Positions 1-64,000 of a stretch of DNA of 64,000 nucleotides are shown piece after piece. How positions within the stretch are numbered: the first letter of the stretch is position 1; each line of letters starts with the position of its first letter. The notes under the pieces are model-generated. The model was not told the origin of the DNA, did not search any database, and worked only from the letters and a program-made list of their open reading frames with translations. This DNA is from Hyphochytrium catenoides. Its lineage: Eukaryota; Protista; Hyphochytriomycota. Location of the stretch: assembly GCA_900088475.1 (NCBI GenBank), contig FLMG01003436.1, forward strand, positions 84,539-148,538, read 5' to 3'. A program made the position numbers and the translations under genes.

Positions 1-1350
<1,350 letters not shown>

Positions 1351-1446
1351 CTGAGAATTTTCCATTACGCTTGCTATAGGGGCTTACAAGTCACACTAAG
1401 AAGACAGATACGAAACTTCAGGGGCCTTGCCCCTACCAATAACTTA

Positions 1447-2597
1447 TTAGCAGCCAGCTGAAAAGCTTAGTCCAGGATGCTCTGCAATCAAAGCAGAAGC
1501 TTCTTCCTCAAAGTGGACTTCTTTGTCACTCTTTGGGCGCCTCCAAGTATCTCGTGCTCCATTCTGCAGCAAGAGAGACTCCAAAAGTTCCATGTGGTCT
1601 CCAGGAGCCGCCAATCGAAGGAGGTTCAACGGCATGACTTCATTCTTCGAGAAAGCATGCAAGAACATAGACCGCCGTCAAAGCAGGCATCAGGGGAACA
1701 GGGAGAGACTAGTTTCAGTTGCCAGGAGTGAAGGAAAGCCAAGGACGGGCTAGCGAAGGCAAAGGAAAACTAGGCTTCGAGATGGGAAGTAAAGAACTAT
1801 AACAGCTGCCAGACCTTTGCGACTGCATTGACGTCACTACCGAGGGTGACGAGTAAAGCTCCAAGCCCAGACAGATTCTTGGCGCAGGCAACGTGAAGCG
1901 GGGTGTAATAGTCTTCCTCTCTCTAGAGCAGCGGAGCACATGAGACTGGGACCCGTTACAAACATCATTTAGACGTAGTCGCAGTAGTGCCATGCCCGGG
2001 GATGGCAGGAACATTTGTAAGTAGAAGCAGGGGTCTCCTACCTGAGTGTTGACGTCAAGGCCCTGGCTGACCAGAAACCTTACGACAGGCTGATATTTCT
2101 CTTCATCGCCTTCCTCCGCTGCCGTGTCGAGTATCATGAAGAGTAAAGGTTTCAGAGCGGGACTCTCGGGGACAGAGAACCCGTTGCTAGTCATAAAGCG
2201 CAAGATGTCAAGACGGGGCTGTAGGGCGGCGTCTATGAAGCTTCGAGCCACATGCCAGTAAGGTACATCTTCCTATGACAATGATGAAGTTGGCGGGATA
2301 CCAGATGAGAAATATGAGGTCAGGGTTTATACAGAGGCATCAACCCCTCCAATTCCTCCTGTCCAACGACAGCATTGGGGCTTGTGAACGATTCCTGATA
2401 TGCTTCATCGACATTGGTTTTACCTTTGTCAGCCTCCCCGTGAACTCGCGAAGGCCTCTCAGATCGCCTTCCCGTATCAATTGATACAGCTGCCGACCGC
2501 GCCGCATCTTCTCGTCTGCGGCCTCGGGGTTTACTCCACGAAGAAAGTCAAGTTTCTCCATGTGAAGGTGCAGCGACTCAGGCTGCCCGAAGGCCAT
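1447..2597 (-). CDS. Ankyrin-repeat protein (4 exons)
   Basis: Spliced translation includes VVRFLVSQGLDVNTQ|..DYYTPLHVACAKNLSGLGALLVTLGSDVNAVAK|NEVMPL...LLQNGA (ankyrin TPLH/GxDVN motifs). ATG 2597, stop 1447. Confidence 0.78.
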
Positions 2598-3666
2598 TGT
2601 CACAGATTCACAGAAGCCTTGACTAGCTGTTTATTGCCGGAGAGCAATTCCTTTTGCCTCTAACAGCTAGTTCGAACTGCACTAGCTAGGAGGGCATCAC
2701 TATTGGCTTCTGAAGTAACTCTTCGTAAGTCCGCGAGGCCTAGATGAAAGTTAGGGTTTCCAAGGTAACCATCCCTCGAGCATCTACTACGGTGTGTCAC
2801 TATCTTTTGCGCACGCAGGTGTGCACTATCACCTTCCTGCTTCTCGCCACGGATTCAGTCGCGGGCGCCTGCCGAGCGCAAAGTGCAGCCGCGAAGGAGA
2901 CGCTGCTGGTCTCCCCTTCCGTTCAGGGATCTGAAGACGATGGGTTGACAGCTTCTCTTCATCCTTCTGTCCTTTCATCAAGTTCCGAGGGGAGGTGTGA
3001 AGGTTGAAGCTGGAAGGAAAGGGGAGTGTCCTACTGAGTGATAATCACATCCAGATTCTTATCTACTTGATTCTTCGGGAAGGAAAACAAGGAAACAAAG
3101 GATGGTCGTTAGCGGACTTACCGCTATCTAGGGGTTAGCGGCAACTCGGTGGCTGGTGTGGAAGAATGACTGTGAGGCGTTATTATCCGTCATCAAGTGA
3201 TGGACAATGGGGCCACTGGACTGGAGAAGAGGCAGCTCTACCCAAGAGAGTTCTGAAGAAAGAGGAGGCCTTTCTAAGCCCAGTGTTAGGTTGAAGACGG
3301 GAAGAGGAGGAGAGAGGGAAATGCCGCCTGCTTACCGGCTTTCTTCGTTAGGCAAGTCTTTGGTAAGATATTTTTAAAGTTGGAAGGGACGAGGGAGGGA
3401 AAGGGCATCACACTGGGGGTAGATTCCATGAGGGACGGAAGGTTCGGCTTTGCATCTCTAGCCCACAGTAGGGCGGCTGGGCTCCCAAGTAGGCTTGCCT
3501 TACTATGACTGAAGACCTCTGAAAGCCATAATCTGGGCCAGAGTCCCGTCCTTCTCTACTTGTTAAAGGCGGAGACAAACATCAAGGCCAGTGGGGCGAA
3601 ACGAATCCGCTGTGATTCAATCTCTTTAAAGTCTTGTCCGCCGCCTGATCAAGGCATCCTGCAGTG

Positions 3667-5435
3667 ATGGCGACTTCACATCAGAGTAAGGCTGTCCCTC
3701 CGGCCGCAGCACCAGCAGTCCAGCCGTTCAAGCCTGGCTCTAACTGGGCAATGCTGAAGCAAAAGCTGGGGCACACGAAGAGAAAGCTGGAAGAATTTTC
3801 GGAGGATACCCCCAAAAAGAGACATCAACCTGCTCTGGCGCCATCAACCGCCAAGGTTACAAGGTGAATCACTTGAATAGAGCTTAGCAGAGGTGCCCTT
3901 GGGTCTGACCATCCTCTATCACTCTTTTTCAGTCCTCAGGGACCCAGAACGCTATTGGAGATTGTGAAGGAAGCATCACCAGATATGAAAGGCAATAAGC
4001 GGCTACCTATTGACCCAATGCGGATATTGGCAATGGACTGTGAGATGGTGGGTAGACATTGTTTCGTTCGCATTGCAAAAAACGGATAGATGTAAGAGGA
4101 TTGGGCTCGGAGGATGGGAGCTGGCTTTTACTGCTTAGGACCAAGAAGTAGGGAGCAGCCTACACAAGGGGGCAGAACAGAGATACATAGAGAACAAAGG
4201 AGGCCATGTGGCAAATCTAGACACTGATCTCAGGAGCTCGAGGAAGAGAGAAAGGATCCACTTCTCTTTGGCTGAAGTATCCATGCAGGTGGGCGTAGGA
4301 GCCTCAGGCAGGCGCAGTGCCTTGGCTCGATGTAGTATAGTTGACTATGACGGAGAAGTGGTGTACGATCGTTTCGTCTTGCCTCAAGAGCGCGTAACCG
4401 GTAAGTGGCCCATTTCAGGGGGAGCGTCAGCGGCTTCAGCTGCTAGTAGCGGGAAGGGAGCTTCAAAAGAAGCGGTTTAACATAGAGAGAGCAGGACGAA
4501 AGGAGTCCGGGGTAGAAAGCTGAAAGAAGAGGTCGGTAATAGCCGCAGCGGAGTGTAGGGAGAGCACTCGATAGGCTGACCAAGCAACATACGATAGCTG
4601 ACTCTTGGCAATCTGATAGACTTTCGGACACGCGTCAGCGGAGTGAGGCCCAAGGACCTAAAAGACGCCGTTGACTTTAAAACGGTAAATTGGATGGAGG
4701 TCTTGTAAGCTGGAGCAGTGGGTTAACGTCGTATTGTTGATAATTTGCCGTAGTGTGCCAAGGACGTCGCCGGACTATTAAAGGATAAGATCCTCGTAGG
4801 CCACGCACTTCATAATGACATGAAGGTGAGCTTACACTGCAAGCAGCGGTATACTGCGTGCGTTTTGAGTGGAACGCTCTTTTCCCGTGGTGCTCTTGCT
4901 TGCCTGCCATGCTCTCTCTGGTAAACCGTTTTACCCTGCAGGTCTTATTCTTCGACCACCCAAAGCACCTTACCCGTGATACGGCGAAGTATAAGGCTCT
5001 AATGGTTCCCAGGAGAACCGGACTGGTGGGCAAAGTATCCATAGATCTACCTACTCCTTGATGAGTTCTCATGTGCCTCAATCGTAGAAACTGAAGCCCC
5101 AAGCTCTTCGAACGCTAGCGGAAAGGGAACTGGGCGTTAAGATCCAGACAGGAGAGCACAACTCGGTATGACGTCGTTCCTCTCGATGGTTTACGCTTCC
5201 TTGATGAGCTTGCAGGATTATTAGTCTTGCCATCTCACCCCTTTATCTATCTAATTCGTTCTGACAATAGGTTGATGATGCCCGCGCTGCCCTTGGGGTT
5301 TATAAAAAGCACATGCTAGTCTGGGAACACTCGTTGCGGAGTGGAGGGCATCAGAAGCATGGCCTCCCAAGAGCAAAACCCCACACCATTTCGCGAGAAG
5401 CGCTGCACAAAGCTGCTGGTGGTAACAGCTACTGA
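3667..5435 (+). CDS. REXO4: RNA exonuclease 4 (DEDDh 3'-5' exonuclease), multi-exon
   Basis: N-terminal SNW motif, then ILAMDCEM|VGVG..SALARCSIVDYDGEVVYDRFVLPQERVT|DFRTRVSGVRP, ILVGHALHNDMK, RDTAKY and IQTGEHNS|VDDARAAL. Stop TGA 5433-5435. Confidence 0.92.
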
Positions 5436-6261
5436 GGCCTCAACGTAGCCAATGGGATACACAGCGATCTACAAAGGGGGTATTTGTTGGATGTTGCTCT
5501 ACTGGCTTATAGAAGGGTGTTTTACGTTGTCGAGGCCACCCAACATCTATGTAACATAAAGGATACAATCCATTGAACAAATGAGGATCAACAACGCATC
5601 TTGTATATACGACCTCTCAGTCTCCTGGCCCGGCCAATAAGGCTGTCTACAAACCCCCAGATGCGGATGGGCGGAGCACCAGCCATCAGCCACAGGCTGC
5701 CACCCGCTACTAGTAGGTCACTATCGTGCCTGGATGAAGGAAGGACAGACGGTTCTAAAGGTGAAGATCATCAATCCTAAAGTCTCAGTTGGTCCATCAG
5801 AGGTCAAATCTCTGCTTTCCAGACCAAACTCGGTTCATTGGCCGCAATGAACTTGGCCTTCCCACTGTCATAGAAAACGTGGCAGCTGAGCTGCAGTAGG
5901 CAGAGAAGCAGCCAAGTAATCTACGGAACCACAAGCGTAACAGGTGCCAGTACTAGCACATCTGCAAATAAGACATCATGAGCTTCTCAAAAAAGCGCAC
6001 ATGACAGCGCTGTCAAAACTCCTGAAGATTTTGAGCGCTTATCTCTGGGCATTTACCTTGCTAATCGAGCCTCGCACTGGGACCTAGAGCGAAGACTTTG
6101 AAGACCCCATTAAAGCCATTGAAGTTATCGCGAAGCTGTCATAGATCTACTAAGTAGAGCTCAGAAGAAGAGCCCGTAGACATAGCTTTCTCTGTGCACT
6201 GAAGACTACAGAGGCGAGTCTCCGTTGTTTCTGTGATGAGCTGAAGGTGTCAGATGTCAGA

Positions 6262-6292
6262 TTCCAGAGTTCAGAGTTCAGAGTTCAGAGTT
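6262..6292. repeat. Short tandem repeat of about 4 copies of (T)TCAGAG(T) in intergenic DNA
   Basis: ttccagagttcagagttcagagttcagagtt is visible directly. Confidence 0.7.
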
Positions 6293-6733
6293 GTTATTAT
6301 TCTTGAGAGTATGCCCTTTTATTAGAAATATATGGTTATTCTATCACCTGGAACTGTACAGTACAGTAGCTTTGTAGCCACTGCTATGTAACCCAGGTCC
6401 AGGTCTCTATCTAACACTTTATGACCCATGAAGTTATATGGTTACCCGGATATGGTTCATGGGTGACAATTGGTTGGCCACTCACTATGTCTAGTAGTAG
6501 GCTTGCCTGTGACATCTACAATGTATGAGATTACTGGAGTGGTAATGACTCTTCTTAGGAGCGTTGATGGCCAACGGAGGCAGCTCTGAGAGTTCCGCCC
6601 AAATCTGCAACTCGCTCTGAAGCTTTCATCACTTTCTGCATCTCCGTCGAGGCTTGTGGAGCTCACAGAAGCACTAGGAAGCTGAGAAGCAAGCCAGATT
6701 CTCTGCCAGAGACAGCACTACTTGTTAGGAAAG

Positions 6734-7457
6734 ATGGTGTCCGCTAAGAAGACGGTACGATTCTTTCTCCCGGCCGTCGGACGTGTGACTGCCATCACCT
6801 TCTCTTCTATCTTACTGTTTCTTTTGTCTTCATTGGTATACCACGGCACGAGGAATGGTGTCTTGTCCGCGCAACGTGTGCACATGGACTGAGCTTTATT
6901 CTAGACTCAGCCAGCCCTATGAGAGTGACAGACACTCCTGCTTGTCGAAGAATTATGCCTTTCCTCTGTATAGTTTTTCTGTGTGGAAGTATAATGACTT
7001 ACGTTGTCGCTTGTGACGTCTGAGCAGAAGAAGACCATGGAGAGCATCAACTCTCGCCTCCAGCTCGTTATGAAGAGCGGAAAGGTTGCCCTTGGTTACA
7101 AGCAGACCCTTAAGAACCTGAGGAGCAACAAGGGTAAGCTACGTATTATAATGTCGTTTGGTGCTTGCAGTGGATGCTCAATCAAATCCTTGGACAACTC
7201 TTCTTTGTGCCTTTCTCTTTCGCCCGTTCCCACCTTTAGCCAAGCTCATCATCCTGAGCAACAACACTCCTCCTCTTCGCAAGTCTGAGATTGAGTACTA
7301 TGCAATGCTTGCCAAGACTGGCGTGCACCACTACTCTGGCAACAGTGCTGACCTCGGAACCGCATGCGGAAAGTACTTCCGCTGCTCCGTCCTCACCATC
7401 ATCGATGCTGGTGACTCAGACATCATCCGCTCCATGCCTGCTGGCGGCCAGGAGTAA
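6734..7457 (+). CDS. RPL30: 60S ribosomal protein L30 (eL30), 3 exons
   Basis: MVSAKKT|[35 protein letters not shown]|[35 protein letters not shown]...CGKYFR; tandem TAA TAG stop. Confidence 0.98.
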
Positions 7458-7943
7458 TAGGTCTGTCTGAAGATAAATAAAGTGCTTCTCAAGGCAGTTA
7501 TGTGTCCTAAAATTATCGACAACCTTCCGTCCTGGTCCATAATTTTGACACCTTTGGGGGGCGGATGTTGCATAGCGTAGCTTGTCACATAGGTGGTGAC
7601 CTCATCTTACCAGTAGCATTAAACCATTCCCTGTCAGTCGATCTTGTAAACCCTGGTATGCAGAGTCATCGGCTTTATGGCCCCAGTTGGATCGCAGTGC
7701 TCTACACGACGGCCATACGTCCATATACGGACAAGTCAAGCCCCAGTGACGACGACGTTGCAATCTCAGTTGCTATAGTCCGCAGCTTCAAGGAGAACTA
7801 ATCTAGAAGTCGCAAGCAGCTAGAGACTGTATTTGGTGAAGCACTTCAGAGCGATCATATTTTTACAATGTTTATTGGTAACTCATAACATGGCACTTGA
7901 CAAAGCACAGTTGGAAGGGGAAGCATGACATGGCTTGCAGCCC

Positions 7944-10900
7944 TTATCGCCCGTTTAAAAAAGTGGGAGCAGCATTTGGCGTTTGCTGTTTCACTTGGCC
8001 ATATGGGTAGGAAGGAGTAGGTCCTTGCACCGGTGGAGAAGGACTAGGGGCTATGGGAACTGCAACGCGAGGGGAGACAAGAGGAAGGGTAGGCCCCTGT
8101 GGGTTCTTCTGTGGTGGTGGCAGAACTGGTGGGAGAGTTGTAGGGGTAGGAAGCGCAGTTGGAGAGAGAAGAGCATTCGGAGCCGGAAGAGGGGGTGGCG
8201 GGGCTTGCTGATGGAGGAACATGGGATGCTGCTTCAGGAGTGGGGGAGAAGAGGCCATTGAGATAAGACTGTTAGGCGCCTGATCAAGACGAAGATTAAG
8301 GAAGGGGGAGTACGGTCATCTACAATAGGATGCGGTACAAGATTAGAAAGGCAAGCAGAAGGGAAGTCACAAAAAAATGCTTCCTGCTTAATTCCTCACA
8401 GAACCATAAGATAGTGACCACAAGAGAGAACCAAGAGCAAGTCAGAACGAAAGGGCTTGATGCTCACATTGTGGCTCTGATGATGCAAGGCAGTCGGCGG
8501 TGGAAGTGCGGGAGGCTTTCCCTCTTGAGGAGAGGATAAAATTTGTGGGAGAAGCATGGCCTTCTGCTTGCCGTGGTCTGCTCTATTTGTTGATAGAGGC
8601 TCCAGCTTAGGCTTTGCTTTGGGGGTATGCTCTTTAGCGCCACTCTGACCTCCATGTGGAGTCCTTTTCCCTTGTCCGCTACTTCTTCCCTTTTCGGCCT
8701 AGAGGAATAGAAGAGTCAAGTTATAACTGTGGGTCGTCCTCTCACTGGATGCATCATTGAAGGCCCAATCCTTGTCACATGCTAGACTCGACTTCTGTCT
8801 CCTTCAGTTTTCTCATTACTCTCTCTCACTATGGGGTCACTCACCGCTCTAGGGGAGGCCCCAGGCATGTCGGGATTGTCAGAATGGAGCCACCGGTAAG
8901 TGATGCCGTCTGCATATGGAGACTCTCTGCGTAATAAGTCATTCTGGTGAGTTGAAAACGGCGCAACCCATGGTACTAGAAGATAGAGTAAGAAAGCGAA
9001 ACATAGAGAGGGCTAGATGCGAGGTGTATGAATAGGCTCCAGGCTAAGAGAATGGGGTTGAAAGACCTGAGAGCTGCTTCCAGGTGAGTCAGATCTCTTC
9101 TGGGCCGCTTCCTCGATGCAATCATCTGTAAACAACGCAAACGTCACCGATCATCGCTCAACCAATGCACTCTCTTAGTAATATAAAGGTGCCAATACCT
9201 TTATTTCACCTTTTGAAACGAGTGAAATGAGCTTGCTTGGCCGAGGTGCATCTTTGTCATTCCCTAAGGTCATCAAAGGGCAGAATGACAAGTAGAACAA
9301 GATGATGATGAGCTACTCTAAGATTTAGGGGTCAGAAGGTAAGCATGACGGGTCCTTCAAGTGAAAATCATAATGCTCTCATAGCCTTGGTCGAGGACAG
9401 GATTACAAGCTCGCTATGGGAAGTGGTGCTTTTACCGTGATATTTCTCTTCAATTGTACTTAGCTCCCCAGCACCCTTATCTGAGGCATTGGCCCTGGCG
9501 ATCCTAAACAAGGGCGAGGCTGGACAGCGAGGGTTCCAGCAGCTGTCAGATGTGGCCTGAGTACAAAAGCTAATGAGACATTCCCGCATGCATGCAGATA
9601 TATCTTCCAGGGACTAGTGCCCGAGACTTTCGCCTTACTATATAGGAGCTCTCATCCTTACCTCTTTCTCCACGTGACATGAATAGCAGGCAGGTATTGA
9701 GACCAAATCTTTTAGTTCCTCTTCCTTTTCCATGGACGCCAGAAGAGTATCCAAGTTCTCGCTCTCCTTGCTCTCCGCCTCAATCTTGTGGAGGTGTTCA
9801 ATAAGATTCGGCCGTCCTCTGATCCTATCCATCATCTTTATGATGTGTCGCCGTAAATTCTCACGGAAGACGGTCTAGAACAGGATGGTCGACAGGAGAC
9901 GAAGGTCAGAAGAGGGCGCCTTTATGGTGGTCCATAACAGAGAGAGGCCTCAGCAAAGCGGAACGTCAAAGTCACAGAAAACAGCTGAAAATGTTAGACA
10001 CAGAATGAGGGACAGCGGACATCTCCCCATCCAGAAAATAGGTGAAAGTAGAAGTGAGGAGGGCACATCACACCAGAAGATAAAGCGAGAAGCTTTAAGA
10101 GGAATAAAAGGCAGATGTCGAGGTGTTCGATGGGTACACCCACAAGGTTTGCTGGGTGGAACTCTGCTGAAGGCGGTGGGTGCTCACTGTCATTGCCGTT
10201 GGCAAGATAGGCTAGCTTTCTTACGTCCTCCAGGTGTAAGTCCTGCAGATGATAAACAAGCTGGAAGAAAGATAAGCAGAAGGCGTATATTGAAAGACCA
10301 ATAGTATAGGGACTCCCAGAAAGGGGATGAGTTGAATGAACCTCTGAAAAGAGAGGAGTCTGGCAGAAGTACTGAGGGTGCTGGACAGTCCACTAATAAC
10401 AGTGGCAAATCAAAGGTCACTCGCTGGTGGAAGCCTCAGCCACGACGACAGCTCCACCAAAGTTATGAATACGCACCTTCTTCTTGTCAATGTCAACTGT
10501 GCAAATGTCATCCTCAACCCAGGAAATAATCCCACGCTTTCCGTTCGGTAACCAGGCCTAATGGTGAGATATGATGTTAGGTCTTTCCCTTAAGATTTTC
10601 TTCGCCCCCGGTAAAGCCTTCTACACGCAGATAAAGCCTCTCCTCCCTAGGTCTTGCTGTTCTACCAATAGGCTCCTCAAGCTGGCACGAACAGGACTTA
10701 CGAATCTGCCAATCAAACTGTTGTTGCTGGACTTCTTTGACGCACTGCTCTTTGGACGGTTGCTATCTGTGCAGGGGTTGTACCGCGTCAGTACATGGTT
10801 TACGGCAGGAGCGTGGCTGTTATTTGGGGCCAGGGTCGGATGCTTGGCCTGTCTTTAGGCTTTGCTTTTGAGAAATCACTGACAGCGAGGATTGGATACG

Positions 10901-13855
10901 GCATGGTAGACGGAGCTCAGAAGATGTCTGCATCACCTTTCGGCCGCTTCTTAGCTGGTTCTTCTTCCAGTTCGTTGTCTGAGTCTTCATCCTCTTTGCG
11001 ACCTTTAACCCCTTCTTTTTCTGCCCCTGACCCGCCCCTCTTCCTTTTCTTCTGCTCGTCATCGTCATCGTCGTCGTCCTCATTCCCTTGAGAATGCTTT
11101 CCGGCTCGAGATCCTCCAGTACTGGTCCCACTAGAGTCACCAGCTGAGTGAGCAGCAGCATCCCCTGGTCGCAAGAAAGTGGGCAGGGAGACGGTCGGGT
11201 GAGAACAGACTCCCCAGAAGATGAGAGTCCTTTACGCTGTTGCCTTGAGCGACGGAAAGAAGCTAGGGCGTTGACGTAGAGATGATTAACGCATTTACCT
11301 TCTTTAGAACCAGCGTCATCCTTACTTCCTGTGCCTTTCTTGGTGGACCCATCACCGCTGTCATTTGTGGCAGAGCAATAAACCTGAAAGGACCTTGTTC
11401 AGAGCTACCTCTCTCTAATAATGCTCAGTTCGATTTTTCCCGTTTTTCCTTTGCTTACCGGAATCCCTTCTTTCTCCGCTTCCACCGCTTTATCCATTGT
11501 CTGCGGAACTCCACTCTCGGGTATGGTGACAGTGGCGGTGGCTCCTTGATCCTCCCTTAACTTCAACTCATCTAACACTGCCAACTGAACCCCGTCTTCA
11601 CAATTTTCTCCCTGTGGAAAGGGACTGAGTAGGGCTCACGGCGGTTTCATTGGATAAAGGGAGAGATGAACATAAGCCCTGTCGGTAACCCAGAAGCTAT
11701 GACCCTTCGTGCCTAGGAACCATATGACTGCGACAGTGGTGAGAGGAAGGAGCAAATCGAAAGGAGCGCAACCGTGCACGACGAAGTTATCCTTGTCTTG
11801 CTTGCTTCCCTTTCTAAAGGTCAACAGTAGTACTGCCAAAGGCCTTACCGTCTCCAGCGGAACCAAAGAGTGGCAGTCGATCGAGGCTCGTCCCTCTTTA
11901 CCCAGCGCAGACTCATCTAACAGGTCTTTCTGCTCGGAAAGCTTCAGATGGAGTGGAAGGTAATCGACTACGTAAGCCAAACTCTGAAGCACGATGCAAC
12001 ACCTGCAAAGCTTGTGACTCTAATTACCTGATACGAAGAGAATGGCTTCACTACAACCAATTGCGAGAGAAGCAGCCAGGAAGAGCAGTGACGTAGCTCC
12101 TCATTATATATAGTACAATGGTGCCCATCAGCAGCTATCTGCAGAACGTAATGGTCAGAACAAACTTAGCTCCCCTTTACCGTCTAATCGGCATGCCAGC
12201 TATACCTCTCCCGCTTGTTGCGATTAACTCTCCATGCAATCGTTTGAACCTCTCAATTTAGTTATCCGCCTTGGGTCTCTCTCTTCTCTTTGTGTTCAGG
12301 GCATGTTCCCCTATCTTTCTCCTTCCTTTGTCTTCTCGCGCTCGCCTTTTTACCTCTGGCTGCAATTCCTTGACGATCACCTTGGCGTCGACAGAGTACG
12401 GAGAGGCCACTTCAGTCCCTACTAGGCTAGTGGGCTCTTTGCTTAGAGGAGCGGAAGTGAGAGGGGTGATGTCCTCGCCTCCATCTTCATCAATCTGATC
12501 ACACCGCATCCCGTCGACAGACATCAAATCGGGTGCCCTGAAAGTGTAAACTTTGCCACTAGGGGCTGTCACCCTATACCAGGTGTTTGGGTGTACACCT
12601 TGTACAACACCAATCTCCTGAATAAGGTGCGATGGGCGCTGCTCTATGTTTAGCGTTGCCCCTATTATTACTTCCATGCTTTTCTTGAAGGAAACTTGGA
12701 AAGCTGCCGACTCCTGTTCATCATCAAACTAGTGAAAGGAGATGGGGTGAGCCCCTGTATAGGTGGGTGAATATTGGGCAACGGAGGTTAACGAGGGACA
12801 ACATGGCACAACATGGCCTAGAGAGAAACGCCCAATAGTACTAGAGATGATGTGAAAGATAGGTCCACCGGCGAAAGGTAAATTGGCATGAAGCACCCTC
12901 AACTTATTGGCAGATACCAGGGAGCTAGCAGATAAATGTAATAGGCAGATAACACCTGTGACTCAACAATATTAGCCCGCTTTGTGGCGCCATTTCTCAC
13001 CTTGCTCTCATTGAGAAACTGTTGTGATACTTTCTGTCCGGCCGGATCAGAGAGGCAACCTTCAAAGGGGGTCAGAAGGGGCGTGATCCTAAGAGTCCGG
13101 TCCTGCATCATCTCTGGAAGAACAGCTGCTGATGGCTTGAAAGAAACAAGGCTCTCACACTGATGACATCGCTATAACGCCAAGGACTGCATCCATCCAG
13201 ATCGAAAGGGGAATTTCCTATTGCAAAGGTCAAGGAGATCAGTAAACTGCGCAATACGGTGTAAGCATGTGTATGTCGATTAGAGTCTTCCTCAGCACTC
13301 AGACCGATAAAGGCAACCCAACTCACATGAAGGAAGAGGGAAGGTTTGCTCTGCGCTTACGTCCAGAAGGGAGGAGCTTGCTCAAAGCAGCCGGTTGGCA
13401 TAGCAGCTAGGAGGGTTGCACTAGGAGGGTTGCACGGCGCCGCTATTTTGAGTACCCCAAGTGTGACTCCTTAGGCTTCTCTCTAAGGGAGACAGCACTA
13501 CAACGACTCGTTCAGGTGCAGCACAATGAAATGCCGATAAAAGGAGCCGTCGTACGCAGCGTGAAGCAGGACTAAAATAGCGCTAAGCCTTAGACAAGGT
13601 TTGCTCCTCCAATGGTGCTTCAACGAGTATCGCGGGTCCAAGCCAAGCAGGCACGGAGATCAGCAAGGTAAACACTTATTCACGCTTGATTGAAAGCTGC
13701 CCCCTCCTCTCCGACAGGTTCTGCCGTGGCGCTGCCCGGTCTTTCTTGTCTCTCCTAGTGCTCTCCTCCGCTGCTATTGCCTCTGCTGTGGAGCTTTGGC
13801 TGTTGCTGGCTGGTCGGATGGGGGCCGCACTCTCGTTTCGCGCTGCTTCTTGCAT
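7944..13855 (-). CDS. Large uncharacterised multi-exon protein (SH3/KOW-like segments, acidic/basic tract, putative C4 zinc motif, Pro-rich C-terminus); 5' boundary approximate
   Basis: Chain of GT-AG-bounded coding exons on the minus strand: IGVVQGVHPNTWYRVTAPSGKVYTF, NEDDDDDDDEQKKRKR, WLPNGKRGIISWVEDDICTVDID, CYSCHVEKE|ATSDSCWNPRCPASP, and a terminal proline-rich exon ending at 7944. Confidence 0.55.
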
Positions 13856-15413
13856 CTGCTCCTTCCTATTCTCTCTCCCTTCTCTGTCTCTTGATCCACC
13901 GCTCTGTCTCTCGTGTCTCATTACGATCACGGTCTACACAATAGTCACTCTTTTATCTCTCTTCTACTCTGTCTCACTACCTCTTCTGTCTCTTTATTCG
14001 TTCTGAAGCTTTCCACTTGTAGTTGGTGTCCCTATTATTCTCCTTGCTCTACTTAAGCACCATAATCAAGGTATAAGCCCATTCTCCTCGCAGTAGTAAT
14101 GTTTCGCCTTGGTCTAAATGTTCAAACTAGAAGGCCGTTAGCCGCTCTCATAAGTGGAGGCCTTCCATTCTTCCATTGCTGAGAACTTCTGCTTGCTGTT
14201 ACAAGCACAATATTTTGGATAGAGTCTTTCAGTATCGATCATACGCAGCTCTTCCCTTCTTTCATTCCTGATACGGGCCCGCCAACAGTAGTGTGTACAC
14301 CCTAGATAAAAAGCTCTAGTGATCACCGCCGCCTAACAATGTGAATGAGAGGGTTTGTGAAGCTTCCGCAGACAGCCTGTCAAGGGAGCTGTCAAGCAGC
14401 TGCCGGTCTCGGCCCGGGAAGCATTGATAGAACTAGCGATCGCTGAGGAAAATCTGGTCGCGTCGCTGTCGGACTCTTCAGACTAGGAGGACTTCACTCA
14501 GTGTCATCAGCAGACTCTTTAGGACTAGCACTACGACTAGGAGGACGTACACAATTGTGTCACCAGGGCAAGCTAAACTAAGGTTGAGCAGGAGTAGCAG
14601 GAGCACTTCAACCAAGTGTCATTAGGTGTCTGAGCTAGCATGGGTAGAGGTTTCCGCTGTCTGAGCTATCGTGACGTTGTCACTCAGAACCCAGGTCGGC
14701 AGTTAGACAATCAGCTGAGCCAACAGCACGTAGAAGGAAGTCACAGAAGGTGTCAACGTCGCAACGCCATTTGCTTGGAACTTCTTGAGCCTGCGGTAGA
14801 AATGGCTTTAAATGTGAGTTTAGGCAAGATGCTATTATTCTTTGGTCACAGTGCGGATACATCTCACATTCAGCTTTCAAATGCTGTTTCATAGGACTTG
14901 AGGCAAGAACAAGCGGCCATTATAGAACTGTCAGAGCGAGTCGCAAGGGAATCGCAGACGAATGAAGAGTGCAGGGACAGCGATAATGACAACTCGTCTT
15001 CGAGCATTCCTCCTTAAAGACGAGAAGATTATTTGCCAACTCTCATCGACCCATTAATCCTGCCATTGTAATCTTGACTCCAAAGGAGCTCTCCAACAGC
15101 ACAGGCAACAAAATATTAAGACAGAGGATGGAAGATCTCATCGGATGTTTCTCCAACGGAGCGGCAAGAATCTTTTAAGTTATTTCCGATAAGTAGGGAA
15201 GTCAGAAGACTTCACTGCGCTAGAGGACCTCCCCGACTAACTACGAGCTCTAACCTCTTAGGAAGAAGTGGAGCAATAAATACGTTCAATGTTACAAGAT
15301 GGTCGCTGGCTCAACGAACCAACGAGCCTTAAATACTTGTGTGAGGTGTAGGAGTGTGGACAGCTGAAGGCTGATCTGAGATTCGTAAGCTCAGCCTCTG
15401 GCCAGGCATTAGG

Positions 15414-16636
15414 CTAGTTGCCCAGAAGGTCATAGTCATCCAGCTTATCGTTGTACTTCATAATAGTGCGCTTGATCTTGGAGCCATCAACCCAGGTCAA
15501 AAAGTCTTCCATCGACCGCGTTACCAGCATCGCTGGATCTGTAACATGATTTGGACCAATCTGTGTATTGTGGTGAATAAGCGTCAGCATTTGGCTGATT
15601 GTAGAGTCCAGCCAGTGAACATAGAGAGAGAGGGAGTGCGAACTATTGATATAAAAGGACATGCCGGTGCGAATACAAGTGGAATTGGTTCAGGACGGAG
15701 CAAGTTGCGAGCACGAAGTCGGTTTACGTACAGGGCAAGTCAAGGTATGTGAGAGTAATAGTGATGGACTAAAAGGTTGACGACACGAGCAAAAGGAAGG
15801 AAGAGAAGTCAAATCTGAGGTAAGAGCACGGGTACAGCAGAATCTGGCAATCAAGTACTGAAGTCAGCAGTGGAGAACATTACCCGAACATGTCCCTGCT
15901 CCACAAGAGTCACCGCCTCCTTCAAAGTCTCTGCCATCTTGAGTCGTACCATCACTACCGGCAACCGCCGCCGGCAAAAGGAAGAAACGTTCAGCGTCTC
16001 CGCCTTCTGTAACTTCTTAGTGGTGATGAGGCCCATATCGTAGAGCTTGTCCAATAGCTGGTCCGTTAGCTTTATCCGGAACTGGTCATCAGACTTCATT
16101 TTTCGTAAGCGAGCCACCAGCTTATGTATGTGTCCTACCAGCTTGTTATACCTAAAGACATACAATGATGAGTCATGCGAGGATAAGTCGCTTTGTGATG
16201 CAAAACGGATAAAGGAATACGAAATAGAGGGTGGACAAGGGAGGAACTGTGCCAGGCGACAGGTCAACAATGACATAGGGGGTCATGGTTGGTTGTTATC
16301 CTGACTTGATGATAGACACCATTATCGCGGTACCGTGACACCAGCTTACAATCAATCTGTCGCCCACTTTGGAGCTTCAAATGTAACCTAGTAACGCCTA
16401 TAGTGCCGCAAAGCAAAAACCCAGCATTGACGAAGGGCAAGAATAAAAGCCATGACTCAGAAAGAGTGAAGAGGATGAAACTAAATCCCTTGCACTCACT
16501 TGTGATAGTCATCTCGATCCTGAAGGTGATAACGCCGGATGACGGCAATCTCCCTAAGGTTCTGATCAGATTTCCAGTCAAGGAAATCGACCTTCCTAAG
16601 CAACTTCTGCTCATGGTACTTGAGCTTCCTAACCAT
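15414..16636 (-). CDS. IMP3: U3 snoRNP protein IMP3 (S4-domain), 3 exons
   Basis: [22 protein letters not shown]...DDYHK|YNKLVG...[34 protein letters not shown]|[48 protein letters not shown]. Confidence 0.97.
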
Positions 16637-16990
16637 GATTTGCGATGACTTGAATCTATCTTTGAGCCTTACGCTTCCACGAAGGAACGCCCGCTTCCTC
16701 CAGAGCCGCACGGGACAGCGGAGCTTCAAAAGTGAAGGGCTCCATTCTTGCTGCAGTGCGACAGCAAAGATTTGACTGGAGCGGTGCAGCCAACAATAAC
16801 TGGCGCTAAGGAGAGTTCTTATATGTAATAAGCCTTATTCAGTCTGAGTCTTTGAAGTAATATAACTGCATTTATGCGGAATATGGAGCTAGTGACGGAA
16901 GCTGCAAACGGCCAGCAGCCATCAGAAACCTCTCGGTTCTGATCTGGCCATTTCTGCAGCTTCCCAAACTTCATCTCTCGACGGAAGGCA

Positions 16991-19542
16991 ATGACATGGA
17001 TCAATGGCGATGGCATGCCAGCGAAGCGGCTCAAACGCATTGACAGAGCGATTGCACTTGAACTAAGTTCTCTCCGGAAAGCATCATTGGTCTGTTCTTC
17101 GCGGGAGAGCTAGCAGATCACCGGAACGCTTTGTTGAGGGGCTGTGAATCCTGAAGCTTACAGGCACCCATGCTGAGGTCTCTGAGAACCACCTAATCTA
17201 CTATCGCCATGTGTTAGTTTAACTCCTCGCGCCAGCCTGAACGATCTAACTTCTGTGCTGCTCTGCTGCTCGTCCGCTCTTCGCCACAGTAATCAAGAGT
17301 ATGATCAGCGTTGTGCTGATGCCCTGGCTAAGTCAGAGGAGCGGCTGATAAAGTACGCGGTAGGTCTAATGTCGTCGCAGGGCAGTGTACCGACCTTACG
17401 CTGTCCTTACTTTTCCATTTATGTTCGGGCTTCTCCGACGCGATTATTGGGGCTCTCGAGATAGAAACTTGTGGGAGGAGACCTAAAGCAGCCCGATATT
17501 CAATGCTTTAACTGCAATAGTACAAGCAGCCTTCAGGTAATCGCAGCTAAATATATCTCACTAGAAGCATCACTATAGCTACTTCACTGTGCACCACTAC
17601 CGTCTCGTGCTCCTTGTATTGTATGGTCTTCCAAGGCAGCCTCTTGGGTTACACTCGCTCTCCGTAAAGCTTTCCTCTTCCCTCTACTTGGCTGCTGCAA
17701 AACCTATATTGCTCAATTTTCCTATAACGTCTACTATTGTCCCTGCAAGCTTATCTTCTCTTGGGGCTTTTGTAACGTTTGGTTAGCTTTGCTCCCGATG
17801 TAGGACAGTCAAATTTTGTTCCAGGCCGTGTCAGTTGGGGGCTTGGCCGACCCATAAGCAGCATTGCTCCAGCATAGCAGCAGTTCTAGCGGGCTTTAAA
17901 AGGAGGGAAGCGCTGGCTAATGCAGCGAGAGATGAAAAAGAGAGGTAGATTGTGCTCGTCGTCCTGCAATTTGCTTTAACCTTAAACTCTCTTTCTCTTG
18001 GCGACTTCACAATGGATTGCCATCTGCTGCGTTTCCCATCCGTCCTTTCCCACTACGCCGTCAGCCTGCTTGTCTCCTCTTACACTGGTTCATAGGGTAC
18101 TGCGACTTACGCCATAGGACATTTCAATCGTACTCTCTCACCTATATCCTTCCGTTCTCCGTCCTCCATTATAATGACTCTTTCACGAAACAGATGCCTC
18201 AAAGAGTACCTCATAGCCCTGGGCCAACCCGCTGGGCCTACCGCTGTCGAGGCTGGTATGTTCGGTTGCATTATCTCTCGGCTTTGCGTGTACACTTACG
18301 GTCTGAATCCGCCAGGACCATCCCACTCGTTTGCCTTTAAAGTTTACTCAGCTCCCTCCTCTCGAATCCGTGGGAGCTAGATAATGGCGTACTAGTAGTT
18401 GCTCTAACTTTCACTTTGTTGTGGCTGTCTTGTTTTGGCCTCATGTATCCCTCAATCTCTATACCCAGGCCAACTACCAAGGGAGGCGTTGGCTATCCGA
18501 GTCCAGAGTGACGCTAAGGAGCTTCCATTTTGGTTTGTGCGGGAAAGAAAGACGGAGGTAAACATTTAACAAGGGCCACAGGCTTGAGATATCTTATGTC
18601 TCAGTGTGTGGCTAACTGCTTAGCAAGCTTGAGGCGCTCTCTAGGTTTTTTGTCTCTTACTCTTCTTGTACTTGATGCTCAGCTCGTAAAGAAGGAGGCA
18701 CAGAGCCAGAGACTAAAAGCACTGGAGCTTTATGGCCTTCTGTTGGATGAGACTGCCTGGTAAGCCAGATATTGGCTTGAGATCCCTCTAGCTTGCTCAA
18801 ATCAATGTAGACGATAGCAATCTTGGCTGCACTGGTTTCCTTTTTTTTTGTCCGCTCATCCAATGCATTGTAGACAAGCTAATGTCCTCTCTCCGGCTAG
18901 GGAGCATGACAGCCAAAGTTTTCCGAAGTCATATTACACCTTTGCGGCGGTAATTAACGCAATCCCGCCGTTGGCTCTATCTCTCTTAAGGCTAACCTAA
19001 GTCTGCTGCTTTCTCTGGGTATCGAAAGGTCCTTCGACAGGCCCCTCTAGAGGGGAAAGATCTGGTAGAGACCTTCCTCTCTATGCAAGGACATAAGACT
19101 CTTCTTTCCATTTGGCTTCAGGATCCACAGCCTGCCAGTAAGTGAGCAACATTGGAGTTTCTGTGATCTGACCCTCAACAAAGAGTGCTCGAGGCCACCC
19201 CATTGCGCTGGGTAGCCGTTTGTTAACTCTCCGCTGGCCTTTTATGAGCTCTCCCCTTCTGACAGACTACGATACTTCCCTCAATCTAGACCCGTCAGCG
19301 CATGACTAACTCTATCATCAGGTGTCCAAACTCTTCCTTTGGAGGAAAGGGACCTCTTGGCTATCATAGACTCGCTCCTCCAGATCAGGTTCAAAGCCTA
19401 TCTCTAAAGTGGACCCAATAGGCGGTGGAAATCGCTAACGTCAATCCTCCTGCTGTCTAGGCACGTTCGCTACGCTATCGATGCCTTCATGGATCAGTTG
19501 CACAGTGAAGATTATAGCGCAACCCTGACCCAGGAGAGCTAA
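16991..19542 (+). CDS. MYND-type zinc finger protein, multi-exon; start uncertain
   Basis: Exons give IQCFNCNSTSSL... and VKFCSRPCQLGAWPTHKQHC (MYND consensus FCSxxCQxxxWxxHKxxC). The last exon ends MDQLHSEDYSATLTQES* at 19542. Confidence 0.7.
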
Positions 19543-19711
19543 ACATCGGACATTCCACGCAAAGCTCCTATCGTCGAGAGCAGTCTACTAGCTCTTTGCA
19601 TCACGCTCTACCTCTTCTATGGCCGAGAACAAGCTGATGGTTCGGAACATTCCTTTTACCTTCAACGTCCCTCGGGATATTTATTTAGTTGACATGTACT
19701 AAGGCTTGTAC

Positions 19712-22700
19712 CTAGTTGAAGTCAGCCAGTTCAGGGGAAAGAGTAAAGTTTTCTCTCAGATCCTTGGAGAGCGTCTCAGCAAGTCTGGTCCCTTCAACTC
19801 TGAGCTCCTTCTGCAAAGCGGCGATCAGAAGAGCGTAGCTTGCTTGCTTGTTATGGACTAGGGCATCGAAAAGTGGCTGCGTACATGATTGGGGAAGAAC
19901 ACAAGTGAGAAGGTTCCATACTGTCTAGGAACGCTGAGACCCCAACAGCCGCGATACTGACAGCAGAATGCGGTTATACCCAGCAGGCTGAGTGTCCAAG
20001 GTAGGAAATGATAAACCAACAGATAGCAAGAATAGGTGGAAGAAAGATGAAGAGGAATTTTGACCTAGCCATAAACGTGTTACCGAAGAGTATATACTAG
20101 TCCTCTACGTAAACAGCATCTAATAATCACGAGGACCATCACCAATTATAAGCACAGAGTGGACAAGCCAAACTTCAAGATACCTTCTTGTTTTCCATTA
20201 GTCTGCCAATAAACTCTGCATCTCTCCACCTCCCTACCGATGTACATCTCTTGAAGAGAGCGTCAAGGGACTCGGAGAGCCCCTCCACTTGCAGATACAA
20301 AGCGCACCGGGCAGGGAGAGAGATCTATTCGCAGTAGCGTCATGTCAAGGAAATAATGTGCGTAGAGCAGAAGAGTGAATGGCCAAGTGGCAGGTTACGT
20401 AATGTGAAAGTCCGCGCCAAAAGGGAACAATGTCAGCATCCAAAAGCAACTGATGGAGTTGCTCGAGATGGTATTCAGAGGAGAAGGCAGAGCGAAGACT
20501 GTCTTAAGCGCAACGGAGATTCAGACCTGATAGCTCTGCTGTGGTTCCGCTGGGACAAAGATCGCGTCTGACTCGATCAGTTGCAGGACTACGGGTGTTA
20601 GCTTGTGCTAGCCGCAGCAGAATATAAGGTTAGAAAGAGAAAATGGGAAGATGAAGGCTCCTGCAATTGTTTCGGTCTTATATGTGCAATCTTGGATAGA
20701 GAATAGAAGCGAGAGTCAGAGACCGAGACGCTACCGACCTCCTAGAAAGAAAGTGAAATCGCAGGGTTGACAAACGAGCACGGAGAAGTAAAAGGTGCAC
20801 TAACTCTCTCTTATATTCTCCCTTACTGGCCTACCTTGATAGCGATATCAAGCTTGAGTTCAGCAGAGAGGCCCACAAGTGCCAATGCTTCCGACACGTG
20901 GCCCTCACTCTGCAGTCATGTAGGAGATGGGTAACGAAAAAATTGAGTCAGTTCCAATAAAGAAATAGAGAGTAAGTGAAGTTAGTGTTGAGGGTATCGT
21001 ATCCCTTTTCTGTCAACTTCACGCCGCAGAAGGAGAGGCGACGCGCAAGGGAAAGTAGATAAGAGTTTGGAAGGCATGTGACCTTACCACCAGGAAGTGA
21101 GCAAGAGCGTCGTGTTGAGGGGGTTCAATGGCTGGAATAAACGTAAGAGCCTTTGAGATTTGCCCACCATGAGTTAGGAGGTAGAACCGCAGGAGAGAGG
21201 ACTCGATACGGATAGCATGCAATCTGTCCGTAAGGGAGAAAAGAGGTACCGAGCCTTGCATTAGCCGTGTGTAAGGTCATAGAGGCAGAAATAGAGAAAG
21301 AAGTAAGCAAACGGCCTGAATAGCACGAACTACTTCGAGAGCCCCTTGTATTGCTAGACCGAGACACAATGTCAGGAGCAAGACAACCACCACTTGGCGT
21401 GACCCATCGGATCTCGTAGATAGCCATAAGTCAGAAAGTTAACGGGAGCGAGGAAAGTGATTTATATGGAAGGCAGGTGCTCACTTCTGCGCAGCGTCGA
21501 GCATAACCAGGGCACCTTCCATGACACCAAGAAGGGTAACCTTCCCGAGCGGCTTTTTCTGTTCTCAGATGGGGAACGCGGAGAGAGATAACAGGGAAAG
21601 GCAGTGTCAGAACACAAAGGTCAGGGCGAGAGGGATATTAACATAACCGCCATATAGCCGAGGCAAGATTTACCTGTATGTTAATCGCGCTAGATCGTCT
21701 CCCTTTCTGTACATTATCTTTATTCTCCTCTGCATCGTGATAGACCGACGCCAGGAGAAGACTCTTGTGGGTGTCGGAGCTCACCATTGAGACCCAGATC
21801 TGCAAGGTGAAAGTGAAGCCTAAGAACAATGGTCCGTCTAGGGTACAATCTCCTTTCACGTGATTTGCCGTACCTCGCTCTCCGTAGCGTAGAATAGGGA
21901 TTTATTGGCCCATGTGCTGGAAATGACAGGACTTGAAGCGGTGAGATGTGCGTTCAGTCGCATTCTTCTGCAGTGGCTCTTGTCTCTTGCACTCTCTTTT
22001 TGCTCATCACCGTCAGGTCTAGCCACCCTCCCTCCTCCGTCTGCATCCTTTCTTTCGTCAGATGACAGAATGAAAATTGACTTTCCTCGGACTAAGGACA
22101 CGACAAAGGCGCTAGGATCCCAGCTGAGAAAATCGCACGCTGGCAGAGAAGTTCCGGCCTTAATCAGAAAGAGGGACAGAAAAGTAAGAAATGAGCCTGA
22201 GGACACTTAAAATGGCTCGGCGGGGTATCATGACTTAGAAGGTAGCGTAATGTGGGACTGAGAAATAGGGAGGTGCGTTGGACTAGATGACTGGGACATC
22301 GAAAGTCAGTGTTCAAAGAGTTTAAGCAGCGTAACTTCAACACTGAAGGGGAACTAAATACGGAAGGTAGTGCCTGCATGAGGGCACTGCAAACGTAAAG
22401 GCGAAATGAAGAGGTAATAGTTGAAGGCAGAAGCTACCTCGGAATGAACTGTTCCTTTCCCCCCCTCATCCCAGCGATAGAATTGGAGGAAACTGCCTGG
22501 GCGCTGTTCCGCCGGAAGGATTGAGGTTCGCGTCAAAAGCGACATATCAACCACTTTGCAGATGGAGCTTGAAGCAGCCGTTGGAGAGAGAGGAGACTGG
22601 GTGGTCATTCCACCTCCTCCTCCAGTGACGGTAGGTATTATCTTCGCCTCTCCTCCTAATTTGCCCTCCAGGCAAAAGGAGCACGCCAGCAGATGGCCCC

Positions 22701-25700
22701 CATATAGCCGGAGAGGGAAAGTTCCAGGAGGTATAGAACAATTTGAGACCTATCGGAGAAGAGAAGAGCATGAGAGAGAGAGATTGCCGTCTAAGAAGAC
22801 TGCCACAGAGTCCATCTGAAGCAAGGAGCTGATAGAAATCAGGAGCGGTTACAGTGGAGTGAAGTTCCTCACCGCTGGTGCCACTCCTTCAGCCTGCAAG
22901 GTGTGAACCGAGAGAGAAAGGCTCACATCGGAGGCTATCGCCTCGACCTCCTTCTTGGACTTTCCTTTCTTAAGAGGCTTTCCCTCTTCTTTTACGGTGG
23001 GTTTAACCTAAAGGAAGGAGCAAATATGGGGACCCACCAAGAGGCATCTTGGTAAGGAGTAGGTTTTATATACATAGACTGCAAAAAGCTGGTGATGACT
23101 GTTGGGAAGAGGCTGCGCTTTCACTGAATCATTAACTGGAACCAGTACTTTGTTAAGACTAAGATTAAGAAGCTTCTGCGGGAACCACAAGCAAAAAGCT
23201 TGTAGGATCGGAGCGCTTATTTTCACGAGAAGGGGAGTCACTCAGCCCAGCAAAGGAGAGGTAGTAGAGATGAGATGCAGGAAGATAAATACCTCTATGA
23301 CTGCGTAAGCGTGGCCAGATGGAGACCATGCAAAGGAAGTTGCGTGGCCGGACGTCACCTGACCTCGACACGACAGAGAGTGTAAACGAACCACCCCAGG
23401 AAGCGTAGAAGGGATAAGTGGCGAATGAGAAAACCCTTGACCACCAAGGTCAGCAGAGGCTGTTAGAACTAAGCTGTAGTCCTACCACGGATGTATGATT
23501 TGACTTCTCCAGAAGGCTAAGAACCTATGGGGACGTCCCGTTACAATGGTTGCCAGAAAGATAACACACCAAGGCATAGTTCCCGACAAAGATGTGCCGA
23601 TCACTGAACCGAATATGAGTTGTGATGGGAACAGACGAAGATGGGTGGCTCTAATACTGAAAATAGGCGAACTGGAACGTGAATTGAAGCAAGGGAAGAG
23701 TGAGACCACAGAGAGCGAAACGGAGGAGGCTTACAGACCTCGTATCTATGGGCTTCGGGATAAAATATGGCGATATGCTTGCCAGATGGACTGATCAGGA
23801 GCTCTGACGTACCCTCGGAAGGGGGTGCCCAAGTCTCTTCTGCCTTCTTGCCTTTTCCTAACCCCTCAAACCCGCTGCTGAAAACCGGTCAAAGGTAGCA
23901 AGGCGAGTGAGGGCCGTGTGTCACATGTAGGAGATACCTCCTTTTCTTAGGCCAAAAAAGCATTCTTTCCACCTGGGGCCGCTCCTCAAAGACTCTTGGC
24001 TATTCCCCTCTAGGAGGACGTCACCGTAGTACCAAGCACCTCTTCCCTATTGACCCACCTCCAGTATTCCTCTCTCTCTATTTTGTGGTACTCTCTTGGC
24101 TCTCGCCTTGATATTTGCTCCATACATGTACTTACCTGCTCACGGCGGAGTCTGAAAGGGTAATAGCTTGGGGTTTAGAGAGTTGTAGAGAGGCTCCAGA
24201 TCGGTGGATAGCGGAGGACACTCGACGACGGATAAGAGAACCGCCTTCCAGGGAGTAGATGGACAAAGGATCCACTCTGTTCAACAGGGTGTGGGTGTGA
24301 AGCAGTGGAAGGATTCAACAATACTATCAAAGTGAGGTAAAGGTTTGCAGAGTGCATATGAGAGACGGAACCCGCGGTGAGCTAAGAATCCGTAGACGAC
24401 GCCGGAGTTCGAGAGACAAGGCGAAAGACAACAAGAAAGTCTATTTGCAATAGCCAAGGATAGTCCTCATACTTCTGATTAACAGCCACGCTTGAAGCTT
24501 GCCCTAATGGGTCGAACCTGACAACGAATAACCCTAAAGGGTACGTGAGTGGATCGACCGGGAAAGAGAGAGGAGAACAGACGCTAAAGATCAAAGTGTT
24601 CGTGGAAAAGTGAGGAAGCCCCAGGACCATCGGAAGTAAAAGACGCCACGACAAAGGGGCTCAGTTATTTGAAAGAACGACAACAGCACAGTCTGAACGA
24701 AGCCATAGTTCCAGCGCATGAAGATGCCCTGCCTGAATTAGTTCCGAGAACCACGAGCCGCCTAGAAAACACTTGTGCCACGGAATAGATCTTCAGCTTC
24801 TTCCCCAGAGACTATCCAAGTAGCTAGCTTAGTACTAGCTTGGTCCTATTTTTGCTCTGGTTCAAGTGTATCCATGCTCTCGCCACCCTGACCAATTTCT
24901 ACTGAGATTTCGCTTTCTTCCGCTGACGCTACTTTCCTTCCTCTTCTCAGGCGTTTCCCCTCCGAGAAGCATATGAAGTAGGTTATCTTACCGGTCGAAA
25001 ATCCTTCAGATCCAGCAATGTCACGTTGTACGCTTGCTCCGAAGGGGTTGATCCCTTCGCCTGTGTTTTGCCAAAAGAACATGTTAGAGGTATCGTCTAC
25101 CTTCTTGGTCAATCTCTCTCGCTCCCTGTAAGGGCTGAAAGATGGTCTCTTTCTCTTTTTCTCTACACTATCGTCATCATAGTGAATGTATCATATGTCA
25201 CATGTCCTTTCTCATTCTTACTATCTCACTCACCTTTGGTCCTCCTTGGCGTCCTGAGGTCGTGATCTCTTCGGAGTCTGAAACTCAACGACATGTAAGG
25301 ACAAATGCAGAGAACAAGAAGCATAGAGCTTCCATGGCATCACTTTGATGGGATCAGATGATGGACAAAAGGTAAACCTGATAGGAGGGCAGCATCTACA
25401 AGATCTACCTCCTGCCCAACATGGCAACATCATTTCTATTGTGGTGCCCTTGGTAACTCCAAGGAGGAGCGGAAGAGATGGAGATCGCCGGGTCAACAGT
25501 CCAAGCCAGAAGAACTTTGGACCGACACGGAGCCGGCAAGATTCGGAGACACTGGATCACAATTCTCATGGTCAGAACCTGGATAAAGCCCTTCTGGCGC
25601 CGCTTACCATAAAAAAAGTACCGGGAAAGTAAAATGGGTAGGCTTCTGCCCAACTGGACAGCACCAAGGGAACAAAGACTTTTCTAAGAAGCTAAAGGAA

Positions 25701-28330
25701 GTTCCTCATAAAGCATCATTCAAGAAGTCTCAGTCTCACCTTTCTGCAGTCGACGAGGGAGAGGATGAGATTTGTATCGCTGAAGGCTTGATTTTAAACC
25801 TCGTAAGGGCTTGGGTCTTTTCACTGAAGCTATAAAGCCACTCACGACTTCCATCCAAGCACCAGGGGCCCTAGCCAAAAGGGGTGGTATGAGGCACAAT
25901 CAGAAATAGAAAAAGCTAATCAAAGGGTTACGGGTGGTACACAGCAGCAACCAGTGAAGAGATACTGAGATCACTTGTGAGGCTAGACAAAGCCAACAAA
26001 TTAAGCAAACGGCTCAAAACAACGGATGAGGGTCGAGAAGGTCAGGAGCGAATGACTCCAATCAGAATAGGGAGTTACGTAAACCTTAAGTAGACTGACA
26101 AGACACGTACCGTCACGGTCAGACGAGAGAACGGTGGGTCACAGTGGATGACGCTTGGCAGGATAAGCATGTCCCAAAGCTGACAGGAAAGCGAAAAGTG
26201 GATTTAGAGGTTCCAATGGAGTCAGAAGGGCAAAACTGCCACCGCAAGAACTGGGACATGAGTCCAATAATGGAAGGAAATGGTCTAGACAATGCTTAGT
26301 CGCAGACAGTGCTCCTGTGCTATGTCTTTCGTCCTGCTTCACTTTCTTCCACAATTCAATGTGATCTCTATATCTTAAGTTCCTTTCCTACCGTAAGCAC
26401 CCCATCGCTCCCCTCAGCGATGAGTCGAAGCCTTGGAGGTTCTGAGCCGTTTAGCGAACTCTTTGGGGGACTACCAGGTGTCGTGGTCTCCTCTCCCTTT
26501 GCAGAGAGTCTCAGAGCAACTAACTTTACTACTTCTCCTAACATGACCATACGTGAGTGGCAGCTTAGGAGGGATCATTACGAAATAAAGCTCTTCCCAG
26601 CCAGGGGTAGGTCAGGGTAGGAGAGCTAAGGCAGCTATGCAGTCTTACCTTTGGAGTTTGTGATCTGGATACTCTTGACAACTTGGCGCTTCAAGCAATC
26701 CCACACCAGAACACGTCCGTCACTGGTACCTAGATAACGGAGTACCAGTTTATCAATGAAGTAAAGCACGGATTGTTCGAGACGCCGCGGGTGATTGGAA
26801 AGACCGTAGTAGAAGAAAGGGAAGTAAAGGACGTTCATTGCTCTGAGAGAACTAAGCTACTCTTCTTCATCTAACCTATGCCTAAGAGATGTCCTGTAAG
26901 TGGTTCCGTCACACAGGGTTGTGCTTTCTCCAGCTGCTGGTCACTGGAGATGACTTGGACCTATAGCATTCGGATCAGGTTTGAGAAAAAAACAGAGGAG
27001 CGTGGTCTTTTCAGGTAGGATGGCACGAAGAACCCTTACAATTGTCGATGAATCAAAAAGGCCGAGCAGAATTCGGTTATTAACTAGCTAGGGCAGCTCA
27101 TTGCAAAGAAAGGTGATAGAAGGGCAGAGAGCGGAATCTATCGAGAAACGTACCCCCATGTTGACTCTATCTACTATCATCACAGCGTTGGCGCAAGTTA
27201 TCAGGATGCTCTTTGGTGCCAGCAACGAACTCGGGCCATCCTTATCAGAGGGAAGCGTATTCTAAAAAATTGGCTAACAGTTAGACATATTGCAGGCAAT
27301 TGGAAGAAAGGTCTGAGGTAGGATGCCATAAGCCAAAAGCCAACCGGAGGCGCCTGTGAAGATTATGTTACAAAGGAGCTGTCTAGGTCATCAGAATGCT
27401 TGGCCACCGATAGGCAAGGAGAAAGCATAGCCTACCTCGTCAAAGAAGCTAATGGCTCTAATGTCCCCCAGGCTCACGCTCTTCCGACTTCTCGAAGGAG
27501 AGTCTGAGAACGAAAATGGACCAATGGACTGTCCTCCTCCGGCCCCTCTCATCGATGACTCATCTTCCTGTCTCTTGTCCTCCAACGCCTAGATTAAGGC
27601 ACATACAAAGAGAAAAAGACAGTTAGGGGTTTTTAACTGTATGAGGGTGTGGATTAAGAGGAGAAAGAGCTGCACGAACAGCTCTTGGCTTGTTATGGCC
27701 TCGCCCGTGTGACGCAGAAAAGAGAAAGTGGGGCAGATGGCGCCATCAACCATTGCCCTTGGAGGCCAAGAAGGCTTAACGGAGAGGTAGATTGGCAAGG
27801 CCCCAGGTGAATGAGCTCAAAACCTTCGTAAGCTCCTTCAAAAAGCAGGGCACTAGTGGGTTTAAGTCTAGAGGCAGACACCATAGAAGAAGAAGAGGAG
27901 GGAGCGAGTAAGAGCACCTGTGGACTGAACTCTAGGAGCACTTCCCCGGTGTCATAGTTCCACAGCGTCACCGTTCCTCTCTGTCAGCAATTTGGTGTGG
28001 TTAGTATCACTATCTGGGATCAAAGGGTTCTCTCCTCTCTTCGGACGTGAAGGAAGGAGCAAGACATCAGGGACAGTATGACAGGAATATAGAGAACAGA
28101 AGGACAGTACAAAGGGAGAGAGGCATAAGAAGAGATACTTTCAGAGAGATTGACAGCGCCCGAGAGCAAACACCTCTTACGTCGTCAGCAGATACTATCC
28201 ATGGCATAAATGGATGTACGTCTAAAATGCGAAGCTTGGGTCCATCCTTGACGCCTTTACGTGGAGGGATATGGTTACAGCCCAAGGGGACCACACCCCC
28301 TATAATACTCTTGCCGGGTACAAATTCCAT
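19712..28330 (-). CDS. WD40/alpha-solenoid coat scaffold, TSET/TPLATE-complex TTRAY (TWD40)-like, many exons
   Basis: N-terminus LRILDVHPFMPWIVSADD|RGTVTLWNYDTGEVLLEF and GDIRAISFFDE. Later segment KPLGKVTLLGVMEGALVMLD..LHAIRIESSLLRFYLLTHGGQISKALTFIPAIEPPQHDALAHFL|.SEGHVSEALALVGLSAELKLDIAI. Both resemble, from recall, plant TWD40 (HPTHPWLVTADD; HHDDLAQFM..GYATEALHLPGIS). Stop TAG at 19712. Confidence 0.72.
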
Positions 28331-29448
28331 GGTTGTCTTCTAGCACGAGAGGGTCTTTCTGCCCTGCCGCTGTGTCGAATGCTCTGCCAAGCCTCCACAG
28401 CGTCTCTCGTCCACCTGAGCGCTACCTCCGTTCTTCTCTTGTCTCTAGCTCCCAGACACCACCGAGCTCAGGATAGGAAACTGTTCTTCTAGGTGCATGG
28501 ACGCTGCTCTGTCTTAACGCAGCCAGGAGAGGAAAGATGGTTGAGAGAAGGACAAGAGTCAGGTGCTCAAGGAAGAGAGAAGATAGCAGCGGCCAGATCT
28601 GACGATGGAAGACGAAGAGATGCAGAGCTTACGAAGAGAAGCAGAGCTTTCTGTCCTTTCGGCAGACTAGCTCTGGAGATTAAGCAATATTTATCATTAC
28701 GAATCTAATGAGGCTAAATCTCCCTACATCCGGAATGCCATGACTGCTATTCCGGAGCAGAGCTATTGTTATCATTATTCGATTATCAACTCAAAAGATT
28801 GCTTGATAGCTCTAACTCAGCTCAGCTACCAAACGGTAACGGATATTCATGTACGAATCTCTGCTTGGAGAAGTGACAAAACGCAATGAAGCTTCAGAAT
28901 CCAAGAAGCTGACAGATGGTCTGCAGACAACTAGGACCCATAAAAAAGCGGTAGCTGAGGCCGCTAGCCAACGCTGGAGATGGATGAAAACGATAACCGT
29001 CGAAGGATAGGATGATGAGCTGAAAAAACAGAGCGGCCCAAGATCCTCGTAGCGAAGGACCACAGGAAAGGGTCTTTCCCCGAGAGACCGAAGAAGAAGG
29101 CGTGAAGTGAAAGAATAGTGTAGGAGCACAACAAGGTGGGGATGGTGACCGCAAAAAGGAGCACGTCGTTGCGGCTAGAGTTGTTGCTCAGGAGACATCT
29201 ACGCAGTCTTCTCAGCTTTATTGCGCACATCGATAGAACTATACAGGTAAGGAGGACGAATAAGCAGTGTGGGGCTAAGAGTGCGCAAAATAGGCTCAAT
29301 CAGACCCGCAGAACAGTAGCAACTTAGCCAAGGTTAAGGCCAAAGCGAGGAGCAGATAGGTGTAGTCCAGCAACGAGAAGGAAATCGAATTGGGTTCACC
29401 TCATCACAGCTAACTATCTCACTTATGGGTATGCCAGCTCGTAGGCCC

Positions 29449-31975
29449 AAGAACGGCGAGTACAAGTGGTAGTAGGGTGGGCAGCGATCTGGCTACTCTG
29501 GTACAAAGTGTACGTCATGAGTGGCAGGAGCTGCAAAATGAGGTGGGCTTCTAGACCTCTCTTTCTATAAGTTAGGTTTTGCTCTTCTGTCTCCATAAGG
29601 CAAACGCCTTTACGCAAGCTGCTTCTCCTGGCTTTGTTCGCCGCCCGGGAACTTCGCAACATAAGCTTAACGTTTATACAGAACACCAAGTGCAAGGAGG
29701 GGTTCCGTGGCTTTGAGGCTAGTCAGGTAAGGCCCATTCTTTTGCTCTCCCTCCTCTCGCCCTATGGTAGACCGAGTTCTTTTTGAGACAGGACTTTAGC
29801 TAAAAATTTGCCCCTGGCATGTAGGCCGAGACCCCACCAAGTTATGCCGAGTGTGATGAGGCCGATGAGTCCTTTCTTCACCTCTCGGCAATGGAGGAAA
29901 CAAGAGCTAGGCTGGCCGAGCTTCACCAACAAATCTCTAATGAATTCATGGTAACAGACGATGCCTTCTTTAGAGTGAAAGATGCAGCATAAAGACAACG
30001 GGGGCGGCCGGAATGGTGCAGATTTAGCTGGACTGTCGTGAATGCCTTCTTCAACTAGCTTCTCTTTAATAGGCTAATGTCTAGTGCTATCGTGCACTAA
30101 AATACTCTATCCTTAGGCTTGCCAGCAAGCGGTGGACGAACTGAAGCACCTCGTGCTTTCACGTGAGATATACTCCATTTCGTTTCACTTATTCTACTCT
30201 GCGGGTGTGCAGTTCTTCTGACTATCTCCAATACCTCTGTTGGTCTCGTTGCAGGGAGTCCGTCTGAAGGTTACCAAGGCGACGTTTTAGATGCACTTGG
30301 AATGGCGGCAGGAGGAACCGATTCTTGGGGGGGAAAGATGGACACTAGAGGCGGCGCACCTGAAGAAGTAGAGACCCAGGAGGCTGTCCCGGATCTCATC
30401 TCAGACGATCCAATGTTTTTGGAGCTTGTAATGAAGCTTGACAGATCAGGAAGAGGTATGAATGTGAGCCGCCACAATTCACATAGAGAGAGAAAGAGCC
30501 AAAGCCAGATAGATCCACCCCTCAAGGGACGATGCCATCCTCACACTTATTCTAGGTGACTTAGATGAGAAGCACCTCAGAGCAAAAGAGCTAGACGACC
30601 TCAAGCGGCTACAAACTTTCCGAGAATTAAGACGAGATAACCTCATCTTCTCCGGTAAGGTCTCCCTAAGCTGCCTCTCTACCATTTAGCTTCTCTTATG
30701 TTCTCTCACTGCCTGATATTGCCATGACGATCCGCTAGAGTAGCGATTGTTCGCCTCAAGCGTTACTGCGCCGAGAGACGATAGCTGATGTTTAAAAAAT
30801 ATCCTTTCGCTCATTGTACGAGGCCATATTATTCATTCCGCTCATTTAGGTCTATTCCTAAGCACCTCCACTGCTTTTTAAGCTCCGGTATCTTTCCTTG
30901 CCCTGACCTCCCTCCTCTTATAACGAAAGGAACGAAGCACCAGTCGATAGTAGATGAGAAGCTCCTCCAGAGGAGTAAAGTCCAGCAGGCTGGAGAAATA
31001 GTGCCGCCTAAAAAAAGAGATGAAGTCAAGCAGGAGGAGAAAGAAGAGGAAGCCACTAAGGAGAACCAAAAAGATACCAAGAGGAAAGAGAAGAAAGAAG
31101 AACGCATGCGGAAGCAGGAAGAAAAGAAGAAGAAACGGGAAGAAAAACTTCTCCGCCGATGGACCGATGCCCAGAAGACCTATATGGACCAAATAGAAGG
31201 AGAAGCGAACAGAGAGCCAGGGTCCGGCAATGATACCAAGGTGTCGAGCCTTGACTATGGCTCTCAGATCCCAGGACGCGTTCCGGATCGCGCTGAGCTG
31301 GAGTATTGGGCGACACTTCATGCCGACAGCCTGACAGATACCGAAGACGACGCATCTGAATCTGAGGAGGAAGAAGATTTAGATGACGACGATGCTGAGA
31401 CTGGCGGTGGAGCTCACAACATTAGTCATGCCGTAAGAAGTGACGTTGCAAAAGCTGTCGCTCTCTCTTTTCCGTTTCTCACTCAGGCTAACTATCTCCT
31501 ATTCTTTAGCCAGGAGATGCAGAAAAGCATCTAGTACAACGAAAAGCTTTGCAGAAAAAAATGGTTGAATTTCTCCTTGATGAAAGATTAATGCCTATCA
31601 AGCTAGGTATGATGCGTGGGGTTTAGCGGATGAGATTATGACCATGAGCTAGTTGTACACTGAACAATCTTTCCCTTGGCACTTCTGTTCACTTTTCCCT
31701 TTCTACGTCTTTTAGCCTCGCCAATGTCTCTCACCACTTGCATTGCTGGCCGCCCTCTCCGCACCCATATGCCTTCATTCTTAGGCAAAAGCGATCCAGC
31801 AACCCTATCTGAAAATGCGAAGAAGAAGCTCCGGCGCCAGGGCGTGAAGGAGTTTGCCAAGGCCGCTGCTTCGCGAAAGANNNNNNNNNNNNNNNNNNNN
31901 NNNNNNNNNNNNNNNNNNNNNNNNNNNNNNNNNNNNNNNNNNNNNNNAGCTCAGAAGGAGCCTCCCAGGGGATGA
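29449..31975 (+). CDS. Uncharacterised multi-exon protein with Lys/Glu-rich and acidic tracts; ends uncertain, spans an N-gap
   Basis: Splice-bounded coding exons QTPLRKLLLLALFAARELRN..., DLDEKHLRAKELDDLKRLQTFRELRR, the long ORF 30788-31534 (EEKKKKREEK, ESEEEEDLDDDD) and AKKKLRRQGVKEFAK. Confidence 0.5.
31881..31947. other. Assembly gap (N run)
   Basis: Run of n characters. Confidence 0.99.
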
Positions 31976-32632
31976 AAAGCCGCACCTTAAGGTGAGAGGG
32001 AGTAATGATATGAGGAGGGTTGAATAAGGGAGGAAAGCATGAACAGCATACGTGATGGTGTGGACCAGCTTGATTAGTGCTGTAGACGAAAGAAACGTTG
32101 GTGCACTGACTTGAGGTCCAGAGTCTTTATCCTGCAGATGTGGATGCCTTCTGCATATATCATCATGTTGTTGACATCCATCCACCTGAAGGGAGACTAG
32201 GGCCTAAGGTGAGAATGCAAAGGCTCCTTTATCTCGCTTCATCTACTGATGTTGAATTTCTACAGGGGAGGGTGGAACGCAACCGTAGGTGTAATAACCA
32301 TTTCGATATTCGCCAGTCCGTTCTGGCAAGTAAGCCCACAACAGCAAAATGAGGACAATGCGTCGCTGCGCTGGCTTAAAAAGCCAAGTACGTGTTGCCT
32401 GAGTGTACACATTGCAGCAAGCGGATGAGGGTAGGTGAGAGCTTACATGGGTGGAAAGAGAGACCAGTTATGTACCACAATTGAGGGCGTCTGAAGCCGC
32501 AGAGAGAAAGCACGAAGCCATCACAATCTTTTGCGGAGTTGCACGGCAACAGCCGTTCATAAATAGATATTTATTCTTATAATTCTTATAAAAATAACAA
32601 AAACCTTTCACGTAAGAAGTGGCAGTGGCACT

Positions 32633-34770
32633 CTACCATGAGTGCTCCCGGTAGTCCTTCTCTATCCTTTCTAGCAGTGTTGTGTGCATCGCATCCACTG
32701 TCTCGTCAAAAGAGTGAATATTATTCTCCACCACCACACCCTCTCCAGCACTAGCAGCTGAACAGAGATAGCGCTGAATAGTTTCAAAGTTCTCCAAAAG
32801 AGTCTTCGCCCTGCTAGACTACAGGTGGAAAAGAGTGGAATCGAAAAGAACGATAGTTAGATATCAACGCGTTGTCGGCTCAGAAAGCAACATAAGAATA
32901 TCAACCCTCAGCTTTGAAGGGTCAAGGCATACCAAGACAGATGATGCATGCGTAATGCGTGTAGGTGACGAACCACTAAGCTGCCCTAGAAATTCCATCA
33001 AAATATTTACCGATTGGAAGCTGAACCCGTCAATGTATCTAAAGTTAGCTTGGAGGAAGTACTCGTGATCCGCTCTATTAAGAGTCATAACGAAAGGCAT
33101 CATAATGCCATGCTTCTTGTCTTTATCATCGTCCTTTCGTGAGCCCCAGCCTTCAGCATCTGTCATATACAAAGAAGGATCGACGTGCAATCCTTCGATG
33201 ACAATAGGCTTGCCTTCTTTCAATGCCTTCGAAATGTCGGCTTTGACACCTTCAAACATGGTAAAACCACTTCCTTAGAGTAATGACCACAATGCAGATG
33301 ATCTCTTCATTGTACGGTACCTTCCCTCACCAACCCGCATTCCTTCTTATAGACTGCAAGTAGTTGGTCCTGAGACTCATATTCCTGGCTCCAGAACTCA
33401 CCATCTGCAGAGCTGGGCCACACACAAATGAGGTAAAAAAATAAGCCAAGTTAGATTTTCAAAGAGATAGAGGCTTTCATAACCCAGCGGCAGTCACAGG
33501 AAAGATAGCGACTTACATAGAGCCAGTGGGCGTGCCGCATACCAAGAAGTAGAGAAGAGGCAAGAGTGAAAGCAGCTCTACAAGCATTCTTCTTTGTGGC
33601 ATAGTCCAAGGAAAATGGCAGTTTGCGTACCTTCCCGATGGCCTCATGAGCTCGTGTACTATATCGGTTTGGAACACATTGGGTATGTTCATCCTCTCAG
33701 CGAGCTGTGGGGATGAACGTTAGGCTCCTCAACCGATAAGTCGAGCCCTGATCGCTGGTGATACCTTGGCGGCCACAGATGACTTTCCAATGCAAACTGT
33801 ACCGGCGATGAGGATAACGAGGGATATCCGCTTCTGATAGAATCTGATCAAACAAAGAAGCAGTAAGTGAGCCTAGGAAGCACATCAAGAGACAGCATTC
33901 TCAGGGCAGTGCCCCGTGGTGGCTTTGTCCAGACTCGCTTTAGATTACTCTAAGCTATCTTCTTAGCTCTCCTTCTATCGTTCTATCTCCTCGCCCGTGC
34001 CCATTGTCCCTTGCCACACATTCATTTTTCTTTCGTTGCGTTAAGCAGGATTCACCACCGATTCCAGTCAAGGTAGGGGCGAAGCGGAGACAAGAAAGGG
34101 GATGTCCAGGAAAAAGGAAAGCCCAACGGGATCTTACCGATTCATCATTCTAAAGCGCAGGACGTGGTCGTAACCATAGCCGTGTATGGTCATCGTCTTG
34201 TACAAATACTCCTCAAACTGGCTGTGAGTGATGTCTACCNNNNNNNNNNNNNNNNNNNNNNNNNNNNNNNNNNNNNNNNNNNNNNNNNNNNNNNNNNNAA
34301 AAGGGTCTCCATAAGTGAGAAGCGGACGCTCTAAGGATAGCACAGAGTGGGGTGGGAGTGAACCACTTCGTCACCTTTTTCAGGTCTAGCGAGATCTTGA
34401 TAGCGTCTCGTTCCTTGATCTACACAGGAAAGAAGTGAGATTCGCCGGAAGCGGGAAGGCAAAGCTTCGTCAGAGTAATAAGAGAGCTGTAACCACTAAG
34501 CAAAGAATAGACCTTGGTTCCTATCAGCGACCGGCAGACGAGGTACCGGGATAACACATAGAAGTGGTCCTCAAGCCAGACGCGAACCTTCACGAAGTCG
34601 TACTTCGAGGCGCCACTTTGATTAGAGATCACACCGATTGATGGGTTGAAGACCGGAGATCTATCCTCTGAGTCTCTGGAAGGGCTATTGTTAGAGTCTC
34701 CTTGTTCTAGCAAGGGCGGCAGAGCTGACGGGTGGCTTTTGATGTCATCATCTTCACACACGGAGGCCAT
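32633..34770 (-). CDS. P-loop NTPase, 2-phosphoglycerate-kinase-related / LPA1 (low phytic acid 1)-like
   Basis: SKYDFVKVRVWLEDHFYVLSRYLVCRSL, IKISLDLKK, Walker A VILIAGTVCIGKS, LAERMNIPNVFQTD and ALKEGKPIVIEGLHVDP are characteristic of LPA1 homologues. Stop TAG at 32633. Confidence 0.87.
34240..34298. other. Assembly gap (N run)
   Basis: Run of n characters. Confidence 0.99.
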
Positions 34771-35422
34771 GGTTCGGATATCTCTGCTCTCTTGTTGTGC
34801 CTAGTGCTTGCGTCTACGTCTCTTAGCCTCCCTGCGCAGAGAAAGCTGGCAACGCCCCTCTCGCCTTTAGGAAATGAGAGCCATCTGGTTGTTGAGGCTA
34901 CTCATCGCCTCTGGCACGAGCTCTAAGCTCTGACCTCTGTCTATCGAATAGAGCTGCTGATCTGTTCAGTCGTTGTGTCCGACAGTCAATCGGTCAGAGA
35001 GAAACGAAGCTTCTCACTCTAATCAGCCTAAATCATGAATAGGACTGCCTTTGTCTATGATATCCGGCGATTTCAAGTATTAGAGGCTGAATAATGATGA
35101 TTCTGATGAACAGTTTTTTTGGGCTTTCGGCTTGTTATGGAAAGGGATGAGGATTGAGAGCTGATGACAGAGGCAACACCGACGTCGGACCAGCGCCAGC
35201 TACAGGCGCTTTGTTGGGACCGCTGTCCTGCACAGAGAACCTTCTGCTGCCCTCCATCCGCAGACTGTCAAGGGCCGAGGTATAGGACATGTCAAGTCGT
35301 GGATGCCAGGCGTGACAAAGAAGAATTTGCTTGGAGAACACTCCAGGGTTGGGAGGACAGAGGGGATTGAATATTCATCATCGTGGCGGGAGATGCAGCG
35401 GCTTCCCCTTTACTAAGTTTCA

Positions 35423-38075
35423 ATGCGTGTGCTACGCGGGCTGCGACTACTAGTTCTAGGCTATGTGCTGACTCTAAAGAGTGCATTATCCCTAAAGATC
35501 CCGTCCTTCGGACCAGAGGGATCGTGGCTCCTCCTTGTCGGCGATGTTGGAACCTCCCACGCTAGAATCCTCTATGAGGATCTCGCTTCTTACGGAGTAG
35601 AAAGGCAAAGGCAGGAAAAAGTTGTGGTTGAAGTTTACCGTAGCCGACCTCGCGACTCTATCGACGCGACTGCGGCAGCGGTTGATCGCAAAGAAGAGCC
35701 TGAAGAAGAACAAGAGACTCCAGTCCAGACGCTGACAGTCCCGAATACCATCTCTGCACCAAAGGTCATCAAGCTCAAGGGACTAGAGCCTTATACACGC
35801 TACAGAGTTCGCTTTATCCATCCAAGTACACAGAATGACTCTTCTGTGGGCCTTCATTCCTGGGATCTTGTGAGCTTCAGGACGTTACCTGCGACGAACG
35901 GAGAATGGCCACTGGTAAAGGTGCTAGCCCTCTCCTGCGACCGCTTCACTCAGGATGGTGATGACTCCTTCTGGGAGGTCCTGCTGAGTAGGGAAAAGGA
36001 TAGGTACGGTCTTCTGTGCCTCCCCGAAATTTATCCACCGGAGGAGCGACAAGGCCGTAAGGAGGTCGACCCTTTACTTGTCACAAATTGGGCAAACCCT
36101 CCTCCCTTAAATGACTAGCTGCCTTCAGCGTTGCCCAACACCGTGTTGTTCGATGATACCCATAGCTGGTCCTTCTATACGTTAATCTCTATGTGGTCTC
36201 AAGTCAGCTTGCTCGCCGTGTTACTCTTCCCACTCTTGCACTCCGACTTCTAGTCTCTACCTCTTTTTGACTTCCCCTGGTCTTACTTTAATCTCCCTAT
36301 TGCTATCGCCTCCCTTCTGTCCAAAGGCTCGGTGCTCTCTTTCTAGGCGATGTGATCTATGCTGATGATATCAACTCACGAGATGCTTTGGGCCAGCTGA
36401 AAAGCGTGGATGTACTCCATGAGGAGTTCCGTAAGCTGTATCGCTACGCCCTTGGGAGGCCAGTCATGCAAGAGTTTCTAAGAGAGGTATATATGGGCGG
36501 TGAAATGTCGTGCAATTAGAGATAGAAAGAGGGAGAGAGAAGGATAAAGATGAGAGAGACCTCATAATAGAATCCAGCGAGAGTAACAGGTATCGAGGTT
36601 GGAGCTTGCAAAGCTGGGAAAGGGAGAAGGACAGCATAGTTAGCTTCAGTCCACCATGAGAGGAACTATCTCAGTGGTCGTTTTTTGCTCAACACCGTCT
36701 CTGTCCTTCTTTACCCTGGCAGGGCGCCCATTGGATGATACCGGATGACCACGACATCGTCAATAATCTGGACAGCAGCAGATGGCTTGACAAGAACCTG
36801 ACGAACCTTATTGAAGCAGGACGGCGGTGAGAGGCTCGTTGTTTTTCGCGTGGTACTCAGGCCCTCATCGTGCTCAATACCTGGTATCCACGCTGCCCGT
36901 TGTTTACCGTGACATGAACTCACTAGGGCCTATATCGAATATCAGCTCCAGTCTCAGATAGATGTTGCAAAAGACTCGAAGGGAGAAGTGGATTTTATGC
37001 AGAGCCTGCCTCTTCTCTTTCAGAATAGGCAGATAGGGCAAGTGGGCCTTATTATGCTTGACACACGCTTTCAACGAACCTTCAACTTTGAATCCCAAGC
37101 GCCTCTACTTGGAACGCGGCAATATCAGGAACTGGAGCGGGTTCTGAATGGTTGGATAGAGGAAGAAGGAATACACTCCATCGTCCTCGCCTCCAGTGTG
37201 CCTCTGCTGTTTCACAGTCCTGCAACGGCAATGGTTCCTGCACTAGTGGAGGGAGAGCACTATCCAGGCCATAAGTCTCTCGTCAATGAGACAGTCCGAG
37301 TGCTCGATCTCCTGCTTTCAGTCAAGGAACGCCATCAAAAGGAGATCCTCCTAGTGGCAGGGGACAGCCACCTCTTTGCGGACATACTAGGGTGCAAGAC
37401 AAGCCCACCTTCCGCATCCTTCTCACTCAAAACTGTCATTCAGAGAGCCTTGGGTTGGGCTCTCTCAACCTTGTTAATGACGCCTTCAACAGCACTAGGT
37501 GGGGCCAGGTGCCTGCCATCTCTCATCACAAGTGGAATGACACGAGGATCAACCAGCGTGGGCAGTCCTCATGTCTTCCTCCTTCATTTGGCAACACTGC
37601 GATCATATTGGTTCAGTGGCCTTAACGATGACTGGTCGATGGAGACCAGAAGCTTCTACCTAGGCCGAAATTATGGGTAAGTGTCATGCCGTTTTATGGA
37701 AAGTTGATTGTTCTAATGAGCCTTGCTGACCTCCACCCGCTTCAGGGTTCTGGAGATCCCGCCTAGTGCTAGTAAGGGGTCGAACATAAGATGGAGCGTT
37801 GTCAAGGGTGAGCTTTTGAGTCCAGCGGAGGTGCTATTCGAGGTCAGTAACTCTGGATCAACTTGAGTATCGAAGCTCTTGAGCTAGCTCTTGAGCTAGA
37901 CAGGGGCCTTGAGAGAGAGAGGCTGCAGCTAGAGAGATAAGAAGGGACCGCGCTCTTTGACTAACTCGCCCTACTGTTATAGGCGGTTGGGGAGAACTTG
38001 CCTGCCATCTCCCTGACCTTTCTTCTTCTTTTGCTCACTGCGCGGCTAGCAAAGAGCGCTGCGTCGGGCCGTTGA
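35423..38075 (+). CDS. PhoD-family alkaline phosphatase/phosphodiesterase with signal peptide and C-terminal hydrophobic anchor
   Basis: Hydrophobic N-terminus; LKGLEPYTRYRVRF..SFRTLP (N-terminal FN3-like); LSCD, GDVIYADD, IPDDHDIVNN, MLDTR, LLGTRQYQEL and LVAGDSH motifs; C-terminus ISLTFLLLLLTARL...GR* at 38075. Confidence 0.86.
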
Positions 38076-38680
38076 AGGCGTAGAGTGCCTGCTGGCTCAG
38101 CGTAGAGTGCCGGACTGCAAATGTTGGGGTGAGATGATGGGGGCTTCTGATTCTCTGTCTCAAGGATTGCTTCAAAAATGAAGCATTACTCCATTATTAT
38201 TAGTGAAGCCATACAATACTAGTGTCTCATTATTACCACGCGCACATCCATATCTCCCTTTATCATATCAATCATCACGGCAATCCCCTTCAACCCCTTC
38301 ACATCAATAAGCTCCAGAAATGCGACAATATCCGGATAGTACATGGACTGAATGCACGTCTCCCACATACATTAACACCCTCATAAGACAACAGAGGCCC
38401 TCTTACGGCAATTTGTTACGGAATTGAATAGGGCTGCGAATATTAGAGGTAGCCTTCTTCTGGGGTAGCTCTGTATCCTTCCTGATTCTTATGGTGTCAT
38501 GAGCTGTGTCATGGTGATTCGCCAGTTCTGAGCTTCACTTCCACTTCACCGTCAGTCAAAGATCTGGACCATGCTGCAGATCTGGCAAGCGCGCTGCTGA
38601 CAGTGCCAGAGTAGAGCTAGAGCTATCGCCTAGCCCAGGCGCCAGCCCCGGATTTTGGAGATTGCACTGAGATCTGGAAA

Positions 38681-41600
38681 ATGGGTGCGCGACACCGCCG
38701 TCACTGGAAAGATTTGGCTTATGAAGTGGAGAGAAGGCTGAGACCCAGGTAGGACGTCTCTGAAGGAAGTTATTGCAGCAATCTTGATGGGAACGTTGCT
38801 TGCCATGTTTCTCTCCCATTCTTTTCGTCCCCCGCTCCCGATATGATGTCTATTCAAGCGGGCTGGATATCGTGGCGCCACTCTCCCTCTCGTGGTACAA
38901 TGAGGCAGTCCCCGAACACCTCCACCTGCCCGCCTTCAAAGGCTGTTCAGACCCTTTGATCTTGCTCATCGGCAACTCCAGAGCCATCTGGGATCCCTTT
39001 GTAGAGAACTTGAGACAAGTAATGACACCTTATGCTGTACTCTATGTAACCTTGTAGTTAAGGGCAGAAACTCCAACACCGCCCATAGATCTTTCACTCA
39101 AACCTTCTCGTCAGTGCCTTATCTCTCCCTTCCTTCTTTTTAGGGCTCTCCCTCTCTCTGCCACCCTCGCTGTCTCGCTTCACATCCTCTAATCCTCTCG
39201 CTCTCTTCTCTCTCTCGATCTTGCTTCCTCTTCTCTCTCTCGATCTTTCTTCTTCTTCTTCTCTCTCTCTCACATACACACACACTCTCCCCCGTCTTTT
39301 GGTCTCTATCTACCTATCTAAATATCTATCTGTCTATCTATCTAACTATCTATCTCCTCTCTCTCTTGACTTATCTAGTCTCTCCATGAGGTTCTCAGCC
39401 TTCCCATGGCTCTTGTACATCCTATCCACTTCGCTCCCCAGGTCGTTGTCGCAAAATTTCTAATGTCTCTTTCACTATCAGAATGGGAAGGTGCCAAAGG
39501 ACCCAGTGAACTGCTACGTTCGAGACCAGGTTCTCTCGGCAACGAGGGACCTCCCTCCCTTGAACGCGGAGCAGGAAGAAGATGAAGCCCTGAAAGAGCT
39601 AGAGGTTGGAAGCAGGGGCACCTTTTCCTCTAGTCTCATGTCCCTCTCTTCGCTTGGGGCCTCTCCCTGTCTTCCAATGGCCCTAAGCCTAGTCAACTCC
39701 TCACCTCGGGAGGCCTGGGAGCGCTCCTGCTACTATTCCGTCCAAAAGCCTCTTACTGATGCTCGATTCTTTGCGCTCCTTATGCAGTTATCCTTCTACT
39801 GGTCACAAGATTGTGAACCTGGCAAGCTGATCGCGATACAGAGAATGGCACACATCGCGGGCATCGCCTTCCTCGACGAAGTACTACCCCTACTTTAAAC
39901 TGTCTGCCTGTCTGTTGCTTCAAAAATGCTGTCATTGAAGTTCGTCTCTATTTCCTTACGATTCTCCCTTGTCGTGTCCGCTGACCGTGCTTGGCATTCA
40001 AAACTCCATCATATCGATTGTGGGGCCTAATGTCTTGAGTAGGTAACTCACCTCTGCATCCACCCTGAGTACGGGCCGTGGGTGTCCCTGAGGGCTGCAG
40101 TTGTCATCAATGTTCCTGGACCGCCAGAAAAGCCTCTAGAACCTAGGAATCCAATGGATCAACAGACAGTAGAAAGAATCGCGGAGCTCTCCCGAAAAGC
40201 TATGGCAGCAGGTAAGCTTTCTGATCGCTTTCTATCTCTGTCTTCTGTCTGTCGCTGTTGATGACATTTACAGTCCGCATTAATGTTTCTCTGGTGTCAT
40301 TGACCTGCAATCTGCCTCCAATGCCCTTTGTTTTCCTCCGTGTATTCACCTCAGAGTATAGGCCAGGGCGTATAGACCCGGTGGCACTGAGCGATTCAAT
40401 GAAAGGAATGCTTCAACGCTGGCAGCTATGGATTGCAGCTCGAGTCGGCATCGCTCCAGGTCATCCCGCTATGTATTGCGACAACCAAATTCTCTATCAT
40501 TACTGCAATCATGATGGCAGCACCATTGGTACGTCAACCATATCTTCTACTTTATACCAGATTGCATCCATGCTGGACACATCTACCTTCCGGCGCCGTA
40601 ACGTCGCGTCCGCCTAGCAAAACAATAGATTCCACCTTCTGCATGTGCCGTTATTCGACCTCGAAAATGTCTGGGCTGCAATCGAAGACTGCAGATACTT
40701 GTCCGTCTGGAAGAAGGCCGAACCTGTCTTAAGCATTCCTACGGTCTCCCTATCTGTAGTCACGGTCATCCTGTCCATCTCTTAGGTCTCATATTCACCC
40801 TCCCCTAACCTTAATCTCCATTCTTTTGTGCTGGCTCTCTCCCCAAAGATATCCTTGAAGAGCTGGTAGCAAAGCCTTACCTCCCGCCTACGATATCCTT
40901 GCTGCAACATCCCGGCAAAGAGGTGATCAGGACGAGAGAAACAATGCTCTCCGTACTTAGGCGCTTAGCTAAAAAGGCAGAAGGCAGGAGAACAGCACTG
41001 CTTCTTTCCGGCGGCCTTGATACCTCAATTGTTGCCGAAGCGAAGGAGGATCCTTATGCGGATGGTCCTAGGTAAGCCTTCACCCTCGCCATCTCACTTT
41101 TCCATCGACAAACTTGTCGAGTCTCTGGACGTTTGCGATACCAACTCATTGCAGAAAGCTGCCAAGTAGTAATTGCAGCCGACATCCAATCTCCAAACTT
41201 TCTTATGTGACGAGCAAGTGTCTCAGCTAAAGGAGCTCGGCCATCTCTCGGTCTATTCTCTTACCTCTCTTGCCCCTATTCTGCTACTCCTCTTACCATG
41301 ATAACTGGCAGGATGGTCAACTTTGAAGAGTTTTTCACGGTTCGAGCTCACGTTTCGGGCACAGACGAGCCCTATGCATGCAGAATTGCAGAGAGACTTA
41401 AAACCAAGCATACCGTCATTTCTATCTCTATAGAAGAGCTTATTTCTTCATCACTCCAGCTCCTCATCTCCGCTCTGGTCTCTTTCGATCCTATGGAGCT
41501 GAGGAACAGCCTTGTCGTTGCTAGATCTATGCAAGAGGCAGCATCTAAGGGCTATGAGTGTATATTCACGGGAGATGCGGCGGACGAGCTCTTCGGTGGT

Positions 41601-42826
41601 ACGCTGCTATTGCTCGATAACGCTACGTTCCCGCTGGGCCTTCACTGTAGATACGACTCCTCATTGCTATAGACTTCTTGTACCCTAGGTTCCGCGCAAG
41701 TGGCCTGCTGGCCATCACCGAAAGTTATATCTCTGTGGCACTCAACCTATGTCTCTGTTCATAGGTTACAGCTTCACTCAGGGCCTTTCGGAGGAGAAGT
41801 TCAAATCCTATCAGCTCCATCTATCTCGTATCATGCAGTTCTCGGCTCCTAGAATAGGAGAGAAGCTAGGACTGGAAGTCCTATGTCCTTTCAAAGAACC
41901 GGAGATGATTGATCTAGCGCTAGCGCTCGAGAAAGAGCACCTAGTAGGAAAGCGCTTCCCCATCGATGACGGTACTTGCTCATCCCTGTCTGAATGCTAC
42001 TTTCCATTTCCATCCCTGACCTGGTAACCAGTACTCCTGGTTTCGCTGTGGTGACATACGCTTTTAAGTGTCTCCTGAGTTTTCAAAGGAGCTACAGACT
42101 GCACTTATGTTCCCGGCTTCAAGAACGTGCCCTTCGCTCACTGTTATGTGTCTCTCGCTTTTTTTTCTGCTTTTCCAGGAAGGACTCATGGCAAGCTCAT
42201 TCTTCGCTTAGCATTCCCTGAAGCCTCTTCTCAATGGAGAGGGAAGGATCCCATGGAAGTTGGAGCGGGGACCACTGAATTGAGGAATGGTTACTTCGAG
42301 AACTGGATGGAAGAGCGGGAGTTCAAAGAAAGGCAACGAGAGATCATGAAAGAGCAGTCTGTCTACATGCGAGATAAAGAACACCTCTTCTTCTTCCAGG
42401 AGTTTTTAAAAACCTTTGGCGCACTTGATAAGGTAAGAAGGGCCAAGAGTGATGAGAAAGAACAAGCAGGGGCAGAAAGGAGCAATGTTAGGCTTGAAGA
42501 AACTGTCAATGACAGCTCGAATGAGAGAAGGGGCCGGATGAGAAGGTGAAGAGAGGAAGACGAGAGGAATAATGATGTCCGTGCCCAGTCGCTGTTCTCA
42601 CGCTAGGCGTACTCAGGTGCCACGTGGTAGAACTGGCCAAGATCCCTGTCCTGGCTGTGGTTTCGACTTATCCTCTCCGGAACAGGACTTCTGCACCCTC
42701 TGTGGACATTATCCTGCTAAAGTAACTGAAAAGAGCAGTGAATATGCCCGAGAGCAGTTCAGAACCTTTCTCGAGGAAAAGCAAGTGCTCCTTGAAGAAG
42801 TAGGAGAGGGAAAAGTCACGCTCTAG
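38681..42826 (+). CDS. Fusion protein: N-terminal CblC/MMACHC (cobalamin-processing) domain + asparagine-synthase C-terminal (PP-loop) domain + C4 Zn ribbon; about 11 exons
   Basis: CblC motifs: GLDIVAPLSLSWYN, LIGNSRAIWDPF, DPVNCYV, IAIQRMAHIAGIAFLD, LCIHPEYGPWVSLRAAVV, WQLWIAAR, YCDNQILYHY. These join in frame across intron 40529-40848 to LLLSGGLDTSIV, FDPMELRNS, FTGDAADELFG|GY, GKLILRLAF, WRGKDPMEVGAG and CPGC...CTLC. Confidence 0.85.
39120..39385. repeat. CT-rich / (CT)n and (CTAT)n microsatellite tract inside an intron of the CblC fusion gene
   Basis: ctctctctct, tcttcttctt and tatctatc/ctatctatct runs. Confidence 0.8.
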
Positions 42827-42937
42827 TCTCCGCTGGCTCTTCTCTTGCTTTTTGTAAGGGTAGAGATGACCGATCGGAGACATCAGGAGCGCTCAGACAG
42901 AGGGGGCGAAGGAAAGAAGATCGCGGAGACTTGTCCT

Positions 42938-44630
42938 TTAAAGCAGGACGTGTGAATGCTTCTTCCAAAACTCGTCACCGATCAGATCTACGTGAAGGAC
43001 CTCCAGCGTGGTCTTAGGTTTCTTCTTTTTCTTCAGCTTCTTAGCTGGTCGGTTGGCGGATGGGCTTTGTTCTTTCTCTGAAATGGTATGCATGTTGATT
43101 TCATCTTCGACTCCTTTGGTGGCCACCCCATCAATGAGTGTGCTTTCCTTGTTCTCTTGCTCCGTCTCCTCTTTGTCTTCCTCCTCCAGTTCCTCTTCTA
43201 TGAGCCTAATAGGAATTGACCCCTTCCGGTCAACCTCTGGCATGAAGTTGTAGTTCATCGCAAACCGAGAGAAAAGGAGCTCGTGCTTTTCTTTCGAGAC
43301 CGTCGTCCGAAGCTGAGCCTCCGCCTCTTTGGGAGAAAGATGGCCTGTAGAGCAGGACAGAGTCTTAGGCTTGTTCCTCAGGAAGTAGTTTATAGACCTT
43401 TAATATCAGGAGCATGGATCAACATGAGAAGAGACAGCGGGCAACGTGCTGACCTCAGGGGTAGAGAGTGAGCGGAAAGAACATAAAGCGGACGGGGCAG
43501 AGTGCAGAAGTGATGCAGTTTCCTGGAAGGGCGTATAGTAACCGGAGCGGAAGAGCTCATTCTGTAAGAGAGACTGGAGAAGAGCGATGCGATGGTTATG
43601 CAGATGGCAGCTAGCCTTACCCATTGTTACTAGCGCCCAAAAGCAAGTATTATAGAGGTTGTTGATGTGGCAGTCCGCTTGCCTCCAGCTGAAATAGTCT
43701 CTAACGCACTTAACGGCAATGTGAAAACGCAAACCTTGTGAGACCAAAGGTATGGCCTTTCTTCTGGCCCCCATTCACACTTTCCCGGCCCCATTCACAC
43801 TTTCCCGCTCGCACGGTAGAAGTATTGCCGGTGCCTCTCTAGTCGCTCGTCTTTTATGGATGTTTCTTTCTTCATTGCTCCCTTTACTTACTCTCTGTCT
43901 TCCATGTTCGGCATGCTCTATCTAAAATCCTTTAGCTGGAGACATACCTTCTCATTGGGATAGCAGACGACTCTTCCATCAAAGCTCGGTGGGTACATCA
44001 GGGCGGTCTCAGGGAAGAAAGATCCCCAGTAGTAGACGTACCAGGAAGTGAAGATGGAGACGAATGTAGAACATATCTTGGAGGCGCGGCGGTTGTACAG
44101 AGTCGAGCCCTTTCGCAGTAGGAAGCTGTACTCGTCGCTCTGTCCGTAAGCCATCATCACGTCTGTGAATTCTAACATAACCCCCAAGGCCGCCTAGGTA
44201 TAGGGAGCAGAAGCATGAGGAGCGCTTTTGGTCAAAGAAGGCTCTAGGCTGAGTTGAAGGATAACAGGTCCAACGGGTGTGGAGTGAGCAATAGAGTTAG
44301 AGTACCACTTCATCAGTAGGGGAACATTGCTGTGGCGCTTGCGCTATTAACGTAAGCAGCAGGAAGAGTAATCATTGTATCTGGTTGACCTTGTTCATAA
44401 GCTTTATGGCACGAGGATCATTAGGTTTTGCGAAGGAATGTGCTTCAGAGAACCTAGTACGACGAAGAGAGGTCTAACGTTAACGCGCTAGTCAAGAGAA
44501 TCAAGGGGTCTATGACATGGTCCTACTTATGGAAGCCCCGACCATCCAGCCTGACAACAAGCCAAGTGTCCGGTAGGAGTGAGTCATCTTGTTCAAACTT
44601 TCTCACGTATTGGAACCGGGAGTTTGCCAT
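42938..44630 (-). CDS. THG1: tRNA(His) guanylyltransferase
   Basis: [93 protein letters not shown]. Confidence 0.96.
43766..43808. repeat. 21-bp tandem duplication in a THG1 intron
   Basis: gcccc(c)attcacactttcccg occurs twice in tandem. Confidence 0.85.
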
Positions 44631-45384
44631 GTTTACTCAGCACTAGAAGCACAAAGCACCAGAGCTAAGTGACTCTAGCTGCTTCTGTTTAGGCCTTTGG
44701 GGAAAGCTGCCAATCTCGCTATACCCACTTGCGCTCCCTCTCTTAAGGTACTTGTCCTAGGACTGAGGATAGGAAGCCCTGCTTCCTGTCAAGTAGACGA
44801 TTTGATGGCAAGACTGGTGGGATAGAACTACCATTGATTGTCGGCATTCTGAAGATTTCTCGATGTGAAGGAGACAGGGATGGAGACGCAGATTCTGATG
44901 GAGTCTGCAGCAACCTGTCAGGTCGCTATTTTCGGCACGATACATCCAACAGTCCTGTACTGTATACATTGTTAACTTCGGTTATTCGGAGTCAAATGAG
45001 GTTCCGAATATAGGGTGAAGTTAAGCTTTTATTAGGTACATGAATGGCTTCATTCTAGATGTGTAGCGCTTGCCCTTTCTAAACTCGAGATGAAGCGTCC
45101 AGCTGCAGATGAGACTGCAGATTCCCAGATAGGCAGTGAAAGGCCTTTATTAGAAGAGCCAAGGTGCACCATGACACAGCCAACAGACATCAGAATCTCG
45201 CTTGCCTGACTCATAAGAACTCCATAAACTTTGGATCCGCACACTCCATCCTAAGAGGGCTTGTCTGTCAAACGCCTTTACCATTGGCTGAAGTCATCAG
45301 TGTCACATTGGCTGGCTTCAGACTTTGCAGCCCAGGAATTGCAGCGTGCTGCGTTTACATAGTAGTAGGTGGTGGGTAGGGTAG

Positions 45385-46875
45385 ATGGGTGGAAATGCGA
45401 CGGTACTCCTAGCGCTACTGCTGCTCTTTCACGTTGCAGCTACTGCTTCGCGGGAGGACCCTTCACACCAGCGTCACTCCAAGAACTGGGCAGTCCTGGT
45501 ACTACTATAGTTGACTGTGTGCCCGTCGGCATCCGATTCTCATTCTTGCTTGCAGCTTTGTACGTCGAGGTTCTGGTTCAACTATCGGCATGTAGCCAAC
45601 ACTCTGTCCATGTATCGCTCTATCAAGCGGTTAGGAGTTCCTGACAGTCAGGTATGGGTNNNNNNNNNNNNNNNNNNNNNNNNNNNNNNNNNCTCACATC
45701 TCACTCGACGTTAGCTACGGGGAAGACATCGAGGTAGACTATAGAGGCCCAGAGGTAACCGTGGAAAACTTTATCCGCGTGTTGACAGGTAACACTGTGT
45801 GGTATCCGGCGAAGGGAAGGACTTTGAAGTTAATTCTTTGTCTTTTAGGAAGACATGAAGATGGAACTCCAGCTTCCAAGAGACTAAACTCTGACTCAGA
45901 AAGCAATGTCTACGTAAGTCACCTAACTTCCAGGAATCTGAGATAGCAGGACTGATCAGTGACATGGCAGATCTTCATGACAGGGCATAGCGGCAATGGC
46001 TTTATGAAGTTTCAGGTAAAGTCGTCGGTGCTTTACGGAGGGATGTGACGGTATTGACATCTGGCGATCGGACCAACAGGACACGGAGGAAATATCCAGC
46101 CAGGATATAGCTAACGCTATACAAGAGATGTATGTGAAGGAAAGGTAAGTAACTATTGGGTCTAGCCTGCTTTCCAGCTCGTCTGCCGCCCTTCTTAGTG
46201 GGTAATGATACCTAGGTACAAGGAGCTATTTTTCATGGTGGACACATGCCAAGCGGGAACCCTCTCAAACTCCCTCTACTCCCCTAATGTCGTCACTGTT
46301 GGGAGCTCGAAGGAGGGAGAGAATTCATACTCGCATCATGGAGACTATGGGGTAAAGTGTTTCTTAAAGCTACACTCTTTGTGACCTGCTAACAACCGGT
46401 TTTCACGTGAACTCAGGTTGGTGTATCAGTGATTGATCGCTTCACCTCAGCAACATTAGACTTCTTTGAAAAGATGCAAATAGGATCCAAGAGTTCCCAG
46501 GCGACACTACAGGAACTATTCTCCCATTACAATCCTCGGACCTTGCTTTCCACTCCGGATATAAGGGCTGATCTCTTCCAGAGACCGCTAAATGAGGTGA
46601 AGGTGACTGACTTCTTTGGAGCAGTCCTCGACGTGAAACCTACCAATGCCTCCTACCCATTGGAGGTGCCTGCCATTGACCACACGTCGTTTGCTGCCAC
46701 GAACCCCAAAAGTGGCAGCCAGAAGATTGTAGACCAAGAAGTGGCTCCAGAGCTGTGCTCGAAGAGCAAGAGGCTGAGTCACTTCAACGTAAGCGAACCC
46801 AAGTTCCAGTTGGGGCTGGCGGTGCTTGTGGGGATCATTGTGCTTTTGATGAAGGCAGAGGTTACAGAAGTATGA
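45385..46875 (+). CDS. PIGK: GPI-anchor transamidase catalytic subunit (GPI8/PIG-K, legumain family); interrupted by N-gap
   Basis: Signal peptide; NWAVL|[35 protein letters not shown], catalytic MTGHSG and VDTCQA, ENSYSH, VIDRFT; C-terminal transmembrane helix. Confidence 0.95.
45660..45692. other. Assembly gap (N run)
   Basis: Run of n characters. Confidence 0.99.
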
Positions 46876-47325
46876 CCGATGAGTTCACTCATATAGTTAT
46901 CTATGGAGGATCAACAACGTGATTCTTTTTACAGTAAGTTTTACCGGACTAAGATTCGGTTAGTCTGCTAAATTCCGTAAATGTCGAGTCTCTATTATCG
47001 TGCAGATTGAGTTAAGGAGGAGGAGCAAAGTTTGACGATGCAGAATCTTCATCATCAGAACAGAGACGTCTGGTAGCTCTGCATCCCAAAAGCTTCTGAC
47101 CAAGCATTGCCACGCTGATATCATCAACAGCTACTTCTGGCCGATAAAGTCATTATGACCCAAGTGCTGGCAGTGCTCTTACTGAATAGCGGGTGTTAAG
47201 GAGATGAAGAGGAGAAGTTGGAGGCCCTCTCCTGCTGTATCCGGTCACTTGAGCCTGTTAAGGACCTTTTTATTTATAGAAACTGTTCAGTCTCAGTTCT
47301 ATAAGGCAAGCTAGCGGTTCCAGAT

Positions 47326-48957
47326 ATGTCGCTGGGTGGGTTTGGCATGGGCTTGGTCTCGGCAAGCGCCGGCCCTGTGTCTAATCGAGTTGTCCTGAAC
47401 AATGACCTTGTTAAATCGTATAAGATGGCACAGGTTTTCAAAGGCTCAGAGGTGAGCTACCAAAATCATCTTTATCACCGTAAATGCTTGCGAATTGAGA
47501 GACCACGAAGGATGCTTGCATCACATCTGTAGACTTCCATAAGCTTGGAGAGTTCTGCGTGGCTGCTTCCTCTGAAGGTTCAATCTCGCTGTATAACAGC
47601 CTTCAGGGCAGGTCGGTTGATACCCTTATCTTCATATACAGTCTCCTACCCTGAGCTCATGGTGTCCCTTAGATGCGTCAAGACTGTCCTGAGTAAGACT
47701 TACGGCTGTGAGATTATCAAGTACACGCATCATGCCGATAGCATTATCTATTCCTCTAACAACGAAGCTAAAGACCGTAAGTCCACAGAACTATTTCCCC
47801 CCTAGAGCGCAGTGCCTCATATTCATGTCTATTTCCAGATCGGATACGGTATCATTCACTCTATGACAACGTCTACCTCAGACACTTTGAGGGCCATACA
47901 GACAGGTCTTTGGTACCTTTCTCGCTCCGCTCTTTCAAAATCTCTTTGTCGTCTACTTGTCCCAATTCAACTGTGCCTTTTTCAATAGGGTCGTGTCAAT
48001 GGTGATGTCACCGACTGAGGACCTCTTTTTGAGCGCATCCTTGGACAAAAGTGTTCGCTTCTGGGATGTAAGAACGCCTACTTCAGTGGTAAGAAAGGTT
48101 TAGCATGACCCTACGACTTTGCACTTCAGCTGTCTGACCCTTCGCCGGTGGTCGCTTTAGGCCATCGTTAGAACCCCTGGAAGGCCATGTGTGGGCTATG
48201 ACCCCAGCGGTCTCGCGTTCGCTGCAGCCACTGGAGACAATGTCATTCGATTATATGACGCCCGACAATATCAGGCGGTGCGGAAAACGGTGTCCTCGAG
48301 CACTTGCGATCACTTTGACCAATATTTTTTTCCCCTTAGGGCCCATTCGTGACGTTCAACCTAGAACCTAAGGCTATAGCAGCTACACTTCAACAACGAA
48401 AGCCCGATGCGGTAAAGGTTGCGTCCGACTGGCTGACTCTTTCCATAACCTTTAGTGCGGACGGTGCCCACATGATTGTAGGGACGGACAGGGGCCTCGC
48501 TCTTCAGCTAGACTCCTTCAATGGAAATTTAGTGTCTGCCTACGTGGGACACCAAAATGCTAGTGGAATGGACTTACCTTTCTCTTACAGTCCAGACGCC
48601 AAATATGTGGTTGCGGGTAAACGAGAATGTTTCCTAATCTACCCAGTCCGGACTCATCACTTTCTTTGGACCACCATTGCCTACCTGCCATTCCTTTCCT
48701 TCCTTCATCATCGTTGGCGACCTAGTGGTGTCCTCTCTAATGCATCTGCTGCACTACTAGGCTCAACCGACAACAAGATCTATGCGTGGTCTGCAGTCAA
48801 AGGGGAACTTTTGGGGACATGGGAAGGGCATGTAAGTCCGGTGAGAGCGCTACAGTGGAACCCGATGTACAATGTTGTCGCGAGCGGAGCCAACACATTT
48901 GCCTTCTGGCAGCCAGACCAGAGACCACGAGATAATAAGGCTGTTAGTATCAAATAA
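47326..48957 (+). CDS. WDR82: WD40 protein WDR82/Swd2 (COMPASS/PNUTS-PP1 subunit)
   Basis: ITSVDFH, SKTYGCEIIKYTH, IRYHSLYDNVYLRHFEGH, FLSASLDKSVRFWDVR, YDPSGLAFAAA, IRLYDARQY|GPF, SYSPDAKYVVAG, LQWNP. Confidence 0.9.
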
Positions 48958-49350
48958 AAAGATGATTTAGCATAGAGATCATTCTGTCTGAGTTCTGAGC
49001 TTGAGATTTGGCCTAAATGTCTTTGGGCATCCATAGCCTGAGGAGGAGTATATCCACTCTTTGGTCGTGAGCACACCTCGGACCACAGATAAAACTGCCC
49101 GATTCCAACATAGATCAGCCGCTTCTATGGTGGCGCCCCAAGAGCATCGTCCCTCAGTCCTCGGTAAAGAGTGGATGCTAAGCCTCACCTTGCCCGTGAA
49201 CTACACGGCTACTTGCATCTGCGCTTACCCCTTCCGCCCCCTTTTCACTCCACCCAAAAGTACTTCCATGAGGATCGGTATGGATACGATATATAGAGAA
49301 GCAGATTTTATTTTTGCCGCTAGATTGACAGCCACCTCAATGGAAGGCAG

Positions 49351-50186
49351 TTAGAACATACGGAACTGCTTTCTGACGTTGATGGGCTTCTTGCTGGAAG
49401 CCTCCTCAACGTCGAGAACGTTGAACCTAACGGTCTTGGAGAGAGGTCTGCACTGACCGATGGTGACGACATCACCTTCCTTGACACGGAAAGCTGGGGA
49501 GCAGTGAGCAGCAACGTTCTTGTGGCGCTTCTCAAAACGCTTGTACTTGTTGATGAAGTGAAGGTAGTCTCTTCTGACAATGATGGTTCTCTTCATCTTG
49601 TTAGAAAGAACAATGCCCTTCAGGATACGCCCACGGATGGAAACATCGCCAGTGAAAGGGCACTTCTTGTCGACGTAGGTGCCCTAACCATAAAGAGCAT
49701 TATTTAAATATGCAAAGAGAGGGAGGAGAAAGCATCAAAACAGCTTAGCTCTTTATCTAAAGTCTTCCATATCTATGCCGGTGTACAGCGGGTTTACCTT
49801 GACTGCAGCGACTGGGGTCTTGAATCCAAGACCCACATTCTTTACCCAGCGGCCAGCCTTCTTCTTAGCCTTCAGGGCATGCTTCTTGCTCCTGATGAGG
49901 TGGTTGAGGGCCTGCTTCTGGAAGGCCTTCTCGGTCTGTAGATCAATTGATGTGTACACGGATCTTTGTTAGCATGTGATTACAGCCTTGGTGAGCCGCC
50001 ACCTCACCAACTAGCTAGCACAAGTATTTTGAAGACATAGGTTCTCGGCGTCTCATGCTATGATGAGATCTATGGGCGAGCATAGAGCGAGAACACAGGG
50101 AACAATGCCCTGATTGGAAAGAATGCGAAGAGCCTCGCGAGTAAGAAACGGATTTACACCTGATCGAGTGCAGCGTGTGCGTCCAT
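49351..50186 (-). CDS. RPS11: 40S ribosomal protein S11 (uS17), 3 exons
   Basis: MDAHAALDQ|TEKAFQKQ...[13 protein letters not shown]..|[21 protein letters not shown]...[26 protein letters not shown]...[13 protein letters not shown]. Confidence 0.97.
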
Positions 50187-51881
50187 CTTGCTGCTTTCCC
50201 GGAGTTTGAATAGATGAACGGTAGGTACAAACGAGAAGGAAGGATAAAACGCTCGGTTAGTTAACAGCTCTGTGTTTCGTGGCCTTTACGACGGACAGCA
50301 CTAACGATCAGCGAGATTCTAGCTCTCAACCTCCTGAACAGGTCTTTCTCTTCAAATAGATCTATCGAACACTGCTTTCCATCCCCATTACCTGTCAATC
50401 TGCAGGAGCTTCGTGAATACTCCGGATGCGGCTGGAAGACAAGTGACGAAGATTATTGCGGTTCTTGATGATGCCGCTCTCCTCCTCCCAGCCACCAATA
50501 AACACCTAAATCATGAACACCACAGCAGGAGCAATTCAAGGACTATTTTCCCCTAGCCCTCAGCGGAGCCAAGTTCTCAAGGGTCCTCTACGTCGGGGGA
50601 AAACCCGCCGGGAGTGGTACAGGTTATCCGCTGAGATGGTCAAGGTCAGGGAGGCTGCCTAAGGTATGGGGTTGATGTACAGACATCGGGTCAATGAATG
50701 GTGTTTACCTAACACCGCTATATTGTTACTGGAAAAGAACTTTACATAGATACGAGAGAAGTTTGATACAATGTAGTTCCACAAAGCATCAGTCGTTATT
50801 TAGCGGACTCATATGCATGAATATGATTACTGGTTTAGCACTGATTATCAGGAATAACTACTAGACATAGGATCTAGTTATCTATTTTGCACCCTGTCGA
50901 GCCATTGAGTGCAATTATCCATCGCCATCACCACCGCCGCGGCACCCGCGGAAAGAGCTGCGAAACATGGATTAGGACGGTGCATTCAACGCGATCTCAA
51001 GACAAAGAGGAACCAAGCAACATGATACAGAAGCAATCCCAGACTTCTACAGCGACTGGTCTTCGGGATTCGCTGTATTTTGTTTGTGGTTGGCTTGGAG
51101 TTGCGCTAGCTTTGTGGCCACCGTCCACTATTTTTACATACTTTCCGGTAACCGGATGCAATACTCCTCAAAGTTGAGCTCCTCTATCCTCCTCGTTCAT
51201 CATCTACTTCGATGTATTTGCTGAATGTGATAAAGGAGCTCGTTCTTCTTGCTCGCCTGCAGTGAGTTGACCTTGTGTCTGGTTCACTATCTCCCTGAAG
51301 GACATGTAGAGTACAAAGTTGACGGGGTGGTTGTCTTGTCCGGTTGGCATTGCGGTAATCTGTGTGCCTTGTACTGTTTGGTTGCTCTCTGCAGGCTTGT
51401 GTGCCCTGCTATACCCTTCCCAGCTGTGCTATGAGCTTGGCTGTGGCGTGTGGCTACTAGTTCCTACTATCTGTTCTTTCAGGAATTGTATTTCCCTTTG
51501 AGATCTGTGAGAGCACTCAGACGGTAAAGGCTCATAGTACCTCTGACTGAGCTAGATGTCTTCGTGAATAGAAGTTCTCATTCACTTCCGGAAGTTGCTT
51601 AAAGAAGCGAGGATGGTTCAGGGGCGCTTATCTAGAAGTGAAGCTGCAAGCTTGATATTCTGAGCCAGCCCTCCTCCAAAGGGTTGCTCTTGCGCCTATT
51701 GCGGCTCAGAGTCACCCACTTAAGGACTTTCTCTTCAGCGTTAGATAACCAGCAGTGTGATGGGAAGGGCATCGCGCCAGACCCTATAAGCTGCGAGTCT
51801 AGATCCTCTCATCGACGCACGAACTCTAGGTCCAGCATAACTTGCAAAGCACCATCTATATTTACTCCTCAGTCCTAGCCC

Positions 51882-53149
51882 TCAACCAAAGTAGAGCCTC
51901 AGTATGACTCTAGCAATATTTATCCCAAAGCCGAGAAATGGCAGTACGAGGGATCCTAGCAGTGTAAGGCCAATGAAGACGATTGGATATAAAAATAGTT
52001 CCGTCTTGTGAAGAAAGGGCAGCACTGTTACAGAGAGAACAACCTTAGCCGACTCATGGGTGCAGTGTAAGACAGCAGCAGCGCTCTTACCCATGTACCC
52101 AAGGAAGGTGATATAGAAGTACAAACCAAAGCTGACGGCATATAATATGTTGGCAAGGAAGAGGCTGACGATGCCGTCTGGAATGAGGATCGGTGCCAGG
52201 ATATACTGCGCCAATGATAGTTTAAAGCGGGCCTGCAAGTTGACAACTGTTGGAATTTAGGCTCTTACCTGCAATACATAGAGTCCCATAAACATCACAA
52301 GGAAAGAGTTGCAATGTATGTCGAAGGCATACTGCCACTCTACGGATTGGTCAACGAAGAAAGGGTCTCTTGGTCCCGTGCTGTCGTACAAGAGGTCATC
52401 ACGGTTCAAGGCAACGATCACTATCTGCACCGAACCAATCTCACCTAGTTATTTGGACTTGAAGATACTTGTTCGCTAAATACCTGTCTCCACACGGTCG
52501 GCAAAAATTCTGCACTCAGAGCTTGTCTGTGACTACATAGTCCGCAACGGGCTTACCTCCCTATTGTCGCCATCACGAGCCCACTAAGCAGCCAGTTTAC
52601 GATAACAAAATGAAACACGATGACCAGGAAGCCTGTAGCTGTTTGGACTCGAAAGCCAAGAGAGTAGGCAGCCGCAGCAACCTGATAGCAAGGATAAAAA
52701 GAGTCAGAGCGTTTTGAAAGCGTTATCACTAAAGATTGGTCGACAGAACCAAGAGAAAGAAGACTTGAATGACGGCAAACGCCGGGTCATCTCGAGCCCA
52801 TCGGTTCTTGGTCTCTGTAGTTACAAGAAGCTAGTTAGTTATCACCCTCGGGTTAGCAACTTGATGGTTCTTGCTTACGCTTTCTGAATTGAGCATTGCG
52901 GTATCTGTGAAGGGTAACAACAGACAGGCAGAGCAGATTGGCTGTGAGACCTTGAGGTGTATCGACGACCTAGTCACGCTTTACTCACACTTTAGTAGGG
53001 GACGTCAGTAGCGTGACAATCTGGTAGTACGTGACTTTGAAGTCCATTTGATTGAAGTCTAAGATCCGCTTGCAGTACTCTCCAAAGTTAGAGGAAGATA
53101 TGGAGTGATCTAGGACACCGAGGTGTCCTCGTTGATCTAGTGGCAACAT
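51882..53149 (-). CDS. UNC50: UNC-50/GMH1 Golgi membrane protein
   Basis: FNQMDF, TKNRWARDDPAFAVI, VEWQYAFDIHCNSF, FLANILY...YITFLGY, LPFLHKTELFLYP. Confidence 0.93.
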
Positions 53150-54244
53150 CCTGTCCAAGACTATAGCAGCCTGGCTGCAGGTTGAGACTCTCCTAGGTTA
53201 TTCCAGCGGTCCCGTTAACATGATATGATATACCAGGACTCAGAAAGTCTGAGGGCATTCACCTTTATATAGTCCAAGATACCTTGGTTTCTGTCCCTTT
53301 AGGTCAAGCGGACATTCCAGCCTTAGGGACTACTAGGGCCTTACCACTTCAAGCGGCGAAAGGAAGGTATATAATAGTGTGAAGACTAACTCAGGCGAAG
53401 GGTAAGCTTCTGTAAGGTGAGAGTGATCTCCTTGTCCAGCCTCCCCAGCTCAGCAAAGGTTCCGCTTCAATTAAAGGACCAGATGTTAAGTCTTAAGTCC
53501 TGTCGACAAGCTTAGGTACAGTTGTGCTTCCCTTGATGAGCGTCTTGCGCGAATTCTGCTACCTACTGGGCGGCTGAGTGAATCTGCTTTTTGCTGGCAT
53601 CTCACCACGAGGATTTGCCAAGCAGCGAATACGGGGATGCAGGTATGTCAACAGCGGAAGCGATAAGAACCTGTCAGCATCTCTCCCAGATTGTCCTGAG
53701 ACATCGGATGTCAATAGTTCTTGGACGCCGATGAGAAAGGAGCTAACGGATCGCAAGGAACTATTGGGAAAGGCGTTTTATGACGAAAAACCCATCATCC
53801 TTCTGTCTTTCCCTATGTCTTCTACATTCCCTTGTTAACATTAGACCTGTGGGGCCAAAAATGGTTATCGGACGCCATCAGTGGGCGATTATCGCCAGGA
53901 AACAATTGCCACAAATATAGTTATTGATTATTTCCAGCTCTCCTCCAGGGGCAGCAAGTGCTCAATGGCAGGTAGCTGACAGAGATTCTCAACCTCATTT
54001 ATGAAGCTTTCTTATTGCGTCCGGCCAAGAGACATTTGTCGGTCAGCAGCTCTCCTCATCAGGGGTGAACGGGTGTCTGGCTGAAAGGACTTCTTGGCAG
54101 AAGAAGTTGCATAGCAATCAGTGGAGCTCAAGGTGGAAGATTATTAGCGTCTCCATCTAACTAGTGCTTCAGCCTAGATCAGGGCAACACGCCACAAAGA
54201 GCACCCTAAAGTGAAGGCCTATTTATTGGTTGCAAGTCTCAAGG

Positions 54245-55561
54245 ATGTCATCTACAGAAAATGATCCGGCCCGGTTGTTCCGTATTAGGAAGACGGTGAT
54301 GAAGATGCTCCGTAACAGGTCCGTGTTTGACGGAACATGGGTCCTACTCGAAGTCCTATACTAAATTGAGGATGCAGGGGCTACATTGTAAACGAGGAGG
54401 AGCTTACTATGCCAATTGATGGTTTCAAGGCCAAGTTTGGAGAATATCCTAATCGGGAACAGCTCGTCATGTTGGTAGGGAGTCGACTGCTACATTTACT
54501 CAGATCCACCTGCTTTCCCCCTCACCATCTCTTTGCCCTTCGTTAAGTGTGAGAAAATGGACGATCCCAGCGACACAATCTTTGTTTTCTTTCCTGAGGA
54601 CGCCAGAGTGGGCATGAAGCCCGTGCGCTCGTAAGACTTTCTCATAACCGCACTATGTTAGCTCACGAGCTCACTGTAAGGTGCTTCTCAGATACTGCAC
54701 GAGAATGTTAGAGGAGGGTGTGAAGCGTGCCATTATCGTAGTCAAGGAAGGTCTCACCCCAGTTGCCAAGCAGGTGAGCGTCAACTGCTAATGTTGATAA
54801 GCATGGGGCGCACACAGCAAGCTTTCTTACGACGGTCGACCTCTATTTTTGTCATTATCTTCTAGCTCCTTTGCTGTTTCAGTCTCACTGCGCTATTGCC
54901 CTTGCTGTAGTTCCTTCCCATGGAATCACAAATGACTCCAGTCGGTCTCCGATTCCATTCTTTTCTCTCTCCCGCCTTTGTCCTGCGCTAGCTGGTCTCT
55001 CCACACTCGCGCTTTGTCGTTTATTTTTTTTGTCCACTGGAGCTGCGCTAACGTTGCTGATGAAGGCTCTGAACGAAGTAGCCAACTCGTTCAAATTGGA
55101 GTACTTTACCGACTCTGAACTGCTGGTCGACATCACAGAGCACAACTTGGTACGGCTGTTGCTTAGTTCTGTCCTTTGCTCCTCTCTCCATCGCTGTCTC
55201 TCCCTTTATATATTCTATTGCTATTCTTTTTCCTTTGCTTGCGGCTCTCTAGAGCAAGTTCAACTTAGAGCTTTCTCGTTAGGTTCCAAAGCATGTCGTC
55301 TTAACGAAGGATGAGAAGCTAGCTTTACTTAAGCGGTATAAGCTGAAGGATTCCCAGCTCCCTCGAATGCAGCTGAGCGACCCCATATCTCGGTATTATG
55401 GTCTATCAAGGGGTCAGGTAAGGGCTGGCTGTTTTTATCTGCAATACTTCTCTGCCACCACACTGAACCCATGCTGTTTCCCGCCTCTAACTTAGGTGGT
55501 CAGAATCGTCCGTCCTAGTGAGACAGCCGGGCGTTATGTTACATATAGGATTGTGGTCTAA
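54245..55561 (+). CDS. RPB5: RNA polymerase I/II/III shared subunit RPABC1/RPB5, 7 exons
   Basis: [15 protein letters not shown]|[26 protein letters not shown]|[44 protein letters not shown]. Confidence 0.97.
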
Positions 55562-55620
55562 TACGTAAGTGTAAATAGAAAAAAGAATCTCCGTTCGAGC
55601 TACTGGCTGCCCCTGGAGCC

Positions 55621-57813
55621 TCATGGGCGGCGGATCCTGTCCCCCGGCACCTTCTGCTCCTTATCTCCATCTTCATACTCAATGTCGTAGGTCCCGTCCA
55701 CACGGCATCGAGTGATCTTACCCTTGTAGAACTTACTCCCGCCCTTAAACTGAGCCTCCACCTTTTCGCCTTCCTTAAAGCCCAATGGTGTTTCTTTCTT
55801 CTTCTTGGGTTCCTTTTCGTCCTCAGATCTCGAAGTCTTATCCCTCTGCTCAATCCTGATCTTCTCTAGTGGTACCTTCTGCTCCTTATCTCCATCTTCG
55901 TACTCTATGTCATAGGTCCCGTCCACACGGCATCGAGTGACCTTACCCTTGTAGAACTTACTCCCGCCCTTGAACTGAGCCTCCACCTTGTCTCCCTCTT
56001 CAAGACTTGGTTCTTTCTTGTGGTCCTTACGCTCGTCTTCATCCTCCGATGCTTTCTTCTTCTTCTTATCAGACTCGATCGGTCTGATCTTTTCTGCAGG
56101 TACCTTCTGTTCCTTATCTCCATCTTCGTACTCTATGTCGTAGGTCCCGTCGACTCGGCACCGAGTGATCTTTCCCTTGTAGAACTTACTCCCGCCCTTG
56201 AACTGAACCTCCACCTTGTCTCCCTCTTCAAGCTTTGGTTCTATCTTCTTCTTCGGCTCTTCTTCGTCCTCCGACGTGATCTTCTTTTTCTTGTCAACCT
56301 CGATGGATCTGATCTTCTCTGCTGGGACCTTCTGCTCCTTGTCTCCGTCTTCGTACTCAATGTCGTAGGTCCCATCCACACGGCACCGGATGATTTTTCC
56401 CTTGTAGAACTTACTCCCGCCTTTAAAGTGAGCCTCCACCTTATCTCCCTCTTCAAACTGTGATGTACCTTTCTTATCTTTTTTAGGATCGTCCTCCTCG
56501 ACCTTGGACTTCTTCTTTTCCTGCTCTAGCGGCCTAACTTTCCCTGCCGGCACCTTTTGCTCCTTGTCTCCATCTTCGTACTCAATGTCGTAGGTCCCGT
56601 CCACACGGCATCGAGTGATCTTTCCCTTGTAGAACTTACTCCCGCCTTTAAATTGAACCTCCACCTTGTCTCCCTCTTCAAGCTTTGGTTCTTTCTTCTT
56701 CTTCCTAGGCTCGTCTTCATCGCCCAATGTGATCTTACTCTTCTTGTCAACCTCAATGGATCTGATTTTTTCTGCCGGCACCTTCTGCTCCTTATCTCCG
56801 TCTTCGTACTCAATATCGTAGGTCCCGTCCACACGGCATCGAGTGATCTTGCCTTTGTAGAACTTACTCCCGCCCTTGAACTGAGCCTCCACCTTGTCTC
56901 CTTCTTCGAGCTTTGATGATGCTTTCTGATCTTTCTTAGGATCATCCACGTCGGACTCGGATTCCTTCTTCTCCTGCTCTAATGGCCTAACTTTCTCTGC
57001 GGCGACCTTCTGCTCCTTGTCTCCGTCTTCGTACTCGATGTCGTAGGTCCCGTCCACACGGCACCGAGTGATCTTTCCCTTGTAAAACTTACTCCCGCCC
57101 TTGAACTGAGCCTCCACCTTGTCTCCCTCTTCCAACTTTGATGCACCTTTCTTATCTTTCTTATGCGCGTCTTCGGACTTGGAATTTTTCTTCTCCTGCT
57201 CTAGTGGCCTGATTTTCTCAGCTGGGACCTTCTGCTCCTTATCTCCATCTTCGTACTCGATGTCGTAGGTTCCGTCCACACGGCACCGGATGACCTTTCC
57301 CTTGTAGAACTTACTCCCGCCCTTAAACTGAGCCTCCACCTTGTCTCCCTCTTCGAGCTTTAATGAGCCTTTCTTATCCTCCTTAGGATCGTCCTCCTCC
57401 ACCTTCGATCTTTTCTTCTCCTGTCCTAGTGGCCTAACTTTCGCTGCAGGCACCTTCTGCTCCTTGTCTCCGTCTTCGTACTCAATGTCGTAGGTCCCAT
57501 CCACGCGGCATCGAGTGATCTTTCCCTTGTAGAACTTACTCCCGCCCTTGAACTGAGCCTCCACCTTGTCTCCTTCTTCAAGCTTTGAGGAAGTTTTCTT
57601 ATCTTTCTTAGGCTCGTCGTCATCCTCTGATGTGCTTTTCTTCTTCTTCTTTGCCGGAAGCGGTCTAACCTTTTCTGCCGGCACCTTCTGCTCCTTATCT
57701 CCATCTTCGTACTCAATGTCATAGGTCCCGTCCACGCGGCATCGAGTGATCTTACCCTTGTAGAACTTACTCCCGCCCTTGAACTGAGCCTCCACCGTGT
57801 CACCCTCCTCTAG
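55621..57813 (-). repeat. Coding tandem array: 10 near-identical ~225-bp units, each a Tudor/Agenet-like domain plus Lys/Glu linker
   Basis: Unit LEEGDKVEAQFKGGSKFYKGKITRCRVDGTYDIEYEDGDKEQKVPAEKIR was counted 10 times in the ORF translation; three diverged copies precede it. Confidence 0.95.
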
Positions 57814-60800
57814 TCTCTTCCCTTGCTTCTTTCTGTCGTCGTCTTCCGTATCAACGTCCTTCTTCCTCACTGGGTGTACGAGGTCCGCAGCCACTTTCAG
57901 CTCCGTCTCTCCATCTTCAAACTCGACGTCGTAGGTTCCATTTGTACGGCACTTTATAACTTTCCCCTTCTGTCGCTTCTTAGATCCCTTTAGTTCCACT
58001 TCGACAGTATCCCCTTCCTCGTACCCTCTGTCCCTTCTCTCCTTTTCTCTTGTTTCCTCTTCAGTGTCTTCTGCCTCTCCTGCCCTTAACCGACTGCCAG
58101 GTATCTTCCTCTCTGTGTCGCCGTTATCCAGTTTGATATCATAAAAATCCTTGTCATGACAGCGAAGAATTCGGCCCTTGAGATACTTTGAAGACCCGCT
58201 GACCTGCGCTTCAATTTTCTGTCCATCTTTGAAAGCCTTCTTGCTTCTCTCTTTTTCATCATGAGAATTGGGCCCTGCGCGCTTTTTAGAGCCGCGCTTT
58301 GGGTCTTCTTTTCTCTTCGCGGAAGGAGAGTTGGAGGTATAAGGACTATTTCCTCTTGACTTCCTCTCTTTCGCTAGGAGAGACAGGAGCTCAATCGGAA
58401 CATCTTCTACGACTTTCCCTGAAGCCAGGGCGATGTCAAAGCATTGGTCGCCCGTCTCACGCAAGACTATCGCCTTCTTCTCTCTGTCTCCATTCCTTCT
58501 AAACCACACCCAAGAACCAAAGGTGACTTCTTCCGCTTGCCTCCTTCTTCCTCGTCCATCGTGTTCGTCTCTGCTAGAGGAGCGACGCCTTGTTCCTTTA
58601 TACGAGTGTCTTCGATGGCTCGGAGAGGAGGAACGGCTAGATGACGGAGAAGACTCTGGGCGACGCTTTCCTCCTCTCTTGTCCTTTCTGGTTCTCCTTT
58701 CAGACCTGTCTGACTCGGGGCTTGAACTCTTTCGTCGTCTTGAAGGCGATCGGTGATGTTGGTCCTTCTTCTTCATTCTCTTGTCGGCTCTTTCTTTGTG
58801 GGCGCTCCTAACTGCTCTCTCCATTCTAGCCGCCAACTCCTTCTTGAAAGTGGCCAGTGCTTCTTCTTTTCTTTGCACTTTAGCGGCCAAGACATCTTCC
58901 TCTGCTTTCCTCTTTGTCGCCTGTGGGCTAGTCTCTCGCCTTCTTGATCTCATTTTCTGTTGTTTCCCCTTGTATTGCGGTACATTCTTCTCTCTGACAA
59001 GCGGATCTTGGGGCTTCAGGGCCACGTAGGCAGTGAGGAACTGATAAAAATCAATCTCTCGAGCGCCCATAGAGATGTCTAGCGCTTTTAGGTAGCGAAC
59101 GATCTGCCAAGTGTGACAAGAGAGATAGGCAGAACGCCAGGACAAGAGCAAGATAGAGGGAATGAGAAGATTGTGATACGGAGACCCAGGTGAAAGAGTT
59201 AGAAGACTGAGAACGGAAGAGAGGGAGAGAGAGGGGGGGAGCGTAAAAGGAACCTGAGAAGCCAGAGTGAGGAGAGAAAGAGCAGAGTGGGAAGGCGAGA
59301 GCGAGAGAGAGCAAAAGAAGAGAGGAAGAGGAAGAAAGAGAGAGCGAGAGAGAGAAAGGAAACTAGGTAAGAGAGCGTAAGAAGCGAGAGGTTGGGGGAA
59401 AGGGCGGAGGGGGAGGAAGTAAGAGCGAGAAGTCCGACAGCGAAAGAGAGAAAAAGAGAAGGAGAGACATCGACAAGAGGAACAGGGAGAGGGAGAAGAA
59501 GGGGAGAAAAAGAGAAAAAGAGATTGCTTACCTGCGCGCGTGGCGCGACTGTGCCCAGCTCTGTGAGGGCCTGCACTAACTCCATCCCAGTAATCTTCTG
59601 GTCCTTCCCTTGCATGAAGCGGTCGAAGGCGACTCTGATCGTGATCAGCTGGGAGACAGAGAAGTTTAATCGCGTGGAACACCCCAGGCCCAAACAGGAA
59701 AGAGAATAAACTTCAATGGAAGTGCAGTGAGAGCAAGATTTAACATGACCGACTGAAGGGAGACCCTATGAGGAGAAACTCTATGAGGGGAGGGCTTGGA
59801 AGGACAGAGAGGAATGAAGTGAGCGAAGGCACTGAGGAAGGAATCTTCTGATCAGAGAGAGACAGAGCTATTCACCTCTTCTACGGAACGGAGGGACGAG
59901 GGGAACTCATCCTCATCCAGCTTTTTCAAGTGCGCTTCTGCTCGTTCTTCTGCTGTTCTTCTTCTCTTTTCTCTCTCTTCAGCCAGATAGCGCTCCCTCT
60001 TCCCCTGCTCTTCTTCTCTCCTTGGTCTCAATCGCACATGTCCTGACTGCTCAAGGAGTTCTATTCTCCTGCGGTGAGGAAGAGTCTCTCTCTCTATAAG
60101 CTTCATGATGACTCTCTCGGTCTCCATTTCCTTCCCGTCACCAGCCCCTTTCCTCGTCTTTTCTTCCTCTTTCCCTTCTAGTTGCTCGTAGCAAAAAAGT
60201 GCAAAGTCGGCCAAGGACAGCTTCTCAACGTTCTTGCTGAGCAGAGAACGACACCATTCGTCCACCTACAGGCAAGACAGAGACAGGGAGAGAGAGAGGG
60301 AATATAGGGGTTCATGAGATGATGGACAAGCCGCAGAGAAGTGAAGAAGGAGAGAAAGTGAAATTTGAAATAGAACAAAGAGAGAGGCAAGGAAGTGATC
60401 AGAAATATGCCCAACGGAGACACCAGTAGAAAGAGGCGAGAGATATTATATACGCGAAGGAGAGAGTCGTGTAAGAGTTAGCAGACAAAGAGAGGAGAAA
60501 GGAGGAGGAGAAGATAGACACAGAGAGAGAGGACAGACAGGCGAAGAGAAAAGACAGACAAAGAGAGACAAATCGACGAGGAGAGCGAGACAGGGAGAAA
60601 GAGAGGAACAGAAAGAGAAAGAGAGAGGACAAATGAAGAGAGCCAGACAATAGAAGAAAAAGATAGCAAGGTAGAGGACACTGCAAGAGAGTCGAGAAAG
60701 AGTCCGTAAGATTTATAAAAGAAAGCTTTCTTGTTACCTCCTTGTCCTCAATCATTGGGAGGAACTCCTTTAAACACCCTCGGACCTGAGGGAGAGAGAG

Positions 60801-61965
60801 ATAGCCATCCCCATCTTGATCCAGCTTCTGGAAGGCAGAAGAAAGAAGAGGAAGACGATGGTAGTTGTTGGCCTTCAGTCCATGAAGGATGAACTCAGAG
60901 AAGGTGACAGAGCCACTGCCATCCTGATCCCTGACAGCCATCCAGCGTTTCGCCTAAGGATGAACACCCAGACAGATAGACAGAGAGAAAGAAAGAAAGA
61001 GAGAGAGAGAGAGAGTGAGAGAGAGACCGAGGAGGAGTCGAGTTTCCAAGGGAAGAAAGGAGGACTGTGACTGGCAACACATTGGTGACGGTGGCGAAAG
61101 AGAAACGAGAAAGAAACAAGAGCGATGTCCGCACAGGAGACTATACGGGCGAGACAGAGAAGAGAAAGAGAGACAAGCGGTAGAGCCAGGACAAAAAGAG
61201 AAAAGAGCAAAACCGGCTTATAAAGAGTAAGCAAGAGCTTCACCTCTTCCTTCGGATCTGGCACTTGCAGAGCCCGGAGCAGGTTCTCAACTTCCTCAAG
61301 TGAATGCTTTCCATCTTTGTTGACGTCCACGCGGTCAAAGACCTCTCTCGCTCGCCCGAGATCGATAACCGGCCTGGAGAGAGACACAAGATGTAGGGAA
61401 GAGAGGAAGAAGCAGAAAGAACGAGAGATAGAGCCAAGGAGGGTAACAGTGAGAAAAAGAGACGGACAGACAGACAGACAGACGAGGGCGAGATAGAGAG
61501 GCAGAGCCATTGAAAGTAGGTGACCACGTAAAAGGAAGAAGTGGATAATAGAGAGAATAAAGACTTAGGCCGCAAGCTACTGAAGCTAGAGAAAGAGGAA
61601 AATATAGAGGCAACGCTGACATCCATTCCTACTTGCTCTGCTTGATAATCGCCCTCTTCAGCGCCAAATCTGAGAATCCTCTAGCGAAGTCAATGAAAGA
61701 GATCATCCCTTTTCCCTCGTTCTCTAGCTTCTGAAGCCATGTCGTGGCCTAGGAGCCGGTCGGATCGTCAGCGATGTGTTATTCTTGGCGTTCGTCCTGC
61801 TCCTCCACCATTTCTCTCTCCTCCGGGCCATTGGTCTCTCTCGATGTTCTGCTACTCTGAGAGTTCCGCTTGATCGCTCTCTCTTATGATCCTCCTCCCT
61901 TTGGAGGGCTCCCTTCTGTGTCTCTCTTTGTTCTCGTCCACTTCAGACTTTCGGTCTCCCTCTCC

Positions 61966-61999
<34 letters not shown>

Positions 62000-64000
62000 G
62001 CTAACATTAGACTCTTACTGGGTTACCTGGATGGAAGAAGCGTCACACCCCAACTGTGCAAACACTTTGCTGACGTCTTTGACAGTGATAGTACCCTGTC
62101 TCTGAGGATCAAACTTGTCGAACACTTCCTTCAGACGTGACACCAGCTATTGAGAGAGAGAAGAGCAAGGGATAAGATGGGGAAAGAATGGGTAAGAATC
62201 GGATTGCTGATGGGAGCGTGCGGCTTCAAAGGCACGCCTTTAGAGGAGTAATGGAATGAAAGAGGGGACAGGACGACAGACAGATATGAGAAAGCACCTC
62301 CACTCTGTCCCTATCCAGGATGGCAAGATAATCCTCCAGTTGCCCGCTGTCAATCCCATTAGTTAAGAGATCTATCAGAGTGAAGCGAGAAAAGTAAGGT
62401 TATGGACCGCGAGCGAGAGAGAGAGAGGGAGTATCACAGGGAAGAGGGAAGAGAGAGAAAGGATCACGTCCAAGCATGGGGCGGAAGTCTCTATGAGAAG
62501 GAACAAAAGGAGAGAAGAGGCCTGAAGGAGAGGGTAAGAACTCAAAAATCAAAAGTCTCTCAAGAGCAGAATCACGGTCCACTTCCGTTCTGACCTCTGT
62601 CTCTCAGAGCGTCAATGGCGCGTAGTATCTGTCGCCTATGAAGCGAGGCCTTGACTTTGAAGATCACACGAAGATCGTCCTCTTGCAACTGCAGGAGGAG
62701 CGCGCCGTCAATTGCTTGGTCCTCAAACCTTGACCGCAGCTCAGGAAACTTCAGTGTGACCCCAATCCAGTGGCCAACCTTAGGCAGAGGAGGAGAAAAG
62801 GGAATGAACAATAAGGGAGAAGAAGTTGAAGAGCTGCAGTTAGGTGCCTTTACATTGCCAGTCATGAGAAGAGAGATCAGTAGAGACAAACAAAGGCTAA
62901 GAGAGAGCGATGCTAGTCCGGATAGTAGGAGGACGCTACGGACGAGGCAGAGCTAATCTCGTCCTGCTTCCTAATCCCTTGTCCTAGCCTAAGAGATAGT
63001 GTGCTCTCTCCGTCCTCTCTTCTCAACTCCAACGCCCGTCCCGACCGTCCGTCTACCTCTGCAGTGGTCCAGTCATAGGGACTCTTCTCCATGTACTCAG
63101 GTGGAGCAGCGCCATCTTCATCGTAGCGTCTTGCTGCTGAGCCAGCAGAGTTCAAAGGCTTACTCTCCTTCTGCGCCACCTTCTGACCCAGAGACTCCTG
63201 GACTCTCTCGTTCACCATGTGCAAGGAAGGTGAGCCCAGCGTGCCTATAGAACGGGCAAGGGAGAGTCAACTCTTTGCTCAAACTTCTCATCGTCTCAAA
63301 TCTCTCTGTTTCTCTCTGTTACAACTCCGGTCTCTTTCCTCTTCCTTGGACCTCCTCTCTCTTCTTCACTGCACTCCGCAACTATGTCAATCTATTCACT
63401 AAGAGGGAGGGAGAGGATTCTCTCGTCGTCTCTCCTCTTTTGCAACTTGCCATCACCTTCTTTAGCCCTGGGAAACAAAGCGGAGGAGGATGAGACAATG
63501 TACTGCATGTCAGAGCGCACGAGGTACACGGGGTAATCGCCATAGCGAGAGAGAAACTCTCGACAGGACCCGCAGGGAACGAGGTTTAGCTCGTAGCTAT
63601 CGGAGCAGACAGCAAGCGCCTGTTAGAAGGTACGTGCGTGCGTGAGTGAGAGCGAGAGATAGAGGTAGATTTAGATAGAGAGACACACAGAGAAACTGGG
63701 AACGAAAGGATAGGGTCAAGGGGCCAAGAGAGGTGGGTTGTTAGGGAAGTGGGTTGAAGGAATGGATCAGAAGTCCAGAGCGAGAGAGACAGAAAGAGGA
63801 AGGAGGAGATGAGAGAGAGAAGGCGAGCGAAGGAGAGATACAGGGAGAGGGAGCGGGGAGAGGGAGCACATGGCTTGACCGGATGAGAAGAGAGACTAAA
63901 GAAAGGCGCAAAAAAAGAGAGATAAATATAGTTCAAAGCGCTTTCTACCTCGATTGTAGTCTGTCCCGCCCCAAGCGCCGCCAAAACGGCTCCTTTTTCT
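55621..64000 (-). CDS. Giant multidomain protein: coiled coil - SAM domain - multiple EF-hands - basic/RS-like low complexity - 13 Tudor/SH3-like repeats; 5' end probably at or beyond window edge
   Basis: SAM: YDWTTAE|VGHWIGVTLKFPELRSRFEDQAIDGALLLQLQEDDL..HRRQILRAI. EF-hands: DPQRQGTITVKD, DVNKDGKHSLEE, DQDGSGSVTFSE, DQDGDGYLSLPQ. A terminal exon of about 3.5 kb carries the repeats. Confidence 0.82.
59110..64000. repeat. GA-rich (CT-rich on the transcribed strand) low-complexity introns with (GA)n and (GACA)n microsatellites
   Basis: For example gagagagagagagag near 61000, cagacagacagaca near 61470 and tctctctctc near 61970. Confidence 0.8.

What the first reader, a model, noticed from the sequence alone, without database searches (positions are those of the whole stretch)
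38681..42826. CblC/MMACHC fused in frame to an asparagine-synthase-type adenylating domain: candidate new vitamin B12 modifying or repair enzyme
Seen in sequence: exons 38681-40528 encode a complete CblC-like domain (GLDIVAPLSLSWYN, DPVN, QRMAHIAGIAF, CIHPEYGPWVSLR, WQLWIAAR, YCDNQILYHY). A phase-1 intron (donor GTACGT at 40529, branch-like CCTAAC near 40804, acceptor AG at 40848) joins ...YCNHDGSTI-D-ILEELVAK... without a stop to a PP-loop domain (LSGGLDTS, TGDAADELFGGY, GKLILR, WRxKDPME). Established: CblC is normally a stand-alone flavin/glutathione-dependent decyanase/dealkylase that binds incoming cobalamin. AsnB-type synthetase domains adenylate a carboxylate and form an amide. Inference: tethering the two could amidate corrin side-chain carboxylates (repairing hydrolysed B12 monocarboxylic acids) or ligate an amine during cobamide salvage or remodelling. 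I know of no described CblC-AsnB fusion, but I could not search for one.
Basis: partly seen in the sequence, partly recalled or inferred. Interest (0 to 1): 0.9.

Follow-up and report, generated by a model that had tools for sequence, protein, structure and literature searches.

The report
CblC fused to corrinoid-linked amide ligase
This is one real, conserved gene that joins the vitamin B12-processing protein CblC/MMACHC to an asparagine-synthetase-like ATP-using enzyme; that enzyme's family sits in B12 salvage gene clusters in archaea and bacteria, so it probably marks an undescribed step of B12 handling.

Summary
Eleven GT..AG exons (38681-42826, + strand) splice into a 655-aa protein. The N-terminal part is a MMACHC/CblC domain. 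The C-terminal part is a glutaminase-less Asn_synthase PP-loop domain ending in a C4 zinc ribbon.

No RNA run was available, so the 40528/40849 junction is not shown by transcripts here. It is supported by comparison:
- The same fusion is annotated in more than 25 oomycete species (Phytophthora, Pythium, Globisporangium, Lagenidium, Aphanomyces).
- It is a single uninterrupted ORF on three other eukaryotic contigs.
- The linker aligns across the junction, and the fusions form one clade.
- AlphaFold2 folds the Aphanomyces orthologue as one compact body (pLDDT 93, pTM 0.88).

The C-terminal domain belongs to a distinct, uncurated family of about 330 aa. In 23 of 48 informative prokaryotic loci it lies within 3 kb of btuF/btuC, cbiB, cobD, cobT, cobS, cobY, cbiZ, hemD or DUF71-B12 genes. 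It is also fused to BtuF-like and CobY-like domains. Stand-alone copies occur in B12-using eukaryotes.

Best reading: an ATP-dependent corrinoid carboxylate amide ligase, probably re-amidating side chains. The chemistry is inferred, not shown. I found no paper describing it. The scan had noted the C-terminal half of this same stretch (s1-345933), not other DNA.

The parts
38681..38748 (+). Exon 1 with the start ATG. Encodes the N-terminal helix of the CblC domain.
   Evidence: model. Aligns with the N-terminal helix of the oomycete fusion proteins.
38859..39018 (+). Exon 2, CblC domain (GLDIVAPLSLSWYN...IGNSRAIWDPF).
   Evidence: Pfam MMACHC weak hit, E 0.16, profile positions 4-24. Y and N of the YN motif are invariant in fusion homologues.
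39482..39604 (+). Exon 3, CblC domain (DPVN motif).
   Evidence: The donor GTTGGA is weak. Splicing is favoured by orthologue spacing and by 1-nt indels at 39730 and 39732 in strain X4.
39788..39880 (+). Exon 4, CblC domain (QRMAHIAGIAF).
   Evidence: Aligned to human MMACHC AQTAAHVAGAAY through the family profile.
40043..40211 (+). Exon 5, CblC domain (CIHPEYGPWVSLR). Contains the Arg that aligns with the Arg of the human CIHPRFGGWFAIR motif (Arg161 by my recollection of the numbering).
   Evidence: Pfam MMACHC E 8.5e-4. PDB MMACHC chains E 5e-4, with alignment.
40355..40528 (+). Exon 6, C-terminal part of the CblC domain (W..W...R...P.HP..Y.D.QI.YHY) and the start of the linker.
   Evidence: R, Q, H and Y of this motif are invariant in fusion homologues.
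40529..40848 (+). Phase-1 intron that joins the two halves (GTACGT...AAG, 320 nt).
   Evidence: Read-through stops at 40617. An AAG acceptor is also used by intron 1. No transcript evidence was available.
40849..41071 (+). Exon 7: linker (DILEELVAKPYLPP...) and the PP-loop LSGGLDTS (41004-41027).
   Evidence: The linker aligns with the linkers of the oomycete fusion proteins across the junction. PP-loop S, G, G and D are invariant in the family.
41312..41598 (+). Exon 8: Asn_synthase core (FDPMELRN, TGDAADELFGG).
   Evidence: Pfam Asn_synthase E 3.4e-9. This was the query that retrieved the family.
41765..41971 (+). Exon 9: Asn_synthase domain. Carries the family motif M.FS...L where AsnB has YD..RA[ND][KR].
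42179..42432 (+). Exon 10: GKLILR and WRGKDPMEVGAG motifs (the residues aligning with the Lys of the AsnB KHILR motif and with the WRQKEQ motif) and the EHL..F helix.
42617..42826 (+). Exon 11: C4 zinc ribbon (CPGC 42647-42658, CTLC 42692-42703), C-terminal helix and stop.
   Evidence: Weak Pfam zinc-ribbon hits. The four Cys are invariant in 36 family members.

Best explanation
One gene (38681-42826, + strand, 11 exons) encodes a 655-aa bifunctional protein.

The N-terminal domain, about 260 aa, is a CblC/MMACHC homologue. In animals that protein takes up incoming cobalamin base-off and removes its upper ligand.

The C-terminal part, about 370 aa, is a glutaminase-less member of the asparagine-synthetase (PP-loop ATP pyrophosphatase) superfamily with a terminal C4 zinc ribbon. 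It belongs to a distinct, uncharacterised family whose substrate is a corrinoid.

Proposed mechanism, by analogy with AsnB chemistry (inferred, not shown):
1. The PP-loop domain adenylates a free carboxylate on the corrinoid (ATP -> acyl-AMP + PPi).
2. Ammonia, free or supplied by a partner, attacks and regenerates the amide.

The enzyme would thus repair or complete corrinoids whose acetamide or propionamide side chains are de-amidated or were never amidated. In this organism and in oomycetes the ligase is tethered to CblC, so the bound cobalamin could be proof-read or repaired while it is processed.

What is shown: the architecture, its conservation, intact adenylation motifs, and the genomic linkage of the family to corrinoid transport and salvage genes.
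What is inferred: that the corrinoid is the substrate, which carboxylate is used, and which nucleophile attacks.
For: Fusion is real:
- Clean 11-exon model.
- Full-length homologues: Aphanomyces cochlioides KAG9405926.1 at E 5e-130 and Globisporangium ultimum K3WWW8.
- Fusions in Aphanomyces species and in Phytophthora, Pythium, Lagenidium and Nothophytophthora.
- Uninterrupted fusion ORFs on contigs L082, L083 and L084.
- Linker homology across the splice junction.
- Fusions form one clade, SH-aLRT 95, that includes the window.
- AlphaFold2 of the Aphanomyces protein gives pLDDT 93 and pTM 0.88. Foldseek matches human MMACHC (TM 0.68-0.75) and the AsnB/ASNS synthetase domain (E 2e-12).

Intact enzyme:
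- 43 of the 44 positions conserved in at least 90% of aligned family members are identical in the window protein (the N-terminal Met column is trivial); the one difference is Ile->Met.
- These include the PP-loop, the conserved R of FDPMELRN, TGDxADE, GKxxLR and RxKxPxE.

Corrinoid link of the C-terminal family:
- Only 177 hits in 1.8 billion proteins at E<=1e-3 with exon 8, so it is a distinct subfamily.
- 23 of 48 non-Nitrosopumilales loci have BtuF-like, BtuC-like, CbiB, CobD, CobT, CobS, CobY-like, CbiZ, HemD or DUF71 genes within 3 kb. All CbiB, CobT, CobS, CobY, CbiZ and DUF71 hits lie in that inner zone.
- Dehalococcoidia operon: btuC - ABC ATPase - cbiB - cobD - X - cobT - cobS (L024, L033). 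In L033 a cobalamin riboswitch lies upstream.
- Thermoplasmata locus: BtuC, BtuF, CbiA/CobQ-type, BtuF, X.
- The nine DUF71 neighbours carry the GE[YF]H signature of the DUF71-B12 subgroup (PMC3541065).
- Independent fusions to Peripla_BP_2 (BtuF-like) in Prasinoderma, Chara, Adiantum and two unnamed contigs, and to CobY-like NTP_transf_3 in Thermoprotei and Atribacteria.
- Named stand-alone eukaryotic members are from non-Dikarya fungi, Acytostelium, Galdieria, Mucochytrium and Cyanophora. No Dikarya, animal or angiosperm appears among the best 120. This matches lineages reported to use B12 (PMC8085122; PMC11439496).
- The same genome was noted to carry class II RNR, MetH and MMAB (unchecked).

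Ammonia chemistry: one fusion to an N-terminal glutamine amidase domain.

Not an Asp-specific enzyme: the YD..RA[ND][KR] stretch shared by E. coli AsnB and human ASNS is replaced by M.FS...L in the family.
Against: - No transcript evidence for the junction in this organism. The genome is compact: the convergent Thg1 gene ends about 110 nt from this gene's stop. A 330-nt intergenic spacer is therefore not impossible.
- No biochemical data exist for any member. Neither substrate nor nucleophile can be read from sequence.
- In 33 Nitrosopumilales-type loci the gene sits among housekeeping genes (Alba, Rpb6, S25e, deoxyhypusine synthase), with no cob genes nearby. In two Nitrososphaeria loci it follows gatCAB, which could hint at asparagine or glutamine metabolism.
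- Only one of ten bacterial loci scanned showed a cobalamin riboswitch.
- A fern (Adiantum) carries a BtuF-like fusion although vascular plants have no known B12 enzymes.
- Eukaryotic stand-alone genes have no B12 neighbours.
- The role I assign to the AsnB Asp/Arg residues rests on my memory of the AsnB literature. I could not confirm it in a paper.
Confidence: 0.45

Rival explanations
1. The ligase works on the f side chain or nucleotide loop rather than repairing amides. It would adenylate cobyric acid, or a CbiZ product, and ligate aminopropanol(-phosphate) or another amine. That would make it a soluble helper or alternative in cobamide remodelling.
For: The tightest prokaryotic neighbours are remodelling and loop-assembly genes: cbiZ, cbiB, cobD, cobT, cobS and cobY. 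There is a fusion to a CobY-like domain. The frequent partner DUF71-B12 was predicted to act at the CbiZ step (PMC3541065).
Against: The family co-occurs with cbiB in the same operon (L024, L033), so it does not replace it. No cobT/cobS/cbiB-type gene was seen beside the three stand-alone eukaryotic genes checked. That oomycetes, non-Dikarya fungi and dictyostelids lack a nucleotide-loop pathway is my own knowledge, not tested here. In the fusion the ligase is tethered to CblC, which handles complete cobalamin.
Confidence: 0.15
2. The C-terminal domain is an ordinary ammonia-dependent asparagine synthetase, or another amide ligase for a non-corrinoid metabolite. Its link to B12 would then be regulatory or coincidental.
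For: Closest solved structures and profiles are AsnB/ASNS. Databases name members 'asparagine synthase'. gatCAB lies upstream in two loci. Nitrosopumilales have a housekeeping context.
Against: All NCBIfam AsnB models score far below their cut-offs (about 100-150 bits against 499). There is no glutaminase domain. The YD..RA[ND][KR] stretch conserved between E. coli and human enzymes is replaced. There are three independent fusions to corrinoid-handling domains, and 23 of 48 loci sit in corrinoid gene clusters. The phyletic pattern follows B12 use, not asparagine need.
Confidence: 0.1
3. The PP-loop domain uses adenylation for chemistry other than amide formation on the corrinoid. Examples are ATP-driven amide hydrolysis as a CbiZ substitute, lactam or lactone handling, or sulfur or other group transfer.
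For: The AsnB superfamily includes lactam-forming enzymes (beta-lactam synthetase, CarA), and more distant PP-loop hits are sulfur transferases (LarE, TtuA). A CbiZ-like role was cautiously proposed for the neighbouring DUF71-B12 family.
Against: The residues that align with those needed for acyl-adenylate formation and amine attack in AsnB are all kept. No conserved Cys suitable for sulfur transfer stands outside the zinc ribbon among the invariant positions. The family sits next to CbiZ in two loci rather than replacing it.
Confidence: 0.12
4. In this window the two halves are separate genes. CblC would end at the stop at 40617, and an independent ligase would start at the ATG at 40944. The spliced fusion would be an artefact of model building.
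For: There are no transcript data. The genome is compact. An in-frame ATG lies 20 codons before the SGG of the PP-loop.
Against: The 31 codons between the acceptor and that ATG align with the conserved linker of the orthologous fusion proteins. The window sequence nests inside the monophyletic fusion clade. Fusion ORFs are uninterrupted elsewhere. A start at 40944 would cut the helix that precedes the PP-loop in stand-alone members.
Confidence: 0.06

Closest known systems
MMACHC / CblC (Pfam PF16690; PDB 3SC0, 3SOM, 5UOS)
   Same: The N-terminal ~260 aa share the fold (TM 0.68-0.75). They also share the signature motifs WYN, DPV, A.TAAHVAG-like and CIHP..G.W...R, including the Arg that aligns with the Arg of the human FAIR motif.
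   Different: It is divergent: single sequences score 23.6-26.6 bits, just under Pfam's cut-off of 27. It is not stand-alone but covalently joined to a PP-loop ligase. Flavin/GSH-dependent decyanase or dealkylase activity was not tested.
Asparagine synthetase B / human ASNS (PDB 1CT9, 6GQ3), synthetase domain
   Same: Same fold and the same adenylation machinery: PP-loop SGGLD[ST], the conserved Arg of the TTIR/MELR motif, the Lys of the KxxLR motif and the R.K[ED] motif.
   Different: There is no N-terminal Ntn glutaminase domain. The Glu of the AsnB SGEGSDE motif is Asp here (TGDGADE). The YD..RA[ND][KR] stretch is replaced. It has an added C-terminal C4 zinc ribbon. Its genomic context is corrinoid salvage, not amino-acid synthesis.
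Beta-lactam synthetase / carbapenam synthetase CarA / TsnB9
   Same: These are AsnB-superfamily enzymes that have been re-purposed to adenylate a carboxylate on a specialised metabolite.
   Different: They keep a (dead or altered) N-terminal glutaminase-like domain and form intramolecular lactams or hydroxamates. Their sequence similarity is weaker (E 1e-13 to 1e-14 against 1e-36 for AsnB).
DUF71-B12 subgroup of PF01902 (de Crecy-Lagard et al. 2012, PMC3541065)
   Same: It is also a PP-loop ATPase of unknown reaction, predicted from gene clustering with btuFCD and cbiB to act in B12 salvage. It is the immediate neighbour of the present family in nine loci.
   Different: It is a different family (Diphthami_syn_2 rather than Asn_synthase). 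The 2012 paper does not mention the AsnB-like family in the B12 clusters.
CbiA/CobB and CobQ/CbiP (corrin side-chain amidotransferases of de novo synthesis)
   Same: They carry out the reaction type proposed here: ATP-dependent conversion of corrin carboxylates to amides.
   Different: The fold is unrelated (CbiA/AAA_26 plus GATase_3 domains). From my own knowledge they use phosphorylation chemistry with ADP + Pi and a fused glutaminase. They act on biosynthetic intermediates. They are absent from eukaryotes.
BtuF / CBA1-type corrinoid-binding proteins
   Same: Peripla_BP_2 domains are fused to the same ligase family in green-lineage eukaryotes. This parallels the CblC fusion: a binding module plus the ligase.
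   Different: It is a different binding module. Whether these Peripla_BP_2 domains are CBA1 orthologues was not tested.

Membership tests
MMACHC / CblC (PF16690) | Sequence match to the family profile at or above Pfam's gathering score (27 bits) | tested here: not met
   Window exons score 19.4 and 11.9 bits separately. Orthologous N-terminal domains score 23.6-26.6 bits. These are just below the cut-off, which is why annotations miss the domain.
MMACHC / CblC (PF16690) | Homology shown by profile and by fold to solved MMACHC structures | tested here: met
   The profile of seven fusion N-domains hits only MMACHC-family chains (human MMACHC and its C. elegans homologue), E 4e-10. Window exon 5 alone gives E 5e-4. 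The AlphaFold2 model matches 5UOS, 3SOM and 3SBY at TM 0.68-0.75.
MMACHC / CblC (PF16690) | Conserved core motifs, including the Arg of CIHP..G.W...R (Arg161 in human by my recollection) | tested here: met
   Alignments. The Arg is invariant in seven fusion homologues. A second Arg in the W..W...R motif is also invariant. Its equivalence to human Arg206 rests on my recollection of the human sequence.
MMACHC / CblC (PF16690) | Binds cobalamin base-off and removes the upper ligand (decyanation or dealkylation with flavin/GSH) | not testable with these tools
   Needs protein and spectroscopy.
Asparagine synthetase B (glutamine-hydrolysing; TIGR01536 / PRK09431) | N-terminal class II (Ntn, Cys1) glutaminase domain | tested here: not met
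   The N-terminal domain is MMACHC-like instead. Stand-alone members start about 30 aa before the PP-loop.
Asparagine synthetase B (glutamine-hydrolysing; TIGR01536 / PRK09431) | Score above the equivalog cut-offs | tested here: not met
   Scores of 72-154 bits against cut-offs of 267 and 499 bits, for six members including the Aphanomyces fusion.
Asparagine synthetase B (glutamine-hydrolysing; TIGR01536 / PRK09431) | Aspartate-binding stretch YD..RA[ND][KR] shared by the E. coli and human enzymes | tested here: not met
   It is replaced by M.FS...L in the family profile and by MQFSAPR in the window. The functional role of the AsnB residues is from memory and was not confirmed in a paper.
Asn_synthase domain superfamily (PF00733), PP-loop ATP pyrophosphatases | PP-loop SGGxD[ST] and the adenylation motifs (conserved Arg, xGxGxDE, KxxLR, RxK[ED]) | tested here: met
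   Pfam E 3.4e-9 on exon 8. All motifs are present and invariant in the family. 43 of 44 conserved positions are kept in the window.
Corrinoid-associated AsnB-like family with C4 zinc ribbon (defined here; alignment A1) | About 330-aa Asn_synthase core with FDPMELRN, TGDGADELF.GY, M.FS, GK..LR, WR.KDP.E.G.G and EHL motifs and a terminal CxxC...CxxCG ribbon | tested here: met
   The window protein carries each motif. phmmer against members gives E 1e-40 to 1e-130.
Corrinoid-associated AsnB-like family with C4 zinc ribbon (defined here; alignment A1) | Genomic or domain linkage to corrinoid transport, salvage or processing | tested here: met
   In the window the linkage is the CblC fusion itself. 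Elsewhere: 23 of 48 loci, one riboswitch, and BtuF-like and CobY-like fusions.
DUF71-B12 (PF01902 subgroup) | Diphthami_syn_2 domain with the ENGE[FY]H-type motif | tested here: not met
   The window protein has no PF01902 match. DUF71-B12 is a neighbour of the family in prokaryotes, not the same family.

The most novel reading that the evidence does not exclude
The AsnB-like zinc-ribbon family is a previously unrecognised corrinoid repair or completion enzyme, present in archaea, some bacteria and B12-using eukaryotes. It would re-amidate de-amidated cobalamin or cobamide side chains using ATP and ammonia, perhaps dividing the side chains with the neighbouring DUF71-B12 PP-loop enzyme. The CblC fusion in oomycetes and in this organism would then be a built-in proof-reading station. 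Incoming B12 would be stripped of its upper ligand and chemically repaired before delivery to MetH, MCM or class II RNR.
Probability: 0.35. Interest if true: 0.9.

Novelty: new variant of a known kind. Interest (0 to 1): 0.8.

Why it matters
Intracellular B12 handling in eukaryotes is thought to be covered by the cbl genes known from human disease (CblC, CblD and others). Here a further enzyme is physically fused to CblC in a whole class of eukaryotes, including major crop pathogens. It also occurs stand-alone in most other B12-using protists and early-diverging fungi.

The same family sits inside B12 salvage operons of Dehalococcoidia, Acidobacteria, Bathyarchaeia, Thermoplasmata and others. 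There it lies next to the still-unsolved DUF71-B12 gene.

Three independent lines point to a missing, testable step of corrinoid metabolism: gene fusion, gene neighbourhood and phyletic pattern. The candidate substrates are a short list: B12 mono-carboxylic acids, incompletely amidated cobyrinates and cobyric acid.

If it is a repair amidase, it would be a new case of cofactor damage control. It would bear on which environmental B12 analogues are usable by microbes and algae. It would also give annotation pipelines a way to stop calling these proteins 'asparagine synthase (glutamine-hydrolysing)'.

Tried and rejected
- RNA evidence. No RNA run was listed for the gene. The 'any' search gave only DNA-type runs and soil metagenomes. 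Laying four of them showed contigs that carry the introns and no joints. The splice junction therefore stays unverified at RNA level.
- Curated families. NCBIfam has no specific model; it gives only sub-threshold AsnB-type hits. Exon 8 alone has no PDB sequence hit. Exon 6 alone has none either.
- Literature. Searches for an MMACHC / asparagine synthase fusion, asparagine synthase plus cobamide salvage, DUF71-B12 follow-ups, B12 monocarboxylate repair, CBA1 plus asparagine, and asparagine synthase plus corrinoid plus btuF found nothing on this family. A search for the AsnB active-site residues also found nothing.
- Riboswitches. Only L033 of ten bacterial loci has one. Many of those contigs are short.
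- Nitrosopumilales synteny (33 loci). It is housekeeping and uninformative.
- Neighbours of stand-alone eukaryotic genes (Spizellomyces, Galdieria, Acytostelium). No B12 genes.
- Poly-A tails on the short fusion contigs L082 and L084. None seen, so I cannot say they are transcripts.
- MMACHC-like domains in the long BtuF-type fusion proteins. None found.
- The 716-aa alternative model (exon 3/4 unspliced). Rejected on orthologue spacing and strain indels.
- An alternative acceptor at about 40785. Rejected by my own hand translation of the sequence (not a tool result), because it runs into a stop.

Full report
**1. What is in the sequence**

The region 38681-42826 (+ strand) can be assembled into 11 exons. 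All ten introns start with GT and end with AG (110-463 nt). The exons are 38681-38748, 38859-39018, 39482-39604, 39788-39880, 40043-40211, 40355-40528, 40849-41071, 41312-41598, 41765-41971, 42179-42432 and 42617-42826. Together they give an uninterrupted 655-codon reading frame.

The intron 40529-40848 is phase 1, with donor GTACGT and acceptor AAG. Intron 1 uses an AAG acceptor too. Splicing joins ...HDGSTI to DILEELVAK.... Reading through the donor meets a stop at 40617.

The exon 3 / exon 4 split has a weak donor (GTTGGA), and the sequence between them is an open frame. I prefer the spliced version for two reasons:
- The distance between the DPV and A.TAAH-like motifs then equals that of the orthologues.
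- A roughly 95%-identical strain in a soil metagenome has two separate 1-nt deletions inside that segment (39730, 39732). The other listed single-base indels of that strain also lie in predicted introns.

**2. Domain identity**

*C-terminal half.* Exon 8 alone matches Pfam Asn_synthase (E 3.4e-9).

*N-terminal half.*
- Exon 5 alone matches human MMACHC chains in the PDB (E 5e-4), aligning CIHPEYGPWVSLR with CIHPRFGGWFAIR.
- A profile of the N-terminal domains of seven homologous fusion proteins hits only MMACHC-family chains (human MMACHC and its C. elegans homologue) in the PDB (E 4e-10).
- Single sequences stay just under Pfam's MMACHC cut-off: 23.6-26.6 bits against 27. This explains why public annotations show only PF00733 for these proteins.

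*Structure.* AlphaFold2 was run on the Aphanomyces cochlioides orthologue with a 36-sequence alignment. It gives mean pLDDT 93 and pTM 0.88, which means a confidently packed two-domain body. Foldseek matches the C-terminal part to the E. coli AsnB and human ASNS synthetase domains (E 2e-12), and next to beta-lactam synthetase and CarA. It matches the N-terminal part to human MMACHC (TM 0.68-0.75 by target).

**3. Is the fusion real?**

No RNA run could be listed. The four runs laid on the gene are DNA contigs that include the introns. The junction in this organism therefore rests on comparison.

- An exhaustive HMMER search with exon 8 was followed by a local phmmer of the spliced model against the hits. 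This found full-length counterparts: Aphanomyces cochlioides KAG9405926.1 (629 aa, E 5e-130), Globisporangium ultimum K3WWW8 (687 aa), and several unnamed contig proteins.
- Word-based searches with the N-terminal regions added further species: Aphanomyces stellatus, A. invadans and A. astaci; eleven Phytophthora species; Pythium oligandrum and P. brassicae; Lagenidium giganteum; and Nothophytophthora.
- On contigs L082, L083 and L084 the fusion is a single uninterrupted ORF.
- The window's residues just after the acceptor (DILEELVAKPYLPPTISLLQHPGKEVIRTRE) align with the linker of the oomycete proteins, with no length anomaly.
- In a maximum-likelihood tree of the ligase domain, the nine CblC fusions form one clade (SH-aLRT 95). 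The window sequence nests inside it, and its nearest relative is Aphanomyces at 47% identity.

I put the two-gene alternative at about 6%.

**4. The C-terminal domain belongs to a distinct, corrinoid-linked family**

*A distinct family.* Only 177 of 1.84 billion representative proteins match exon 8 at E<=1e-3. Most full-length hits are stand-alone proteins of 310-370 aa. They share these conserved motifs:
- LSGGLDTS
- FDPMELRN
- TGDGADELFAGY
- M.FS...L
- GK..LR
- WR.KDPIE.GSG
- EHL.YY
- a terminal CxxC...CxxCG zinc ribbon

The window protein keeps 43 of the 44 positions that are at least 90% conserved. NCBIfam has no model for the family; AsnB equivalogs score far below their cut-offs. A profile search finds more than 1000 members at E<=1e-30. 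They are named 'hypothetical', 'asparagine synthase-related' or, wrongly, 'asparagine synthase (glutamine-hydrolysing)'.

*Gene neighbourhoods.* I fetched 80 prokaryotic loci and one more. I called ORFs, clustered the neighbours and annotated cluster representatives with Pfam.

The 33 Nitrosopumilales-type loci share a housekeeping synteny and are uninformative. Of the other 48 loci, 23 carry at least one corrinoid-linked gene within 3 kb. Those loci come from Thermoplasmata, Hadarchaeota, Bathyarchaeia, Heimdallarchaeota, Nezhaarchaeales, Methanophagales, a Methanobacteriota MAG, a Thaumarchaeota MAG, Dehalococcoidia, an Acidobacteriota (Sulfotelmatobacter) MAG, a 'Candidatus Acidoferrum' MAG and others. 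All hits to CbiB, CobT, CobS, CobY-like, CbiZ and DUF71 fall in that inner zone rather than in the outer flanks.

Examples:
- Dehalococcoidia L024 and L033: btuC - ABC ATPase - cbiB - cobD(aminotransferase) - X - cobT - cobS. L033 has a cobalamin riboswitch upstream at L033:2051-2194.
- Sulfotelmatobacter L052 and Bathyarchaeota L073: cbiZ next to X.
- Bathyarchaeota L014 and L040: X - DUF71 - cobT-like - cobS - cobY/ECF-S.
- Thermoplasmata L001: btuC, btuF, cbiA/cobQ-type, btuF, X.
- Methanophagales: hemD next to X.

*The DUF71 neighbour.* All nine DUF71 neighbours carry the GE[YF]H signature. De Crecy-Lagard et al. (PMC3541065) used that signature to define the DUF71-B12 subgroup. They predicted the subgroup to act in B12 salvage from its clustering with btuCDF and cbiB. 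That paper does not mention the AsnB-like family in these clusters.

*Independent domain fusions*:
- Peripla_BP_2 (BtuF-like) + ligase in Prasinoderma coloniale (also an MMETSP transcript), Chara braunii, the fern Adiantum capillus-veneris and two unnamed contig clusters.
- CobY-like NTP_transf_3 + ligase in a Thermoprotei MAG and an Atribacteria MAG.
- N-terminal glutamine amidase + ligase on a metagenome contig.

*Phyletic pattern.* Named eukaryotic stand-alone members come from:
- Mortierellomycota, Umbelopsis, Basidiobolus, chytrids and Allomyces;
- Acytostelium, Galdieria, Mucochytrium and Cyanophora.

No Dikarya, animal or angiosperm appears among the best 120. These are lineages reported to use cobalamin (PMC8085122). 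Galdieria encodes MCM and CblA (PMC11439496). Earlier scan notes report class II RNR, MetH and MMAB in this same genome (I did not check them).

*Tree.* All eukaryotic sequences group together, with two Thermoplasmata sequences as sister (SH-aLRT 99 for the joint clade).

**5. How it most likely works**

*Shown.* The adenylation machinery of AsnB is intact. That covers the PP-loop, the conserved Arg, the xGxGxDE motif (with Asp where AsnB has the Glu of SGEGSDE), the Lys of KxxLR and the R.K[ED] motif. There is no glutaminase domain. The YD..RA[ND][KR] stretch shared by E. coli AsnB and human ASNS is replaced. From my recollection that stretch holds the aspartate-binding Asp and Arg, but I could not confirm this in a paper.

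*Inferred.*
1. The enzyme adenylates a carboxylate of a corrinoid.
2. It then forms an amide.

The eukaryotes that carry the family are, to my knowledge, not known to build the nucleotide loop (not tested here). In the fusion the partner domain is CblC, which holds complete cobalamin. On complete cobalamin the only carboxylates that can arise are de-amidated a-e or g side chains. I therefore commit to re-amidation of corrinoid side-chain carboxylates with ammonia as the most likely reaction (about 35-45%).

My confidence by level of claim:
- The family acts on a corrinoid by ATP-dependent adenylation: about 70%.
- The window encodes a fusion protein: about 90%.

The frequent pairing with DUF71-B12, another PP-loop ligase-type enzyme, suggests the two may split the work. 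This would be analogous to CbiA and CobQ in de novo synthesis, but it is speculation.

**6. Evidence that complicates the picture**

- Nitrosopumilales loci have no cob context.
- gatCAB lies upstream in two Nitrososphaeria loci.
- Only one riboswitch was found in ten bacterial loci.
- A fern carries the BtuF-like fusion although vascular plants have no known B12 enzymes.
- Eukaryotic stand-alone genes have no B12 neighbours.

**7. Comparison with what is known, and novelty**

The two domains are members of known superfamilies: MMACHC by profile and fold, and Asn_synthase / PP-loop. The protein is not an asparagine synthetase B. It lacks the glutaminase domain, fails the equivalog cut-offs and lacks the conserved YD..RA stretch.

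The nearest functional precedents are:
- DUF71-B12, which has the same clusters but a different family and an unsolved reaction;
- CbiA/CobQ, which has the proposed reaction type but an unrelated fold.

I found no paper that describes the AsnB-like family, its B12 linkage or the CblC fusion. The fusion proteins themselves have been in public databases for years without the CblC domain being annotated.

I rate this a new variant of a known kind. It is of high interest because it makes a missing step of B12 metabolism directly testable.

Noticed in passing
window 42938-44187 (- strand): A convergent, intron-containing tRNA-His guanylyltransferase (Thg1) gene. Pieces match Pfam Thg1 (E 1.6e-28) and Thg1C. 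The ORF holding its last exon (42938-43258, - strand) ends about 110 nt from the stop of the fusion gene, so 3' ends are tightly packed in this genome.
   Followed up: partly
window 39140-39380 (intron 2): A CT-rich microsatellite-like tract. The reads tool skipped 39237-39366 as repeat. A related soil strain (X4) carries a 25-nt insertion behind 39202.
   Followed up: no
runs X4, X5, X7, X8 (soil and rhizosphere metagenomes): Soil and rhizosphere metagenomes hold this gene or a relative's conserved part. Run X4 carries a variant mostly 90-99% identical across the whole gene, introns included. A close relative of the organism therefore appears to live in soil.
   Followed up: partly
P0055/P0175 (Prasinoderma), P0062 (Chara braunii GBG72075.1), P0134 (Adiantum KAI5072249.1), P0083, P0084: Large green-lineage proteins (900-1484 aa) join Peripla_BP_2 (BtuF-like) domains to the same ligase family. 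They may be related to the CBA1-type B12 uptake proteins reported in algae and, puzzlingly, in vascular plants (PMC11439496). CBA1 orthology was not tested.
   Followed up: partly
P0092 (ENA metagenome contig): A fusion of an N-terminal glutamine amidase domain (PF09764) with the ligase family. It is a possible built-in ammonia source, replacing the missing glutaminase domain.
   Followed up: no
L002:8978-10960 (Thermoplasmata MAG): The family member here is 660 aa. About 340 N-terminal residues have no Pfam match and lie directly downstream of a btuF-like gene. This may be another unrecognised corrinoid-binding module.
   Followed up: partly
L015, L017 (Nitrososphaeria MAGs): The ligase gene follows gatC-like, gatA (Amidase) and gatB genes on the same strand. 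This is the only context that hints at amide or asparagine-glutamine metabolism rather than corrinoids.
   Followed up: no
P0044 (Cyanophora paradoxa), P0005 ([Myrmecia] bisecta): Further eukaryotic architectures: ligase + DUF924 in Cyanophora, and ligase + C2/PATROL1-like/GRAM in a 1867-aa green-algal model. The second may be a merged gene model.
   Followed up: no
tree: All eukaryotic ligase domains group with two Thermoplasmata sequences (SH-aLRT 99), apart from the other archaea and bacteria, including Asgard members. The direction of any transfer was not tested.
   Followed up: no
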